64,000 nt of DNA from a virus, in the IMG/VR virus record IMGVR_UViG_3300030098_003519, positions 1 through 64,000 of that record, one strand, 5' to 3'. This document shows positions 1 through 64,000 of the stretch, piece by piece; position 1 is the stretch's first letter; each line of letters starts with the position of its first letter. Below the pieces are notes generated by a model. It was given only the letters and a program-made list of their open reading frames with translations, made no database searches and was not told where the DNA came from. Both the position numbers and the translations under genes were made by a program.

Positions 1-877
1 TAGTGAAGAAATCCTCACGAGATACTTTCTTACCGTCTACGATTGCACCTGTCTTAGATGTTATATACATCCAAGAATATCCACGAGTTCTTAACTGTAT
101 GCAGAAGTCAGTTAGTGATGTTAAACTAACAATTTGTTTGGTAGATCTTGCACAGATAAGTACCTTACTCTTGTTGCAATCATCAATGCTATCTATTACA
201 TTGTCACAGTCTTTCTCGTGTCTAAATCTACTGTCATCAGTCTCATCTATCTTCTTGATTGTTACTTTAGGTGGTAGAATATACCCACCTTGTACTAACT
301 GTGGTGCTGGTACATTGACTAATACTTTACCAAATATGTCCTCATCATTCATTCCTATTTTAAAAGGAGTTCTTGAATGTTTAGGTGTAGCAGTAAAGAA
401 ATAAGAACGATTAGCATACATTGAATGATACTCAACTGCTTCAATAAAGTTCTTTTGTACACTATTATGTGCTTCATCAAAGTATATTGTATCCACCTCA
501 ATATCAAGTGAATCTGCAATTCTATGTAAAGAATGATATGTTGTAAAGATCAACTGATTCTTAATACTATTATGATACCACTCTTCTATCTCTTTTGTCT
601 TAGTTGTGCTTGTATGATGTGTCTCTCCTGAGTGAACATGAAGTACATCCACATCATCAATTAGTTCTAAAAACTCTGCACATAATTGTTGTGCTAATAA
701 TATGCGAGGTGCAACAACTACAATAGTTTTTGATACACTATTCTTTGTAAATTGATACTTTGCATCCTCAATCATGCACATTGTTTTACCACCACCAGTA
801 GGCACGATAATTTGACCTTTATCGTTACCCCACATTGCATTGACTGTATCAGTTTGGTGTGGACGTAATGTAATCAT
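1..877 (-). CDS. Superfamily 2 (DEAD/DEAH-box, ResIII-like) helicase, 3' end outside window
   Basis: Not in the ORF track because it runs off the edge. Manual translation from ATG 877 gives MITLRPHQ..PTGGGKT (Q motif/Walker A), VVVAPRILLAQQ (Ia), FTTYHSL, YFDEAHN (Walker B), FFTATP (III). The frame is open to the window start. Confidence 0.9.
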   Translation of the reverse strand, partial: MITLRPHQTDTVNAMWGNDKGQIIVPTGGGKTMCMIEDAKYQFTKNSVSKTIVVVAPRILLAQQLCAEFLELIDDVDVLHVHSGETHHTSTTKTKEIEEWYHNSIKNQLIFTTYHSLHRIADSLDIEVDTIYFDEAHNSVQKNFIEAVEYHSMYANRSYFFTATPKHSRTPFKIGMNDEDIFGKVLVNVPAPQLVQGGYILPPKVTIKKIDETDDSRFRHEKDCDNVIDSIDDCNKSKVLICARSTKQIVSLTSLTDFCIQLRTRGYSWMYITSKTGAIVDGKKVSREDFFT

Positions 878-894
878 AAAAACTTTTCTCAATG

Positions 895-945
895 ATTATA
901 ATATAACATAAAAAAAGACCCCGAAGGGTCTTAGTGTGACAGTTA
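895..945 (-). promoter_or_regulatory. Putative early promoter of the helicase (AACTGTCACAC box, hairpin, extended -10)
   Basis: Minus strand AACTGTCACAC, then the terminator hairpin, then TGTTATATTATAAT. The same layout recurs at 1715-1770. Confidence 0.55.
910..932 (-). terminator. Intrinsic terminator with UUCG tetraloop
   Basis: Minus strand reads AAGACCC-TTCG-GGGTCTT followed by a T-run, just after the 943-1230 gene. Confidence 0.85.
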
Positions 946-1230
946 TTTGATTGCCACTCTCTCTGGTACTTTTACATCCAAGTTCTGTAGAAAGTTTACT
1001 ACAAATGCTTCGAGATAGATCAGAGGAAGTATAACAAAATCAATTCCATTTAACTGTTGTATTTTGTTAACAACTGTCTTAACTTTACTCTCTTGTTTAA
1101 TATCTTCAGTCACGATTGGCTTAGCAACTGGAGTATTTAGAGGTATAGATTTAGAAACAGTTGTTGATGTTTTACGAGTGCGTCTTTTGCGTGGAGTTGT
1201 TGATCTCTTTGCTGTAGATGCAGTTGGCAT
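943..1230 (-). CDS. Hypothetical protein, Arg/Lys-rich N-terminus and hydrophobic C-terminal segment
   Basis: ORF track gives 943..1245 with a TTG start; ATG at 1230 (MPTAST) is preferred. Contains TAKRSTTPRKRRTRK and FVILPLIYLEAFVVNFL. Confidence 0.75.
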   Translation of the reverse strand: MPTASTAKRSTTPRKRRTRKTSTTVSKSIPLNTPVAKPIVTEDIKQESKVKTVVNKIQQLNGIDFVILPLIYLEAFVVNFLQNLDVKVPERVAIK

Positions 1231-1245
1231 AGAATAATAATGCAA

Positions 1246-1712
1246 TGGGAAACTATAGGGATGTTAGTTCTTTCTGTGGTGGCGACCCACGAGGCACATC
1301 CATCTCCTCGTAAATTAGTGTGTTGAGGACTTACAGGGCGTAATTTCTCAACTGAATTGAGACAACCATAGACCCTTGCCTAAATGATGTGGGACTTACA
1401 ACTTCAAAACTGTCTTTTCAGATGTCCTAAGACATCAGCAGTACAAGAGGTCTCCAAACATAAAGAGCAGTTTTCCACAGAATGAATCAAAGATCATCTG
1501 ATTGTTGCTCACCCCTGCCTTGCGTTTGCCCAAATAATGTGTGAGGGAGTGGGGCAATGATCTAGGTTTCACCCAGTTGCCCAAATTTACCTACTGGGAA
1601 TCGCTTACACCTGAACCCCCACCACTTTCAACTCTAAGGAGTTTCTACGATCCTAACATAAGTTAAGTCTGACGTAGGTTTGGGGCAGTAGAACCACATA
1701 TCCCTCAACATT
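1246..1712 (-). ncRNA. Putative large structured non-coding RNA or tandem ncRNA cassette
   Basis: No credible ORF. Hand-counted 60-nt lines are ~50% GC, above other intergenic DNA here. Many stems: TGAGGGA/TCCCTCA, CCCAGT/ACTGGG, AAAACTG/CAGTTTT, GATGTC-TTAG-GACATC, CTCAA/TTGAG, ACGAGG/CCTCGT. Lies directly downstream of a promoter. Confidence 0.65.
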
Positions 1713-1714
1713 TA

Positions 1715-1770
1715 TATAATAGCATAAAAAAACCCCCTGTATAGGGGGCTTGTGTCAGTTTGTTGACTGG
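1715..1770 (-). promoter_or_regulatory. Putative early promoter driving the ncRNA region, overlapping a terminator
   Basis: Minus strand CCAGTCAACAAACTGACAC, hairpin, then TGCTATTAT (extended -10). Same architecture as 895-945. Confidence 0.55.
1726..1751 (-). terminator. Intrinsic terminator after the DUF262-HNH gene
   Basis: Minus strand GCCCCCT-ATAC-AGGGGG followed by TTTTTTT. Confidence 0.8.
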
Positions 1771-1771
1771 T

Positions 1772-3232
1772 TTATGCTGCTACTGGAACTCTCTTGATTT
1801 GAACAGGTACAGTTGCACCTTTTCTCAAGTTAGCACTAGCATATACTAATGCAGCATTAGATCTGGTAGTAGATCCACCCTTACTCCAAGGATAATGATG
1901 GTCAACATGAATAATGCTACCATTTAATATATCCCTACAATTAATTTCCTTCTCAGTTTCAGGACACTTACCACCTTGTTCTCTCCACAAATCAAATAAG
2001 AAAGAAACATCCCTATTGAAATCTCTTTGAGGATCTCTGGAGATTATAAGACCATCTGAAAAATCAGATAATGATGCAATTAACTGATTCTCACGAATAG
2101 TTACAAAACTCTTCTGAGCAGATCTCTGAATACCAGCATATCCACGATCATCTGTTCCAGTTGGTTTTCCATAATTAGGAGAATTTTTATCCTTTTCAAT
2201 TTTTCTCCATAGAATAGTAGGATCTGCCAATCGTGCTGTTTGTGCATCACAATACTCCTCAAAGAATTTCTTCTTATCAGTATAAACAATATTATTATTG
2301 TTCATATAATTTAAGAGTAATGCAAGATCAACAATATTAGTATTTGTCCTTTTACTGCAATCAGCTACCTTGTCACCATCTTCTCTGAATTGAACTAAAT
2401 CAGCAATCTGTCTTATAATCTTATCTGCTCTACTGAATGATTGCACTTCAGGAGTACGATCACCATAAGCAGCATCCCTACTCTTTTCTCCAAATCCAAC
2501 AGTTCCTCTTGCACATAAAACAGCAACATCTACAACGAAGGCATCAATCATACGTCTATTGAATCCTTTCTCATTGTATATTGTTTCAAGTTTTTTCCTA
2601 TTCTTTTTAACACAATCTCTAACTAAACCTGAGAATACATACATCTTACAGTTACGCTTTTCTTGAGCGTTAAGAGTCATTCCCTTGTTGATAGATTCAA
2701 ATAAATCTGCTAGATCTTCTCTTGTTCCACTTTCAACTATTTTAACAGTAATGTCAGTATTTTCAATGTAAGTTCTAAATTGTGGATCAAGATCGTCAAA
2801 TAGTTTTGCACCATTAGTTGCTTCATATATTACAGGATTATTATCACTACCACCAACTTCATACTCACCTAAGAATAAAGGAAAGAGTCCTTTGAAAATT
2901 CCAAAGAAGAAATCAGTTATACATCTTGTCCTATTATTACCATCTATGGTAATATATCTGTAACCTTTATCTAAAAGTCCTTGATAAAATATATAATCGT
3001 CATGCTTTCTACCATATTTCTTTTCAACAGATCCTTGACATTTAGCTATGTCTGCAAGATATATTGAAGTTGGTGCTTTACCATTAAGTAAAGATCTCAT
3101 GTACTGTTGATTATTTTCAGTTACCCATCTATGGTAAGACTGAAACGAATCATCGAGATATATGCCGTTATCTCTCATAGTGGTGGCAAGATAATATGCC
3201 TTCCACCAATGGGCATCAATTCTAGTACGCAT
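1772..3232 (-). CDS. DUF262 (ParB/Srx-fold) plus C-terminal HNH endonuclease, GmrSD-like
   Basis: 486 aa. YITIDGNNRT matches the DGQQR-type motif and LFESINKGMTLN fits DUF262. C-terminal HVDHHYPWSKGGSTTRSNAALVYASANLRKG is an HNH signature. Confidence 0.8.
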   Translation of the reverse strand: MRTRIDAHWWKAYYLATTMRDNGIYLDDSFQSYHRWVTENNQQYMRSLLNGKAPTSIYLADIAKCQGSVEKKYGRKHDDYIFYQGLLDKGYRYITIDGNNRTRCITDFFFGIFKGLFPLFLGEYEVGGSDNNPVIYEATNGAKLFDDLDPQFRTYIENTDITVKIVESGTREDLADLFESINKGMTLNAQEKRNCKMYVFSGLVRDCVKKNRKKLETIYNEKGFNRRMIDAFVVDVAVLCARGTVGFGEKSRDAAYGDRTPEVQSFSRADKIIRQIADLVQFREDGDKVADCSKRTNTNIVDLALLLNYMNNNNIVYTDKKKFFEEYCDAQTARLADPTILWRKIEKDKNSPNYGKPTGTDDRGYAGIQRSAQKSFVTIRENQLIASLSDFSDGLIISRDPQRDFNRDVSFLFDLWREQGGKCPETEKEINCRDILNGSIIHVDHHYPWSKGGSTTRSNAALVYASANLRKGATVPVQIKRVPVAA

Positions 3233-3317
3233 TGTTTTTTCTTTAGTAGTTTACCCAGACCTGATCGTATTCTCTGCGATAGAGTGAGACCTGCCTCGAT
3301 ATTTGTTTACGTTGTAT

Positions 3318-3346
3318 AGTATATAGTAGGTTTTTAGATTTGTCAA
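3318..3346 (-). promoter_or_regulatory. Sigma70-type promoter of the DUF262-HNH gene
   Basis: TTGACA (3346-3341), 17-bp spacer, TATACT (3323-3318). Confidence 0.85.
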
Positions 3347-3352
3347 CCCCCA

Positions 3353-3484
3353 CTAAGGAGTGTACTCATATCCATACTTTTGAAGATAATCTTCAAACAG
3401 TTCATCAGGAACCCTACCTTCCCAATAATCCTTCTCAGTATAGGACGAATTATTTAATTTGTCAATAGAATCTTGGTCTGTCAT
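3353..3484 (-). CDS. Small hypothetical protein (43 aa), below ORF-track cutoff
   Basis: Manual translation MTDQDSIDKLNNSSYTEKDYWEGRVPDELFEDYLQKYGYEYTP*. It overlaps the upstream gene end and fills the gap before the promoter. Confidence 0.6.
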   Translation of the reverse strand: MTDQDSIDKLNNSSYTEKDYWEGRVPDELFEDYLQKYGYEYTP

Positions 3485-3668
3485 ACGATTGTTCCAATTC
3501 AAGTACGATAGTATCTATGATCCTATCAAAACTCCTTGCCATCTGACGATAGCCTGATCCAACATACATTTGACCTGAAAATACTGAGATAGTAGCAAGA
3601 CCCCAGAACCAGTAATAAAATCTGGATTTAACTTGTGCCTTCACTTTTTGTCTTCTAATTTCATTCAT
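3462..3668 (-). CDS. Small hypothetical membrane-associated protein
   Basis: 68-aa ORF with hydrophobic FYYWFWGLATISVF, overlapping the fcl stop. Confidence 0.7.
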   Translation of the reverse strand: MNEIRRQKVKAQVKSRFYYWFWGLATISVFSGQMYVGSGYRQMARSFDRIIDTIVLELEQSYDRPRFY

Positions 3669-4611
3669 TGTTTAAGTACCATTGATAAGTAGATTCAATA
3701 CCTTCTTTTAGAGAAAGTTTAGGTTCCCAACCTAATGATTTCATCTTATCTACATTCATCACCTTTCTAGGAGTGCCATTTGGTTTATTAGTATCCCAAT
3801 CAAATCCACCAGTGAAACCAACAACATCTGCAATAGTTTCAGCAAGTTCTTTAATGGTTACGTCTACACCTGTACCGACATTAATATGACTTTCACCTTC
3901 ATACTTCTCCATACAAGTATAACATGCTTCTGCTAGGTCATCAACATGTAGAAACTCTCTCATTGGTGTACCATCACCCCATAGTGTTATGGGATATTGA
4001 TAACTACCACCTAAATCATGTCCTATATTATTCTTACCCTCGTGACATTTACGAAGTAATGCAGGTAATACATGAGAAGTTTCAAGATCAAAGTTATCAT
4101 TAATACCATACAAATTAGTAGGCATAAGTGATATTGCATTGAATCCATATTGTTGTTTATATGCTCTGCACATTCTCAGACCAGCAATCTTAGCAATGGC
4201 ATAGGCATCATTAGATGGTTCTAATTCACTTGTTAATAATTGATCCTCAGTAATAGGAATCTTAGGACTCTTAGGGTAGATACATGATGATCCTAAGAAC
4301 AATAACTTCTTAACACCATTACGATAAGCAGCATCAATGATATTTGATTGTATCATCAAGTTATCATAGATAAACTCTGCTGGATGATTCTTATTACCTA
4401 ATATACCGCCAACTTTGGCAGCTGCCACGAATACATATTCAGGTTTATTAAATTCAAAGAATCTTTCAACATCATTTTGTTTCCTCAAATCCCAGTGAGA
4501 TGATGGAGACGAAAGAATGTTATTTAATCCTTTCCTTTTGAGCATACGGACAATAGCAGAACCAACGAGTCCTGTATTTCCTGCCACATAAATTTTGCTA
4601 TTACTGTCCAT
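3661..4611 (-). CDS. fcl: GDP-L-fucose synthase (GDP-4-keto-6-deoxymannose epimerase/reductase)
   Basis: [42 protein letters not shown] and REFLHVDD motifs. Likely start is MDSNSK at 4611, overlapping the gmd stop. Confidence 0.95.
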
Positions 4612-5602
4612 AGATAACCATGTCCTCAACTAATTGGTCAAATGTAATTTTAGGTTCCCAACCTAATTCTTTTCTTGCTTTGGAAGAATCACCTAATAAT
4701 GATTCAACTTCAGATGGTCTGAAGTATCTATCACTAACTCTAACTACTGCTTTCTTTGTGTTCCAATCATAACCTACCTCATCTTCACCTTCACCCATCC
4801 ATTCAATATTAAAACCAAAGAATGGTGCTGCTCTATCAACAAAATCTCTTACAGAGTATTGTTCACCAGTAGCAATTACATAATCTTTAGCTTCATCTTG
4901 TTGCAACATCAACCACATTGCCTCTACAAAATCTTTCGCATGACCCCAATCTCTCTTTGCATCTAAGTTACCAAGATATAAACATTCTTGTCTACCTGTA
5001 GATATATTTGATAGACCCATTGTTATCTTCCTAGTCACGAATGTCTCACCTCTACGTGGTGACTCATGGTTAAAGAGAATACCTGAACACGCATACATGT
5101 TATATGCTTCACGATAGTTCTTTGTAGTCCAGTAGGCATAGAGTTTAGCACATCCATAGGGTGATCTAGGGTAGAAGGGTGTTGTCTCCTTCTGAGGGAC
5201 TTCCTGAACCTTCCCGAACATCTCTGAAGTGGATGCTTGGTATATTCTAGTCTTCTTCTCCATTCCTAGCAATCTAACCGCTTCTAGGACACGAAGTGTA
5301 CCTAATCCATCAACCTGACCAGTATATTCTGGTGTCTCAAATGACACCTTCACATGACTCTGAGCTCCTAAGTTATAGATCTCATCAGGTTGTACCTTTT
5401 GAATGACACCAATAATATTGGTAGCATCAGTTAGATCACCATAATGTAGTTTAATCTTATTAAAGAAAGGATCAATTCTGTGTGTATTGATTAGTGATGC
5501 ACGACGTACAATACCATGCACCTCATAACCTTTTTCTATAAGCAATTCAGCAAGATAAGAACCATCTTGACCAGTAATTCCAGTAATTAAAGCAACTTTC
5601 AT
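4601..5602 (-). CDS. gmd: GDP-mannose 4,6-dehydratase
   Basis: [66 protein letters not shown]. Confidence 0.97.
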
Positions 5603-5603
5603 A

Positions 5604-5987
5604 CTATTCCCATCGTGAAACTGTCAATTCTATGGAGTTGTCATCCATTTCCCATTCTTCATCCACCACGAACCCCTCCTCTCTAATAGTGTTGTGTAAA
5701 ACCATTCTAGCATATTGTTGAGTAACCTTTTCAACAAATCTTTGTGGTGGAATTGGTTGTTGCCAAGTCTGTAGATCAGCCACTAACTCATAACTTCCTG
5801 TATTATTATTCAATCTAAATCCAATCTCATTACCAACGGCAACATCAACTTGCCATTGCTTATGTGTATGGTCTAGAGGATTTTCTAATTTAACATCTTC
5901 CTCTACATTATATTGTAGAAGTTCCAATGCTTCCATTAGTTCTGGTTTCTTTTTAATCTGTGTCTTGATCGTACTGAAGTGTGACAT
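5604..5987 (-). CDS. ycf35: DUF1257 / Ycf35 family protein
   Basis: [11 protein letters not shown]...[10 protein letters not shown]...VTQQYA resembles cyanobacterial Ycf35. Confidence 0.85.
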
Positions 5988-6165
5988 CTTTCTGTAAGTT
6001 TGGTTGTTGATAATAGTCTGGAGTTTCTTTTCTCCAAGTAACTGTTCCTAATTGTTCTTCAATCTTTTCTGTAAGATCAAGACATTGAGTGCCTGTGACA
6101 CCAATAACTTCCTCAGTTACAGAACCATCCTGGCTAATACTAAACTTAATAGTTTGTTTTTCCAT
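5953..6165 (-). CDS. DUF2997 family protein
   Basis: IKFSISQDGSVTEEVIGVTGTQCLDLTEKIEEQLG..TPDYY; the usual partner of DUF1257. Confidence 0.85.
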   Translation of the reverse strand: MEKQTIKFSISQDGSVTEEVIGVTGTQCLDLTEKIEEQLGTVTWRKETPDYYQQPNLQKDVTLQYDQDTD

Positions 6166-6186
6166 AATAGTTTTATGTATCTAGAC

Positions 6187-6215
6187 ATTATAAAACCCCT
6201 CAACTAAAAAGTCAA
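6187..6215 (-). promoter_or_regulatory. Sigma70-type promoter of the DUF2997-ycf35-gmd-fcl operon
   Basis: TTGACT (6215-6210), 17 bp, TATAAT (6192-6187). It overlaps an AACCCCT/AGGGGTT hairpin. Confidence 0.85.
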
Positions 6216-6309
6216 GGGGTTCCTGAATATTTAATTTGGGTTTACTAAACTACTTAAGGTGGATGTGAATGAATTAGCATGTGATTAGAATAGTTGACTA
6301 CAATTTTAA

Positions 6310-6456
6310 CTAAACTAAAACCTCCTTACATATACGTTTACAAATGTGTTGATCGTCTACACAGTCGATTAAGCACTCGTAGTATTCCGTGAGCTTCGCA
6401 TCATGTTCATCCTCGTATGAACCTGCTAATTGATTAAATGAAATTAAATTGTGCAT
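6310..6456 (-). CDS. 48-aa Cys-rich microprotein with twin CX3C motif
   Basis: Manual translation MHNLISFNQLAGSYEDEHDAKLTEYYECLIDCVDDQHICKRICKEVLV*, with GGAG upstream. Resembles small conserved marine cyanobacterial/cyanophage proteins. Confidence 0.75.
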   Translation of the reverse strand: MHNLISFNQLAGSYEDEHDAKLTEYYECLIDCVDDQHICKRICKEVLV

Positions 6457-6553
6457 TAATCTTCTCCATTGACTACTTTTACCATAATATACCTCATAAC
6501 AACGAGGTTTAATGCATTGTGTTCTCCTTAGTGTACCTCTCGGTGACTAATAT

Positions 6554-6561
6554 TATTTATA
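6554..6561 (-). promoter_or_regulatory. T4-type late promoter TATAAATA
   Basis: Exact TATAAATA on the minus strand upstream of the microprotein locus. Confidence 0.65.
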
Positions 6562-6591
6562 GCACGAATGTGTGAATTTGGCAATATTCTT

Positions 6592-7131
6592 TTACAAAAA
6601 TTTATGCCTACTCAATTCCTCTATTGCTGCTGGTAAGATTCCATACTCCATTCTTTGTATTGCTTTTGTTAATGATTCCACTGTATCATCAGGCATTATA
6701 GGAACCTCACCTTGCTTGATTATCTCTCCACCATCCAGTTCCTCATTGACATAATGAACAGTACATCCAGTTACTTTTTCACCAGCCTCCATTGCTCTTT
6801 CAACTACATCCAATCCCTTATACTTTGGAAGTAATGATGGATGAACATTAATAATAGGACAGGGAAACTCGGATGGTTTCTTTAATACTCTCATATATCC
6901 TGCTAATACAATAAGATCTACACGATATGCCTCAAAGAGTTTTATCATCTGATCTTCATCTTTATGAGCAACCCTGCAATGAGGTATTCCCCATTTTGCT
7001 GCTCTTGCAATAGCACCACACTTCTTTGTATTGTGTATCATCAACACAACTTCATGTTTATTACATATAGGATTTGTAACTATGTTCTCAAAGTTAGTTC
7101 CGTTGCCAGAACACATTATACCGAGTCTCAT
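6592..7131 (-). CDS. purN: Phosphoribosylglycinamide formyltransferase
   Basis: SGNGTNF, LIVLAGYMRVL, IINVHPSLLPKYKG, GCTVHYVNEELDGG; catalytic N/H/D residues present. Confidence 0.95.
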   Translation of the reverse strand: MRLGIMCSGNGTNFENIVTNPICNKHEVVLMIHNTKKCGAIARAAKWGIPHCRVAHKDEDQMIKLFEAYRVDLIVLAGYMRVLKKPSEFPCPIINVHPSLLPKYKGLDVVERAMEAGEKVTGCTVHYVNEELDGGEIIKQGEVPIMPDDTVESLTKAIQRMEYGILPAAIEELSRHKFL

Positions 7132-7388
7132 TTAGTTTGCTCCGATACAATTGCTTTTAGTTTACCATCTTCAATAGTAATGTTTATTTGATGTTGTAAA
7201 TCATTATCAGTATTCATAAGTCTAATGTCTATTGCACCACCTTTACCATAACAAGACATAATCAATCTATTACATTCTATATCCCACTTTTCAGGACTAT
7301 TGGCATGTTTATATACTGGATTTGAGTGTTTATCCTCATATCCCTTTTCCCAAGGAGTATTCTCAGTTAAGTCTAACCATTTTTTCAT
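7128..7388 (-). CDS. Hypothetical protein
   Basis: 86-aa ORF with 4-bp overlaps to both neighbours. Confidence 0.75.
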   Translation of the reverse strand: MKKWLDLTENTPWEKGYEDKHSNPVYKHANSPEKWDIECNRLIMSCYGKGGAIDIRLMNTDNDLQHQINITIEDGKLKAIVSEQTK

Positions 7389-7627
7389 AATACTTGAATC
7401 ACTCCATAACAGTCAGGGATCTCGTGCATTAATTTACTTTCTATACCTTGCTTTAAGGTAATAGCACTCATAGCACATGTAGAACACGCACCACCAAGTC
7501 TTACCTTAACAAAGTTAGTTTCATGTTCTATCTCCACGAACTCTAACCATCCTCCATCTGCTTCGATGTAAGGTATAAGTTCTTCAAGAACCTTGATTAC
7601 ATTCTCTTCGTTTAATTCCATTGTCAT
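7385..7627 (-). CDS. nifU: NifU C-terminal (Nfu) domain Fe-S scaffold/carrier protein
   Basis: PYIEADGGWLEFV..VKVRLGGACSTCAMSAITLKQGIE, with the CXXC motif. Confidence 0.9.
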   Translation of the reverse strand: MTMELNEENVIKVLEELIPYIEADGGWLEFVEIEHETNFVKVRLGGACSTCAMSAITLKQGIESKLMHEIPDCYGVIQVL

Positions 7628-7881
7628 AATGTTATTTTACCTCCATACTTAATATATAATCTCTTTACCTGCTCTTTATCAAGACCAGCAAGATTTATGC
7701 AGTTATGTAAACATTGACGAATACATTCTCTATCACTAACTGGTGCTCGTTGTCTCCATCCATCTTTATCAACATATGTTTTTGCACCTGCAAATCCATA
7801 TCCTTCATCGTCATCACCTGCTTCTACTTTCTTTAAGTCATCACGAGGTGTTGATGGATTAGTGTAACTATGTTGACTCAT
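7624..7881 (-). CDS. Hypothetical protein with CxxxCxxxC motif
   Basis: 85-aa ORF coupled to its neighbours; ECIRQCLHNC. Confidence 0.7.
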   Translation of the reverse strand: MSQHSYTNPSTPRDDLKKVEAGDDDEGYGFAGAKTYVDKDGWRQRAPVSDRECIRQCLHNCINLAGLDKEQVKRLYIKYGGKITL

Positions 7882-8234
7882 TGGTAATAAGAAGGGTTAT
7901 AATCTGTTTTTGATTTCTTGGATTGACTCCAAGGTTTATACTCTGGTTCAGGTTCATCAATAAGATGCTTGAAATGCTCTGTATCAAAGTACGATGGTGG
8001 TAATGGTTCCACATTATCGTATGGGCCTTCTAGTCTTCTCTTATATTCTCTCTCATCTAATACTTCATTGATAAGAATCTTTAACTCTTTAACCACCTCT
8101 GGAGTATGCACCCTACGAGGTGTAATTACAGCACGAGGAAGAATTGGTTCTCCATTCTCATCGTGTGGATATACATTATCAGTACATCCCTTGATTGCAG
8201 GGCCACTTAACCCTTGTGTGTCTATCTTGTCCAT
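7878..8234 (-). CDS. Hypothetical cyanophage protein
   Basis: 118-aa ORF; ATAAATA late-promoter motif at 8251-8257 upstream. Confidence 0.75.
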   Translation of the reverse strand: MDKIDTQGLSGPAIKGCTDNVYPHDENGEPILPRAVITPRRVHTPEVVKELKILINEVLDEREYKRRLEGPYDNVEPLPPSYFDTEHFKHLIDEPEPEYKPWSQSKKSKTDYNPSYYQ

Positions 8235-8253
8235 AATAAATGCGTTTTCTTAT

Positions 8254-8646
8254 TTATTGAGTATCAAGAGGACGACCCTCTTGTGACTTATACATTTTTG
8301 CTAATCTATCCTCTTCATTACCTGTAATATCATCATACTGAGACCAATGCTGTATGACCTTGCTATTTCTTTTCTTTACGAACTTTAACTGATGCCAATC
8401 AGTATCATAACATAACAATAATGTATGAATATATTTGTGTGGATCATTCTTTGAATACTCACATTGAGGTTTAGGTCTGATACCAGTCTCTATTGTAATA
8501 TATCTTGCAACTGGATTCCATCCATACTTAATTCTTTTCTCATTATCTACCTCATCTCCTTTAAAATAGACCCAACCTTCATCCTTACCATACTCACCAC
8601 GATCCCAGATCACATAATCGTCAACTTCTGGTTCATACATTGGCAT
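8254..8646 (-). CDS. Hypothetical cyanophage protein
   Basis: 130-aa ORF (YEPEVDDYVIW..EGWVYFK..YITIETG); extended -10 TGATATAAT at 8664-8672. Confidence 0.8.
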   Translation of the reverse strand: MPMYEPEVDDYVIWDRGEYGKDEGWVYFKGDEVDNEKRIKYGWNPVARYITIETGIRPKPQCEYSKNDPHKYIHTLLLCYDTDWHQLKFVKKRNSKVIQHWSQYDDITGNEEDRLAKMYKSQEGRPLDTQ

Positions 8647-8663
8647 AAGTTTAAGACAAGTAT

Positions 8664-8766
8664 ATTATATCACAATATATAGATTATGGAAAGATGTTGA
8701 GATTTTTGAACGAAATATAAAGAGGACATAAAATTTATAGATATAGTATATAAATTATGTTATAAT
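8664..8766. promoter_or_regulatory. Divergent extended -10 promoters
   Basis: Minus TGATATAAT (8672-8664) and plus TGTTATAAT (8758-8766) in a very AT-rich intergenic region. Confidence 0.6.
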
Positions 8767-8788
8767 ATCAACACAAACGGGAGAAACC

Positions 8789-9004
8789 ATGATCAATTTA
8801 GACGAACGATACCATGACTACCTAGACGGTAGCAAGAAATTAAGAATAGATGGTACTGATGAACGTCTTAATGCTTATGGTTGGCATTGTGACGGCAATG
8901 AAATAAAAGGATATTATCTTACGACAGAAAATTATAAGTTATTTTACAATATGAACGAACAATTTATAAAGATGGAAGCACTACGAGAACCAGTAGTATC
9001 ATAA
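8789..9004 (+). CDS. Conserved hypothetical protein of marine cyanobacteria/cyanophages
   Basis: 71 aa MINLDERYHDYLDG..AYGWHCDGNEI; GGGAGA RBS and its own promoter. Confidence 0.8.
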   Translation: MINLDERYHDYLDGSKKLRIDGTDERLNAYGWHCDGNEIKGYYLTTENYKLFYNMNEQFIKMEALREPVVS

Positions 9005-12000
9005 AGCACCGTTTGTATAATTATAAGGAGACTCTGCAAATGCTACGTAGAGCATTCTTTCATTTGCCTCATTAATTTCCTGAAAAGTTCCATGAGGTTT
9101 AAATCCATTAGCAAACATTTTCACAGGATGTGATGTTGCAGTTTCAGCAGCATTAGTATCCATGTATAGAATTGAAGATACCTCGCTTTGTGGTTCTCTT
9201 GCAGTATCATACATTCTCCATGATCTACCAGAGTTGATATTCTTTATCATAACGAAAGCTGGTTTAAATCCTGTATAAACGAATGTTCCATCTGCATCGC
9301 CATTACCATAAAATTGTCCGAACTTAGAATACCCTTCGATTTCAGCCCACATATATGCCACACAATCATTATTATTAGGATTCACATTATTGGCATTTGT
9401 AGTTCCTGCTACGGGTTCAATGTGATGAACACTACTAGTAAGATTAGCGATTCCACCTTGAGATGTAGCAGAAATGAAATTAAATTCAGCACCATCACCA
9501 TCAGATAAGAAACCTTCATTATTATCATTCCAATGATGCTTACAAATCCAATGTCCAGATTGCAATCTCTTTTGCATAACAAAATCGCATTGTTTTCCTA
9601 ATCCATGAGGAATTTTATCACTCGCACCATTTGGTCCACCTTGATACTTAATCATAGAGAAACCTGCTTTAGTGTTCACACTCAGTTTCTGAACAGTTAT
9701 ACCATTAGAAGTGTAATCTAATGTAATTGGCATCTCTTCTAATGAATCATATCCTACACCATCTATATTAAAGTCCTTACTATTTCCACCTGCTCTAAAA
9801 CAATAAGCAACATAATGTCTATTAGCCGTATTACCACCACTAACTGAACCATCTGATAGAGTAAATCCATCATCATCGAAAGATCTTAGGTATGGAGTTC
9901 CAGTAGTACCACTCTCTGCACCATTACTATCAGGATTCAAATGAGATTTGACTCCTCTATTCACATCACATAAAACATGAGATACTACTGTACTTCTTGC
10001 CTTAAACCAAATCATATCTGGTCTAAAAGGTAAGTTTATCTTTCTTCCATCACTATCATCTCCTTCATATAATACTGGTTGGAAATGATCTGTGGCATTT
10101 GGAATTGCTGGTGCTGGCATGTTCTTCTGACACATTGCGATATGTCCAGCTGGTGGTTCATACATGAATAAACCTTCACCACTCTCATCTCTATAAGTTC
10201 CTGCTGTTTCCTGTCCACAGAAGGATGGATTCTGTCCAAAGTTTACTGTGAAATCATTATCTTGACCATCATTCCATGTCCAGAAATCAGGTAAATGAAC
10301 CTCTGCAAGATCATTCACACCAGTGACAGGAGATCCTGCTTGTTCATTTCCATCAGTAAAGAAACGAACAATTCCTTTGTCCTTATCCAATGCAACTCCA
10401 ATTATAATACCATCACTTTGATGATTGTTACTTCCATCATAGACATTGGATCCATTCTTACGAAATCTATCATCTCTTGGTTCATATGATACTCCTTTTC
10501 CTGATCCAGTAAAACTATTCAATTGAGATCCTGCTGCTACAATTCCAACACCAGGAGAACTATTATTATCATCTAATCTAACTTCCCAATACCATTTTCC
10601 ACTACTTACACCCATAGTTCCTTTTGCTGCAGATGTATCACCATCCAATCGAGTTGAAAGTCCACCATTATAATAAACAGCAGCAACATCATTAGAACCA
10701 CTTCCTTGGTCATCAGTAATGTCTTGCCTATCATTTAGAAGTGGCCAGTTACGTCCAGGTGCATCTTTAGTAACTCTCCAAGCATTTGCTAGTATTCCAT
10801 TCTGGAGTGTTCCAAAGTTCTGTGGAACCCAAGGTCTTACACAATCAAAACCACCTTTATATTTTGCAACTCCAATATATACACGCAAATCTTGTAAATA
10901 ACCATCCCAATTCTGTACAGTTCCACTATGGAACTTACCTATTTGAGTAGTTGTACTACTATTAGCAATATTATGTGTATAAGCATGTTCTCCTACTGCT
11001 GCACCATTCTGATAGAAAGTAATTACACCATTATATCTTTCAACAACACAATGAACCCACTGATTTGAAACATATGCTTTAACAGCATCAACTTGATTAC
11101 TACCATTTGCCATATAAAATCTTAAATAACCAGCTACACCATAAGTAAATGTCCAACCAGCAGTATTTGAAATAATAGTATCATCTGACCCTCCTGTATG
11201 GAAACACCAACATTCTACAGTAAAGTCTTTTGTTCCTATATCAAAACCACCTTCGTACTCATTAACTTGTAGATAATCACCAGTACCATCAAATCTTGCT
11301 GCACTACCATAATATGAGGCAGTAAAGTTAGTTCCCTCATTGGTAAATTTAACATCATCCAAGAGAGACACGGTTTTAGGGTATCCATCTCCTCTTATAA
11401 GATGAGAATAATCTCCATAACCATCAACTAATCCATTATAAACAAGAGGTAATGCTAATTGACAATATGCACCAAATGGATCGTCACGAACTGCTACTTT
11501 AGGGTCACCATCAATTTCTGCCTTTGGTTGAGCAAGATCTTCCTTAAGTTTTAAAATAGTATTAGGTGTGCAATGGAAATCTGCACCAGGATTATTATTA
11601 CTATTAAATGGTAGATAGAATCCATTAGGGCCAAATCCACCTCTTTGTTTTATACCTGCCTTTATAACTGATGGTTTTTTAGGAGTCCAATATCCTTGTC
11701 TGACATCTGTATTTCTTCCAAATCTTCCTGCATTAGTAATACCATACCCATCTTTATAATATCCAAAAACATCTGGTGATAATCCTACTCCATCAACATA
11801 AAAACAATCACAAAAATTTACTCCTCTAGTTGAAAGTAAACTATTATCCATCAATGCAGCAAAATAATGCCTCTTACCAGAATTATTCAGATGATGAAAG
11901 TGTTGATTATGACCTGGAGTATTTACATCTTGTGAATTATTTAATAGTGTGCTACTTGGTGCTCTATTTAATCTAACACCATTTACATATAATTTTACTC

Positions 12001-12310
12001 TTTCATCACCTGTATTGCCTGAATGTGTAGTATCTATTGAAAGTAAAATATGATGCCAATTGGATGGATCTAATACTTGACAATCCCATCGAACTTGTTC
12101 AGTAGTACTGTCTGTACCTTGTCTATCAAAAAATTCTAGAAATCCACCATTAGTCCATCTCAAATGAGTGGTATTATCTTTTGTATGTCCTCCATTAAAC
12201 ACCCAAAAAGTACCTTCAGTACCCCAACGTTTTACCCAACAACTCCATGAGGCAGACATTCTGTTGCCAGTGCTTGTAGGATCTCTGTATAAGTATGGAT
12301 ATGATGACAT
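8999..12310 (-). CDS. Virion structural/fibre-associated protein with LamG-like and SPRY/B30.2-like domains
   Basis: 1103 aa. WHHILLSID and DFTVECW...QDLRVY are LamG-like; SSGKWYWEV..IIGVALD..VNFGQ is SPRY-like. C-terminal PDMIWFK / FKPAFVMIK repeats. Confidence 0.75.
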   Translation of the reverse strand: MSSYPYLYRDPTSTGNRMSASWSCWVKRWGTEGTFWVFNGGHTKDNTTHLRWTNGGFLEFFDRQGTDSTTEQVRWDCQVLDPSNWHHILLSIDTTHSGNTGDERVKLYVNGVRLNRAPSSTLLNNSQDVNTPGHNQHFHHLNNSGKRHYFAALMDNSLLSTRGVNFCDCFYVDGVGLSPDVFGYYKDGYGITNAGRFGRNTDVRQGYWTPKKPSVIKAGIKQRGGFGPNGFYLPFNSNNNPGADFHCTPNTILKLKEDLAQPKAEIDGDPKVAVRDDPFGAYCQLALPLVYNGLVDGYGDYSHLIRGDGYPKTVSLLDDVKFTNEGTNFTASYYGSAARFDGTGDYLQVNEYEGGFDIGTKDFTVECWCFHTGGSDDTIISNTAGWTFTYGVAGYLRFYMANGSNQVDAVKAYVSNQWVHCVVERYNGVITFYQNGAAVGEHAYTHNIANSSTTTQIGKFHSGTVQNWDGYLQDLRVYIGVAKYKGGFDCVRPWVPQNFGTLQNGILANAWRVTKDAPGRNWPLLNDRQDITDDQGSGSNDVAAVYYNGGLSTRLDGDTSAAKGTMGVSSGKWYWEVRLDDNNSSPGVGIVAAGSQLNSFTGSGKGVSYEPRDDRFRKNGSNVYDGSNNHQSDGIIIGVALDKDKGIVRFFTDGNEQAGSPVTGVNDLAEVHLPDFWTWNDGQDNDFTVNFGQNPSFCGQETAGTYRDESGEGLFMYEPPAGHIAMCQKNMPAPAIPNATDHFQPVLYEGDDSDGRKINLPFRPDMIWFKARSTVVSHVLCDVNRGVKSHLNPDSNGAESGTTGTPYLRSFDDDGFTLSDGSVSGGNTANRHYVAYCFRAGGNSKDFNIDGVGYDSLEEMPITLDYTSNGITVQKLSVNTKAGFSMIKYQGGPNGASDKIPHGLGKQCDFVMQKRLQSGHWICKHHWNDNNEGFLSDGDGAEFNFISATSQGGIANLTSSVHHIEPVAGTTNANNVNPNNNDCVAYMWAEIEGYSKFGQFYGNGDADGTFVYTGFKPAFVMIKNINSGRSWRMYDTAREPQSEVSSILYMDTNAAETATSHPVKMFANGFKPHGTFQEINEANERMLYVAFAESPYNYTNGAL

Positions 12311-12316
12311 ATGTTA

Positions 12317-12778
12317 TTACCCGAAACTAGTTGATCCAGAAGGAAAATAATCAGTTACAATTTCGACCCAATCAGTTCCATTATATATTTCCATTGAACT
12401 ATTACTACTATTCCATCTAGTATAACCAGCATAAGCAACCTCTGGTCTTTCTGTTGTTGTTCCTACTGGTAGACCTAATGCACCAGAACTTAATTTTGTA
12501 TCTACAACACCTGAGTCATTAACCTCGAATCTTGTCTTACCATCATCACTGGTAACTGAAAAGAGAGATCCACTATTATATTCACTAAATGCTGCAATCG
12601 TATCCCCATCAGTTGCTTGAAATTGAACCACACCCTCATGTGCAGTTTTTGCAAGAGCAACCATAGTGATAGTTGATGCACTACCAGTAGCAGTACCACC
12701 ACCCTTAAATTCTATCTTAGGATCATTTGATTGACTCCTATTCGGGGTTATAATTATATCTCTGTCAGATGTGGCCAT
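12317..12778 (-). CDS. Small tail-fibre-related structural protein
   Basis: 153 aa; LPVGTTTERP..GYTRWNSSNSSMEIYNGTDW is a phage fibre motif. Late promoter at 12800-12806. Confidence 0.7.
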   Translation of the reverse strand: MATSDRDIIITPNRSQSNDPKIEFKGGGTATGSASTITMVALAKTAHEGVVQFQATDGDTIAAFSEYNSGSLFSVTSDDGKTRFEVNDSGVVDTKLSSGALGLPVGTTTERPEVAYAGYTRWNSSNSSMEIYNGTDWVEIVTDYFPSGSTSFG

Positions 12779-12802
12779 TTAGTTATACCTCATTGTGATT
12801 AT

Positions 12803-15262
12803 TTATCCTACGAATCTAAAGTAACCAGTTGACGTGAACTTATGAAGTGTGTAACCACTTCTTGTTGTTGTATCAATGGTTCCACCGATTCCTCTTTGTG
12901 GTCCTTTGTATGCAACAATAACAATACCAGATCCACCAGCACCACCAACAGATCCACTTAGAGTACCACCGCCTCCACCGCCACCGCCAGTGTTTGCAGT
13001 TCCTGCAGTTCCATTGTTATTATTACCATGTTTACCTTGTCCACCACCACCTTGGCCACCAGCAGAAGTTCTTCCACCTTCATTACCACCTCCACCTCCA
13101 CCACCACCGTAGTAGGTGTCAGTTCCAGTTATTGATATTTGTCTCCCATCTCCACCATCACCACCTGCATTTGAACCAGCAACTGATGGCATACCTGCTT
13201 TTCCTGCACCACCTCCACCAGATCCTTGGCTTCCAGCAGCACCTGCTCCACCATCATTACCCTGACCTAATGTTCCCAATCCACCTGCTGCATCTGGTTG
13301 ACCAGTACTATTATGCCTACAACCACCTCCAGATCCACCAGCAGTTTGGATATGACCACTTACTCCTCCACCACCGCCACCAACGGCAATCTTATTATCA
13401 AATTTTGATTGAATTCCTTTTCCTGCTGCACCTACACTATCTCCTGCTCCACCATATCCACCTCTACCTACTTCAATCAAATAATTCTTTCCAGAAGTAA
13501 TATGATACTTATCATAATATAAAACTCCACCAGCACCACCACCACCGCCACCACGGTCTCCTCCACCGCCACCGCCTCCAGCAACGATAAGAACTTCAGC
13601 ATTATAATCTTCTGCAGGGTAACGAACAATTACAGTTCCATTACCACCTTGTCCACCACCACCTTGAGCATTAACATTTCCACCAGCATTTCCTGCACCA
13701 CCAGATCCAGTGTCTGGAATTCCATTTCCATTATAATGATTACTCTTACCAGAATTTGAACCTTCTCCACCTATTCCAGAACCACCAAGTCCAGGTGCTC
13801 CATTACCATGAGATCCTGCACCACCTCCACCAGCATAAAACTTCTTCTCTCCTGTAATGTCAAATTCTAATCCAAGTCCACCATCACCACAAGAATCACC
13901 ATTTACATATGCACCAGTCTCATTCTCATTATACCCACCATCACCTCCACGAGTTCCAGCACCACCACCTCCACCTCTAGGATAAGTCCTTCCTGAAGCA
14001 TTATCATGAGGTGCTGCTCTTCCTCCACGATTTCCTTGTCCTGTTGTACCTGCAGGTCCACTAGAGTCTGTATTTCCAGCACCACCACCAGAACCTACTG
14101 TACCATTTCCACCTTGTCCTCCAGTACCATTTCCTCCACCATATCCACCACCCCAAGCAGTTAGTGTACTAAAAGTACTATCTCCTCCTTGGTGTCCATT
14201 ATAATCTCCAGTACCACCATTAGCAGTATCACCACCACCAGTACCACCTGCACCAACAGCTACTGTTACATTATCAGTAACCAAGAATCCTTTTCTATGA
14301 AGAAGTCCACCAGCACCACCACCACCTGCAGCAGCAGAACCACCAGAACCACCAGTATATTTGTTACCACCACCACCTCCACCAGCGACAACAAGTGCTT
14401 CTACTCTACCACCATTACCAGTAAATTTAGGTGCAAAAGTCTCAGTATATGTTGAAAATCTTAACTTCTCCGCATTATAATTCTGTGCAACTTCATCAGC
14501 AGATAATGCTCTATTATAAAGTCTAACAATCGCAATTCGACCATCAAGTCCTTCACTGTTACTACTATTACTCCAATTACCAATACGAAGAACACCATTA
14601 GATGTAGATCCATTATCTCCTACATCTTGCAATCCTCCAACATTTACTCCATTCACATATAATCTTGCACTACCATAATCATCATTAATAATATCATTAT
14701 TCTCATATACTCCTATAATATGAGTCCATGTACCTGCAGTAATATTTACATCACCGAAGTAATGATGTGCTCCACTACCACCATTACCACCTACAAAGAC
14801 ATCTCCACCACTATGAAAACCAATACCTCTATTACTTCCTATATGATATATTACACTATTCCATGATTGATTGGTTGTTGCCATCGCCCATGCTTCAAAT
14901 GTACATTGATGTCTAGCATCTGATCTAAACCCCTTTAAAGGGCCTTGAAATTCAACTCTATGACCATTAGTCCAACTTCTATTGAACACCATAGAACGAC
15001 CATTAGCCTGATTATTAACATCAGTCTGACTTCTATCACCAAATCCAGTACCAGTTATTGGTTCAACAACTTGTTGCATTGGACTTAAATCCTTTACATC
15101 AAAAGCTGATCCATTCCAACATCTTTCATCCCCAAAATCCACATAAAGTGCTAAACCCTCTGTTACATGTTGAGATGGAAATTGATGTACTCTATAATTA
15201 CCTGTTCTATGAACACTACCACCAGTTGCAGTTACAATCTTTGATCCGATATTAAATCCCAT
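12803..15262 (-). CDS. LamG domain plus two glycine-rich domains, virion protein
   Basis: 819 aa. LamG-like TWTHIIGVY..GRIAIVRLYNRALS, then two LVVAGGGGGG...GxVIVxY glycine-rich units. Confidence 0.8.
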   Translation of the reverse strand: MGFNIGSKIVTATGGSVHRTGNYRVHQFPSQHVTEGLALYVDFGDERCWNGSAFDVKDLSPMQQVVEPITGTGFGDRSQTDVNNQANGRSMVFNRSWTNGHRVEFQGPLKGFRSDARHQCTFEAWAMATTNQSWNSVIYHIGSNRGIGFHSGGDVFVGGNGGSGAHHYFGDVNITAGTWTHIIGVYENNDIINDDYGSARLYVNGVNVGGLQDVGDNGSTSNGVLRIGNWSNSSNSEGLDGRIAIVRLYNRALSADEVAQNYNAEKLRFSTYTETFAPKFTGNGGRVEALVVAGGGGGGNKYTGGSGGSAAAGGGGAGGLLHRKGFLVTDNVTVAVGAGGTGGGDTANGGTGDYNGHQGGDSTFSTLTAWGGGYGGGNGTGGQGGNGTVGSGGGAGNTDSSGPAGTTGQGNRGGRAAPHDNASGRTYPRGGGGGAGTRGGDGGYNENETGAYVNGDSCGDGGLGLEFDITGEKKFYAGGGGAGSHGNGAPGLGGSGIGGEGSNSGKSNHYNGNGIPDTGSGGAGNAGGNVNAQGGGGQGGNGTVIVRYPAEDYNAEVLIVAGGGGGGGDRGGGGGGAGGVLYYDKYHITSGKNYLIEVGRGGYGGAGDSVGAAGKGIQSKFDNKIAVGGGGGGVSGHIQTAGGSGGGCRHNSTGQPDAAGGLGTLGQGNDGGAGAAGSQGSGGGGAGKAGMPSVAGSNAGGDGGDGRQISITGTDTYYGGGGGGGGNEGGRTSAGGQGGGGQGKHGNNNNGTAGTANTGGGGGGGGTLSGSVGGAGGSGIVIVAYKGPQRGIGGTIDTTTRSGYTLHKFTSTGYFRFVG

Positions 15263-15263
15263 T

Positions 15264-18113
15264 TTAGTTCTCCACCTCTACTTCAAGTTTTTCAACGTCT
15301 TTTCTTTCCGCAAATACGGTATAGAAATACTCTGTAGAATCATCAGAACCTATAGTAACGCTGTTGTTATTTATTGATTCTACCCATACATTCTTGTTAC
15401 CAATAGGTGTGACATTCACAGTAATTGAATCATCATGCACAAGACCAACCCAGTAGTCTGGTAGTTCGATTACAGGATCTGATGATCGACCTCGAACATA
15501 AACTGAATTCTCAGGGCCCTCAAGACATGCATATCTTAACTTATGATTTTCTTTTGTTGGGTGATCAATTACGAATGACTTAGTTGTTGCAGCAAATGAA
15601 CCATAAACTTGTAATTTATAATTTGTTTGTGTCCAATCACCACCTATATTAACAGTTCCACCTGATGTGACACGAAATACCTCAGCTACTCCACTACTTT
15701 CTGGTTTTGTAAGAAATTTAAGATAACCACCAGAATCATCACCAGCATTACTATCACTAGTCTCTACGTAAGCTTGTATTCCTGCTACAATTTTAGAACC
15801 AGCATTAGAACCACTACTAGCATTAGAGTTTTCTCTATTAACAAATCTTAAGAATCCAGTAGCAGCACCATTTGTATTCTGATTACCACTTATATTGATA
15901 ACTCCATACTCACCAACAGTTCCATCACCTGTTACCTCAAATATTTTTGTATTTCCTCCATCATTATCAAATGAAACACCTGTTAACGATTGAGTAACTA
16001 TATGTCCTCCACCTAAAATACAAAGTCTTTGTGCTGCTGCACCACCGCCAGAATTTGCATAAAAATGTAAGGAAGTAGTTCCACCACTGGAATATGGTCC
16101 AATGTATGACATACCATTCTGGGTATTATGATATAAATTTAATGAATTGTCCCAATGACTAGTATTATCAAATGCCTCGGTATTTCCTTTTATTGCTAGT
16201 TGTCCTTTCGAGTCAGACTTTATTCTAGTTTCACCAGAAACTCCGATACCGATTGTATCTGTACTATGATAATACTCTAGAAATCCTTTATATCTGTCTG
16301 CACCAGAAGCACCATCAGCAAAATATATACTTCCATTATTAGTATTACCACTATAAATTGTTAATCCACGACTTTCACCTACAGTACCATCACCAATCTG
16401 TAGATCATCTGCAGAACTGTGAGATATATCAGTACCACCTACTCCAGCTGCTATAAGAACAGCTCCAGAACTATTAATGCGAATCCTTTCTTTATTATTA
16501 TAACCATATAATCTTAATGAATTATCTGAATGATCATTTCTAATTGCTGCTGTTGCAGTATCATTAATTCTTCCAAAATAAATTGAAGAATCATCACTAT
16601 TACCAGAAGTAAGATATATCCTTGCAGAAGAATCATCATCAAATATATGAAGATCACCTCCTGGAACATTGGTTCCAATACCAACATTACCTGCTGTTGT
16701 GATGCGAACTCTTTCCTTAAAATTAGTATTTCTTGTTGCAAATACAAGATCTGAATTATAATCTCCAGTATCTACTGCAGCAATTCTTGCTGATGCCATT
16801 TTACTACCATCAGCTGCTGCACCAGGATGGAAGTAAATACCAGCAAATGAATTTGATGAATCTCTTGCGTGATTCTGTATTTGTAATTCATGTGGATATG
16901 GAGTATAAGCATAAGTAGTACCAACATTAACCGTGAATGGCCATGCAGTTGTATTAGTACCTACCAAATGTAGAAGATTATCTGGATTATCAGTTCCGAT
17001 ACCAACATAACCATCATCACGGTTTATAGTAATTCTTTTTGTTGTTGAGTCCGTACCACAAGTTATGTGAAGTTTATTATTTGCTGCACTATAAAACATT
17101 CCACCACCATTTGCGGTAGATCCTGTTGCTCCTTCTGATAAACGTAATATTGCATCACCAGAACCAGCATTTGTAGTAAGTTCTAATAATGGTCCAGAAG
17201 ACTTAACAATCCTAATATGATTAGTAAAAGTTGATATTCCAGTTGATCCGATGCGAAGTCTTTCTGAACCTGCAGTTTCTACTGTAAATGTATCAGTATC
17301 TACGAATCTTAACTTTAAATTATCATTTCCACTATGAACTATTGAATCTGGTAAATTTATTTGACCACCAACAGTTATATTGTTAGATGTTGTAACTTCA
17401 CCACCATCAGCAACCTTAAAGACTTCAGTAGTATTATCATATAAACTTAATATATCTCCTGTACCTGTTTGAGTTATGATACCTGCTGGTAATGTACTAG
17501 CAGTCGATACCCTCAATAACTCTACATTCCTAAGAGTTGTATTTAAAGTTGTAGTATCTCCCTGAACAGTTAAATCACCATTCACTAAAAGATCATTAAA
17601 TGTAGATATACCAGATGATGCATATACATTACCAACCAATGTACCACCAAGTGTACCACCAATACCACTTATATTTCCGCTTACATTAAGATCACCAACA
17701 ACATCTAATGCTGCTTGTGGACTTGTACTATTAATTCCTACTCTATTATCTGTATCATTTAAATATAACAATCCACCATCATAGTTAAATGGCTTCGCCA
17801 TTTGAGTACCATTGACGGTATTATTTCCTGGTACATTAATCCCTATTGCATCTCCAAGAACAACACAGAAGAAAGAGTCTTGTGCAGTTGGAGCATTAGC
17901 AAAAGTTATTTCGTCGTTACTAATCTGATATGCAGATTCTGGTTCCTGTATTACACCACCAACTGAGACTAGAATAGATAATTCCGAACCAGGATAGTAA
18001 GCAGAACCACCGTTAGTTAAACTAAAGGTGGTCGTACTACCATTAAAACTAGAGGAGATATCATCTAACTTTAAATAATTCCCATTTGATAACTGCTTAC
18101 CGATGTAAGGCAT
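15264..18113 (-). CDS. Tail fibre protein (MxYIG N-terminal class)
   Basis: 949 aa; repeated ERxRI..G.VGIGT modules and C-terminal KSFVIDHP..LEGPE domain. Late promoter at 18144-18150. Confidence 0.8.
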   Translation of the reverse strand: MPYIGKQLSNGNYLKLDDISSSFNGSTTTFSLTNGGSAYYPGSELSILVSVGGVIQEPESAYQISNDEITFANAPTAQDSFFCVVLGDAIGINVPGNNTVNGTQMAKPFNYDGGLLYLNDTDNRVGINSTSPQAALDVVGDLNVSGNISGIGGTLGGTLVGNVYASSGISTFNDLLVNGDLTVQGDTTTLNTTLRNVELLRVSTASTLPAGIITQTGTGDILSLYDNTTEVFKVADGGEVTTSNNITVGGQINLPDSIVHSGNDNLKLRFVDTDTFTVETAGSERLRIGSTGISTFTNHIRIVKSSGPLLELTTNAGSGDAILRLSEGATGSTANGGGMFYSAANNKLHITCGTDSTTKRITINRDDGYVGIGTDNPDNLLHLVGTNTTAWPFTVNVGTTYAYTPYPHELQIQNHARDSSNSFAGIYFHPGAAADGSKMASARIAAVDTGDYNSDLVFATRNTNFKERVRITTAGNVGIGTNVPGGDLHIFDDDSSARIYLTSGNSDDSSIYFGRINDTATAAIRNDHSDNSLRLYGYNNKERIRINSSGAVLIAAGVGGTDISHSSADDLQIGDGTVGESRGLTIYSGNTNNGSIYFADGASGADRYKGFLEYYHSTDTIGIGVSGETRIKSDSKGQLAIKGNTEAFDNTSHWDNSLNLYHNTQNGMSYIGPYSSGGTTSLHFYANSGGGAAAQRLCILGGGHIVTQSLTGVSFDNDGGNTKIFEVTGDGTVGEYGVINISGNQNTNGAATGFLRFVNRENSNASSGSNAGSKIVAGIQAYVETSDSNAGDDSGGYLKFLTKPESSGVAEVFRVTSGGTVNIGGDWTQTNYKLQVYGSFAATTKSFVIDHPTKENHKLRYACLEGPENSVYVRGRSSDPVIELPDYWVGLVHDDSITVNVTPIGNKNVWVESINNNSVTIGSDDSTEYFYTVFAERKDVEKLEVEVEN

Positions 18114-18146
18114 TCTATTCTACCTCATTACCCCGAATGAAACTAT

Positions 18147-18398
18147 TTATTCGGTTACTACTGCAGGTGTTTCAACTTCTGGTTCTATTACTTCTTCTTC
18201 ACCACCAGTAGGTGATGTTTCAGGTTCTGGAAGTTTAATACCAATTTGATCTAGATATTCAGCAACTCCTTGAAGTTTCAAAGCCATTTGCTTTTTAGAC
18301 TCCACTTGACTGTTCAAATCATTAATTTCTTGAACAAGAGTTTGTTGTTGCTGAAGCACTTGTGCTAAATGGTTCTGTTGTTCGTTCAGTTCAGCCAT
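18147..18398 (-). CDS. Small coiled-coil protein
   Basis: 83 aa, Q/L heptads, KKQMALKLQGVAEYL, acidic tail. Confidence 0.8.
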   Translation of the reverse strand: MAELNEQQNHLAQVLQQQQTLVQEINDLNSQVESKKQMALKLQGVAEYLDQIGIKLPEPETSPTGGEEEVIEPEVETPAVVTE

Positions 18399-18421
18399 TT
18401 CTAATTTGTAAATTTAAGTAT

Positions 18422-18450
18422 ATTATATAGTAAAGATTTTTCGATGTCAA
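18422..18450 (-). promoter_or_regulatory. Perfect consensus sigma70 promoter
   Basis: TTGACA (18450-18445), 17 bp, TATAAT (18427-18422), upstream of the 83-aa gene. Confidence 0.85.
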
Positions 18451-18474
18451 GCGTTGTGATAACCGATTAGTTAT

Positions 18475-18792
18475 TTATTCAGTTGGATCAGTTGGTTTAT
18501 CAGCTATGAGTTTAGTTTTCCATGCATTTTTAACAGAAGTAGTCCAAACCGCATTACATATAACTTTTACTTCATCTGCAATATCAGTTGTACCATCTGG
18601 TTCTTTTGATAAAGGATTATCAACAAGATTATCAGATGCATCTAGAGTGCCAGGATGAAGTGTAAATCTAGAAAATGTTCTAGTTAGTTCATTTCCATCT
18701 TTTTTTATAACCGTAGCTTTTCTAACTTGAACGGCTTTATATTGACCTACGACTTCTATCTTATCGTACTCAAATGATTCTGAAAGGGCCAT
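18475..18792 (-). CDS. Putative tail-fibre assembly/accessory protein
   Basis: 105 aa DKIEVVGQYKAVQVRKATVIKKDG..ICNAVWT, directly after an LDDYEEG-type fibre. Late promoter at 18831-18837. Confidence 0.7.
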   Translation of the reverse strand: MALSESFEYDKIEVVGQYKAVQVRKATVIKKDGNELTRTFSRFTLHPGTLDASDNLVDNPLSKEPDGTTDIADEVKVICNAVWTTSVKNAWKTKLIADKPTDPTE

Positions 18793-18845
18793 TAGGGAAA
18801 TTCTCCGAATTAAACAGGTTTAGGCATTTGTATTTATGATGACTA

Positions 18846-21800
18846 TCAATCAACTAAGTAAGCAGCAGTTCCCCCTGCACTTTGGGTTGTGTTCCCAAAT
18901 CCATAATTATTATATTTTCTTAGTACATTTATCTGAGTGGTATTTTTATACATGCCCTCACAAATATAAGTTTCACCTCCAGTTACTCCTCGTCTAGCAA
19001 TACCACCATGAAATCCATTATTCCATTGACCATCATTGCTAATAGTAAAAGGTAAACCGCTAACACCTACATTACAATTAGTTATAGCTGATGCTGTAAA
19101 TTTAAAATAGAACCAAACTCTAACTAATCTTCCCACTTTAACGTATCTTCCATATTGATCTTGAATACTACTAAGAGCTCCTGAACCCCCTTGGTGAGTA
19201 ATAACTGGTGTTGGAGTCCAATCGCCTTCCTCATAATCGTCAAGCTTCTCATCATCAGCACCTGCAGCATTTCCATCAGCACTAAAGTCAATAGCGTAAC
19301 CATCTGCCATTACCAAATCACCACGATTTATTTCAACATTTCCATTTCCTTTTAATGTCATTAAGTCATTTCCAGCAGTATTACCACCACCAGAACTTGC
19401 CACTGTAAATATCATTTTTGATTCTTGACTGGTTCCATCATTCCAGTTTGAATCTGCTTTAACATTAATCTCTGCTGCTCTATTTGTACCAGCAGATCCA
19501 GAACTAAATCTAAGATTTGTTAATGTAGTACCACTTGTTGGGTTTGCTTGTATTCTACAGAAAGAAGCACAACCGTATGTATTAGGAGTATTAGAATTAC
19601 CACAAACAACTAATGCACCACCACCAGCATGATTGTGCTGACCTATAATGACTCTTCCAGAACCATCAATAGCAAGTCTTGTTTCACTCTCAGTTTTATC
19701 ATAAAATTCTAATGTGCCATTAACAGTTTGACCATCAGCAATTCTCCAACTTTGTGTTGTTGATCCTGTCTTCTCTATTTCTATACCAATCGTAGAGTTT
19801 GCTTCTGAGGTTACTTTTAAAAGGTTGGTTCCTGATGCTTTCCAAAGTTCTAAAGTTTCATCTGGATTTTCAGTTCCGATACCAACTTTACCATCAGAGT
19901 CGATGCGAAGTCTTTCTTCTACTGTACTAGATCCATCAGGAGTGGTATGGAAAGTTAAATTTCCTGGCGTATCAGTGTTATCACCACTACTATTCCATGT
20001 ACCATCTGCTGATGCTAAAATTTTAGCACATACTTGATATGCGTTTCCACTCCAACCACGGAAACGAATTTCACCAATCCCATCAGTAGGAACTGTATCA
20101 TTACCAACAGTTCCACTAATACTTCTGTAGAAGTTTATAGTTGCTGCTTCACTAGCAGTAGAACCATAATTTGCAAGTCCTAAAACACCTTCCTTTGCAC
20201 CTGCAACTTCTAATCTATCTCCTGCCCAAGTATTAGCACTATCTCCTGCTCTTATATCACCATCAGATTTGATGCGGAGTGCTTCAATTTCACTCGAACC
20301 TGCTGCCTTTACACCAAATGTAAGTGCTCCAGAACCATTAGTTGCTTCATTAATTCCTCTAATATAAGAATTAACATTTACCATACCAGCATCAGTAGAA
20401 TACCAAGATATTTCACCTATTGGTTGGTTTGCTACAACAGAAGAATCAGTATCTTTGAATACTATTCTATTAGTTGGTCTTCCTGTTACACCATCTTGAT
20501 CTTTACTTAATTCTAATTGACCACCTGATGTGATGCGAAGTCTTTCATTACCACCAGGTCTAAATACGAAATCATCACTTATTCCTGATGTACTGAACAA
20601 AACACCAGGATCTGAACCACCAAGTTGCACACTAAATTCTCCAGAGTTACCAGCTGTTCTTTTAAGAATAAGTAAATTTGTCTGTGCAGCATCTGCTATT
20701 TCTAATTTTCCTGTTGGAATTTCAGTTCCAATACCGACATTACCATCTGATAAGATGCGAAGTCTTTCTGTTCCTCCACCACTTGCAAATAATAAAGCAC
20801 CACTTGCTCTAATAGCAGAATCAGTTACATTACCCGATTGTCCTGTTATGAAGTCTGCTGCGAGACCCATATACATTTTATCGGTTCCACTATTTCTTAT
20901 TCTAATTGATGTTCCTTGAGCATTACTACTATCAAGTCTCAAAAGAGTAGCAGCAGTTCCTTTTATCTCTAATTTAACACCTGCAGTTTGAGTTCCGATA
21001 CCCAAGTTTCCATAATGACTATTCAACCAACTATTATTATTACCCATCAACTTGGTATTCACAATACTATTGCTTGCATAATTTAATTGAAGATAAGCAC
21101 CAATACCAGATCCACCACCAATTTGAGTTGTATCACCACCACCTTGCAATCCAACAGTAACTACCTTATGGAATTTTGTTTGTTCTGATGCAGCATTAAT
21201 CTGCATCATATTCGTATCTGCGGCCGAAGATTTAGTTACTCTAAAGTTTAGGTTCTGATTAGTTGTTTCGTGATCTATATGACCACCACCAGATGTCTGA
21301 AATTTTACTGCGTTATGTTGGAATTGTGCAGTATTATCATCAGATCTAGTGAGTATATTACCAGCAACATCAACATTACCACCATCAGCAACTGAGAATA
21401 CCTCTGTAGATCCATCATATAAGTTGAAAATATCTGCAGTTCCACTCTGTGTGATTGCCACACCAACTACCGTATTACTATTTGCTCCTACTTCTATCCG
21501 ATCTACACCTATTAAATTTGTATCTAAAGTTGTTGTGGTTCCTTCTACTGTTAAATCATTAGATACTCGTAGATTATAGAATGTTGCTATTCCTGCAGTA
21601 TTATATGTTTGCCCACTAAAATGACCAGTTGCTGTTAATATTCCTGTTACTATGGATCCCGTTGATGTGGTTTCAAATCTTTTATTATCTGCACCATCAT
21701 ATAACTCTACGCCTCCATCTATGCCTGGTGTTGCTTTTATAAGTGTTTCAGTAGAAGCAGCATTTCTAAGTATAATTTCAGAAGAATCTAGATAAATTTT

Positions 21801-22079
21801 CTCACCATCTGCTGTACTTATTATTAAATTTCCATCGCCATTATGGGCAATAGTAGAGTTAGATCCAGTTGCGTATAGTTCTAGGTCTCCAGAATCACCG
21901 AATCTTAATTTTACATTATCTTTAAAATCTAATCTTCTCTCTGATGAATCAAATAATGCAGATCCAACACCAACCTGATCACCACGAAAATCTACATCCT
22001 TTCGCAGTATAGGGGAATCTATAGTACTTCCAGTAGCAATACCAGACGTAGATATTCTTGTTAAGTCAGTCAGTGCCAT
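18846..22079 (-). CDS. Tail fibre protein (MALT N-terminal class, LDDYEEG C-terminal domain)
   Basis: 1077 aa; ERLRI/VGIGT modules; KLDDYEEGDWTP..GRYVKVGRLV..GLPF C-terminus. Late promoter at 22098-22104. Confidence 0.8.
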   Translation of the reverse strand: MALTDLTRISTSGIATGSTIDSPILRKDVDFRGDQVGVGSALFDSSERRLDFKDNVKLRFGDSGDLELYATGSNSTIAHNGDGNLIISTADGEKIYLDSSEIILRNAASTETLIKATPGIDGGVELYDGADNKRFETTSTGSIVTGILTATGHFSGQTYNTAGIATFYNLRVSNDLTVEGTTTTLDTNLIGVDRIEVGANSNTVVGVAITQSGTADIFNLYDGSTEVFSVADGGNVDVAGNILTRSDDNTAQFQHNAVKFQTSGGGHIDHETTNQNLNFRVTKSSAADTNMMQINAASEQTKFHKVVTVGLQGGGDTTQIGGGSGIGAYLQLNYASNSIVNTKLMGNNNSWLNSHYGNLGIGTQTAGVKLEIKGTAATLLRLDSSNAQGTSIRIRNSGTDKMYMGLAADFITGQSGNVTDSAIRASGALLFASGGGTERLRILSDGNVGIGTEIPTGKLEIADAAQTNLLILKRTAGNSGEFSVQLGGSDPGVLFSTSGISDDFVFRPGGNERLRITSGGQLELSKDQDGVTGRPTNRIVFKDTDSSVVANQPIGEISWYSTDAGMVNVNSYIRGINEATNGSGALTFGVKAAGSSEIEALRIKSDGDIRAGDSANTWAGDRLEVAGAKEGVLGLANYGSTASEAATINFYRSISGTVGNDTVPTDGIGEIRFRGWSGNAYQVCAKILASADGTWNSSGDNTDTPGNLTFHTTPDGSSTVEERLRIDSDGKVGIGTENPDETLELWKASGTNLLKVTSEANSTIGIEIEKTGSTTQSWRIADGQTVNGTLEFYDKTESETRLAIDGSGRVIIGQHNHAGGGALVVCGNSNTPNTYGCASFCRIQANPTSGTTLTNLRFSSGSAGTNRAAEINVKADSNWNDGTSQESKMIFTVASSGGGNTAGNDLMTLKGNGNVEINRGDLVMADGYAIDFSADGNAAGADDEKLDDYEEGDWTPTPVITHQGGSGALSSIQDQYGRYVKVGRLVRVWFYFKFTASAITNCNVGVSGLPFTISNDGQWNNGFHGGIARRGVTGGETYICEGMYKNTTQINVLRKYNNYGFGNTTQSAGGTAAYLVD

Positions 22080-22103
22080 TTATACTACTTTTTTAGATAT
22101 TTA

Positions 22104-22466
22104 TCATATATCCTGAATAGCATCCCTTGCAGCTTGTCGCTTGGTTACTACATCAGAAGGTATTGCCTTTCCTGTATCTGCTTTTCTAACTACATACCAA
22201 TCTGTTGACTGTAGATATTTCAAATGTTCATTATTACTTCTCTCTTTCTGCTGTCTAAGAAGATCAGCATCAAGCATTGCAGTAGTAATCCCTAAAGGAT
22301 TTTTTTTCTTAACTTCATCCGCAATTTTTAATGCTTCGGATTCCATCTCTTCATAATTTTGAACAGTATAAACTTGATTTCCACCTGATGCAATATAAGT
22401 TTTACCTTCTAGTGGTTTTTTACCATCGGTGTCTTTATAAATTCCAGATTTAAATGAATCAGTCAT
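22104..22466 (-). CDS. Putative tail-fibre assembly chaperone
   Basis: 120 aa; YLQSTDWYVVRKADTGKAIPSDVVTKRQAAR is a Tfa-like C-terminus. Confidence 0.7.
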   Translation of the reverse strand: MTDSFKSGIYKDTDGKKPLEGKTYIASGGNQVYTVQNYEEMESEALKIADEVKKKNPLGITTAMLDADLLRQQKERSNNEHLKYLQSTDWYVVRKADTGKAIPSDVVTKRQAARDAIQDI

Positions 22467-22479
22467 AATTTACCTCCTT

Positions 22480-25400
22480 TTAGAATGCATCGCCTGTGCC
22501 TGTACTATATGTGTATGCAAGGACACAACTTGGTTTTTGCTGAGATACACCTATTATACCATCAGTTCCACCCTCAAATTTATAGAATCCCCAACGGTTG
22601 CTAGTCTGAGTACTAGTGGTATCAATATAACAACAAACATAACTACCACTAAGATACCAACCTGGATCTACCCCTCTATATGCTATTGATTTTCCATTGT
22701 ATAATGCCTGACTATTATAATGGTATCCACCACTTATGGAATGATGTACTTTATCACTACTATGAGATGATCCATTAACTTCCGATGTCCAAGAACCAAT
22801 ATACTCATATCCTTTAATATCTATCAACCACATTGATCCACCAGTAATGTTGAATTTCACATGTAGATATCTTGCACCTGATCCATTAGGTGCAACCATA
22901 CCAGCAAATGGTGTATAAGATCCTACAACACCACTATTACGAGTAGCAGAATGACCACCATAGTTACACCAGAGTGTACCTTGAGGGCCTGCTGCAAGAC
23001 CTCTTGTAGTAACAGCACCAGCAGTGTCTAATCCCGAAGATGCATGGAATATACCAAACATCGACTTATTCAATCTCAATTGGGCAGGAGCATATCCAGT
23101 ATTACCTTGCTGGAAATTGCCATCAATGGTTAGACGAGTACCATTATATGAGTTATTATCTATTGCAGGATTTGCACCCTGAATAGTGGCTCCAAGCATA
23201 GTTTTGCCTGGAAGCACTGTCACATGGAATGTACCAGATTGAACAGTAGTACCAGACCATCGACCAAATATTTTTAGATGAGATCCACTAGAACTTGAGG
23301 AATCAACAAGTTTCCATGCTTTAAAGTTATGACCACCATGATTATCAGTAGCTAGTAACTCTAAAGATTCAGACCAATCATAATCATAATCAGGCCCATG
23401 AGATGATCCTGCTTCAAGTATTGCATATCCATGATAACAACAACCTGGTGCATGAATAGATGACCATTCAACTACAAATTGACCTCTTCTACCTGATCCA
23501 TAGGGAACATAACCAAAGTAAATCCAATCATTATTTGCAGGAGTAATAGCAGCAGAATTGTGAGAGTGATAGAAACCACCAGAACCTTGCGGTAGTTGTA
23601 TTTTAGTATTTGTGACACCACTTCCACCTCTAATCCTAAATTTATCAGTGTTAGATGAACCATCATATGTTGTGAATAGTAAATGGTATCCAGATTCTCC
23701 TTTAATGTAATTATCACCATTATTCCAAGTAATAGTATTACCTTGCTCTAGATATATTCCACCATTACGAACAGTCAATGCTGCTGGTAATGCTTCATTA
23801 AGAGGGCAATTAACACCCAACTTCCCACTTGTTACTCTTACATCACCAGAGGTATCAATGCAAAGGTCATCTGCAGCTGCAGAACCACCCAAACCAAGAT
23901 AACCAGTGTTGTTTGTGTTCGATGTTGCGACTGCCTGTATTGATGTCTGGAATGATGTTACTGTAGTACTACCATTATGTCTTGTTGCATTAAAGAATAA
24001 TTTTGGAGAACTATCATACTGACCAGCAGATAAAGAGTAATCACCACCGAAAGTTGCATCAAAGTTTGCTACACCACCACTCCCAAAACTAAAAGCTCTA
24101 CCATTTCCATCAGTATTTCTAATTTCAAAAGGTGTTGTATTAGCATCAATTCTTAATCCATTTATTCCATCAGGACATTTTAACCATAGTCTTGGATTAG
24201 AACCCCACTCAACATAATCAGTTGTTGAGTTACTTGTTCCTAATTTAATTTTACCATCAGATTTGATGCGAAGTCTTTCTGTATTATTTGTTGCTAAACA
24301 TAATGCTGTTCCATTGTTATATCCACTGGTACTTTCAGCATAAATTATTCCAGATTTATTTGATTCTCCACCACTTGCTTCACTACCTAATGATAATTTA
24401 ATTCCTACTCTTGCTAATGTCTCACTACCAGTTTGAGCACCTGGATTAGTAATATTGATTAATCTTGTATAACTATTTGCTGCTGCACCAAGTTTTATCT
24501 CAAATTTAGGTGTTGCACCATTAAATAATCCACTAGCATGAATTGCAGTATTCGCTGCAGCAGCACCTATATTTGTATTTCCTGAACTGTCGATGCGAAG
24601 TTTTTCACTATCTCCACCACCTGTTACGAATGTTAAACATCTTCTATTTGCAGTCGTACTATGACTTTCGTGCCAATATCTAATATAACCATCTTTCTGT
24701 CCATTCGTGCCTGGATTTCCAAAGAAGATTGTACTCTCACCAGTTCCAGGTGATAGTATGGACAATCCAGTATTACCACTACTCTCAAGAACTAATTCAT
24801 CTCCACCTGCATCTGCCTCGACTGAACCTGCAGAGGTTTGTCCTATATGAACTAATCCATCAGTAATATGTGTTCCTATAGCAACTTTCTGACCCTTTGG
24901 TTGTATTATTAAAGCATGAGCAGCAGTTGGATGATTGTTCTCAAGTATTAAATTGTTAATACCATATACACTATATCCTGATTTAAGTCCTCCACCAGTA
25001 TTGTACCATCTACCTACACTAATATGATTTTCCCCAGCTGTATCTCCATCAGCCCATACACCATAATAATCATTCTTAGCATCAATACTAACTCTACCTG
25101 TTATTGAAACTGGTTGTTTTGGATCATTAGTTCCGATCCCGACTTTACCTGCTGATGTGATGCGAAGTCTTTCACCACCACCAGTATAAAATCTTATTGG
25201 TATATTATCACTCGATAAAGTTTCTAAAAATGCACCTGTAGAATCAACTCCATGATTAAAACTTCCTACTCCTTCTTTTGTTACTCTAAATTGTAAGTTT
25301 GCATCTGTACCAGCGAGTTGTAAATGAGTTGCTGGATCATCAGTTCCGATACCAACTTTACTATCTGGTGTGATGCGAAGTGCTTCATCAGTAGAACCAT

Positions 25401-27129
25401 AAGCACTTCCACCAGCAACATGGAAAGTTAGACCTTCCCTTGCTGCTATTCCTAATGCACCATTACTATGAGAGAATAAACCAGATAATTCTTTAGAACC
25501 ATCACTCTGTCTTGAGAAGAATATTCCAGATCCTTCATTACTTACGTCATCGTGTGCTGCAGTTCCAAATGATATGTGTTTATTAGTTCCAGTTGTTATC
25601 TGTGCTTTATATGTTGTTTGAGTAAAATTAGCACCAATGTTTACTGTTCCTGCTTGAGTAATGCGAAGTGCTTCTGCATTTACAGCAGCCTCATTCTTTG
25701 TAAAGAATGAAAGCCATCCACCAGAATCATCACCAGCATTAGTATCACTAGTTTTTAGATACGCCTGTATAGCTGCTACCTGTTTAGAACCAGCATTATT
25801 ACCACTTGAACTATGACTATTTTCCCTATTAACAAATCTTAGTGTTCCAACATTAGTACTATCTGCATTTTGATTTGAACTTATATTAATAATTCCATAC
25901 TCACCAACACTTCCATCACCTGTTACTTCTAATATCTTACAATTTGCTGTATCATTATTGAATGAATAACTGCTTAAACCTTGAGTTACTATATGTCCTG
26001 CATTTGTAATGCGAAATTTTTCTGTTGGTGTACCACCTGGACAAGTAAAGAAAGTTGTATCAAATTTATTAGTACCATCTACATCTAAAACTCTGATTGA
26101 ATTATACCTATCGTTAGGACTTGCATCTGATGGAACAAATTTTAACTCAGTACTTGTATTTGTAGTCGTTCCATGATTTTCTAATATTAATGATACTAAA
26201 TTATTTCCAGCACTACTCTGGTAAATGTGCATTCCACCTGCAGCAACTTCTGTTGAAATTCCAGCACCAGTTGATAATCTTCCACTTCCATCAATACGAA
26301 GTTTTTCTGTGCCACCATCATCTTCAACAACAAAAGCATCAGTAGCTGCTGGCATACCAATATTCCAACCACCAATTCCACTACTATCAAAGTGTATTGT
26401 TACTTTATTGGTTGTAGTCGATCCATCCCAGTTACTTAAAGTAAGAGCATCTGTATCTACATCTCCAGTATTAATAATTGCTGTTGTGTTGATATTATTG
26501 CCAGCACCAACAATAAGTTTAGTATTTGAACCTGTGTTATTACTTGATCCGATATGGAATCTACCATCTGAGTCGATGCGAAGTTTTTCTACATTACCTG
26601 GTGAGAATACTATAGGTTCAAGAGCATATGTTCTTAATCTCCATTCTGGGTTTGCAGTTGCAATATTAGAACATTGCACACCAAATGCTCCTGTAGCACT
26701 TCTAACCATGAATAAGTCTTTATCAGTTGCAGCAGTATTTGAAAAGACATCTAAAGGAGCATTTGGTGCAACAGTTCCTATTCCCACCTCACCAGTATCA
26801 ACAACTGTAAGAACTTCACTAGTTCCATCAAATAAGTTTAATATATCTCCTGCACCTGTTTGAGTTATAATTCCTGCTGTTGTTGTACTATTAGCCGCTA
26901 CTCTTAACAACTCCACATTTCTCAGAGTTGTATTTAAAGTTGTTGTATCTCCTTGTACTGTTAAATTACCAGTAACATTGACATTAGTAAAAGTTGAGGT
27001 ATTACCAGTACCAGCTCCTATCTCACCAACAAATCTTGTTGCTGTTATAATTCCTGCAGAATGTATATTGTGAGTTCGGAGTTGTGCTAGTGTATGAATA
27101 CCAGGTCCAACAACTTTAGTAAATGCCAT
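22480..27129 (-). CDS. Long tail fibre protein
   Basis: 1549 aa with about ten E[KRA]xRI-delimited modules. Late promoter at 27148-27154. Confidence 0.8.
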   Translation of the reverse strand: MAFTKVVGPGIHTLAQLRTHNIHSAGIITATRFVGEIGAGTGNTSTFTNVNVTGNLTVQGDTTTLNTTLRNVELLRVAANSTTTAGIITQTGAGDILNLFDGTSEVLTVVDTGEVGIGTVAPNAPLDVFSNTAATDKDLFMVRSATGAFGVQCSNIATANPEWRLRTYALEPIVFSPGNVEKLRIDSDGRFHIGSSNNTGSNTKLIVGAGNNINTTAIINTGDVDTDALTLSNWDGSTTTNKVTIHFDSSGIGGWNIGMPAATDAFVVEDDGGTEKLRIDGSGRLSTGAGISTEVAAGGMHIYQSSAGNNLVSLILENHGTTTNTSTELKFVPSDASPNDRYNSIRVLDVDGTNKFDTTFFTCPGGTPTEKFRITNAGHIVTQGLSSYSFNNDTANCKILEVTGDGSVGEYGIINISSNQNADSTNVGTLRFVNRENSHSSSGNNAGSKQVAAIQAYLKTSDTNAGDDSGGWLSFFTKNEAAVNAEALRITQAGTVNIGANFTQTTYKAQITTGTNKHISFGTAAHDDVSNEGSGIFFSRQSDGSKELSGLFSHSNGALGIAAREGLTFHVAGGSAYGSTDEALRITPDSKVGIGTDDPATHLQLAGTDANLQFRVTKEGVGSFNHGVDSTGAFLETLSSDNIPIRFYTGGGERLRITSAGKVGIGTNDPKQPVSITGRVSIDAKNDYYGVWADGDTAGENHISVGRWYNTGGGLKSGYSVYGINNLILENNHPTAAHALIIQPKGQKVAIGTHITDGLVHIGQTSAGSVEADAGGDELVLESSGNTGLSILSPGTGESTIFFGNPGTNGQKDGYIRYWHESHSTTANRRCLTFVTGGGDSEKLRIDSSGNTNIGAAAANTAIHASGLFNGATPKFEIKLGAAANSYTRLINITNPGAQTGSETLARVGIKLSLGSEASGGESNKSGIIYAESTSGYNNGTALCLATNNTERLRIKSDGKIKLGTSNSTTDYVEWGSNPRLWLKCPDGINGLRIDANTTPFEIRNTDGNGRAFSFGSGGVANFDATFGGDYSLSAGQYDSSPKLFFNATRHNGSTTVTSFQTSIQAVATSNTNNTGYLGLGGSAAADDLCIDTSGDVRVTSGKLGVNCPLNEALPAALTVRNGGIYLEQGNTITWNNGDNYIKGESGYHLLFTTYDGSSNTDKFRIRGGSGVTNTKIQLPQGSGGFYHSHNSAAITPANNDWIYFGYVPYGSGRRGQFVVEWSSIHAPGCCYHGYAILEAGSSHGPDYDYDWSESLELLATDNHGGHNFKAWKLVDSSSSSGSHLKIFGRWSGTTVQSGTFHVTVLPGKTMLGATIQGANPAIDNNSYNGTRLTIDGNFQQGNTGYAPAQLRLNKSMFGIFHASSGLDTAGAVTTRGLAAGPQGTLWCNYGGHSATRNSGVVGSYTPFAGMVAPNGSGARYLHVKFNITGGSMWLIDIKGYEYIGSWTSEVNGSSHSSDKVHHSISGGYHYNSQALYNGKSIAYRGVDPGWYLSGSYVCCYIDTTSTQTSNRWGFYKFEGGTDGIIGVSQQKPSCVLAYTYSTGTGDAF

Positions 27130-27161
27130 TAGATATTACTTTTTAGTTATTTATGTGAAGA

Positions 27162-30100
27162 TTACTTAAATTCATCTGGTACTACTACATCATCAGTTCC
27201 ATTCAAATTCTCAACAGTTCTTGCTGGTTCAAGAATAAGATTACCATCATTATCAGTAAGATCACTTGATTTAATAATATCATCTTGCCTTTCACCAACA
27301 ACCATCCAAGAAACAGTATCAGTACAACTATTATCTTGAGCAGTAATAGTTAAAGTGTTTCCAGAAACAGTACCTTTAACATTAGTCCATCCAGTTTCAT
27401 TAGTTGTGAAACATTGTATATCTCTATTTAATGCGACAAAGGTTCCAGCACTCATGCCAACCTTAGTATCAATATTAACGGTAGCAGTACCACCAACAAG
27501 ATCAACTTTACCACGATAAATGTTATCACATTGTGGACCTTCAATAAATGAGTGTACTAAATCTTTTGTAGTTGAAAGACCAACAAGAGGATGAGGAATC
27601 TTAAATGATCCACTACCTTTAGATATTGAACCAGTAATAGAAAGATTATTGGAGATCTGAACTCTATGGAATTTACGATAATCATTAGAATAATAAGAGT
27701 TTGGAGGATTAGCATTAGTCAAATCCCATCTTATATTAGAACCAGGAATGATATCAATACTTGCATTAGGTGGTGATGCATCACTATTTCTCATTCTTCC
27801 AACAGTTGCAGCATTTGTCCCTACAGTGAAGTCACTGTTTATAGTAACAGATTCACCATAAATCATTCTATATCTGAAATCATGGTTCCAATCATAACCA
27901 TGAAATCTTATCCATACATCTTGATTACTATCAACAACAAGTTGAACAACAGATTTTTCTGCCGTCTGTTGATCATGACATATACTCATACTAGAGTTGG
28001 CATACTTTAAAACTTCAATTGTTCCCCTAACAGAACGTGGATAGTTAGTATCACCAGTAGCCATATATTCAAGGTATGCAAGACCAGAACTTCCTACATT
28101 TTTAACTAACTTAATCCAATAGTAATCCATAGCAGGAGATTTACTGGTATTATAATCAAAACAACTTGTTGTATACCAAGGAGTACCAGCTATTATCTGA
28201 TGTCCCATAGAATCTGATAAAATAGTTGTACTATCAACAATAGATACACCAAAACCAACATTATTACCAGATAACATCAATTGACCAGTATTATTGATGC
28301 GAACTCTTTCAGATCCATCTACTTGTAAAGATATATTTGATCCACCTCCACTAGAAGCATTTCCAGCATCACATCTAATTTTTAGATTGTCACCATTACT
28401 TTCGATAATACTTTGTCCATGAGTACCATCAGTGTCTTCCATGCATACGGCAGGAACACCACCTTTCAGGTGAATCATATAATCTGGATTAGTTTCTCCG
28501 ATACCAAGTCTCCTATTAACACCATCAAAAGTTGCTATAGGATAACCACCACCATAAATTTGAGTATGTCTAATAGTAGAAGTTCCTGTTGATCCAAGTC
28601 TTGCTGCATATGTACCACCAGACCAACTAAAAGAAGCATATGAAACAAGAGGATGAGTATCTATTTTATAAGAAGTACCACCTACTATTGCAATATTTCC
28701 ACCATTAACCTGAAATTTTTCTGCTGGATTTGTAATTCCGATACCAACATAACCTGTATCTCCTACGCAACGAAGTCTTTCATTTGAATTTACAACAAGT
28801 CTCAAGTCATCTTCAATTGCATCAATATTTGTTTGTGTTCCTCTAACAACATTATTTCTAAAAATTAAACGAGAACGATTAACTCCATAACAATCAAGAG
28901 TCAATGCACTATTTCCTGATGCCCTTGCAACAGATAATTGACTACCAGAAGCAGGTGTTCCGATACCAACTAGACCACTACCACTGATGGCAAGTCTTTT
29001 TAGACTAGTAGTTCCATCTGATGTCCATATATTATAGTAAGAATCTAATAATGTTGCACCACTAGGAGTATCTGTAGAACCTGTAGCAATATTTGATCCT
29101 GTAAAATATCCATTAGTAACATCAGCAAAACAAGAAGTAGAACTATATCCTTCTCTATACTTTACCCATATTTCAGCACTTTTGGCAGAACTATCATACT
29201 TATGAGCAACTCCAGCAATACCTTCACGAACAGCAGTTGTACTATAAAAATAACCATATAAAGTAGGGTTGGAAGAGAATGCTAAATGAATCTTTGTTTC
29301 ACCAGAAACATTACTATTAGAATCATGAGTTGCTGCTCCAAGAACTGTTATCGTTGCCCTTGCTGCAGCATCAACACCTACACCAGCCCAAGTACCAACC
29401 TTAAACCATTTACCAGGATCATTAGAATTTGCTTCTGTACCGCCTACAGTTCCACGAGTAAATTTGGTTCCTCCATCAGATGCAATTCTAAGTCTTTCTG
29501 CTACACCAACCCCAGATGCATTTGTTTTAAGTACTAATGAAGAACCACCAGAAAGATAAGGAGCAATTGATGCTTCACCAGCATCAGTTACAGACATATC
29601 AATTACACCATTCTGACTAGGACTTAGTATTCCAAAAGTTCCTTTAAGATTTAATGTTCTTGTACTTGAATCAGTAGTGGCTATCATTACATTGCCACCT
29701 GCAGGTTGAATTGCCAAGTGTCTAGCACCATCTCCACTATGTCTAGCTTGCATAAAATAAGGATGTGGTGAAGAGTTAGAAAGTCCAAATACTAATTCAG
29801 ATCCTTCACACCTAAGAGTATGTCCACCTGTTGCATTCCAAGTTACTGATGGAGCAAAAGTACTTGCATATTTTGCAACTAATCCTGCATCAGTTTGTGG
29901 ATCTGTTATACCAATACCAACCGAACCACCCATAGGGTTTAAAGTTATTTGTCTAAGACCACTACCACTTGTATTTGCTTGTATAAACAATGCATAAGGG
30001 GCATATGCAGTCAATCCAAATTTTAATTCGGATCCTTCATTCCTGAATATCTGACCTGGATTACCACCACCCCAAGTTAAAGTTGGAGTAGATAATCCTA

Positions 30101-31880
30101 TATTTCTAGATTCAAGAGATTTTGCATTTAAACCATTATCTCCAGTTCCAATACCAAGAACTCCAGCATTGGTGAGAGTCATTTTTCTTCCACCAGCTGA
30201 AACCCAAGCATGTTCTCCAGAACCACCTACATTTGATTGGAATTTATCACCAGATTCAAGAGTAAGGTATGCACTATTTCCAGAAGTATAATTATGCCAT
30301 CTTGCTCCTACTCCTTGAGTACCTCCAAGATGTAATGTATTACCTGGCGTAACAGTTCCGACACCAAGTTTACCATTTGGCATCTTTACATTTTTATCAT
30401 GATCAATATGTAAACCTAAATCACCAGCATCATTACCACGCATGTAGAGTTGAAATTCTTGTCCACTTGCAACATCATTTTTATCAACAGTAATTCTAAG
30501 ATCACCATTACCTGGTGTTCCAAATTCATGTGTAGTTTCATTATCTGAATCAATTAGAGATAATATACTTACACCACTATTATTTCTAATAGATACATTA
30601 CTTTTAAAAGTTGAAACTCCAGTTGAACCGATGCGAAGTCTTTCTGTACCAGCAGTTTCTACTGTAAATGTATCAGGATCAGGAAATCTAATTGCAGTAT
30701 CTCCATCTCCGATATGATAAATTGAATCAGCAATACCTACTTTATTACCATCACCAACAGTAAATACTTCAGTGGTATTGTCATATAATTTAAGTATATC
30801 TCCTGTACCTGCTTGTGTTACTGCTACTGCTACATTAGCACTATTATCTGCTACTTCTATTCTATCAACAGCCTTTAAGGTAGTATCAATTGTTGTTGTC
30901 GTTCCATTGACTGTTAGGTCGCCTGTAATTGTTGCATCTCCAGTAATAGCTGCGTCATTAACTGTGATGTTATCAGTATTCAATAGAACAACATTACCAG
31001 TTCTTCCATAAACTCCAGTTACTCCACCTCCACCACTACCAGTTGTAGCACCAGCAAAACCAATATGTCTTACTTCTATCTGTGTTCCACTACCAGGAGC
31101 AGTTGTGAGGTTTATAACATTTGCAGCAACACTATATGCTCTTATATTTCCAGCACTATCATTAGGGTACTGAACAACACCATCAATAGTTACCAAGATA
31201 TTTTCATTATTTGGAGGTGACTTTGAAAGTGTGAATGAAGAAGTTGATCCGTCACCACTAAAATGATCTACCTTATTATCTGATATATCAAAGGTAACAT
31301 TATTATTGGTTAGAATATGACCCCAGAATGCATCTGTAGATTGTGGTGCTTGTGAAAATACAATCGTACCATCTAAATCAAATCCAAATCCAGTTGAAGG
31401 ACTTGAACTATCATGTGGTTGCTGAATAACACCATTAACAGAAAGAACTAATTGAGCAGATCTTGTTATTCTTGCCTTTTTACCAGTCGTATGAGTTGCT
31501 TTGAATTTTGTATTGACACCATCAAAAGCAACATTTAATGTATGAGATGATCCTGAAGTTCCTGTTAATGAAAGATCTTCTGCTGTTCCAGATGCAGCAC
31601 GAGCAGCAGTGGTAGCAAGTTTAATATTATTATGATCCTCCTTAATGACAAAATAAACTGAACCAGAAGTCAGTCCATTAATATTTCCACCACCACCGTT
31701 ATTATATGTTACTCTCTGTCCTTGTACGAATCTATGGTTATATGAATATATTGTATCGTTTGCAGCCGAAACTACACTAGAACTTGACCCATCAAAAGTT
31801 AAAGTATATGATGAGATATCATCGAGTATCTTAAAATTGTTATCTTCGCCTGTAGATGGAGAATGACCAATATATGCCAT
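27162..31880 (-). CDS. Long tail fibre protein (MxYIG class)
   Basis: 1572 aa; N-terminus like the 949-aa fibre (LDDISS, VNGVIQ); C-terminal GSFKIPHP..IEGP domain. Late promoter at 31899-31905. Confidence 0.8.
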   Translation of the reverse strand: MAYIGHSPSTGEDNNFKILDDISSYTLTFDGSSSSVVSAANDTIYSYNHRFVQGQRVTYNNGGGGNINGLTSGSVYFVIKEDHNNIKLATTAARAASGTAEDLSLTGTSGSSHTLNVAFDGVNTKFKATHTTGKKARITRSAQLVLSVNGVIQQPHDSSSPSTGFGFDLDGTIVFSQAPQSTDAFWGHILTNNNVTFDISDNKVDHFSGDGSTSSFTLSKSPPNNENILVTIDGVVQYPNDSAGNIRAYSVAANVINLTTAPGSGTQIEVRHIGFAGATTGSGGGGVTGVYGRTGNVVLLNTDNITVNDAAITGDATITGDLTVNGTTTTIDTTLKAVDRIEVADNSANVAVAVTQAGTGDILKLYDNTTEVFTVGDGNKVGIADSIYHIGDGDTAIRFPDPDTFTVETAGTERLRIGSTGVSTFKSNVSIRNNSGVSILSLIDSDNETTHEFGTPGNGDLRITVDKNDVASGQEFQLYMRGNDAGDLGLHIDHDKNVKMPNGKLGVGTVTPGNTLHLGGTQGVGARWHNYTSGNSAYLTLESGDKFQSNVGGSGEHAWVSAGGRKMTLTNAGVLGIGTGDNGLNAKSLESRNIGLSTPTLTWGGGNPGQIFRNEGSELKFGLTAYAPYALFIQANTSGSGLRQITLNPMGGSVGIGITDPQTDAGLVAKYASTFAPSVTWNATGGHTLRCEGSELVFGLSNSSPHPYFMQARHSGDGARHLAIQPAGGNVMIATTDSSTRTLNLKGTFGILSPSQNGVIDMSVTDAGEASIAPYLSGGSSLVLKTNASGVGVAERLRIASDGGTKFTRGTVGGTEANSNDPGKWFKVGTWAGVGVDAAARATITVLGAATHDSNSNVSGETKIHLAFSSNPTLYGYFYSTTAVREGIAGVAHKYDSSAKSAEIWVKYREGYSSTSCFADVTNGYFTGSNIATGSTDTPSGATLLDSYYNIWTSDGTTSLKRLAISGSGLVGIGTPASGSQLSVARASGNSALTLDCYGVNRSRLIFRNNVVRGTQTNIDAIEDDLRLVVNSNERLRCVGDTGYVGIGITNPAEKFQVNGGNIAIVGGTSYKIDTHPLVSYASFSWSGGTYAARLGSTGTSTIRHTQIYGGGYPIATFDGVNRRLGIGETNPDYMIHLKGGVPAVCMEDTDGTHGQSIIESNGDNLKIRCDAGNASSGGGSNISLQVDGSERVRINNTGQLMLSGNNVGFGVSIVDSTTILSDSMGHQIIAGTPWYTTSCFDYNTSKSPAMDYYWIKLVKNVGSSGLAYLEYMATGDTNYPRSVRGTIEVLKYANSSMSICHDQQTAEKSVVQLVVDSNQDVWIRFHGYDWNHDFRYRMIYGESVTINSDFTVGTNAATVGRMRNSDASPPNASIDIIPGSNIRWDLTNANPPNSYYSNDYRKFHRVQISNNLSITGSISKGSGSFKIPHPLVGLSTTKDLVHSFIEGPQCDNIYRGKVDLVGGTATVNIDTKVGMSAGTFVALNRDIQCFTTNETGWTNVKGTVSGNTLTITAQDNSCTDTVSWMVVGERQDDIIKSSDLTDNDGNLILEPARTVENLNGTDDVVVPDEFK

Positions 31881-31893
31881 AGTACTCTATTTT

Positions 31894-32508
31894 TTAAGTA
31901 TTTATTGAATCAATAATGGACTGTGGTGTCCCATCAATAACTGCTTGGGCAGCATCTCTTTGTGCTTCATCATTTAGAACACGAGGATCGTCTGCAGCAG
32001 GAACATTTTTATATACAATTTGATCAAAATATGTATTATTAGATGGATCCCATACACTTTCCATAGATGGTGTTCCTAATTTAAGTCTTTGTTGCTTAAG
32101 TCGTTCAACAGCTGATAGATAACTATTTTTTTGATCAATTGCTTTCTTCTCATCTGCAGCAGTCTGAACCCAAGAAGGAATTGCTGCTATTGTAGTAACA
32201 CCAACTTGACTCTTAGGATACTTGTCTTTAATTGCTTTAATATCTGCCTTCCATGCAGTAAGAGATGTATGATAGATCTTATCTAATTGATCTTCAATAG
32301 GTGGATACTCTGCTTTACGTGCAATAGTATATGCCGTAGTAACACCAACTGTTGGTCCTTCTACAATACCAATACCTTGTTCATTTATATCTTGAAGAAA
32401 CTTCTGATAATCTGTATTATTGGGATCTCTAGGAATACCAGTTTTATCTGATAAACGAATTATAGAATTTGCTTCGTTTGAAGGTGGAACTATGGATAAC
32501 TTATACAT
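31894..32508 (-). CDS. Putative tail-fibre assembly chaperone
   Basis: 204 aa; IPRDPNNTDYQKFL and RKAEYPPIEDQLDKIYH..IKAIKDKYPK motifs. Confidence 0.7.
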   Translation of the reverse strand: MYKLSIVPPSNEANSIIRLSDKTGIPRDPNNTDYQKFLQDINEQGIGIVEGPTVGVTTAYTIARKAEYPPIEDQLDKIYHTSLTAWKADIKAIKDKYPKSQVGVTTIAAIPSWVQTAADEKKAIDQKNSYLSAVERLKQQRLKLGTPSMESVWDPSNNTYFDQIVYKNVPAADDPRVLNDEAQRDAAQAVIDGTPQSIIDSINT

Positions 32509-32510
32509 GT

Positions 32511-33719
32511 TTACATCTCCGCACTAAGAATTAATTTTGCATTTGGTAATACCTGACACCAAAGACCATCTCCTGTAGATAAACTACTATGACCAGTAGT
32601 TTGACAATATACACGTATATTATTATTAACCTTTTCCCCGACTTCTACACTTGCATTACTATTCTGACCACTAGCTCCCTTATATGATTGTAACCAATTA
32701 CCACTAGCAGTCACTGTAGAGACACTTGGTTGAGCTCTCATAGTTACAGGTGTGGAAACTGTTAAATTAATATTAGTAGAATTATAAGCAACACCAATTC
32801 CTAAATGCACTTCATCATCATCACCATATGCCACACAATATCTCTGACAATCATGCAATTGATCGGCATGAGTTTTATAATCAAACGGTGTTGCATTATA
32901 ACCTTCCTCAAGTTGAACACCTGTAATCCATAGATTATTTGATGTAGAACTTGCTATATTAATTGTAGTGCCTGGTGCTTGTTGATTACTAGCATTATTT
33001 CTCCAATAATTTCTAGTACCAGTTCCAGCAGTCCATGTTGAACCTGCCTTAAACCAAAGCCATAATCTTATACCAGTAGTATTATCTGTTGTCCAAGCAT
33101 TTTCAGGCCCATGAGCAGGGAATGACATAGTTTTATATTCCCATTCATTTGCATTATGTATTGTAAAGGTTTGATTAATTATCTTACCAACATTAAAGTT
33201 ATCAGCATGAAGCATAGCATTACAATCACCAGTAACACTAGACTTTACCCAGAATGATAAAGTAACTGGTTTTGCCCTTTGTGTTCCCCAACAAAGATGT
33301 GCCATTCTATTTGCTTCAATCCTCTGTTCTAGAAGAAAATAATCACCACCATCAACAGCAGCATCAGCAGTAGTACAATCCAATTTCCAAGATTTAGTAA
33401 ATCCTTGTCCTATAGGAACATCAGTATCTTGAGAAGAAGTCCATGTTCCAGCACCAGACATTCCAAGTTTCCATCTGTCTACTGTACTGAATACCCAATT
33501 GGGACTTCCATTAAAACCTGAGTCCGTTGTAGCTCTCTGGGCTATTTGGAAATCTCCATTGATAACCATGTTCTTTCGACCTGCTTTCACAATATCAAAA
33601 GACTCTCCTGCAGATGATGAGTTCATTAACTCACTACCATGAGCTCCTATAGGAGGAGTGTCAACCTCATTTAACTTCTCCCTTAAATTTATTGCTGGTT
33701 GTGATACTCTTATAGACAT
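32511..33719 (-). CDS. Fibre-associated protein with carbohydrate-binding-like jelly-roll domain
   Basis: 402 aa; GRKNMVINGDFQIAQR..DRW..VTLSFWVKS..ITGVQLEEG..ATPF..CQRY. Confidence 0.75.
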   Translation of the reverse strand: MSIRVSQPAINLREKLNEVDTPPIGAHGSELMNSSSAGESFDIVKAGRKNMVINGDFQIAQRATTDSGFNGSPNWVFSTVDRWKLGMSGAGTWTSSQDTDVPIGQGFTKSWKLDCTTADAAVDGGDYFLLEQRIEANRMAHLCWGTQRAKPVTLSFWVKSSVTGDCNAMLHADNFNVGKIINQTFTIHNANEWEYKTMSFPAHGPENAWTTDNTTGIRLWLWFKAGSTWTAGTGTRNYWRNNASNQQAPGTTINIASSTSNNLWITGVQLEEGYNATPFDYKTHADQLHDCQRYCVAYGDDDEVHLGIGVAYNSTNINLTVSTPVTMRAQPSVSTVTASGNWLQSYKGASGQNSNASVEVGEKVNNNIRVYCQTTGHSSLSTGDGLWCQVLPNAKLILSAEM

Positions 33720-36700
33720 TTAATACTCCACTACTAAATCATTTGATGCTGAAACACCACGGGTTACTTCCGTAGTATTGTTATTTATTCTGACTAATCC
33801 ACTGAAATCTGCACGACCACCTTTAGCACCAACGTATAAAATATCATTTCTCTTATCATATGCCATTGCTTCAATGTGATCATTTGTAGTACCAATAAGA
33901 GTACACTTAGCATTCTCTTGGAAGAGTGGTAATTCATCCTTATACATCTTCTGAATCTGATGTTCATTTGGTGCTGATCTTGAAGATCTGAACAATGCCA
34001 TTTCTATCTCACTATCAGCAGCTCCTGTACTAGTATCATGTCCTATTCTCAATTCAGAATAAGCAGTAAAAGGACTATTATCCCACATACCTGTGTTCAT
34101 TATTCTAACCAGTTCTCTTCTACCATTAACCCACAACTCCATAGTATTACCTCTTCTAATAATATGACAAAGCATCCATGATTTCATATCTTGAGGATGC
34201 ATAAGAAGTCCTTTTTGATTTGGATCATAAGCAAATCCAGCAGTACTCATATCAAATCGTATATCATCACCATTAAAATAAACACGAAGATATGACATAT
34301 CATTACCAGATGACAATGTCTCATCATCAGATATTGACCAAATTGTTTTTCCACCTTGACTATCATTAGGATTCATCCACCAATAGAAAGCAAAGTCACC
34401 ACTACCATGATTTAAGTTAGGATTATATGCTTGATAAAGATAATTATCAGAACTCCAACCACTATAAGAACATAATTCTGCACCAGTAGCAACAGCCTGT
34501 TTAGTTACTGTTCCATATACTTGGAGTCCACGATTCAATCCTTGATTCCTTGAACCAGCACCAGAAAAACCATGTGTATTTGTATGATCTGGATCTGCCT
34601 CTGTTACAATAACACTATCAATATATCCATCACTATCCTGGCTAGTTGAAGACTCTGTTAAATTAAAATATGCTGTAGTTGTTGTTGCTTGGAAGGTTCC
34701 AGTAAACATTTGCCATTGAGCAACTGTACCTATTGGAGGAGACTCAAAATATTGATTTCCATCTATACCAGATGTTCCTAATTTAATTGTAAAGGAATCA
34801 TGTGTAACCCAAAGTCTAGCTGAAACCGAATATTTTTTACCTACAACAGTCGTGAAAGAGAAATAAGCAGCATCTCCATTACTATTAGCAGTCGCATGTA
34901 TAGAATAAGATCCATTATATGCTCTGGTATTAGAAGAACCCCACTGCACGAATCCAGCATTAGTCCAACCAGTGGTAGTGTTTGCTTCTGTCCTTCCAGG
35001 TCCAGCACTAGCACAGTTATTAGGAGCTAAATCAGTTCCTGATAAGTTTGTGTCATCAGTAGAAGCCATGACACACATTTTCTCTTTTCCTACTAACCAA
35101 CCAGTAGTATAAGATTTAGTTGTATATGCAATCATACTATTATCACCTTCTGGATTCTCATAGATATGATTTAATCCACCTCTAGTACGAGCAGCAAATT
35201 CATATCCTTTCTTTGCAGTAACTTGAGGAACTTTATGTTGATGAGTGTTCCATGTTGTACTCCAATCACTACCAATAGAAAGTAGATTAGAATAAATGGC
35301 ACTATTAGAATTCAAACCTCTCCACATAGATCTAACATTATGACCAGAACCACCAGTCTTAGTGTCTATAGTAATAGCATTATCCCATTTTATGTGTCCA
35401 TCCATAGTATGAATATAACAATAGTCTCCATTACCATCACCCATAACAAAAATTAAATCATCATTATCAGTCCACTCTACAGAATATCCTTGAGTATAAC
35501 CATTATCATTAGAATTAATATCTACAATATGTCCACTTACATCATTGACATGATTAGATGGTGTATTTGATCTATTAAGTCCCATAGTCCATTCAGGTTT
35601 AATGATACTAATACCAGCATCAACAGCAACAGCAATAGTAGGTATTGGAAGATTAGTTATAGGATCTATAGGTGCTCCTCTTAATGCCTTTACTGCTACA
35701 GACCATACATCATCAGATTTTAGTGTTCCAAGATCAGTATTATCATATCCTCTACCACTTTCAGTCCATAATCCACCAGAATCATCTGTTCCATTTCTAC
35801 CTGCAATTCCTGTAGGCCACCAACCATGTGTTCCGTTACTAGTAACTGATGCTCTAACTCTCTTTGCAGTATCTTTGATGAAATCTATGATATGAAAACC
35901 ACCATAAACATTCTTAGCACCGATATATATTACTCCATTCAGAGCAGTCACACAAGAAGGTCTATCATCATTACATCCAAGCATATATCCTTCAGATGAT
36001 GATCTAAACTGCATCCATAATGGCATTGTTGGATCATCACCATCATAAATTGTTGTTCTAACTTGTCCTAAAACAATTACAGCAACAGCAGGGAATTCTT
36101 TTCTTGTTCCTCTATAGGTTCCTGCTGTTTCATTATACCATGATGTATGTCTACATTTCTTTCTCCATGCTCCACCATCAGCATCATTTCTAGTATCATA
36201 TATAAATATTGTTTCTCCACTTCCAGATTCATCATAAGGAGACTCTTTACCACTAGTTATACTGATTGCAGAGAAATCATAAGCAGTTGCAGTTGCTATT
36301 CCAGCAACCGTTATTCCTCCTCCAGTGGTGGTTAGTTTTATAGCATTATTATAATATAAATTGACATAAGGAGCACCAGAATTATTAAACCCTTTAATAA
36401 TTTTTTTAGACAAAGCCATGTGGTGTTCTATGTCACCAACAGATGAAACTATAAAATTGTTAGCGTGACCATTACTGTGTTTGATGTATAAATTACTGTC
36501 ATTACCTAGAGTTAATTGTTTATCATCAGCAATATAAACATTACCCCATCCTTTTGAAGCACTACCGAAATTTTGAGTACCTAAAGCACCTGGCGTTACG
36601 TGACCATCTTTGTCAATGCGAAGTCTTTCTGTTGGCGATGCTGCACCATCAGCAGTAGTAGAAAATACTAATCTACCAGGAACGTCATTAGTGCCAGTAG

Positions 36701-38294
36701 TGCCGTCACAAGCTCCAATAATAGATGCTAAAGGATCTGTATTTGTTCCATCTGCACCCTCAAATATAATTGTTCCTACAGCATCACCGCTATTAATACT
36801 TGTAGCAGATCCAACAGAAGTTCCTCTTGATTTTTGGAAAATTAAGTTAGAAGATGATGCATTAGCTGAGTTTCTTGCAATTATTACAGAAGAGGTTGCT
36901 GTGGATGTTCCTTCAACCTGTAATGGAGCAGCAAAACCATTACTTTCTACCCTTGCAGAAGTTGATCCAATTAATACTCTACCACTTGAGTCGATGCGAA
37001 CTTGAGTTGAGGTTCCATTATTTCCAGAGATTGATATACCACTTTTTCCTCTTATACCCAAATCACCTGCTGTCGAACCATTCATTAGGTTTCCAGCTGC
37101 TTGAATTCCCCAAATATAATGATCACCTAATGGAGTTTGCATCATCAATCCATTAGATCCTGATGCCTGAGTATGAATTAACGATTGAGGATCAGCAGTT
37201 CCGATACCAACTTTACCTGCATTAGTGATACGCATTTTCTCATCACTAGTACCATCGGTATTGAATACCATAAAGTTGTTATCACTATCATAAAAAATTC
37301 TACCTTTTGTAGCACCTGCACTATTCAAGAAAGCAAGAATATTATTACCAGTTGAAGTTCCACACTTTAATTTTAGTTCTGCATTATCAACACCAGTGAT
37401 AGTTAAATCACCATCATTTTCTAATTTTAATCTCTCAGTACCATTACAATGCCAATAATGATGTCCAGCAGTACCAACAAAATACTGAGCAGTCACTATA
37501 CCTGCTGCAGAAGCACCATTTGCGAAATTTATTCCACCAAGAGTACCAGATGTTCTCGCAGAATGAATTGTTATATCAGAAGATGTATCAGAAAAAACTT
37601 CCAATTCAGTCTGTGGTGTGGTGGTATTGATACCAACCTCACCTGTTCCTTTAATGCGAAGTCTTTCTGTATTATTAGTTTTAATTGTTAGAGGATGATT
37701 TGAACTCTGATTCAATTCTACTGAATTTGCTCCAGCACCAGCAGTACTATTTGTTCCTTCTCTGCTTATCTGAAAATATCCACCTTCTGCAGCACCTTGC
37801 TGTAAAATCACTCTTGAATAAGATGTATTTGTAGAGTTTCTTACATCTACACTTGGAATCGTAGTTCTTTTAACGAATAAACGTCCCTCTTCTAATGTTA
37901 CATTACCAGCCTTTACATCAACATTACCACCATCAGCAACTGAAAATACCTCAGTGGTATTATCATATAAGTTTAATATATCTCCTGTACCTGTTTGAGT
38001 TATTATACCTGCTGGCAATGTACTAGCAGTTGATACTCTTAATAATTCTACATTGCGTAATGTTGTATTTAAAGTTGTATAATCTCCTTGTACCGTGAAA
38101 CTGCCACCAATAGTAACATTTCCATTAAAATCTGCACTCCCATTAACATCTAATTGTGTAAACGTACCAACACCTGCTGTAACATCACTACCACTACCAC
38201 CACGAAAAGGACCATCAAAAGCAGTTGCAGTTACTACACCTGCAATACTAAGACCTGGATCGAGAATATCACCAGCTACCTTTGTTAGTGCCAT
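33720..38294 (-). CDS. Long tail fibre protein with C-terminal CBM/LamG-like domains
   Basis: 1524 aa; MALT N-terminus, ERLRI modules, FIYDTRNDADGGAWRK domain, LamG-like end. Confidence 0.8.
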   Translation of the reverse strand: MALTKVAGDILDPGLSIAGVVTATAFDGPFRGGSGSDVTAGVGTFTQLDVNGSADFNGNVTIGGSFTVQGDYTTLNTTLRNVELLRVSTASTLPAGIITQTGTGDILNLYDNTTEVFSVADGGNVDVKAGNVTLEEGRLFVKRTTIPSVDVRNSTNTSYSRVILQQGAAEGGYFQISREGTNSTAGAGANSVELNQSSNHPLTIKTNNTERLRIKGTGEVGINTTTPQTELEVFSDTSSDITIHSARTSGTLGGINFANGASAAGIVTAQYFVGTAGHHYWHCNGTERLKLENDGDLTITGVDNAELKLKCGTSTGNNILAFLNSAGATKGRIFYDSDNNFMVFNTDGTSDEKMRITNAGKVGIGTADPQSLIHTQASGSNGLMMQTPLGDHYIWGIQAAGNLMNGSTAGDLGIRGKSGISISGNNGTSTQVRIDSSGRVLIGSTSARVESNGFAAPLQVEGTSTATSSVIIARNSANASSSNLIFQKSRGTSVGSATSINSGDAVGTIIFEGADGTNTDPLASIIGACDGTTGTNDVPGRLVFSTTADGAASPTERLRIDKDGHVTPGALGTQNFGSASKGWGNVYIADDKQLTLGNDSNLYIKHSNGHANNFIVSSVGDIEHHMALSKKIIKGFNNSGAPYVNLYYNNAIKLTTTGGGITVAGIATATAYDFSAISITSGKESPYDESGSGETIFIYDTRNDADGGAWRKKCRHTSWYNETAGTYRGTRKEFPAVAVIVLGQVRTTIYDGDDPTMPLWMQFRSSSEGYMLGCNDDRPSCVTALNGVIYIGAKNVYGGFHIIDFIKDTAKRVRASVTSNGTHGWWPTGIAGRNGTDDSGGLWTESGRGYDNTDLGTLKSDDVWSVAVKALRGAPIDPITNLPIPTIAVAVDAGISIIKPEWTMGLNRSNTPSNHVNDVSGHIVDINSNDNGYTQGYSVEWTDNDDLIFVMGDGNGDYCYIHTMDGHIKWDNAITIDTKTGGSGHNVRSMWRGLNSNSAIYSNLLSIGSDWSTTWNTHQHKVPQVTAKKGYEFAARTRGGLNHIYENPEGDNSMIAYTTKSYTTGWLVGKEKMCVMASTDDTNLSGTDLAPNNCASAGPGRTEANTTTGWTNAGFVQWGSSNTRAYNGSYSIHATANSNGDAAYFSFTTVVGKKYSVSARLWVTHDSFTIKLGTSGIDGNQYFESPPIGTVAQWQMFTGTFQATTTTAYFNLTESSTSQDSDGYIDSVIVTEADPDHTNTHGFSGAGSRNQGLNRGLQVYGTVTKQAVATGAELCSYSGWSSDNYLYQAYNPNLNHGSGDFAFYWWMNPNDSQGGKTIWSISDDETLSSGNDMSYLRVYFNGDDIRFDMSTAGFAYDPNQKGLLMHPQDMKSWMLCHIIRRGNTMELWVNGRRELVRIMNTGMWDNSPFTAYSELRIGHDTSTGAADSEIEMALFRSSRSAPNEHQIQKMYKDELPLFQENAKCTLIGTTNDHIEAMAYDKRNDILYVGAKGGRADFSGLVRINNNTTEVTRGVSASNDLVVEY

Positions 38295-38307
38295 ACTCTG
38301 TTACCTC

Positions 38308-38643
38308 TTAAGTAATTTCCATTATTGTCAAAGCAACATCAAGACTATTATTCACATCACTTTCTGCAGTTAATGTATCGTTTGTTTGTAATACTACTTT
38401 GTTTCCTCCCATAAATTCAAATGCAGATCCTTGAGGAATTGGTATATTCTTCATAAGATTCACATCTTCACCAGATGCAGAAGGTCTTGTAATTCCAAGT
38501 CCAACATTAATACTTGACCCAGAAACATTTGCCATTGTTACACCAATAACAACAGTTGCAGTGACAGGAGAAGTTGCAGTGTAGATACCGACTGTTGTTA
38601 CACCTACATTTGCTTTCGTTTTTAATTTAAAGGTATTTGCCAT
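38308..38643 (-). CDS. Small virion structural protein
   Basis: 111 aa MANTFK..GGNKVVLQ..SLDVALTIMEIT, following a fibre that ends in AMAIALG. Confidence 0.75.
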   Translation of the reverse strand: MANTFKLKTKANVGVTTVGIYTATSPVTATVVIGVTMANVSGSSINVGLGITRPSASGEDVNLMKNIPIPQGSAFEFMGGNKVVLQTNDTLTAESDVNNSLDVALTIMEIT

Positions 38644-38646
38644 GTT

Positions 38647-41600
38647 TTATCCTAGAGCGATTGCCATTGCGACTGCTTCATCAAGTGCGGAAGTAAGAAC
38701 ACTAGTTCCATTAATTTGTACGTCTGTCTCACTATTTATTACACCAGAAGCAGTAGAGATTCCAGTGGTATAAGTACCATCATTAGTAGTACGGATTTTT
38801 TCATTTCCATTATAATATAATTTAACATCTTGACCATTAATAGCTTGAAGATATCCTTTATTACCAGTAACACTCTTTAGTTCAATAATATTTGATTTTA
38901 TAGTTAAATGACCATAAGTATCTTCAAACCTTGAAGAAGATCCATCATGGAATAACTTTATGTCGTCATTATTTCCAAGGTTTAACGAAATACCATCAAG
39001 AAACTTAAATGCACCAGCAGACTGATCCCAGAATGCAGATGTAATACCAGCAGTTTGACCAACAAATTCTACATCATTATTAAATGTAGATATACCAGTT
39101 ACAGAAAGACTTCCAATACCAGCATTTGAAGCAACAGTAAGATCATTTGCGATAGTTACATCATTAGGAAGACCAACTGTAAGTGTTTGACCAGATGCAG
39201 AAGTTTCTATTTCATTAGATGTTCCTGCAATAGTTAATGATTGACTATCAAGATCAACAGCACCAGTTCCACTATCACCAGCAAAATCTAAATCTTGTGC
39301 TGTTACAGTAGTATCAACATATGCTTTGATAGATTGCTGAGTGGCCAGTGCTGTTGCACTGTCTGATGCCATATTATCTTCATCAAGTATGGTATTAATA
39401 CCAACTAATGTCTGACCACTAACACCTACATTAAGAGTTGCAACTGTAGTAATACCAGTAACATTCAATCTAGCACTAGTTGTAATACCAGTAACATTCA
39501 ATCTAGCACTAGTTGTAATACCAGTGACATATGCATCATTGTCTATATGAATAGATCCACCAATACCAACTCCTCTTTGAAGAGTTTCAAATTTTTTCGA
39601 TGCTGCATAATATAAATCTACTGAACCATCATTGATGAAATTGGCCATATAGCCACCACCATATTTCTCAAGAAGAATGCCTGATGCTCCTCTTAATACT
39701 AAATTACCTGTACCAGTATCATCAATTCTACTATGCCCACCTGCATTATCATGCCATATTTGTAAATCATCCGAATCTCCTAATAATATCTTTTTACCAT
39801 CAACAATAGTAACATCATCACTAAATGTAGAAATACCAGAGACTTGTACAGTACCACGAACATCTAATGTCGTTGTTGGTGTTGTACTATTGATACCAAC
39901 ATTACCAGTGCCATCTACTATAGTAAATCTTTCATCACCACCAGATGAAGTTCCATCTTTTATTGTGAAATTATTAGTACCATATGAACCAACCAACCAT
40001 CTTTGAGTTCCACCACTTGATAATTTAAGTCCATAATATCCACTACTTCCAGAGTCTGCTTCAAACCAAGCACCAGCAGTCGTAGTTCTTACTTGAATTA
40101 TTGCATTGTTAGATGTCTTATAAACGTCTAACAATTCTCCTGGATTCTCAGTTCCGATACCAACTTTACCATCTGATTTGATGCGAAGTCTTTCATTAGT
40201 TGTTATATCTGTTCCATTGGTATGGAACGACATATAATCACCAGTATTATCATATTTTATTAATCCCCTTCTTGGATCATCACTATCACCAAAAACAATT
40301 CCTGTATGTCCAGTAGTATTTCCTGTAACTCTAATTGATAAATTACAATCAGTTGCTCTTCCGATACGGAATCTCTGATTGTCATCATATCCAGTGTCAT
40401 CAATAGCAGTTCCCGTCTCAATAATACCATCCTGTTTAATACGAAGCCTCTCTATCATGGTTCCTGCTTCTGCAGTAAAGAGACGCATTGATGCATTATC
40501 TTTATTCGTTGTATCATTGCCAGCAGCAACAACTATTCTTGCTACACCAGTTCCATTCCAGTGTCCTCGAAACTCCGCTAAATGTTCTCCTTCAACACCT
40601 CTGTTAGCATCTCCAATGAAACGTCCTGAAGAGGCATCATCAGTTGCTTTAAGTAATATTGATGGGTTTGTAGTGCCTATACCTGTTATTATTTCACTTG
40701 GATTATCAGTACCAATCCCCAATTTACCATCTGATGTGATGCGAACTTTTTCATCAGTTCCTTGAGTTCTAAAAATAATACCACCACTTCCACTTGCACC
40801 ACGATCCCCACTAATATAAAGTGAATGACCACTTTGAGATATATCACTATATTGAGCAGTATCTGAATCAGTAAAACGAATAGTTGGAACTGGAGTGTTT
40901 ATATGAAGATCCGAGGCAGGATTAGCAGTTCCTATACCTATATTTTGATTTTCATCTATAGTAATTGCTACAGATCCACCTGTAGTAAATCTTATATTAT
41001 CAGCAGCAGGTCTATCAATATAAGTATTCGGATCATCCGCAAAACCTAATTGCTTTCCAGCAGCAACCTGAATGTGCTCAGAAGATGTCCATGCATCTGT
41101 GGCATCTACCCAATTTAATGTCTTATCTCCGTCTCCACTATCAATTGTAATACCTGCTCCGTCTGCAGCTGCATCATTCGCAGCACCCTTGGCAATTTCA
41201 ATGTTCTTATCCGTCACCGTCATGGTGGCAGAATTTACCGTAGTCTGGGTTCCATCGACTTGGAGATTTCCTTTAACAACAAGTAATCCAGTATTGTCAC
41301 CTACAGTTGCAGGATCGATATACATGGTTGCAGGGCCTTTAATCAGTCCTGTACTAATACCAACAGAACCTAATGTAGTAATACCAGAAACTACTAATCC
41401 ACCAGTTATATTGAGATTTGAATTAGCATCAAAAGTTAAATTACCACTATCTTCAAGAGCACCAGAAGTACCAGCAAGTACAACTCTATTATCTGTTAGA
41501 TCTGAAATCTTAGCAGAAGCAGCAGTAAGATCCGTACCATCAAATGTTAAATTACCACTATCTTGTAACTCTCCTCCTGTTCCAGCATATGTTACACGAC

Positions 41601-42729
41601 CAGCAGTTAAATCTTCTACCTTAAATGTATTTGCCTGACCACCACCATTAATATCAACTAATTGAGTAAATGTCGATAAACCTGCTACAGATAAATTAGC
41701 ACCAGCACGAACATCATCTGTCAGTGTTGATATGCCAGTAACATATAAATCATTGTCTATATGAATAGATCCACCAATACCAACTCCTCTTTCAAGAGTT
41801 TCTAATCTCTTAACGTTTGAATGATATAATTCAACATTCGTTGCATTAGCACCAGATGTATTAGCAGTAATAAGAGTTTGTGTATCACCAACATTTTTTA
41901 CTTGAAATCCACCAAGTATTTTTAATCTTCCTACACCTGCATCTTTTATAATGCTGTCGGCTCCATCATGCGATATTTGGAGATCTCTTGTATTTCCAAA
42001 TGTTAACAGTACATTATCTTTCAACTCTAATCTATTATTAGACTTATCCCAGAAAGCAGATGCAATACCAGAAACACCATGAAACTCTACATCATCTTTA
42101 AATGTAGCAATACCAGTGACATGTAAACTACTAAATGTACCAATACCAGTAACAGGTTTAACACCTATACCACCAGTATAACGATATCCTACAAGATATA
42201 CATTAGTGGTTGTAATACCAGCAGGAAGATTAGTATCATTAAAATTCAGAACACCTGAAGAATAATCAAAGAACCATGCATCACTACTTGTACCAGCTTG
42301 AGGTATTTCATTACTAGAATTTGTTGCAGCTCCTACAAATACCCTAACTGCATAATCTGCACCAAATTGAGAATCTATCCAATTTCCATCAATAGATGCT
42401 GTTTGATTACCATGAGTAGATCTTGCAACAAAAGAACGATATAAACTACTTCCCGATGCAGTAGCATCATGAGTTAACTGATAAGCACTACCAGTTGTAT
42501 TAACTCCTACAGGAAAAGTACTTGTAGTTGGTGGTGTAGAAGGTATAAGACTACTATCTGCCCATACACTTGTACTAGGTACTACTAATGGAGATGGTAT
42601 AGCCTCACCAAAAGGTTGTTTAGATGTACCACTAACAGCACCAGTTCCTGATACAGAACCTGTTTTGGATGCCGTATAACCGATTTTCTTTAATAGAAAA
42701 TCAACCTTTTGTTCAGTAGATGCTGCCAC
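38647..42729 (-). CDS. Long tail fibre protein
   Basis: 1360 aa, GTG start with GGAGAGG RBS; GNLQVDGTQTTVNS, ERLRI modules, DEDNMASDSATALATQQSIKAYVD, C-terminal AMAIALG. Confidence 0.8.
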   Translation of the reverse strand: MAASTEQKVDFLLKKIGYTASKTGSVSGTGAVSGTSKQPFGEAIPSPLVVPSTSVWADSSLIPSTPPTTSTFPVGVNTTGSAYQLTHDATASGSSLYRSFVARSTHGNQTASIDGNWIDSQFGADYAVRVFVGAATNSSNEIPQAGTSSDAWFFDYSSGVLNFNDTNLPAGITTTNVYLVGYRYTGGIGVKPVTGIGTFSSLHVTGIATFKDDVEFHGVSGIASAFWDKSNNRLELKDNVLLTFGNTRDLQISHDGADSIIKDAGVGRLKILGGFQVKNVGDTQTLITANTSGANATNVELYHSNVKRLETLERGVGIGGSIHIDNDLYVTGISTLTDDVRAGANLSVAGLSTFTQLVDINGGGQANTFKVEDLTAGRVTYAGTGGELQDSGNLTFDGTDLTAASAKISDLTDNRVVLAGTSGALEDSGNLTFDANSNLNITGGLVVSGITTLGSVGISTGLIKGPATMYIDPATVGDNTGLLVVKGNLQVDGTQTTVNSATMTVTDKNIEIAKGAANDAAADGAGITIDSGDGDKTLNWVDATDAWTSSEHIQVAAGKQLGFADDPNTYIDRPAADNIRFTTGGSVAITIDENQNIGIGTANPASDLHINTPVPTIRFTDSDTAQYSDISQSGHSLYISGDRGASGSGGIIFRTQGTDEKVRITSDGKLGIGTDNPSEIITGIGTTNPSILLKATDDASSGRFIGDANRGVEGEHLAEFRGHWNGTGVARIVVAAGNDTTNKDNASMRLFTAEAGTMIERLRIKQDGIIETGTAIDDTGYDDNQRFRIGRATDCNLSIRVTGNTTGHTGIVFGDSDDPRRGLIKYDNTGDYMSFHTNGTDITTNERLRIKSDGKVGIGTENPGELLDVYKTSNNAIIQVRTTTAGAWFEADSGSSGYYGLKLSSGGTQRWLVGSYGTNNFTIKDGTSSGGDERFTIVDGTGNVGINSTTPTTTLDVRGTVQVSGISTFSDDVTIVDGKKILLGDSDDLQIWHDNAGGHSRIDDTGTGNLVLRGASGILLEKYGGGYMANFINDGSVDLYYAASKKFETLQRGVGIGGSIHIDNDAYVTGITTSARLNVTGITTSARLNVTGITTVATLNVGVSGQTLVGINTILDEDNMASDSATALATQQSIKAYVDTTVTAQDLDFAGDSGTGAVDLDSQSLTIAGTSNEIETSASGQTLTVGLPNDVTIANDLTVASNAGIGSLSVTGISTFNNDVEFVGQTAGITSAFWDQSAGAFKFLDGISLNLGNNDDIKLFHDGSSSRFEDTYGHLTIKSNIIELKSVTGNKGYLQAINGQDVKLYYNGNEKIRTTNDGTYTTGISTASGVINSETDVQINGTSVLTSALDEAVAMAIALG
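39449..39525. repeat. 33-bp in-frame tandem repeat (about 2.3 copies) encoding TGITTSARLNV
   Basis: GTAATACCAGTAACATTCAATCTAGCACTAGTT at 39449 and 39482, with a partial copy at 39515. Confidence 0.9.
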
Positions 42730-42747
42730 TTAAATACCTCTCCTACC

Positions 42748-44703
42748 TTATGTATCTGCGAATGAAATATCACTAATTGACTGTCCAGAAGTCAATTTAA
42801 ATCTAACTAAAATAACGTTATCACTAGCATTTGATGATGATTCCGTTCCAAATACACAAGTAAATGTGCCACCATTATTATCCATAACACCACCAGATGA
42901 ACATCCAGGAAAATCATTTCTAGGAACACCAGCATTTGGTGCTGCTGCAAACATATCTGCCCAACCATTAGTATTATTCAATCCTGTAGTCCATGTAGAA
43001 TTGTTTGGCATACATACCCAACATCCTGCACAAGAACCAGTATATGATATTGTAAACTCTGAAATACTTGCCTGAGTAAATTTAACTTGGAAATACTGAT
43101 TACCAGTTCTACCAGATGAGAAATCTGGGCCAACTGGAAAATATCCAGTAGAATAATTAGTCACATCATGTCTTAAATCTCCACCTCTCACAATCGCTTC
43201 ATATACCGCAGGTGTTGCACTAGCATTCCATGCAGTCTGTACAGGGGTTGGAGTATCTCCAGTTGCTCCTGCATTGACTCTTGTAGCGGAACCATTAGTC
43301 AAACTACCAACAGTACACTCTATTGCATCTTCATCAACATTATTAGTCCAATCTGCAGAAGTACCCATAATATTTACGGATCCACTCAATGTTGCTCTTT
43401 CATTTTGATCGGTTCCATATGGAGTCCAACAATCCCATCTATGGAAATGATTAGAAGAGATAGTTGCATGAACATTATTTGGAGTATGAGTTGCTAAACA
43501 TGTCACCGCAGTTCCAACACCAAAATTTTGTGTTGGTGGATGAGTTCCTGCTGTTGAACCTGCACCAATAAATTCATTAAATGTTTTATGTTGATCAGGT
43601 CTTGTAAATCCAGTAGTAGCATTCTCTGCCCAAAGAAGTCTATTATTAGTGCTGTAATAAAAATGTCCAGTGGCATTCAATACAGAAATAACATATGTAA
43701 ATGCATTATCAGTTGATTGAGTGTAATGTGGAACACCTGAAGAATAAGCAACGGCATGTTCACCTGTTGTTGGTGTTCTAACCGCACTAAAGGTCATGTC
43801 AGGAGCACCTGGATAATTATCCTCCTCATAGAAAAATTCAGTACCACTTCGATAAGCACCCCATGTGAAATAACAAGAATTAAATCCTACTGGTGCTGCA
43901 GCATCTAATATACGAACATCTAATACTTCATAGAAATTAGATGCAATTCCTGCCACATCAGCATAATCCTGTTCATTTGCTACTTGCAAACCAAGAGTAG
44001 ATGATATTCCTGATGGATTATAGATTCCATTATCAGTTCCAGCATCATATAATCCAAATGATACTTTTAATGCTGTGCTTCCTATACTTGTATTATTAAC
44101 ATATCCAGTAAGAGTTCCAGAATCTGCTGGCCCTTTTTGAGTTATATAATCAGTCGTTACAGTATTATCTAAATTTAACCAATATGCTGTTCCTGCAGAT
44201 GGTGCAGTTGCTGCTGGAGTATTATTAACAGGTGTAAATCCTTGACAAAGAGGTCTTTTAGCAACAGATGAATTTGCTGGATGATAAATCGTATCATCAT
44301 CAATAGTTACAGCAACACCACTAATAGTAGGTGGTGCTGTTGGTACTAATTTACCTAAAATATAATTTATTTCTTCCACCTGATCCTTTGTTTTGTCTCC
44401 TATAGTTGGTGATGCCATTGCTCCTGATCTGAAATTTCCCACAGTAGGAGTTCCAACGATTTGATCACCATGATAAGTTGTTGCAGTAACAACACCAGAA
44501 TATCTAAGAGTTCCTCCACCATAATCTTCAATCCAAGGTGTGAGAAGTGCAACAGTAGTCCCTATACCAACACCACCTGTATCTCTCTCTGCGAACAGGT
44601 GTCCATCGTAAAAATTAAATGCTAATTCGCCTAACTCTAGATCTGCAAGTGCTGGTCTCTTATTTGAGACAGCAGATCTTTTCAGCCTATAGGGGGTTGC
44701 CAT
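42748..44703 (-). CDS. Virion structural protein with Mtd/hyaluronidase-like N-terminal attachment motif
   Basis: 651 aa; RLKRSAVSNKRP..LELGELAFNFYDGHLF N-terminus. Late promoter at 44752-44758. Confidence 0.7.
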   Translation of the reverse strand: MATPYRLKRSAVSNKRPALADLELGELAFNFYDGHLFAERDTGGVGIGTTVALLTPWIEDYGGGTLRYSGVVTATTYHGDQIVGTPTVGNFRSGAMASPTIGDKTKDQVEEINYILGKLVPTAPPTISGVAVTIDDDTIYHPANSSVAKRPLCQGFTPVNNTPAATAPSAGTAYWLNLDNTVTTDYITQKGPADSGTLTGYVNNTSIGSTALKVSFGLYDAGTDNGIYNPSGISSTLGLQVANEQDYADVAGIASNFYEVLDVRILDAAAPVGFNSCYFTWGAYRSGTEFFYEEDNYPGAPDMTFSAVRTPTTGEHAVAYSSGVPHYTQSTDNAFTYVISVLNATGHFYYSTNNRLLWAENATTGFTRPDQHKTFNEFIGAGSTAGTHPPTQNFGVGTAVTCLATHTPNNVHATISSNHFHRWDCWTPYGTDQNERATLSGSVNIMGTSADWTNNVDEDAIECTVGSLTNGSATRVNAGATGDTPTPVQTAWNASATPAVYEAIVRGGDLRHDVTNYSTGYFPVGPDFSSGRTGNQYFQVKFTQASISEFTISYTGSCAGCWVCMPNNSTWTTGLNNTNGWADMFAAAPNAGVPRNDFPGCSSGGVMDNNGGTFTCVFGTESSSNASDNVILVRFKLTSGQSISDISFADT

Positions 44704-44724
44704 CTATGATAATCGGTATGTACC

Positions 44725-44752
44725 AAAAAAGGAGACTATGTAGTCTCCTTTT
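44725..44752 (-). terminator. Intrinsic terminator after the 65-aa gene
   Basis: AAGGAGACT-ACAT-AGTCTCCTT followed by a T-run. Confidence 0.8.
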
Positions 44753-44757
44753 ATTTA

Positions 44758-44955
44758 TCATGGTTCTACATTGTCCTCTGTAAGTATTGGTGGAGTACCT
44801 TCTGGAGTACACATTGCCAATCCTTCAATAGCACCTTGTACTTTCAAATACTGTTCCTTTTTAGCATTAAATTTACCTTCCAGTTCAATAAGTACTGTTC
44901 TTAATTCCTTCTCTTGTCTTTGTAAATCTTCAAGAAGTGCCTCTGGTTGCATCAT
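44758..44955 (-). CDS. Small coiled-coil protein, paralog of 18147-18398
   Basis: 65 aa; KKEQYLKVQGAIEGL aligns with KKQMALKLQGVAEYL. Confidence 0.75.
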   Translation of the reverse strand: MMQPEALLEDLQRQEKELRTVLIELEGKFNAKKEQYLKVQGAIEGLAMCTPEGTPPILTEDNVEP

Positions 44956-44984
44956 GGGTTATAGTTATCTAATGATTTCTATTT

Positions 44985-45013
44985 ATCATACACTAAATAG
45001 TAAAAAAAGTCAA
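44985..45013. promoter_or_regulatory. Overlapping divergent promoters: minus sigma70-type and plus late-type
   Basis: Minus TTGACT (45013-45008), 17 bp, TATGAT (44990-44985). Plus CTAAATA at 44993-44999 ahead of the 850-aa gene. Confidence 0.65.
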
Positions 45014-45015
45014 TC

Positions 45016-47568
45016 ATGACTCGTAAAATATACAAAAGAATTGGATTAAGAAGAGATAAGAACTTTGGAGACTTATCCGATGCTCGTTTATCCTTAAATA
45101 ATCTACTAGACGGTCTAGTAGATACAGTAGGTAATACATTCACTTCGGAAGATTTAAATGCAATACGAAATATCAATAATATTGGATTGAGTAATAGTCA
45201 ATATCTAAAAGTCGTTGGAAGTACTACAAAATATACACCTAGTGGTGGTGGAAGTAATTTATCATACGTACCACACATAACATACCAAAATCGTATTGAT
45301 CAATTCACTGTATTTTCTGGTCAACCAAGAATATCTGGTGGTAATGGACCTACTGCTAGATATTGGCAAAAAGATCAAATTCTTGTTAATAAAGAAAACG
45401 CATCAGAAGGAAAAAAATTCGAGTATTGGCAAAATACAAATAGTACTGCATCTGAAGTATTAGCAGGTGTGACCACAATGGGTCAACTTCCAACAGATAC
45501 TCAATGGGAAGCAGGAAACTTTGATTATAGTGGAAAATTACATCCACAATCAGTTTTAACGGATGGTGGAGTTACATGGGAAGGTTATTTCACAGCAACT
45601 AGAACTGGGCCTCATATATTTGATACTACTACAACTGGATATACCACATTTGACTTTAATTTAGATGGGTATGAAGAAGATAATGATAAAGTCCAAACAC
45701 CAACATCAATTGCTGCTGTAGGAGCAGGAAATACATATAAAGAATGGGTAAGAGTTGGTATAACTACAACCTTTGACGGAAATAGTGCAAGTGCAAATTC
45801 AAACGATTTAACCATCAAGGCAGATTTCTCAAAAACCATAGGTGCTGGAATGTCTGTTTCTGGATCAGGACTTATATCTGGTACTGGTGGTAATGGAGAA
45901 ACAATATGGCCAACTGTAGAATCTTATAATAATCGAATTGACGGATCCACATCAACAGTTACATTAAAACCCATACCTGGTCAAACATACGCAGTAGGTG
46001 GTACTGCTCTTAGCAATGCTACTCTGACATTCTTTAGAAATCTTGGTCAAAGTGTTACCACAAGATTTACTACACAATATCTAGTAGAATTTCGTAGATA
46101 TAGATGGAGAGCAAGATTCTTTTTCCCAAATGATGTTAATACGAATTATTTAAAGAGAATAATTAATTTTGACTATAATTATCCAGGTACATCTAGTATA
46201 GATCTCTACTATTATAGACTTTTTGATTTAGATTACACATTCACGGAAGCAAAGAAAGGTGGATTTAATAGATTCTTCGATGCATCAGTTAGATTTGGAG
46301 GAACAAACCCAATTGGAATTGGAGGAACACTTGCCGAAGCTGGAAAACCAAATCCTTTTGCAGATAATAATCCATATGTAAAAGTAAAGACTTCAGATAA
46401 AATTCAAGCAAAATATTCACCAAAAACATCACTTGCAGGAATAGAAAAAAGATCACAAGCATTCAGTGGTACAACTGGAGGTACAGTACTTCAGTTAAGC
46501 ACAGGACCAGGTTCTTCTTATAGTACTGGAGGAATTGAAATTGGAAACTACGTATTTGGTCCAAATACAGATGATTCCACTAATTTAGTTGCAGAAGGAA
46601 CAAGAGTAGTTGACATTTCTGTTAATGAATTAATAATAGTAGATAAACCTTGCCAAATAGATGCTAGTCAAACTTTAAAATTCATAGATCATCGTGGATT
46701 TGTAAAAAGAATCAAAGGATCTGCTACTCAAGCTGGTGGTTTATTAGTAGCATTATCACCTGGATATTCAACAGGTGATAATGACAAGTGGAAGGAAAGT
46801 CTAAAAAAAGGAATGTTAGTATTGACCACAAAACAAGGTGGAGGAGACGTAAATTCATATACACGAATAACATCGGTCAATTCAGATACTCAGATGAATA
46901 TAAGTAGTGGAATGACAGATTCAACCACTACTCCAATATACATCTACCAATCAAGAGGACTTGTTGATAATTCTCTCGTAACCTTCTGCCCTCAAACTGG
47001 AGGTGCTACAACTAGATGCCATCTATTACCTGAAACATTTGATTCTGATGGAGATGGTACTCCTGAAGCATATATCGCTGCTGCTGGACAAAACGTAATC
47101 CAACTAGTAAGTGTTAGTAATCTTTCTAATGGATTAATAGTTGAAGGTTTTGGTATTCCTGCTGGTACTGAAATTGATAGTGTTAGTGGTAGTTCTATTC
47201 TATTAACTGCAAATTTAACTAAAAGTATTAATGGTGGTGCTACTGTCACCATTCATGAAGCCTCATTAACTGGAGACAGACAATTATGTTGTCCACCAAC
47301 CGATACTTCTCCTCCATTTGAAGCATCTCCCAATGGATTAATGACACCTAATTCAAAAAGAAACCTATCTTTCACACAAGGTAATGTGAAATTTGATGAA
47401 TTAAGATTTAAATTTACAACTTCTGATGCAGGAACTCCTGCTGTTGGAGGTAGAATCGAAAAATATGGAACTGGTAATACAGATGTAACTAGAAAAATTC
47501 ATATAAGGACAGGAGCAGTACAAGATCAACCAAATGGTCTATTCTATCTCTTAGGTACTACATCATAA
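45016..47568 (+). CDS. Virion structural protein with PA14-like segment
   Basis: 850 aa; GGVTWEGYFTATRTGPHIF is PA14-like. It is the only large plus-strand gene. Confidence 0.75.
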   Translation: MTRKIYKRIGLRRDKNFGDLSDARLSLNNLLDGLVDTVGNTFTSEDLNAIRNINNIGLSNSQYLKVVGSTTKYTPSGGGSNLSYVPHITYQNRIDQFTVFSGQPRISGGNGPTARYWQKDQILVNKENASEGKKFEYWQNTNSTASEVLAGVTTMGQLPTDTQWEAGNFDYSGKLHPQSVLTDGGVTWEGYFTATRTGPHIFDTTTTGYTTFDFNLDGYEEDNDKVQTPTSIAAVGAGNTYKEWVRVGITTTFDGNSASANSNDLTIKADFSKTIGAGMSVSGSGLISGTGGNGETIWPTVESYNNRIDGSTSTVTLKPIPGQTYAVGGTALSNATLTFFRNLGQSVTTRFTTQYLVEFRRYRWRARFFFPNDVNTNYLKRIINFDYNYPGTSSIDLYYYRLFDLDYTFTEAKKGGFNRFFDASVRFGGTNPIGIGGTLAEAGKPNPFADNNPYVKVKTSDKIQAKYSPKTSLAGIEKRSQAFSGTTGGTVLQLSTGPGSSYSTGGIEIGNYVFGPNTDDSTNLVAEGTRVVDISVNELIIVDKPCQIDASQTLKFIDHRGFVKRIKGSATQAGGLLVALSPGYSTGDNDKWKESLKKGMLVLTTKQGGGDVNSYTRITSVNSDTQMNISSGMTDSTTTPIYIYQSRGLVDNSLVTFCPQTGGATTRCHLLPETFDSDGDGTPEAYIAAAGQNVIQLVSVSNLSNGLIVEGFGIPAGTEIDSVSGSSILLTANLTKSINGGATVTIHEASLTGDRQLCCPPTDTSPPFEASPNGLMTPNSKRNLSFTQGNVKFDELRFKFTTSDAGTPAVGGRIEKYGTGNTDVTRKIHIRTGAVQDQPNGLFYLLGTTS

Positions 47569-47584
47569 AAAAGGTTTTGACATA

Positions 47585-47617
47585 AAAAAATGTCGGAGTT
47601 TTTTTCCGACATTTTTT
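47585..47617. terminator. Bidirectional intrinsic terminator
   Basis: A-run, TGTCGGA, loop, TCCGACA, T-run between convergent genes. Confidence 0.85.
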
Positions 47618-47639
47618 GGAATTAAAAGTTGATTTTCAA

Positions 47640-49064
47640 TCAGGGTAACGTAGAAGTATTCTCTGTGTTTCTAGCCAACAATAAGTAATATGTCTCTACA
47701 TTTCCATCAGTATTTTCAATTCTAACTGGTATCTTGTAAGTAAAATCAGTTGGAGCAATTGTACCAGCAGTTACTGATTTGACTCCAGTAAGTGTGTCTG
47801 GAGCATGAGTACCATCAAATCCACTACCAGTAATTACTGGACCATCACTATGATTTCCAAAATATAACTCTCCTATCGATACATGATCTGCTTCTGTTTC
47901 TAATTTATTAGCACCAGTATCTGTCCAAGGATTATTATCTGTTGAGAATGCACGAGTTCCTTCAATAAACATACCAGAACCACTGTCATATGAAGTCACA
48001 ATATTAGCAGCATTCATCTTCTGCTTTGGATCACTCATGCTAATAGTACCTTCAGTCTTAATAAAATCCGAAGAAACAGTATTAGTAGTACCTTTGTACT
48101 TCTTACCTATAAAATATTTTGAGGACTCATTATTATTTTGAATTCCATCTAACTGATCACTGAAAGTACCAGAACCAAAACTAAATCCCTCATCAAATAT
48201 ATCAGGTTCTATAAAGTTAATAAGATTACCTTGTTCTACTGGTTCAAAACGAATAAAATTAAAAGAATTAGGAGATACAGTAGTTGTTAATCCAGTGTAT
48301 CCACTATCACTATTACCAGTTTTAATTTCAACTGGATTAGTTCCTGATTCAGAATAAGACGGAGTAGTAGATATCTTAAATTTTTCTAATCCATCAGAGT
48401 CACAAATATAATACTCTGTCCCTTGAACAAAATTAACATCTGTAATATCAGTAGATCCATCATTTACTTTAATGTTAACATTTCTATCGAAAGTGACTTT
48501 ATCATCATTTGTATAAGTAAAAACATCATTTCCTCTAATCACTAAATTAGATCCAGAAACATTCTGATCTCTTATAGACGTACTAAATCCAGTTCTTACA
48601 GCTGTAAATTCATTTTCATCATCATTTATTGTTGTTAAAGCAAATTCTCCATTAAAAATATCAACACCAACTGAAGTATCTGTTCCTGTTAGATTTCCTT
48701 GACCATCAGTAAATTTTCCAGTTCCAGTAACATTTTGTATTTTAATCAGATCACCTATTCTAAGAAGATAACTTCTATCAACATGTGCAGTTATATTAAC
48801 TCCATCCACAAGACCTGTAGTTCCATATACTTTCGTAGCAATACATCTTAATGAAGTTATGCCAACATTGATATCATCAGCAAAATCAAAATAACCATCA
48901 GTTATGGTATGAAAGGATTTTTTAGATGTATTTTTTAAATTATTTTGAAGTTTATCTAAATCCTCTGCTATACCTGCTCCACCAAGGTTAGCCAAAGCCG
49001 TACGGTCACTAGTAGTTTCCGCTAAATTTAAATCTCTTCTATAACCTTGATTTGGTATTCCCAT
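47640..49064 (-). CDS. Virion structural protein
   Basis: 474 aa; N-terminal GYRRDLNLAE..ALANLGG motif shared with its neighbours. Confidence 0.7.
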   Translation of the reverse strand: MGIPNQGYRRDLNLAETTSDRTALANLGGAGIAEDLDKLQNNLKNTSKKSFHTITDGYFDFADDINVGITSLRCIATKVYGTTGLVDGVNITAHVDRSYLLRIGDLIKIQNVTGTGKFTDGQGNLTGTDTSVGVDIFNGEFALTTINDDENEFTAVRTGFSTSIRDQNVSGSNLVIRGNDVFTYTNDDKVTFDRNVNIKVNDGSTDITDVNFVQGTEYYICDSDGLEKFKISTTPSYSESGTNPVEIKTGNSDSGYTGLTTTVSPNSFNFIRFEPVEQGNLINFIEPDIFDEGFSFGSGTFSDQLDGIQNNNESSKYFIGKKYKGTTNTVSSDFIKTEGTISMSDPKQKMNAANIVTSYDSGSGMFIEGTRAFSTDNNPWTDTGANKLETEADHVSIGELYFGNHSDGPVITGSGFDGTHAPDTLTGVKSVTAGTIAPTDFTYKIPVRIENTDGNVETYYLLLARNTENTSTLP

Positions 49065-49070
49065 TTTTCT

Positions 49071-51701
49071 TTAAGTGAATGTGATTGTCCAGCCCCTCTG
49101 TCTGAGAAGAATTATAATCTCAATTGCTGCTTCACCTGGAGTTGCGTTTCCACGTAAATTGAGAGTTACTCTTCTTCCACCACCATAGGTCTGATAATTT
49201 AAATATAGGTCATCAATAATTGAATTAACTGCTTGTTGTGATAAATCATTATTCGCTAAATCTATATATTTAATTCTACGTAGATCTACAAATGATCCAG
49301 ACGTATAACTACTAAATTTATTATTGAAAAGTATCAAATAATATAAATTACCACATGCAGTAAAATCTGGTATTACTCCACCTATATCATTATTGTGTGC
49401 TTCAAAACGATAAAGACTTCCAAGTCCAGTAAATGTTCCAAGTGATGTAAAATTATTATTATACAAATAAAGATAAGTTAAACTAGTAAGACTTGAAAAA
49501 GATGGAATACCACCACTTAAATTATTATCAGATAAATTTACATAGTAAATACTAGGACTTCCAGAAAAAGTAGGAATACTACCACCAAAATTATTACCCA
49601 TCATTTGTAAATATCTTAAATTTCCATTTCCAGTAAAGTCAGGTAAATTACCACCAGTTGATCCATAAGAATAATAATAAAAAGAATTAAGAGCAGCACA
49701 GTTAACAAATGCATACTGATGTATTGATGATGCTAATAAATTACCAGATCTAATAGTAATAGATGAAAGATTAGTACATAATTCAAATGTATCTTCAGCA
49801 ATTACATTAGTCTCATTTCCATCTGGTTTCCCACCTCTAATACTAGTTTCATATAAATTAAGACTAGTTAAATTAGGATTTGTAAATTTTGGAAATCTAT
49901 CATTCTTAAGATTACTGTAATTAAGATTAATTCTACCTAATGCACCACAACCACCAAATTTATATCCAGACATACTAGTCTTTGCATTAGCATCAGTATC
50001 TGCTCCAGAACCATCTTGAGTAGTAAACAAACTATATGCATTACGACACCAAGTTGCTTCAATAGTAGTTAAGAAATCTTTTCCTATACAATTTGGAAGA
50101 CGCAAATCAGTATTGTGCATATTAATATATTCTATAGCACCACTAGCAATACTGAAAGAATTATCATTCAGATAATGATTGTTATAGAGATATAGATATC
50201 GTAGATTAGGTGCGTCCTTAAAATTATAACTTCCATTAGGAAAATGCTTAGTATTTGATCCATTATCAGTTCTTGAGGGAGCTATGGTTCTGAAATCATT
50301 ATTCCCAAGATGATAATAAGTACATGTACTTGGAACATTAGGTGCATAAGCAGCGTCTACATTATCTGGATAATAGTAACCGCCTCCATTCCTATACAGA
50401 TTCATAGCAGTTAGATTAGGAAATCTTCTTACAATAAGATCCTTTGATGTATAGGTACCACCAGTTTCAGTATATGTACCATTACCTCCTGCACCAGAAC
50501 CATTACCATTTCCAGTAGTTTGTCCTCTTATACTTCCATACCAGGTACCACCCATTTGGAAATTAGTTATAGTAGTAGGGAACTTAGCAATTGTAATTGG
50601 ATTTAAAAATCTTTCTGATTCTGTCTCGCTCAAGTGAAGTGGATTGCGATGAAGATTTATAGAGGTAAGAATCGGTGTTAAGAAATTAAAATCAGGAAGA
50701 TTTTTAATTTGATTATAATATAAATCATAATTTGTTGCACTTGAAAGTTTTATCTCTGGAATATCAGAAATATTTCCCCCCTGAATTTGAACAGATTGAA
50801 TATAATCTGGATCATAATAAAATTGTATAAATCTTTCTCTTGAAACAGGAGATCTAAATGCAATATTGGAAGTTGTACCACCTTTATCAGGAAAATTCAC
50901 ATAACTATTAGAATTTCCAGTTTCTACAACTTTCCAACTTGCTGCTGTACCATTCTTTAAAGTTGTTAATCTAAATTCAGCATTTATGTTTCTAAAAAAT
51001 CCCTTTACACTATAAGGAATCCCCTTCATAGCATACAACCAGACATCTGTAGTACCTAGTTTTACTTTAATTTTATGTGTAGGACTTTCCGAATTAAATT
51101 CTTTTTTCTGTGGAACAATACTAGTTTGTAATCTAGGCCCTAAACAATCATTATAAGTAACACCATCAACAGTCTTTGCACTACCTTGTGTTCCAAAAAT
51201 TAATGTTCCACTTGCTGTTGCTATACCAACTTGTGCTCCATATGAAATACTAGCATGTTGTTGAATACTAAGATCATTATTAGTTGATCTTGCATCAGAA
51301 GAACTCCATGCACTTACTCTTGATGTAGAAATATCTGCAATCTTAAATCTATTACTATCATCAAAATCAATGTAACTATATCGTATTGCCTTTCCACTTA
51401 TCGATCCATTTACATCTAAATTACCAAATAAAATAGAGTTTGTTCCTGCTCTTCTTTCAATTAGACTAACATATAGATCAGTTTCTGCTCTATACCTATC
51501 AGTAGTCTTTACAAGAGGTATAGTCAAACGAGAAAAACTTCTCCAATCACTTGGTAACATACCTTCATTGGCTGACCCACGAATTACTTCCAAGTCAAAA
51601 GGTGCAAGGTTTAATCTTCTTAAGGCTAATGAAGGGTCTGATACATCTGTAAGTGCTGCTTTTATTTCATACCCAAATAGTTTAGGATTTTGTAATGCCA
51701 T
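49071..51701 (-). CDS. Leucine-rich repeat protein
   Basis: 876 aa; C-terminal LRRs such as LRYLQMMGNNFGGSIP, IYYVNLSDNNLSGGIP, LTYLYLYNNNFTS, LYYLILFNNKFS. Late promoter near 51726. Confidence 0.85.
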   Translation of the reverse strand: MALQNPKLFGYEIKAALTDVSDPSLALRRLNLAPFDLEVIRGSANEGMLPSDWRSFSRLTIPLVKTTDRYRAETDLYVSLIERRAGTNSILFGNLDVNGSISGKAIRYSYIDFDDSNRFKIADISTSRVSAWSSSDARSTNNDLSIQQHASISYGAQVGIATASGTLIFGTQGSAKTVDGVTYNDCLGPRLQTSIVPQKKEFNSESPTHKIKVKLGTTDVWLYAMKGIPYSVKGFFRNINAEFRLTTLKNGTAASWKVVETGNSNSYVNFPDKGGTTSNIAFRSPVSRERFIQFYYDPDYIQSVQIQGGNISDIPEIKLSSATNYDLYYNQIKNLPDFNFLTPILTSINLHRNPLHLSETESERFLNPITIAKFPTTITNFQMGGTWYGSIRGQTTGNGNGSGAGGNGTYTETGGTYTSKDLIVRRFPNLTAMNLYRNGGGYYYPDNVDAAYAPNVPSTCTYYHLGNNDFRTIAPSRTDNGSNTKHFPNGSYNFKDAPNLRYLYLYNNHYLNDNSFSIASGAIEYINMHNTDLRLPNCIGKDFLTTIEATWCRNAYSLFTTQDGSGADTDANAKTSMSGYKFGGCGALGRINLNYSNLKNDRFPKFTNPNLTSLNLYETSIRGGKPDGNETNVIAEDTFELCTNLSSITIRSGNLLASSIHQYAFVNCAALNSFYYYSYGSTGGNLPDFTGNGNLRYLQMMGNNFGGSIPTFSGSPSIYYVNLSDNNLSGGIPSFSSLTSLTYLYLYNNNFTSLGTFTGLGSLYRFEAHNNDIGGVIPDFTACGNLYYLILFNNKFSSYTSGSFVDLRRIKYIDLANNDLSQQAVNSIIDDLYLNYQTYGGGRRVTLNLRGNATPGEAAIEIIILLRQRGWTITFT

Positions 51702-51730
51702 ATCAGATTTCTAGGGTATGCGACTATTTA

Positions 51731-54700
51731 TCATTGCTCAGTATAAGTTACAGTTGCTTGAACTTGTCCTGCACTTCCAGCATCAATTTTTTCTGCAACA
51801 AAGAATGTTGCTTCTAAATTTAGATTATCAGGTGTAATTGAATCCCTATCAGGATTGAATATTTTACTCATATCAATATCTTTAGACTTACCAGAACCAA
51901 CATAGAAAGTATCTAGAACTGTACCTGGTCTCAAAGTTTGCTCATCTTGAGTATCATATAGTGCAGATGACAATCTATCTACTTCCTGATAATGTGGGGG
52001 TGCTTCTCCTAACGTACTAGCATTATTATCTGCATTAGTAACCGAGATATTACCTTTAACATAAAGTCTAGGTGTAATTGTTCTTTCAAAATCACCAACA
52101 GTTTCCTTTACTGTGATATTGTTTATAGCAGAATTATCTTTCAAATTACCAGTCAAATATAAAGGCCAAGGATTATAATTATAAAGTTTTGACCTATTAA
52201 CCATATTAGGTGTAGTTCTCATAACAGGTCTTATGAAAATACTAAACTCTCCAGAAACACTAGGAATTTCTTGATCTATTTGAATATAATATACATTTTT
52301 ATTCTCAGTAGTATCAAAATAACTTCTCACTACACCTACAAACCTAGAATTTGTAGCAGTTGGTGTTCCACTCACCTCTACAGCAACTTGTCCACCATCA
52401 AATTCATTAACTATAGCTGGGAATGTAGAACCTGGAGGATTTTTAACAAGATAAAAATCAGAATCACTAATAGTTGGATCTGGATTACCATTAACTTGAC
52501 TTATACCTGGTACTTCAACTGGATCCATAACTTCATATTCTATTTTAGAAGGGTGTCCACTAGAACTGCCTTTAGGTTCAGGTATCCTATCATCAATCTG
52601 CATTCTAAACGTAGAAGTACCACGATCCCAAATGGCTTCATGAGTTTCCACACCATCTTTATTAAATCCTGCATAGTCATGATTATGTTCACCATATAAT
52701 ACATCTTTTTTGGTTAAAATTGTAGTATTTCCAGTACCAACAGTTCCATCAACTTGCGTCCAATTTACTCCACTCCATTCAACCAATACATCAGGAGCAC
52801 TAACTACTGGAGTTTTATCAGTAAGACCAATATAAAAATCACTGTGATGATGTCCTCCATCTTTTGGTAATGGATTTAAGAATTGAATTTCAATTTTTGA
52901 TCCAGTAAATTTAAAATCAGATGCAAACTCATGAACATAATTACTTAAACGAATTGGATATCCATCAAGATTCATTGGCCAACCAAAGGTACCACCAATA
53001 CCAGCACCTGGATCTGCAGTAGGTGTGAATGTTACTATACCAGCAATATGGTCATAAACTTCATTATTTGCAATTGTTCTATTTCCTGTTGCTGCATGAT
53101 AATTAGGGTAACTATATCCACTTGGCCCAAATCCAAGAACAGTAGCACTAGTATATGCGGAATAACCATCCCTCTTTGGTGCTGTAAGATCTTGACTATC
53201 AACAGCAGTAACATACCAATTATAAAGTCCTCCAGCAGTAATTAATTTTGAACCAATATCAGTCTCATAGAAAAGAGTAACTCCAATACCTGAAATACTA
53301 TTATTTCCATCAAATGTAACCTTAATATCTCTTCCTGTAACTGTAGATGCAACTCCTGGAGTATAAGCATGGGCAAATCCAGGCCCAGATTTAACATTAA
53401 CTACCTGAACTTCTGTTAATGAATCAGATGCTATATTAATTTTCTTAGGGATAATTAACTTTCTATTAGGTATTTCTGTTCCATCACTACTTGTTATTAA
53501 AGTCTTTGGTGTTATTCCTATAATTGGTTTTTGAACATTCGTGAATGTAGATTTGATTCCTGAATTTACAGAGTAAACAGTCTGAGTTCCCTCATCTCCA
53601 CCATCAATATAATACGAAGCACCATACTTATAAATGAAAACTGGTTTTTTAATTGCAGCAGTATTGTAAACATCATTAATATATCTAAGACGGAAATAAG
53701 AATCTTCCAAACATGGTTGTCCTAAAGAGTTTTCAATAACAAGAGTATGAACCACTACCCATCTTGCTTCACCAGAATCAACAGGAACATAAGCATAGAA
53801 TCTTGCACCAATAGCACCGTACCAACCAAATTCAATCTTCCACATGGTAACTCGATCAGACTGAAACTGGTATCCAGAAATACCATTACCATCTAATCTA
53901 TCACCGTTCCATTTATCTCTAGGTATATCCAGATTATAAAGCATTCTATCTTCACCATAAGGATCACCGTCTTTAATTTGAGGTTGAATAGTATTATAGA
54001 ATTCACCATCAATTCCTACATTAGTATTCAATGGATTCAAATTACTTCTCGCAATAGCACTATTGTCTAATGGAATAGTACTTCTACGACGAATTGATAT
54101 TTGACCACCATAAACATGGAACATATAAGCATCAGTTGGATTTGAAATACCCCACTCAATAGTATATCCAGAAACTGGTTCATCAGATGACTTTACACCA
54201 AATGTAAATCCACTTATTCTACCTGGTTGATATCTGAATACCCTTCTCGATTGTAATGTAGAATATCTTCTATTATTTTCATCATATCCAGGTCTAGTAG
54301 TTGAAGTTTTATATAAATTTCCAATATTAGTTCCACTTAAAACTTGAATTGCTTCATCATCAAAAGTATTTCCATTAGGATCTAGAAAAGTAGGATCATC
54401 TTTAATTCTTCTCCATGTATCTGTCCAAGTATCAACCTTTTCAAATGCTTCATCAGTTTCTACTAGATACTCAACATCACTACCAATAACAGTAACAAGA
54501 GTAGGATCTAAGAAATTATCTGCCCAAGATTGAGGCCAACCTTGTCCACCTATATTGTTAGCAAAATAAGTATATAAAGCATTTCCAAATCTAATAAAAT
54601 CTATATACAAATCAAATCTCGTTTGATCAAAAAAACCAAGATCTTCAAAATTTGGGCCCCAAGGATAAGAATATGGAACAGGATACGATTCTAAAGTAAT

Positions 54701-55630
54701 CGCAGACTCCATAGTATTCTCATCAACTTTTGCATTATAATGATTTCCATATATTAAATTTGATCTAGTATCCCATTCAGAAAGAGACAATCCACCAGTA
54801 TAAGAATAAGATTCAAATTCACTTTCATCTAAACCATATGAAGATACATTAGAAAATAAACTAAGTTGAGTTTCTGCACGTTCAACACCCAATAGTGTAC
54901 TACTTACTTCACTAGTTTCTTTAAATACTTCAGCAACTTTTATAATATTATTTGCTTTATATTTTGCTTCTTCAGTTCTTCTTATACGAAGTTTAGATAT
55001 TTGTATACCTGTATTAATATCATTAGAAACAATTAATCTACCACGATTAATTCTAGTTACAAAGGTGCCATCAGGAATATTGGAACCAGTTACCTTATCA
55101 CCAAGTTTAACACCAACAACGGATTGAATACCAACTCCATCACCATAATAAATTTTATTAGACTCTCCCCTAGAATCTGAAGCATCTACAGTTTTAACCT
55201 CAACATTACCATCAGATAAAGTACTGATACCAGGATGACCTTCAATCGTTATATTATAATTACTGCGTTGTAGAACTGTTGTTTTTGATATACCTACAAC
55301 CGTTCCAGTTCTTTGTAATACTGGTAGACTTGCAGCACTACCAACATAAACATCTAGATCTACTCCATAAGTAGCCGTATGAATTCCTACAAATGAATGC
55401 TTTTTGTAAGTGTAAACGTCACTAGGTTCACCATCAAAAGTAACTGAAGTAGATCTTTCAGCTGTTGCATCATTCAGAAAGAACTCCTCTTGTTCAGTAA
55501 TCAATGGATTACCAGACTCATCAACTAATGGTTGACCAGTCTGATAGTTGTAAAGATTTTGCTCTCTATTTGTAAACGTAGATATTGGGCGTTTATCATG
55601 CCCAAACTTAATATCCTTACCGCCAGCCAT
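51731..55630 (-). CDS. Large virion structural protein (paralog of 55634-59464)
   Basis: 1299 aa; SRRVFRYQPGRISGFTFG, VTMWKIEFGWYGAIGA, YKYGASYYIDGGD. Confidence 0.8.
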   Translation of the reverse strand: MAGGKDIKFGHDKRPISTFTNREQNLYNYQTGQPLVDESGNPLITEQEEFFLNDATAERSTSVTFDGEPSDVYTYKKHSFVGIHTATYGVDLDVYVGSAASLPVLQRTGTVVGISKTTVLQRSNYNITIEGHPGISTLSDGNVEVKTVDASDSRGESNKIYYGDGVGIQSVVGVKLGDKVTGSNIPDGTFVTRINRGRLIVSNDINTGIQISKLRIRRTEEAKYKANNIIKVAEVFKETSEVSSTLLGVERAETQLSLFSNVSSYGLDESEFESYSYTGGLSLSEWDTRSNLIYGNHYNAKVDENTMESAITLESYPVPYSYPWGPNFEDLGFFDQTRFDLYIDFIRFGNALYTYFANNIGGQGWPQSWADNFLDPTLVTVIGSDVEYLVETDEAFEKVDTWTDTWRRIKDDPTFLDPNGNTFDDEAIQVLSGTNIGNLYKTSTTRPGYDENNRRYSTLQSRRVFRYQPGRISGFTFGVKSSDEPVSGYTIEWGISNPTDAYMFHVYGGQISIRRRSTIPLDNSAIARSNLNPLNTNVGIDGEFYNTIQPQIKDGDPYGEDRMLYNLDIPRDKWNGDRLDGNGISGYQFQSDRVTMWKIEFGWYGAIGARFYAYVPVDSGEARWVVVHTLVIENSLGQPCLEDSYFRLRYINDVYNTAAIKKPVFIYKYGASYYIDGGDEGTQTVYSVNSGIKSTFTNVQKPIIGITPKTLITSSDGTEIPNRKLIIPKKINIASDSLTEVQVVNVKSGPGFAHAYTPGVASTVTGRDIKVTFDGNNSISGIGVTLFYETDIGSKLITAGGLYNWYVTAVDSQDLTAPKRDGYSAYTSATVLGFGPSGYSYPNYHAATGNRTIANNEVYDHIAGIVTFTPTADPGAGIGGTFGWPMNLDGYPIRLSNYVHEFASDFKFTGSKIEIQFLNPLPKDGGHHHSDFYIGLTDKTPVVSAPDVLVEWSGVNWTQVDGTVGTGNTTILTKKDVLYGEHNHDYAGFNKDGVETHEAIWDRGTSTFRMQIDDRIPEPKGSSSGHPSKIEYEVMDPVEVPGISQVNGNPDPTISDSDFYLVKNPPGSTFPAIVNEFDGGQVAVEVSGTPTATNSRFVGVVRSYFDTTENKNVYYIQIDQEIPSVSGEFSIFIRPVMRTTPNMVNRSKLYNYNPWPLYLTGNLKDNSAINNITVKETVGDFERTITPRLYVKGNISVTNADNNASTLGEAPPHYQEVDRLSSALYDTQDEQTLRPGTVLDTFYVGSGKSKDIDMSKIFNPDRDSITPDNLNLEATFFVAEKIDAGSAGQVQATVTYTEQ

Positions 55631-55633
55631 ATA

Positions 55634-58600
55634 TCACTGCTCCTCCCAGGTAAGACTTCCTGAAATCTTAGCAGTTGATAATCCAACATTGTAGTCGTTA
55701 TCTGTAGAAGCACAAAGATATAAACTATCAATCTTGTCAGTCAATGGGAAGGATAAGTATTCTTTATTGTAATCAAAGTAAGTAGCAAGATCATAATTCT
55801 CACCAGATGCAGGAGCATATAGACTCGCAACAATAGTTCCAGTCTTAGGAATAGGTGCTCTTATCTGTGGATTCACTTTAACAGATGACAATTGATCTAA
55901 TGTGAACTTAGATGTTGTAGGAGATGTAATTGTTCCATCCTTTGGAGTTGTCTGGTTCTCATAAAGGAAGTTACCATCTTTAAGTAATACAATATTATCG
56001 TTGGTTGATTCTAATGCTGAGAAATACCAACCATCCTCTTCAATATTCTGCGTTCTAGACATTCCTCTATTCTCTAAAAGACCAAGAACAGAAATCTTCT
56101 TCTTAGCAGCATCAGTTTCATAATAACCCCTGAAGTATCCATAGACACCTTCAGTCTCTTCTCTTCTGATAAATTCTGCATCAGATGGTTTAGTAGCAGT
56201 ACTGTTATGAGCAATATTAGTAGTTACACTAACATAGAATACAGTAGTAGTAAGTCCAGTTGTTCTAACTCTTAATGTTCTACTATAAACTCGGCCACTA
56301 TCCGTAGTTGTTGATCCACTAAAGTCAGTACCACCACCACATGCTGTACCATCCATGATTGGATCAACTGCACGAGGATACTTGTGAGTACTACCGTTAT
56401 TATCAAATGTACATGTGAATGCAAATGCACCTTGTAGAAGTTGGAGAGTATCATTGGCACTAAAACCATGAGAAGTAGAAGTTGTTATCTTCATCAATCC
56501 AGTAGCAGAATCATATGATACTGCACTTGATCCATCAGCAATATTCAAGAATGAACCAGAAGATTTTCTAACTGCAGCAGTCTTAGTAGTAGCAGACTCA
56601 ACATAAGTATGTGCTCCACTATAAGTAGATAGATTTAAAGCAATCTTAGTGGGTTTACCTCTCTTACCGATGTTCCAGTTACCATCACTTGTAGCTGGAT
56701 TTTCTTGCAATATTGGTGAAGTACCAGTATTAGCAGTTATAACATCTGTCTGGAAGATAGGAGACTTAATCATATCCACCTTAAGAAGAGCATCAGATCC
56801 AGTAGAAAGTCTTGTTGGATATACCTGAGTTCTGTTTCTTACATCCTGACCAGTACTACTTTGAATAAAGTCTTTACACTCTAATCCAATGAGTGGTGTT
56901 ACACGATTTGTAATAATTTTTATACTTCCTTTGGCAGCACCAGTTGCACTCAATGGAGCACTTAGATATACCTGTTTAGTAGATGGTTCAACATAGGTAA
57001 TCTCAATATTTTGATCTAACGATTCACCAGTAATCACTTTTGAACCAACATAGTACGATGTTGCAAGTCCAGAAATTATACTATTCTGATCAGCAAGTAA
57101 ATATGGATCAGTAGCATTCGTAGCATTACCTACAGTAATACTTGTTCCTGCACCAGTTGCAAAGGTTCTAGCAGATCCATAAACTTCTACAGGTGTTGGA
57201 GTTCCATGACTGAATAGTTTAACAGTACCACGGTCACCACCATCAATGTAGTATGAAGCACCATACTTGATTATATTCTCTGAGTGTGATGCATAATCTG
57301 CCTGTTGACTTCTTAGAGTATCACTATATCCAAAAGAATTGCTACTTCCTCCACCATAAACCATGTATGTAATAGGTAAAGTCGCATTACCCAGTGAGGA
57401 GACCTTCAGTTGGTTAGATGCTCTCAAATGGTGTACACGCACCCAACGTGCTTCTCCAGCACTCACAGGGACATACGCAAGGAATAGAGCACCAACAGCA
57501 CCATACCATGAGAATTCAATCTTGTACATGGTAACCTTGTCAAAGGCAAGATCCCAAATACTAGTATCTTCTGTTTGAGCACCAGTTGCAGTAAGGACAG
57601 GACTACCAGCTCTCTTATCTGCTACAGAATCACTATAAAGTAGAGTGTCTGTTGCACCATCTAATCTATCTCCACTAAATCTTGAACGTGGAACACGATA
57701 CTCATATACTGTATGATATGGAAGAGCAACGTTTTGTTGTACCCAATTATCATAGAAACTATTAACATCATCTATCTGACTCTTCAGTGTAGCAGTACTA
57801 GTTAAAGTTGTGTCAATATAACCAACAGTTGTACTTGAGTCAGTTGGTTTTGCATACTTGTATGGGAACATACCAGAATGCTTTGTATTATTCTGGTGAT
57901 ATGCTTTAGTATCACTATTAATTAAACTTCCAGTTACTGGTTGCACAAATGGTACAGGAGTAACTAAAACATGACTCGATATACCAACATTATGATCGGA
58001 ACTAAGAGAAACATCTGACTCAGTAGCATCCAAATTCTTAAGTGTTACTACTGTTGCAAACTGATCAACACCATCCACATTACTTGTAGTTACACCACTA
58101 ATTGTTTTAATCTTATAGATCTTATTATCAGTAAATCCACCACTAAGAGCAGCATCATTAGTTCCTTTATCGTATCTAACATACTGATTAGCAGCAAGAG
58201 GAGTTACCCAACCTCCAGAATGATAAAAAGTAGGAACAGTTGAAACACCAACATTTAAAGTAAATGATGTTGTACTATTAACCTGTACAATATTAAATCC
58301 AGTATTTCTACCAGCATTCGTATACAAATCTGGGTAGAATTTAATTCCACCAGGCCCTGCTTTAGGGTTAGCATCACCAGGAGTAGCATAACTGAATTGG
58401 CAAGTCATACCAATACCAGCAACGGTAAGATACTTACCAAGTTTAAATCCATGCGGTTCATGAGTCGTAATGACCATCAAACCAGTATCTTTATTATAAG
58501 TTGCGTTACTTACACTTCTTGCAATACCTACAAGAGATACTTTGTTACCACTAGCAGTAACAGAAGTAATTCCAGTCTTATGTGGATCCTGTAGAAGTGA

Positions 58601-59464
58601 TGTGTCATAACATCCAGCATGAGTCATTAAGAGATTATCTCTTAAAATAACTAAATCACCAAATTTCTTTTGAGGATATCCTACCGCAGCAGTACCCATT
58701 CCAACGTTCTCTGAACCTCTCTTACCAAGAGGATCCATTGGAGATGAAGTACCATAATCTTCAGATTGATCAGTACCATATACCCCAAGACCATCAAAAA
58801 CAACTGACTGTGTTCTTCTAACTACACAGAAATTATCTCCTTGTCCATTATTTCTTGTTTCCCAATAATATCCATCGTACTTATCAAATATACCATACTT
58901 ACGAACAGCAGGGTTCTCTATCGTTGCTCCAATATGTTCTTTCTGAGTATCATTCAACGCAGTAGTAGAATCCTTTACGGTAGCATCAAAAATAGAAGTC
59001 TTAACACCAAAGGTAGCAGCAGAAACACGACCAGGCTGATACCTAAAAAATCTTTTTGAAGTCAGAACACCAGTCTTATCAGGTGGTGCCTCAATTAGAG
59101 CACCAGATTCTGCAGGAACGTGAGTTAATCCCCACCCCATATCACCATTAATATTTTCATAAAGACCAGTATTATCAACACTAGCAAACTGTTCAGGAGT
59201 CGAAGTCCACTCTGAAGGGTTTACGTCATAAGTGTTAACATCTGCAAAGATACCAAGGGCAACTTCTGCTCTAGGAATACCAAGAAGTGACAGTGCAACT
59301 TCTGATGCAACTTTATTCTGTTCAGCAACAGGTATAGTTGACTGATCACTTGCAATTACAACAGGTATAGATTTCTCCGCTTTTTGTTGGCCAGGAGGTA
59401 CTGGAGCAGTCCTACCTACGACAACAACTGCCGAAGAATTATTTACATTAGTGTTATCAGGCAT
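55634..59464 (-). CDS. Large virion structural protein
   Basis: 1276 aa; SKRFFRYQPGRVSAATFG, VTMYKIEFSWYGAVGA, IKYGASYYIDGGD. Confidence 0.8.
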   Translation of the reverse strand: MPDNTNVNNSSAVVVVGRTAPVPPGQQKAEKSIPVVIASDQSTIPVAEQNKVASEVALSLLGIPRAEVALGIFADVNTYDVNPSEWTSTPEQFASVDNTGLYENINGDMGWGLTHVPAESGALIEAPPDKTGVLTSKRFFRYQPGRVSAATFGVKTSIFDATVKDSTTALNDTQKEHIGATIENPAVRKYGIFDKYDGYYWETRNNGQGDNFCVVRRTQSVVFDGLGVYGTDQSEDYGTSSPMDPLGKRGSENVGMGTAAVGYPQKKFGDLVILRDNLLMTHAGCYDTSLLQDPHKTGITSVTASGNKVSLVGIARSVSNATYNKDTGLMVITTHEPHGFKLGKYLTVAGIGMTCQFSYATPGDANPKAGPGGIKFYPDLYTNAGRNTGFNIVQVNSTTSFTLNVGVSTVPTFYHSGGWVTPLAANQYVRYDKGTNDAALSGGFTDNKIYKIKTISGVTTSNVDGVDQFATVVTLKNLDATESDVSLSSDHNVGISSHVLVTPVPFVQPVTGSLINSDTKAYHQNNTKHSGMFPYKYAKPTDSSTTVGYIDTTLTSTATLKSQIDDVNSFYDNWVQQNVALPYHTVYEYRVPRSRFSGDRLDGATDTLLYSDSVADKRAGSPVLTATGAQTEDTSIWDLAFDKVTMYKIEFSWYGAVGALFLAYVPVSAGEARWVRVHHLRASNQLKVSSLGNATLPITYMVYGGGSSNSFGYSDTLRSQQADYASHSENIIKYGASYYIDGGDRGTVKLFSHGTPTPVEVYGSARTFATGAGTSITVGNATNATDPYLLADQNSIISGLATSYYVGSKVITGESLDQNIEITYVEPSTKQVYLSAPLSATGAAKGSIKIITNRVTPLIGLECKDFIQSSTGQDVRNRTQVYPTRLSTGSDALLKVDMIKSPIFQTDVITANTGTSPILQENPATSDGNWNIGKRGKPTKIALNLSTYSGAHTYVESATTKTAAVRKSSGSFLNIADGSSAVSYDSATGLMKITTSTSHGFSANDTLQLLQGAFAFTCTFDNNGSTHKYPRAVDPIMDGTACGGGTDFSGSTTTDSGRVYSRTLRVRTTGLTTTVFYVSVTTNIAHNSTATKPSDAEFIRREETEGVYGYFRGYYETDAAKKKISVLGLLENRGMSRTQNIEEDGWYFSALESTNDNIVLLKDGNFLYENQTTPKDGTITSPTTSKFTLDQLSSVKVNPQIRAPIPKTGTIVASLYAPASGENYDLATYFDYNKEYLSFPLTDKIDSLYLCASTDNDYNVGLSTAKISGSLTWEEQ

Positions 59465-62400
59465 TTAAATGACTCCGACTCTTCCTTTAAAGATTGTGAA
59501 TGTATTCCTTATAGATATATATCCATTTTCTCCACCGTTACTTGCGGAAACCGCAGTAATATTGGCGAATCTATGGTTACCACTACCAACGTTTGTGATA
59601 TCACGAGCTGATCCAGAAGTTGCTTGATCTGGAGTTGCTGCAAGTTTGATGGTATTATCATCAACTTTAATAACATAATGCTCTGTATTGGTAGCAATAC
59701 CAACGATAGCATTTCCACTTGAATCAATATATGTTAATCCATCACGAGTGGCAAATCCATGCCCAGTGATAGTAATCTGATCATTAGTATTTACAGAACC
59801 TGCAGGTACTAAGTATGATTTGTAAGAAGATATTCCAGCAAAGGATAGAATAAATTGCTTATTCTCTGCATTAACATTATTCTTACCAGCAATCATCATT
59901 GCCTTTCCACTAATATCTGGTGACATTGAATGTCCAGGAATCTTACAAACATGTCCTGTAGCAATTCCAGTGAAATGAGCAGGTGTTTGAAGTTGAACAA
60001 TATACTGAGTACAAGCAGTACCAACTACTGCTTCAGTAGTTCCATTACTTGTCCAGTATCCAGTAGCAATACCAACAGTTGCTGCATACCCAACTGGTTT
60101 TTCTCTATATTCTGTGGCAATTGCCTCATATGCCAATGGAGTAGTTCTATAACCATCAAGCTGCCATGTACCTGGAGTAGTTGTTCCAGTACCAATACCT
60201 TTCGGTAATGTTAGAGAGTAATATCCATGCTCTCTATCAATATCATCAGGAGAATCATCAATTGTTCCAGATTGAAGTTCAACAATAGTAGATCCAATAG
60301 ATGGTGTAGTTGTTGTGTTATATAATCCAACTAATTCACCAATTCTAGCATGGACAGTTACCTTACCACTACTCATATCCTTCGGTTCATTATCTTCAAG
60401 ATACAATACTCTAGGCCCGAACCAGTCATTGCCAGGTTTGATGGATACGTTAACAGAATTCCAATCACTATCGTAGATGTCAGGTGATGGTAACCATTCA
60501 TCTGAAGGACCAAGAATAATATTATTAGATGTAGTAATCTTAGCAGTTGCATATGCATCTATTCCAGTACCACAATTTCTAATAATGTTACCACCAGTAG
60601 AAACAATAGAAGTTACTGAAAGATCAACAGGACCAGGATAATTTTCAAAGAGGTTATCATTAACTCTAACAGTCTCAGAGTTTTGTGCATCTAATGGTTT
60701 AAATGCATCAACATCTGACAAACATCCATCAACAAAGGTAGAGTTCTCTACAGATACTCTCTTAGAATCGTAAATATATAATCCACCTCCAGGTGTATTA
60801 CGTATTTCCATATCCTTGAATAGTGCAGAGTTTACACCTCTAAAGTAAACAAGATAATTATCAGATATACCATCAAATGTAACATTATTTGAATTATTTC
60901 CATCAATTGTTACCTCTTGTAGAGTAATATCAACTCCATTTGTCACTGCAATTCCAACAAAGTTACCATCATTAGTTAATGAATTACCAGCATCATCATT
61001 AGCATCAGTAGCAAAGTACTGTTGCTTAAGAATTGTATTCTTTCCATTACCCTTAAGAGTGAAACTGGTTGGAACTACAATTTTATTTGCAAGGTATATT
61101 CCACTTGGAAGTGTAAGGTAATTACCACCAGATGCAACGGTCTTATCTATTGCACTCTTCAATGCAGAAGTGTTGTCATGAACAACCTTAACAACAGTAG
61201 TAGAACCAAACGAAACAGAACTATTAACATAACAATTATCAGCAAGAGTTATGCTATTTGCACCAATAGAAACAACTTCATCAAGATTCCAACCTCTCTT
61301 AGCACCTGTAGTACCAATAACAGGGAAGTGAATTTGCTCTATAGCTACATCAGTAGTAGCAGATCCAACATACTCATTCTTAGCAGATTTTGGTGACCAT
61401 TCTGTTTGCTCATAAACACCATAATCTAACCAAGTAATTCCAGAAGTCAATCCCTTCAATTGTTTCTCACCAAGAATCGCAACCAATCTAGATTCAGTAA
61501 TATCTGCATTAGAAGCAGCACCTACTCCATCAAATTCTTGACGATAAACTGCAATACCATTATCAACAGATGATCTCTTTAACTTCAATCTAATGAAATC
61601 AGAAGAATTCCATTTATCTAAATCAGTATGACCTACTCCTGCTCTCTTTGTAGATAAACTTCCAGTATAGGTTCCATCAGGAGAAATCTGTGATGAAATT
61701 CCAATTCTACCATTTCTTTCATTAAATTCAGAAATCCAATAGTAGTAAGTCTTACTAAATGGTGCTCCACCACCAGCACCTGCTCTTTCAAATGTAACTG
61801 AAGTATCTAAGACAGGATCTGCCATATCAGCACCATCAGCAACACTCTTAACAGTAGCACCAAATACCTTAACTTTCTCTCCTTTATAGAATCTAGCAGT
61901 TGAAATACCAGAAATAGTTAATGGTTGAGCTGGATTTGTACTACCTTCACCAACATAAATTGTACCATCGTTACTTACACCATAACTTCTCAACTCATAT
62001 GCTGGTAATTCGTGTGAATCAATTAATTCATAACCAGTTTCATCACTCTTAACCATCAAAATACGGTTTCTCTGGAATGTTGGTTCTAGAGTTGTTGGAA
62101 GGTCAGTTAATTCAAAGTTATTATATGCATTTGCACGGATTGTTCCATTAACATCTAATTCATATGCTGGATCAGCAGTCTGAATACCAACTCTCTGAGT
62201 ATCTTCCTTAACAACAAAGGATGGTGAAGTCTCATCCCCAACTAAGAATGATGGATTCTGAGTTGCTGTACCCTTAAGAAGAAGTTTGATTGCTTCTATA
62301 CCATCAGCAGCAGTGGATGTTATCTTATTACCAAAGTTAACTGGGCCTCTAAAGTCTGATGGTAAATTTCTATTAGGACCACCACCAACACGAAGTGTAT

Positions 62401-64000
62401 TTCTTACGTAAAGATCATCAAATACCCCAGTAGCATCAGATCCAATCTCTCCGACGAAATTCTCTCTTGGAGTAATTCTGTCTCCAGTGAAGTAATCTCC
62501 ACGATCATTCATACCAGAGAAGAATACGATTCCACCTTTCTCTTCTCTAGAAATTGCAAGTGATTCTTCTTCATCAGTAAGAGATCTAACTTGCTTTGCT
62601 GGAAGTGCGGTTGAGTAGTTACCTGGCCCATATCCAACGTACTCAAATGTATGACCAGAAGCACGGATACTTGAATACCTATGTGTCTGTGTTGGAATTA
62701 CTTTAATCTTTCTAACAATAGATCCATTAGCATGGTCTACTGCTCTTGTACCCAAAGTACCTCTAATAACAGTAAGATCTGTACTATTTGCAATTGATCT
62801 TGCAGTTACTCTAACAACTTCATTGTCTATTTGTAAGAAATCACCCTTATCAAATCCAAGATAATTAGTAATCTTTAATGTTGGAGAAGCAGTGGTAATA
62901 CCAGCAGACATCGTTGTACTAATACCTGCATTCAATGGTACATAACTTCCAGCAATATTCTCAAGTTCAAATGACTGACTCTGACCAAATGCACCAAGAT
63001 TATACTTATAAACTTCTGCACTACTTACTTGATCTGTTCCAATTCCAGTAGATGCCTGAACTGTGAATTGAGTTAGACTAAGTTTTTCCTTAACAACAAA
63101 ATCAGTATTAAAAGTTGATGCATCTACTCCAGTTACACCAGCAATTTTAATTTTATTTCCTGCAATTAATCCATGAGCCTTGCTTGTAGTTGCAGTCACG
63201 ATACCAGCGAGTGTAGTACCTGCAGTACCAACTATTGATGAAATAGGAACTGCTTCATCGCCCACATAAACCATTCCTTGAGGTAATGTAGAGATTCCTG
63301 CGTATTCACCAGGATTTGATCCAGCATTATAAGTGATCGTCTTAGAACTAGAAATACCAGTAATCTTATACAGTCCGTTATATCCACTATCATTACGATT
63401 TGCAGTTACACCAACTCCAACAACTTGTACTGCCTTACCAACAGCATCATTAATCTTACTAACAGTTACGGTAGCATTACCAGTACCAACTTTTAATACA
63501 TTACCAACAGCATATGCAGAACCAGAGTCCACTAATTCATATGCTGTAACTGTACCAGAGTTATTAACTACAATATTTGCAGTTGCTCCATCACCAGTCA
63601 TTGTACTAGTATTATTATTCAAAGGAACATTATAAAGTGTAGTGACACCTGCTCCAGTAACATATCCAGATCCAGCAGAAGTTAAAGTAAAGGTAACAAT
63701 ACCAGATAAGTTATGAGAATTATCAGTAAATGCACTTACAATTCCACTAGTACCAGCATCACCAATTGTACCAGTAATACCAATACCTATTCTATTATCT
63801 TTTAGATAATTAATTGCAACTTCTTTTGTAAGACTATTTTGTGGATCGTTTGAGTCAACTTTACCGATTTCATTATTTACAGCTGAAGATACTGCTTCTA
63901 GAGGATCATTATTTGGATTATCCTTATCAACTGTAGGATATAAACTAGCAATACTCTGCTTGAATTTTAAATCATCAAATGGTTCTACAGTTGGTCTAAT
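59465..64000 (-). CDS. Very large virion protein with right-handed beta-helix (pectin-lyase-like) region, 5' end outside window
   Basis: The frame stays open from 63622 to 64000 (IRPTVEPFDDLKF...), so the protein exceeds 1500 aa. DNTSALKSAID..LPSGIY..LKGNG..TIDGN is a beta-helix signature. Confidence 0.8.
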   Translation of the reverse strand: MRPTVEPFDDLKFKQSIASLYPTVDKDNPNNDPLEAVSSAVNNEIGKVDSNDPQNSLTKEVAINYLKDNRIGIGITGTIGDAGTSGIVSAFTDNSHNLSGIVTFTLTSAGSGYVTGAGVTTLYNVPLNNNTSTMTGDGATANIVVNNSGTVTAYELVDSGSAYAVGNVLKVGTGNATVTVSKINDAVGKAVQVVGVGVTANRNDSGYNGLYKITGISSSKTITYNAGSNPGEYAGISTLPQGMVYVGDEAVPISSIVGTAGTTLAGIVTATTSKAHGLIAGNKIKIAGVTGVDASTFNTDFVVKEKLSLTQFTVQASTGIGTDQVSSAEVYKYNLGAFGQSQSFELENIAGSYVPLNAGISTTMSAGITTASPTLKITNYLGFDKGDFLQIDNEVVRVTARSIANSTDLTVIRGTLGTRAVDHANGSIVRKIKVIPTQTHRYSSIRASGHTFEYVGYGPGNYSTALPAKQVRSLTDEEESLAISREEKGGIVFFSGMNDRGDYFTGDRITPRENFVGEIGSDATGVFDDLYVRNTLRVGGGPNRNLPSDFRGPVNFGNKITSTAADGIEAIKLLLKGTATQNPSFLVGDETSPSFVVKEDTQRVGIQTADPAYELDVNGTIRANAYNNFELTDLPTTLEPTFQRNRILMVKSDETGYELIDSHELPAYELRSYGVSNDGTIYVGEGSTNPAQPLTISGISTARFYKGEKVKVFGATVKSVADGADMADPVLDTSVTFERAGAGGGAPFSKTYYYWISEFNERNGRIGISSQISPDGTYTGSLSTKRAGVGHTDLDKWNSSDFIRLKLKRSSVDNGIAVYRQEFDGVGAASNADITESRLVAILGEKQLKGLTSGITWLDYGVYEQTEWSPKSAKNEYVGSATTDVAIEQIHFPVIGTTGAKRGWNLDEVVSIGANSITLADNCYVNSSVSFGSTTVVKVVHDNTSALKSAIDKTVASGGNYLTLPSGIYLANKIVVPTSFTLKGNGKNTILKQQYFATDANDDAGNSLTNDGNFVGIAVTNGVDITLQEVTIDGNNSNNVTFDGISDNYLVYFRGVNSALFKDMEIRNTPGGGLYIYDSKRVSVENSTFVDGCLSDVDAFKPLDAQNSETVRVNDNLFENYPGPVDLSVTSIVSTGGNIIRNCGTGIDAYATAKITTSNNIILGPSDEWLPSPDIYDSDWNSVNVSIKPGNDWFGPRVLYLEDNEPKDMSSGKVTVHARIGELVGLYNTTTTPSIGSTIVELQSGTIDDSPDDIDREHGYYSLTLPKGIGTGTTTPGTWQLDGYRTTPLAYEAIATEYREKPVGYAATVGIATGYWTSNGTTEAVVGTACTQYIVQLQTPAHFTGIATGHVCKIPGHSMSPDISGKAMMIAGKNNVNAENKQFILSFAGISSYKSYLVPAGSVNTNDQITITGHGFATRDGLTYIDSSGNAIVGIATNTEHYVIKVDDNTIKLAATPDQATSGSARDITNVGSGNHRFANITAVSASNGGENGYISIRNTFTIFKGRVGVI

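Follow-up and report, generated by a model that had tools for sequence, protein, structure and literature searches.

Several structured RNAs of phages resemble, in one respect or another, the locus described here. The large, ornate, phage-associated RNAs GOLLD and ROOL consist of a conserved core and variable peripheral domains, and self-association has been reported for ornate RNAs such as these. In phage T4, tRNAs and the stable RNAs rnaC and rnaD are cut from one precursor. The annotation of the T4 genome (NC_000866) lists these two RNAs, situated beside the tRNAs, as species 1 (139 nt) and species 2 (119 nt), with no function assigned. The conserved RNAs manA (RF01745), wcaG (RF01761), and PhotoRC-II (RF01717) are almost confined to marine metagenomes and T4-like cyanophages; the available part of Weinberg et al. 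(2010, PMC2864571) describes them as likely situated in 5' untranslated regions, with an unproven function. For the T4-type phages phi1 and RB49, around 50 promoter-early stem-loop (PeSL) cassettes per genome are described (Arbiol et al. 2010, available part of PMC2839356). The translational operator of T4 gene 32 is described as a pseudoknot at the 5' end with an unstructured leader after it (available part of PMC10690425), and the same publication reports 8495 unnamed candidate RNAs of 29-151 nt predicted from IMG/VR.

The window analysed here comprises 64,000 nt (positions 1 to 64,000 of the IMG/VR virus record IMGVR_UViG_3300030098_003519). Between the ORFs at 1772..3232 and 943..1245, both on the minus strand, it contains a gap of 525 nt with no credible ORF and a G+C content of 0.40-0.47, compared to 0.295-0.375 in the flanks, which agrees with the initial annotation of a GC-rich region in an AT-rich genome. 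On the minus strand, positions 1709..1253 harbor four separately conserved RNA modules ahead of a gene for a 95-aa protein; they are termed A, C, B1, and B2 below, and the borders of domains A to D as drawn in the initial annotation coincide with modules each of which is conserved on its own in relatives. The region represents a genuine non-coding structured RNA of a phage. A protein-coding reading of the gap was rejected: the longest frame (49 aa, 1435..1584) straddles the junction of domain A and module C, and in relatives it continues differently wherever another module comes after A. The locus is situated in a hypervariable region, with differing genes on either side in different phages.

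The region shares with manA, wcaG, and PhotoRC-II, as far as these are described in the available part of PMC2864571, a conserved structure, the occurrence in marine T4-like cyanophages, and a likely 5' untranslated position. It differs from them in its fold, in the incoherent functions of the downstream genes, in its modular, nested build, and in that none of their models matches. The initial annotation had equated the region with none of the known cyanophage motifs, and this stands: among all 4227 Rfam families (including manA, wcaG, PhotoRC-II, glnA, ribozymes, riboswitches, GOLLD, ROOL, and HEARO), none reached its gathering score anywhere in the window, nor did any in 14 related loci. At E<=10, six matches were obtained on 1100-1900, all far under gathering; four of them are driven by the upstream terminator (around 1717-1834), among them STnc560 (1626-1834, 16.3 bits), which extends into domain A, and the other two are snoRNA/lncRNA noise. 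At E<=5, six related loci yielded noise only. A literature search returned no description of this RNA; the available part of PMC2518516 contains nothing relevant to it, whereas domain A may be among the candidates of PMC10690425, of which the available part was considered. Domain A is the copy, in this phage, of an RNA family of P-SSM2-type cyanomyoviruses that has no catalogue entry in Rfam.

Domain A (1540..1709, minus strand) is the conserved, single-copy core, folded as a three-way junction, and represents the sole match in the window (113.1 bits, E 3.9e-26) of model R1, which detects 101 copies in 100 sources. Its closing helix P1 (1708-1701/1548-1541) is followed by a UAU bulge (1700-1698), P2 (1697-1695/1551-1549), P3 (1691-1686/1596-1591), P4 (1685-1682/1619-1616), P5 (1582-1578/1556-1552), and the P6 hairpin (1576-1562). 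Across 92 distinct homologues, pairing is kept in 95.1% of 2691 pair cells, and both sides vary in 21 of 31 pairs, such that the covariation among homologues, which the initial annotation had named as a check of its proposal, is present. Compensatory cells amount to 361, compared to a mean of 97.3 in 500 shuffles, none of which reaches 361, and to 22-39 in slid controls. G-U pairs occur at the covarying sites (e.g., one P1 pair is AU in 33, GC in 33, and GU in 17 cases), which fits an RNA read from the minus strand; together, the compensatory changes and G-U intermediates in the 21 pairs indicate that selection acts on the minus-strand sequence as a folded single strand. Mutual information among 95 distinct rows recovers the pairs of P1, P2, P3, P5, and P6; concerning tertiary pairs, it yields in these rows just the helices and lineage-linked positions of the P6-P5 linker, and none with the 3' bulge described below. 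The same six helices are obtained for the minimal copy of P-SSM2 by energy-only folding. Folding energy by itself gives no support, since its z-scores span -0.75 to -1.82 (-0.95 for the full 467 nt, where 19 of 100 shuffles fold equally well, -0.75 for the opposite strand, and -1.24 for domain A alone).

Most stems that the initial annotation had proposed for domain A recur in this fold. Its closing stem TGAGGGA/TCCCTCA corresponds to P1, all eight pairs of which vary on both sides in some homologue, and its GCCCCA/TGGGGG stem to P4, the four pairs of which vary one-sidedly only (C-G to U-G). CTACG/CGTAG and AACTC/GAGTT are situated in the 60-nt insert of the P4 loop, and relatives with the same type of insert keep both helices with other letters. 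For GGGCAA/TTGCCC, the pairing holds (it is P5, paired in 475 of 475 cells), whereas the suggested pseudoknot does not, as the helix is nested. The stem CCCAGT/ACTGGG, in contrast, is not retained: it is paired in 346 of 569 cells (60.8%), whereas CAGUAG pairs with the upstream CUACUG (P3) in 552 of 558 (98.9%).

Besides its helices, domain A possesses around 34 near-constant unpaired bases, located in a 19-nt bulge, an 8-nt junction, and the GGUGAAACC hairpin tip. The bulge (UUCAGGUGUAAGCGAUUCC, 1597..1615, minus strand) lies on the 3' side between P4 and P3; the final 16 nt recur in each of the 24 full copies that were located via an anchor outside the bulge, with a single U-to-C change in two of these copies. 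The junction GUAAAUUU between P3 and P5 (1583..1590, minus strand) shows at least 97% conservation across the 95 distinct alignment rows, and 76 of 101 rows were located via an anchor outside the junction. Most rows were located by exact anchors inside domain A, such that the apparent invariance is inflated, and the two anchors cross-check each other. The apical loop of P4, in contrast to these constant parts, is variable: the P4 region ranges from 18 to 226 nt over 125 copies, in some of which entire other modules are included. In the window, the loop holds an insert (1620..1681, minus strand; a 60-nt insertion in the R1 alignment) with the helices CUACG/CGUAG and AACUC/GAGUU and with a conserved GAAAGUGGU joiner at its end, which recurs elsewhere; in AG-345-L05, both insert helices are retained with changed letters.

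Several features of domain A are also expected of an aptamer, namely the helix that closes it, its covarying stems, the invariant bases of the junction and of the internal loop, and the variability of the apical loop. Domain A might therefore be read as an orphan riboswitch-like sensor, the three-way junction of which would bind a small molecule reporting the state of the host and thereby tune early expression; that cyanophages possess other candidate motifs of this sort, manA and wcaG (available part of PMC2864571), points in the same direction. We regard this reading as quite improbable. No Rfam riboswitch model matched, domain A is not followed by any conserved expression platform (the gap to the next ORF measures 5-396 nt and is of varied content), and the downstream genes have no function in common. 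As to INDEPENDENCE from the gene downstream, 144 copies of the domain are accompanied by diverse ORF families, with 31 ORF071-like members, 31 DUF7717 members, 13 helicases, and others.

The three remaining modules are all situated 3' of domain A on the minus strand. Module C (1391..1532; domain B of the initial annotation) is a facultative multi-helix element closed by GGGC/GUCC, in which seven of 35 predicted pairs stay paired through two-sided changes among eight homologues. Module B1 (1326..1381; formerly domain C) is a facultative hairpin-in-stem, with four of 20 pairs compensatory among nine homologues (e.g., UCUCAA/UUGAGA versus UCUCUG/CAGAGA). Both end in GUAAGUCC, and an end of this type, after which ACA-rich linkers are found, is shared by three modules of the window. 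Module B2 (1259..1311; formerly domain D; 87.4 bits with model R2) consists of 21 invariant nt, a 4-bp hairpin (1290-1287/1279-1276), and 17 invariant, A-rich nt ending in ACAUCC. Its hairpin covaries (UCGG/CCGA, UGGG/CCCA, GUGG/CCAC, GUAG/CUAC). The letters of B2 also suggest a possible pseudoknot (CGAGG/CCUCG and GGAUGU/ACAUCC), both stems of which are invariant; R2 matches devoid of the exact motif were limited to three in 100 sources (the window and the loci L026 and L087), and L026 and L087 each break one pair of the second stem without compensation.

Directly 3' of B2, the self-complementary hexamer CUAUAG (1253..1258, minus strand) is found. Of the nine types of hexamer at this site, seven read as perfect palindromes, which account for 21 of 23 distinct B2 cores, and L087 has an eighth palindromic type. 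A compact and possibly pseudoknotted B2, followed by an A/U-rich stretch of 15-22 nt to the start codon, is reminiscent of the T4 gene 32 operator as described in the available part of PMC10690425; unlike that operator, B2 precedes diverse small ORFs, and its two putative pseudoknot stems are invariant. With GOLLD and ROOL, the locus shares the combination of a core with a variable periphery and the link to phages, and the hexamer beside B2 could mediate self-association. It is, however, much smaller than these RNAs and gave no Rfam match, and the idea of multimerisation derives from the palindrome.

The arrangement of the modules varies considerably among relatives. Their order is permuted in P-SSM2 (B1-B2-ORF-A), P-SSM5, and AG-345-L05, B1 is nested within the P4 loop of domain A in the loci L009, L010, and L103, and the side modules are often missing. 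In P-SSM2, domain A occupies 56,699-56,818, and B1 and B2 are found around 600 nt upstream of it. The initial annotation had envisaged a closure of about 390 nt by TGTTGAGG/CCTCAACA, but the CCTCAACA context follows the module in just one of nine aligned relatives. Other orders, nesting, frequent absence, and the lack of conservation of the closing helix favor independently folding modules over one RNA with long-range closure. Accordingly, from the original proposal of a large non-coding RNA or an array of small RNAs, the structured non-coding RNA is upheld, whereas a single large RNA closed by one helix is not.

Domain A is present in P-SSM2, P-SSM5, and at least 120 IMG/VR contigs. It is single-copy in all six records concerned (the record of the window, P-SSM2, P-SSM5, and three long IMG/VR records), while B2 occurs once in two of five records (G000 and P-SSM2) and is missing from three. 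An R1 search of Syn9, S-PM2, P-SSM4, P-HM2, and P-SSM7, with P-SSM2 and P-SSM5 as positive controls, revealed no domain A in these five cultured cyanomyoviruses, and the domain is thus dispensable for cyanomyoviruses in general. An exact-match search for a 22-base core motif gave no hit in 185,579 prokaryote species genomes.

At the 5' side of the locus, an intrinsic-terminator-like hairpin followed by a T run (1730..1751, minus strand; 9-pair stem with five G-C pairs) ends the upstream GmrSD/HNH-like gene and overlaps, in the style of a PeSL cassette, the -35 box of the next promoter. This promoter-like site of sigma-70 type (TATACA-16-TATTAT with TG ahead of the -10 box; 1716..1743, minus strand; 9 of 12 matches) is weak taken alone, as the promoter scan found one site compared to 3.9 expected in shuffles. 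Its -10 box ends 8 nt ahead of the TGAG of P1. In around 41 of 90 distinct upstream contexts, a -10-like hexamer was read by eye with its end 7-10 nt ahead of P1 (17 with the window's own TATTATATAAAT context and around 24 more with other -10-like hexamers at the same distance), and together with the site in the window this supports the promoter that the initial annotation had ascribed to the region. At the 3' side, an A/U-rich spacer of 22 nt (1231..1252, minus strand) with no Shine-Dalgarno motif runs from the hexamer to the start codon of the first gene of the unit (943..1230, minus strand), which encodes the 95-aa basic protein with the motif PRKRRTRK and a hydrophobic tail; no Pfam or PHROG family matched it. 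An obligate partnership of domain A with this Arg-rich protein was considered and rejected, since its family occurs just 13 times among the neighbors of the 144 copies (eight directly downstream and five upstream). A further intrinsic-terminator-like hairpin (915..932, minus strand) closes the unit, after which another promoter-like -10 box, belonging to the helicase gene, was read by eye.

The similarity to PeSL cassettes, as far as they are described in the available part of PMC2839356, concerns the early sigma-70-type promoter overlapping a terminator stem-loop, which is found at 1751-1716 only, and the location in a hyperplastic region, where small flanking genes are swapped and the order is permuted in a manner expected of circle-mediated exchange. 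PeSLs are short and number around 50 per genome, whereas here a three-way junction of 115 nt with additional modules, at least 31 covarying pairs, and a single copy are found. The blocks might nevertheless matter at the level of DNA, as a PeSL-like recombination cassette providing homology for the shuffling of genes. The hypervariable locus, the differing flanking genes, and the permuted order suit such a role, as does the fit of 1751-1716 to the PeSL description; furthermore, the motif lies less than 70 nt from a contig end in 7 of 80 rows among the matches listed, as would be expected at an assembly break. We consider this explanation highly improbable, however, as the single-copy state departs from that of PeSLs (PMC2839356, available part), and the two-sided changes described above (21 of 31 pairs, G-U intermediates included) contradict recombination as the sole function, although it is conceivable as a side effect.

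The position directly after an early-type promoter also bears on transcription itself. We know of no processive antiterminator RNA in T4-type phages; the put RNA of phage HK022 is a cis-acting example from elsewhere. By analogy, domain A might ride on RNA polymerase and carry it past the stem-loop terminators that occur in the hyperplastic region. In keeping with this, just one copy is present per genome, unpaired bases of the domain are invariant, the identity of the downstream gene is immaterial to it, and terminators are found further downstream. Despite these points, a role of this kind appears very remote, since the promoter-like -10 box of the helicase gene after the terminator at 932-915 means that read-through is not required.

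Terminators are seldom found directly after the domain: of 116 distinct loci, just 9 have a terminator-like hairpin ahead of the ORF that follows A, compared to 32 of 109 with one after the first downstream ORF. This points to a leader rather than to a terminated small RNA, and it fits equally well a purely cis-acting leader, in which stable folds would bury the 5' end, block 5'-end-dependent or exonucleolytic decay, and set translation, with domain A having no specific partner. In favor of such a leader, the spacing of the -10 box to P1 means that the first transcribed bases would be paired, B2 and the hexamer are placed 15-22 nt ahead of the first ATG in 77 of 93 distinct B2 copies, and one RNA-library contig joins B2 and the ORF. 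On the other hand, any stable hairpin would suffice for this purpose, yet the unpaired bases of domain A are near-invariant; a general shield would be expected ahead of many genes, yet A and B2 are single-copy; and no exonuclease-resistant RNA family of Rfam matched. A purely cis-acting leader is therefore a serious but rather unlikely alternative.

Concerning transcripts, contigs from four RNA-library runs (three studies) map to 1228-1760, including variants with a short P4 loop and with B1 in P4, and the contig joining B2 and the basic-protein ORF (407 nt) spans 934-1310; this material consists of assembled contigs, for which DNA carry-over is conceivable. Summed depth reaches thousands in the core, compared to 0.16-50 in the bin of the window-specific P4 insert and 0-54 in the bins of the ORF. 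As the core depth (1556-1637) is a sum over many phage variants, it is no measure of abundance and cannot rank domain A above its neighbors. There are no contigs of the RNA runs on 1802-2006 (upstream gene) and cover is low on 900-1227; since relatives have other flanking genes and the material consists of contigs, these holes carry no weight.

With T4 rnaC and rnaD, the locus shares a similar size and the position as non-coding RNA in the polycistronic early region of a T4-type phage; rnaC ends in a tRNA-like arm, and so does a module in related cyanophage loci, which contain a tRNA-like acceptor/T-arm element. By analogy to T4, the modules might be cut apart, either through processing into an array of small RNAs or by a new self-cleaving ribozyme. 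The autonomy and reshuffling of the modules and the GUAAGUCC-type ends with ACA-rich linkers that three of them share would accord with this. Unlike rnaC and rnaD, which belong to a tRNA cluster, domain A has no tRNA called near it: ARAGORN identified neither tRNA nor tmRNA in the window or in 19 related loci. Moreover, R1 run with filters off on T4 69000-75000 scored no higher than 3.9 bits (E 8.3) in the stretch of rnaC and rnaD, no Rfam ribozyme matched, and the RNA-library contigs provide no mapped ends, such that we judge processing of this kind improbable.

The explanation that we favor, though tentatively, is an early modular leader, the core of which binds a specific factor. Positions 1751..915 of the minus strand would constitute a single early transcription unit, headed by the PeSL-like terminator/promoter. 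The transcript would start around 1709 and continue through domain A and the facultative modules C, B1, and B2 to the self-complementary hexamer, the A/U-rich spacer, the basic-protein gene, and the terminator. Domain A may act as an autonomous folded domain of around 115 nt that binds one specific partner, which might be a small ligand or a protein of the host or the phage, with RNA polymerase or a nuclease among the possibilities, and it would do so whatever the downstream gene. The side modules would each fold on their own and be exchangeable plug-ins, together forming a nuclease-resistant leader, in which B2 would set up the start of the next gene. It is very probable that the structured RNA family is real and has the architecture described. 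That the core works via a trans factor, and not as a gene-specific switch, a ribozyme, or a pure stabiliser, is a more doubtful suggestion, as the idea of partner binding is taken from the conservation pattern only. A bolder and unlikely version would place domain A at the centre of a new type of ornate RNA with a trans-acting role early in infection, as a particle with plug-ins that self-associates via the covarying hexamer on B2 and captures or disables a host factor (e.g., a nuclease, a defence protein, or RNA polymerase), or else would regard domain A itself as a new ribozyme class.

Prochlorococcus phages rank among the ocean's most abundant viruses, and to our knowledge almost nothing is known about their RNA biology past a few orphan motifs. 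The family described here adds more than 100 natural variants with very clean covariation and a nearly invariant unpaired core, and its natural variation constitutes a ready mutagenesis data set for structural work. It also exhibits a rare building principle, in which a fixed domain is combined with modules that are nested in its loop, strung behind it, or situated across a gene, and the self-complementary hexamer makes the idea of RNA self-pairing directly testable. Situated at the head of what is probably an early transcript, in a region with restriction, anti-restriction, and methylase genes, domain A is a good candidate for an RNA that may take part in host takeover or counter-defence.

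The region lies on the minus strand between a 486-aa gene (1772..3232, minus; Pfam HNH_4 at 27.7 bits, GmrSD_N under its cut-off), whose 3' end carries a terminator-like hairpin (1751-1730, minus), and a 95-aa basic-protein gene (start ATG at 1230, minus), which is followed by a second terminator (932-915, minus) and an SF2 helicase gene. No credible ORF was found in the gap between the first two genes, and its G+C content (0.40-0.47 versus 0.295-0.375 in the flanks) agrees with the GC-richness stated in the initial annotation. Folding energy is no better than chance (z of -0.95 on the minus strand and -0.75 on the other), such that the case for an RNA rests on comparison with relatives. At 892-932, a TG-extended -10-like TATATT is situated right behind the terminator of the basic-protein gene and ahead of the helicase gene; together they look like a second unit resembling the promoter-early stem-loop (PeSL) cassette.

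In a BLAST search of the region against 50,697 phage records, ten records matched (three of P-SSM2, one of P-SSM5, and six 'Marine virus AG-345' single-cell records), with the similarity split into separate blocks. The block order is permuted relative to the window in P-SSM2, P-SSM5, and AG-345-L05: the 3' block of the window (1382..1255) is followed by an ORF that varies with the phage (either PSSM2_070 or an acidic one that resembles ArdA weakly) and then by the 5' block. Across related loci the blocks act as modules that occur in many combinations and orders, namely A (1709..1540), C (1532..1391), B1 (1381..1326), and B2 (1311..1259), all on the minus strand; their borders coincide with those of the four domains delimited in the initial annotation. 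B1 is nested within a loop of A in some relatives, and extra modules without counterpart in the window occur as well.

The order B1-B2, variable ORF, A in L001 (P-SSM2, 2501-3341), L002, and L003 (AG-345-L05) is a circular permutation of the window order, which circle-mediated exchange of the PeSL type would give. Shuffling at the DNA level is a rival reading of the whole element. The ORF between B2 and A in L003 (2648-3052) is strongly acidic, its match to ArdA (anti-restriction) is weak (E 0.0048, under the Pfam cut-off), and methyltransferase genes adjoin it. A 22-base motif of the 5' block was matched exactly in at least 120 IMG/VR contigs and in none of 185,579 prokaryote species genomes. 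Among the matches listed, 7 of 80 (L006, L017, L020, L061, L069, L073, and L080) have this core motif no more than 70 nt from the end of a complete contig, which suggests that differing flanks within populations make assemblies break at the conserved element.

Concerning A, a covariance model (R1) was seeded with eleven short copies. The stem consists of P1 (8 bp), a UAU bulge, and P2 (3 bp), and opens into a three-way junction; arm 1 combines P3 (6 bp) with P4 (4 bp) in a stack that is interrupted by a 19-nt bulge in the 3' strand only, and is separated by an 8-nt junction from arm 2, formed by P5 (5 bp) together with the P6 hairpin. The single R1 match in the window (1540..1709, 113.1 bits, E 3.9e-26) has 60 nt inserted in the P4 loop, and the model finds 101 copies in 100 sources. 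Among 92 distinct rows, 95.1% of 2691 pair cells are paired, and both-sided changes occur in 21 of the 31 pairs. Compensatory cells number 361, versus a shuffle mean of 97.3 (none of 500 shuffles reaches 361) and 22-39 in slid controls, in an alignment that is fitted to the model and thus biased in its favour. At each of four positions in P3, the Watson-Crick pair takes three or four forms, and a mutual-information scan likewise recovers P1, P2, P3, P5, and P6.

The stem CCCAGT/ACTGGG, proposed from the window, is paired in 60.8% of cells, versus 98.9% for P3, and was abandoned. The pairing GGGCAA/TTGCCC holds in 100% of cells, as the nested helix P5 and not as the loop pseudoknot suggested for it. 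Among 125 copies the P4 region measures 18-226 nt, and a few types can be distinguished; CTACG/CGTAG and AACTC/GAGTT are extra helices of the window type, both kept by relatives with other letters. The 8-nt junction and the P6 tip are without variation in rows found by the first anchor. A second scan, anchored outside the 22-base motif, gave 36 further loci, 25 of them real copies of A (one cut by the contig end) and 11 chance matches in coding DNA; the last 16 bulge bases are kept in all 24 full copies, two with one U-to-C change.

Compensatory pairs were also found in C (7 of 35 predicted pairs, 8 sequences) and in B1 (4 of 20, 9 sequences). GUAAGUCC forms the 3' end of both (1399-1391 and 1333-1326), opposite GGC(A) on the 5' side, and a related variant, GUAAGCGAUUCC, lies in the bulge of A (1607-1597); by their letters these may represent a common internal-loop motif or protein site. 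The long-range helix that would close a structure of about 390 nt in the initial annotation requires CCTCAACA after B1, a context found in one of nine relatives, and was not retained.

The B2 pattern occurs in 102 IMG/VR stretches, reducing to 93 distinct flanked copies. It comprises a 4-bp hairpin, with four different pair sets, between two invariant arms; the arms of a candidate pseudoknot are without variation, apart from two rare variants that break one pair each. The hexamer directly 3' of B2 (1253-1258, minus) is a perfect palindrome in seven of nine types (21 of 23 distinct cores) at the 102 loci, and L087 adds an eighth palindromic type. For a random hexamer, the chance of a palindrome is 1/64. 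Between B2 copies with similar flanks, the differences in the hexamer come in pairs, at positions that mirror each other; our best guess is that this would be a self-pairing site of two RNA molecules. B2 also contains a Shine-Dalgarno-like GAGGAG and then an AUG, which opens a 16-codon frame in the window (1302-1253; MDVPRGSPPQKELTSL) and in P-SSM2 (L001, 2568-3089) continues in frame into PSSM2_070. Since its end differs between loci, this frame is probably not a conserved peptide.

Upstream of A, the promoter scan gave a sole sigma-70-like site (TATACA-16-TATTAT with TG ahead of the -10; 1743..1716, minus), which overlaps the terminator hairpin 1751-1730 and, with 3.9 sites to be expected from chance, counts for little on its own. 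The promoter claimed earlier gains from the relatives: TATTATATAAAT lies upstream of A, as in the window, in 17 of 90 distinct contexts, and about 24 others, read by eye, carry a different -10-like hexamer whose end lies 7-10 nt ahead of P1, in several cases along with a good -35; in another 27, A is preceded by a conserved hairpin context of a different kind. As such hexamers recur at a fixed position, the transcript likely starts at the first bases of P1. Terminator-like hairpins separate A from the next ORF in 9 of 116 distinct loci and occur after the first downstream ORF in 32 of 109. Antitermination is a rival function. Contigs that map to 1228-1760 exist in four RNA-library runs from three studies, some with the short-P4 form and some with B1 in P4, and a 407-nt contig spans B2 and the basic-protein gene; being assemblies, they indicate presence and not ends, strand, or level. 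Processed small RNAs or a ribozyme are further rivals for such an RNA.

Two additional modules are situated 3' of A in relatives. One of about 50 nt, directly 3' of A in L013 (about 1285-1334, minus) and present in L005, L010, L012, L062, L078, and L103, resembles an H-type pseudoknot: the loop on a 9-bp stem pairs with an upstream 6-7-mer, covarying between loci by eye. It is absent from the window and from Rfam. The other, of about 130 nt (L004, L040, L045, L051, L105, L037, and L056), combines an acceptor stem and T-arm like those of tRNA with a long middle part that is unlike it; T4 rnaC has a comparable T-arm-like hairpin at its end. ARAGORN did not call this module, and Rfam gave no matches at gathering score in L004, L045, L051, L105, L037, and L056, nor in L004 at loose E-values.

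The Rfam search suggested in the initial annotation was run, and no family matches the RNA; ARAGORN matched no tRNA or tmRNA in the region or related loci. A is not the same RNA as T4 rnaC or rnaD. Nor is the whole element a PeSL cassette: the description in PMC2839356 fits only the promoter/terminator piece ahead of A. No description of the RNA was found in the literature; the supplement of PMC10690425 holds thousands of unnamed candidates and may include part of it. New here are the corrected fold for the window, the permutation of the blocks in P-SSM2, the results on copy number and host range, and the palindromic hexamer.

A has one copy in the window's own 89,493-base record and in each of P-SSM2, P-SSM5, and three long IMG/VR records; R1 at E up to 1 found none in Syn9, S-PM2, P-SSM4, P-HM2, or P-SSM7. 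B2 is single-copy in the own record and in P-SSM2, and absent from the three long IMG/VR records examined. The IMG/VR contig L016 has two A copies about 900 nt apart (1218-1337 and 2127-2258), of which one is standard (141 bits) and the other diverges in its 5' half (57 bits). Because the genes following A vary widely, a gene-specific switch was rejected; a riboswitch is listed among the rivals, as is a purely protective leader at the head of the unit. The helices of A covary, about 34 of its unpaired bases hardly vary, there is one copy per genome, and one loop tolerates any insert; A also heads an early-type unit without tie to one downstream gene. On these grounds we tentatively favour, at somewhat less than even chances, an autonomous RNA domain that would bind a specific partner.
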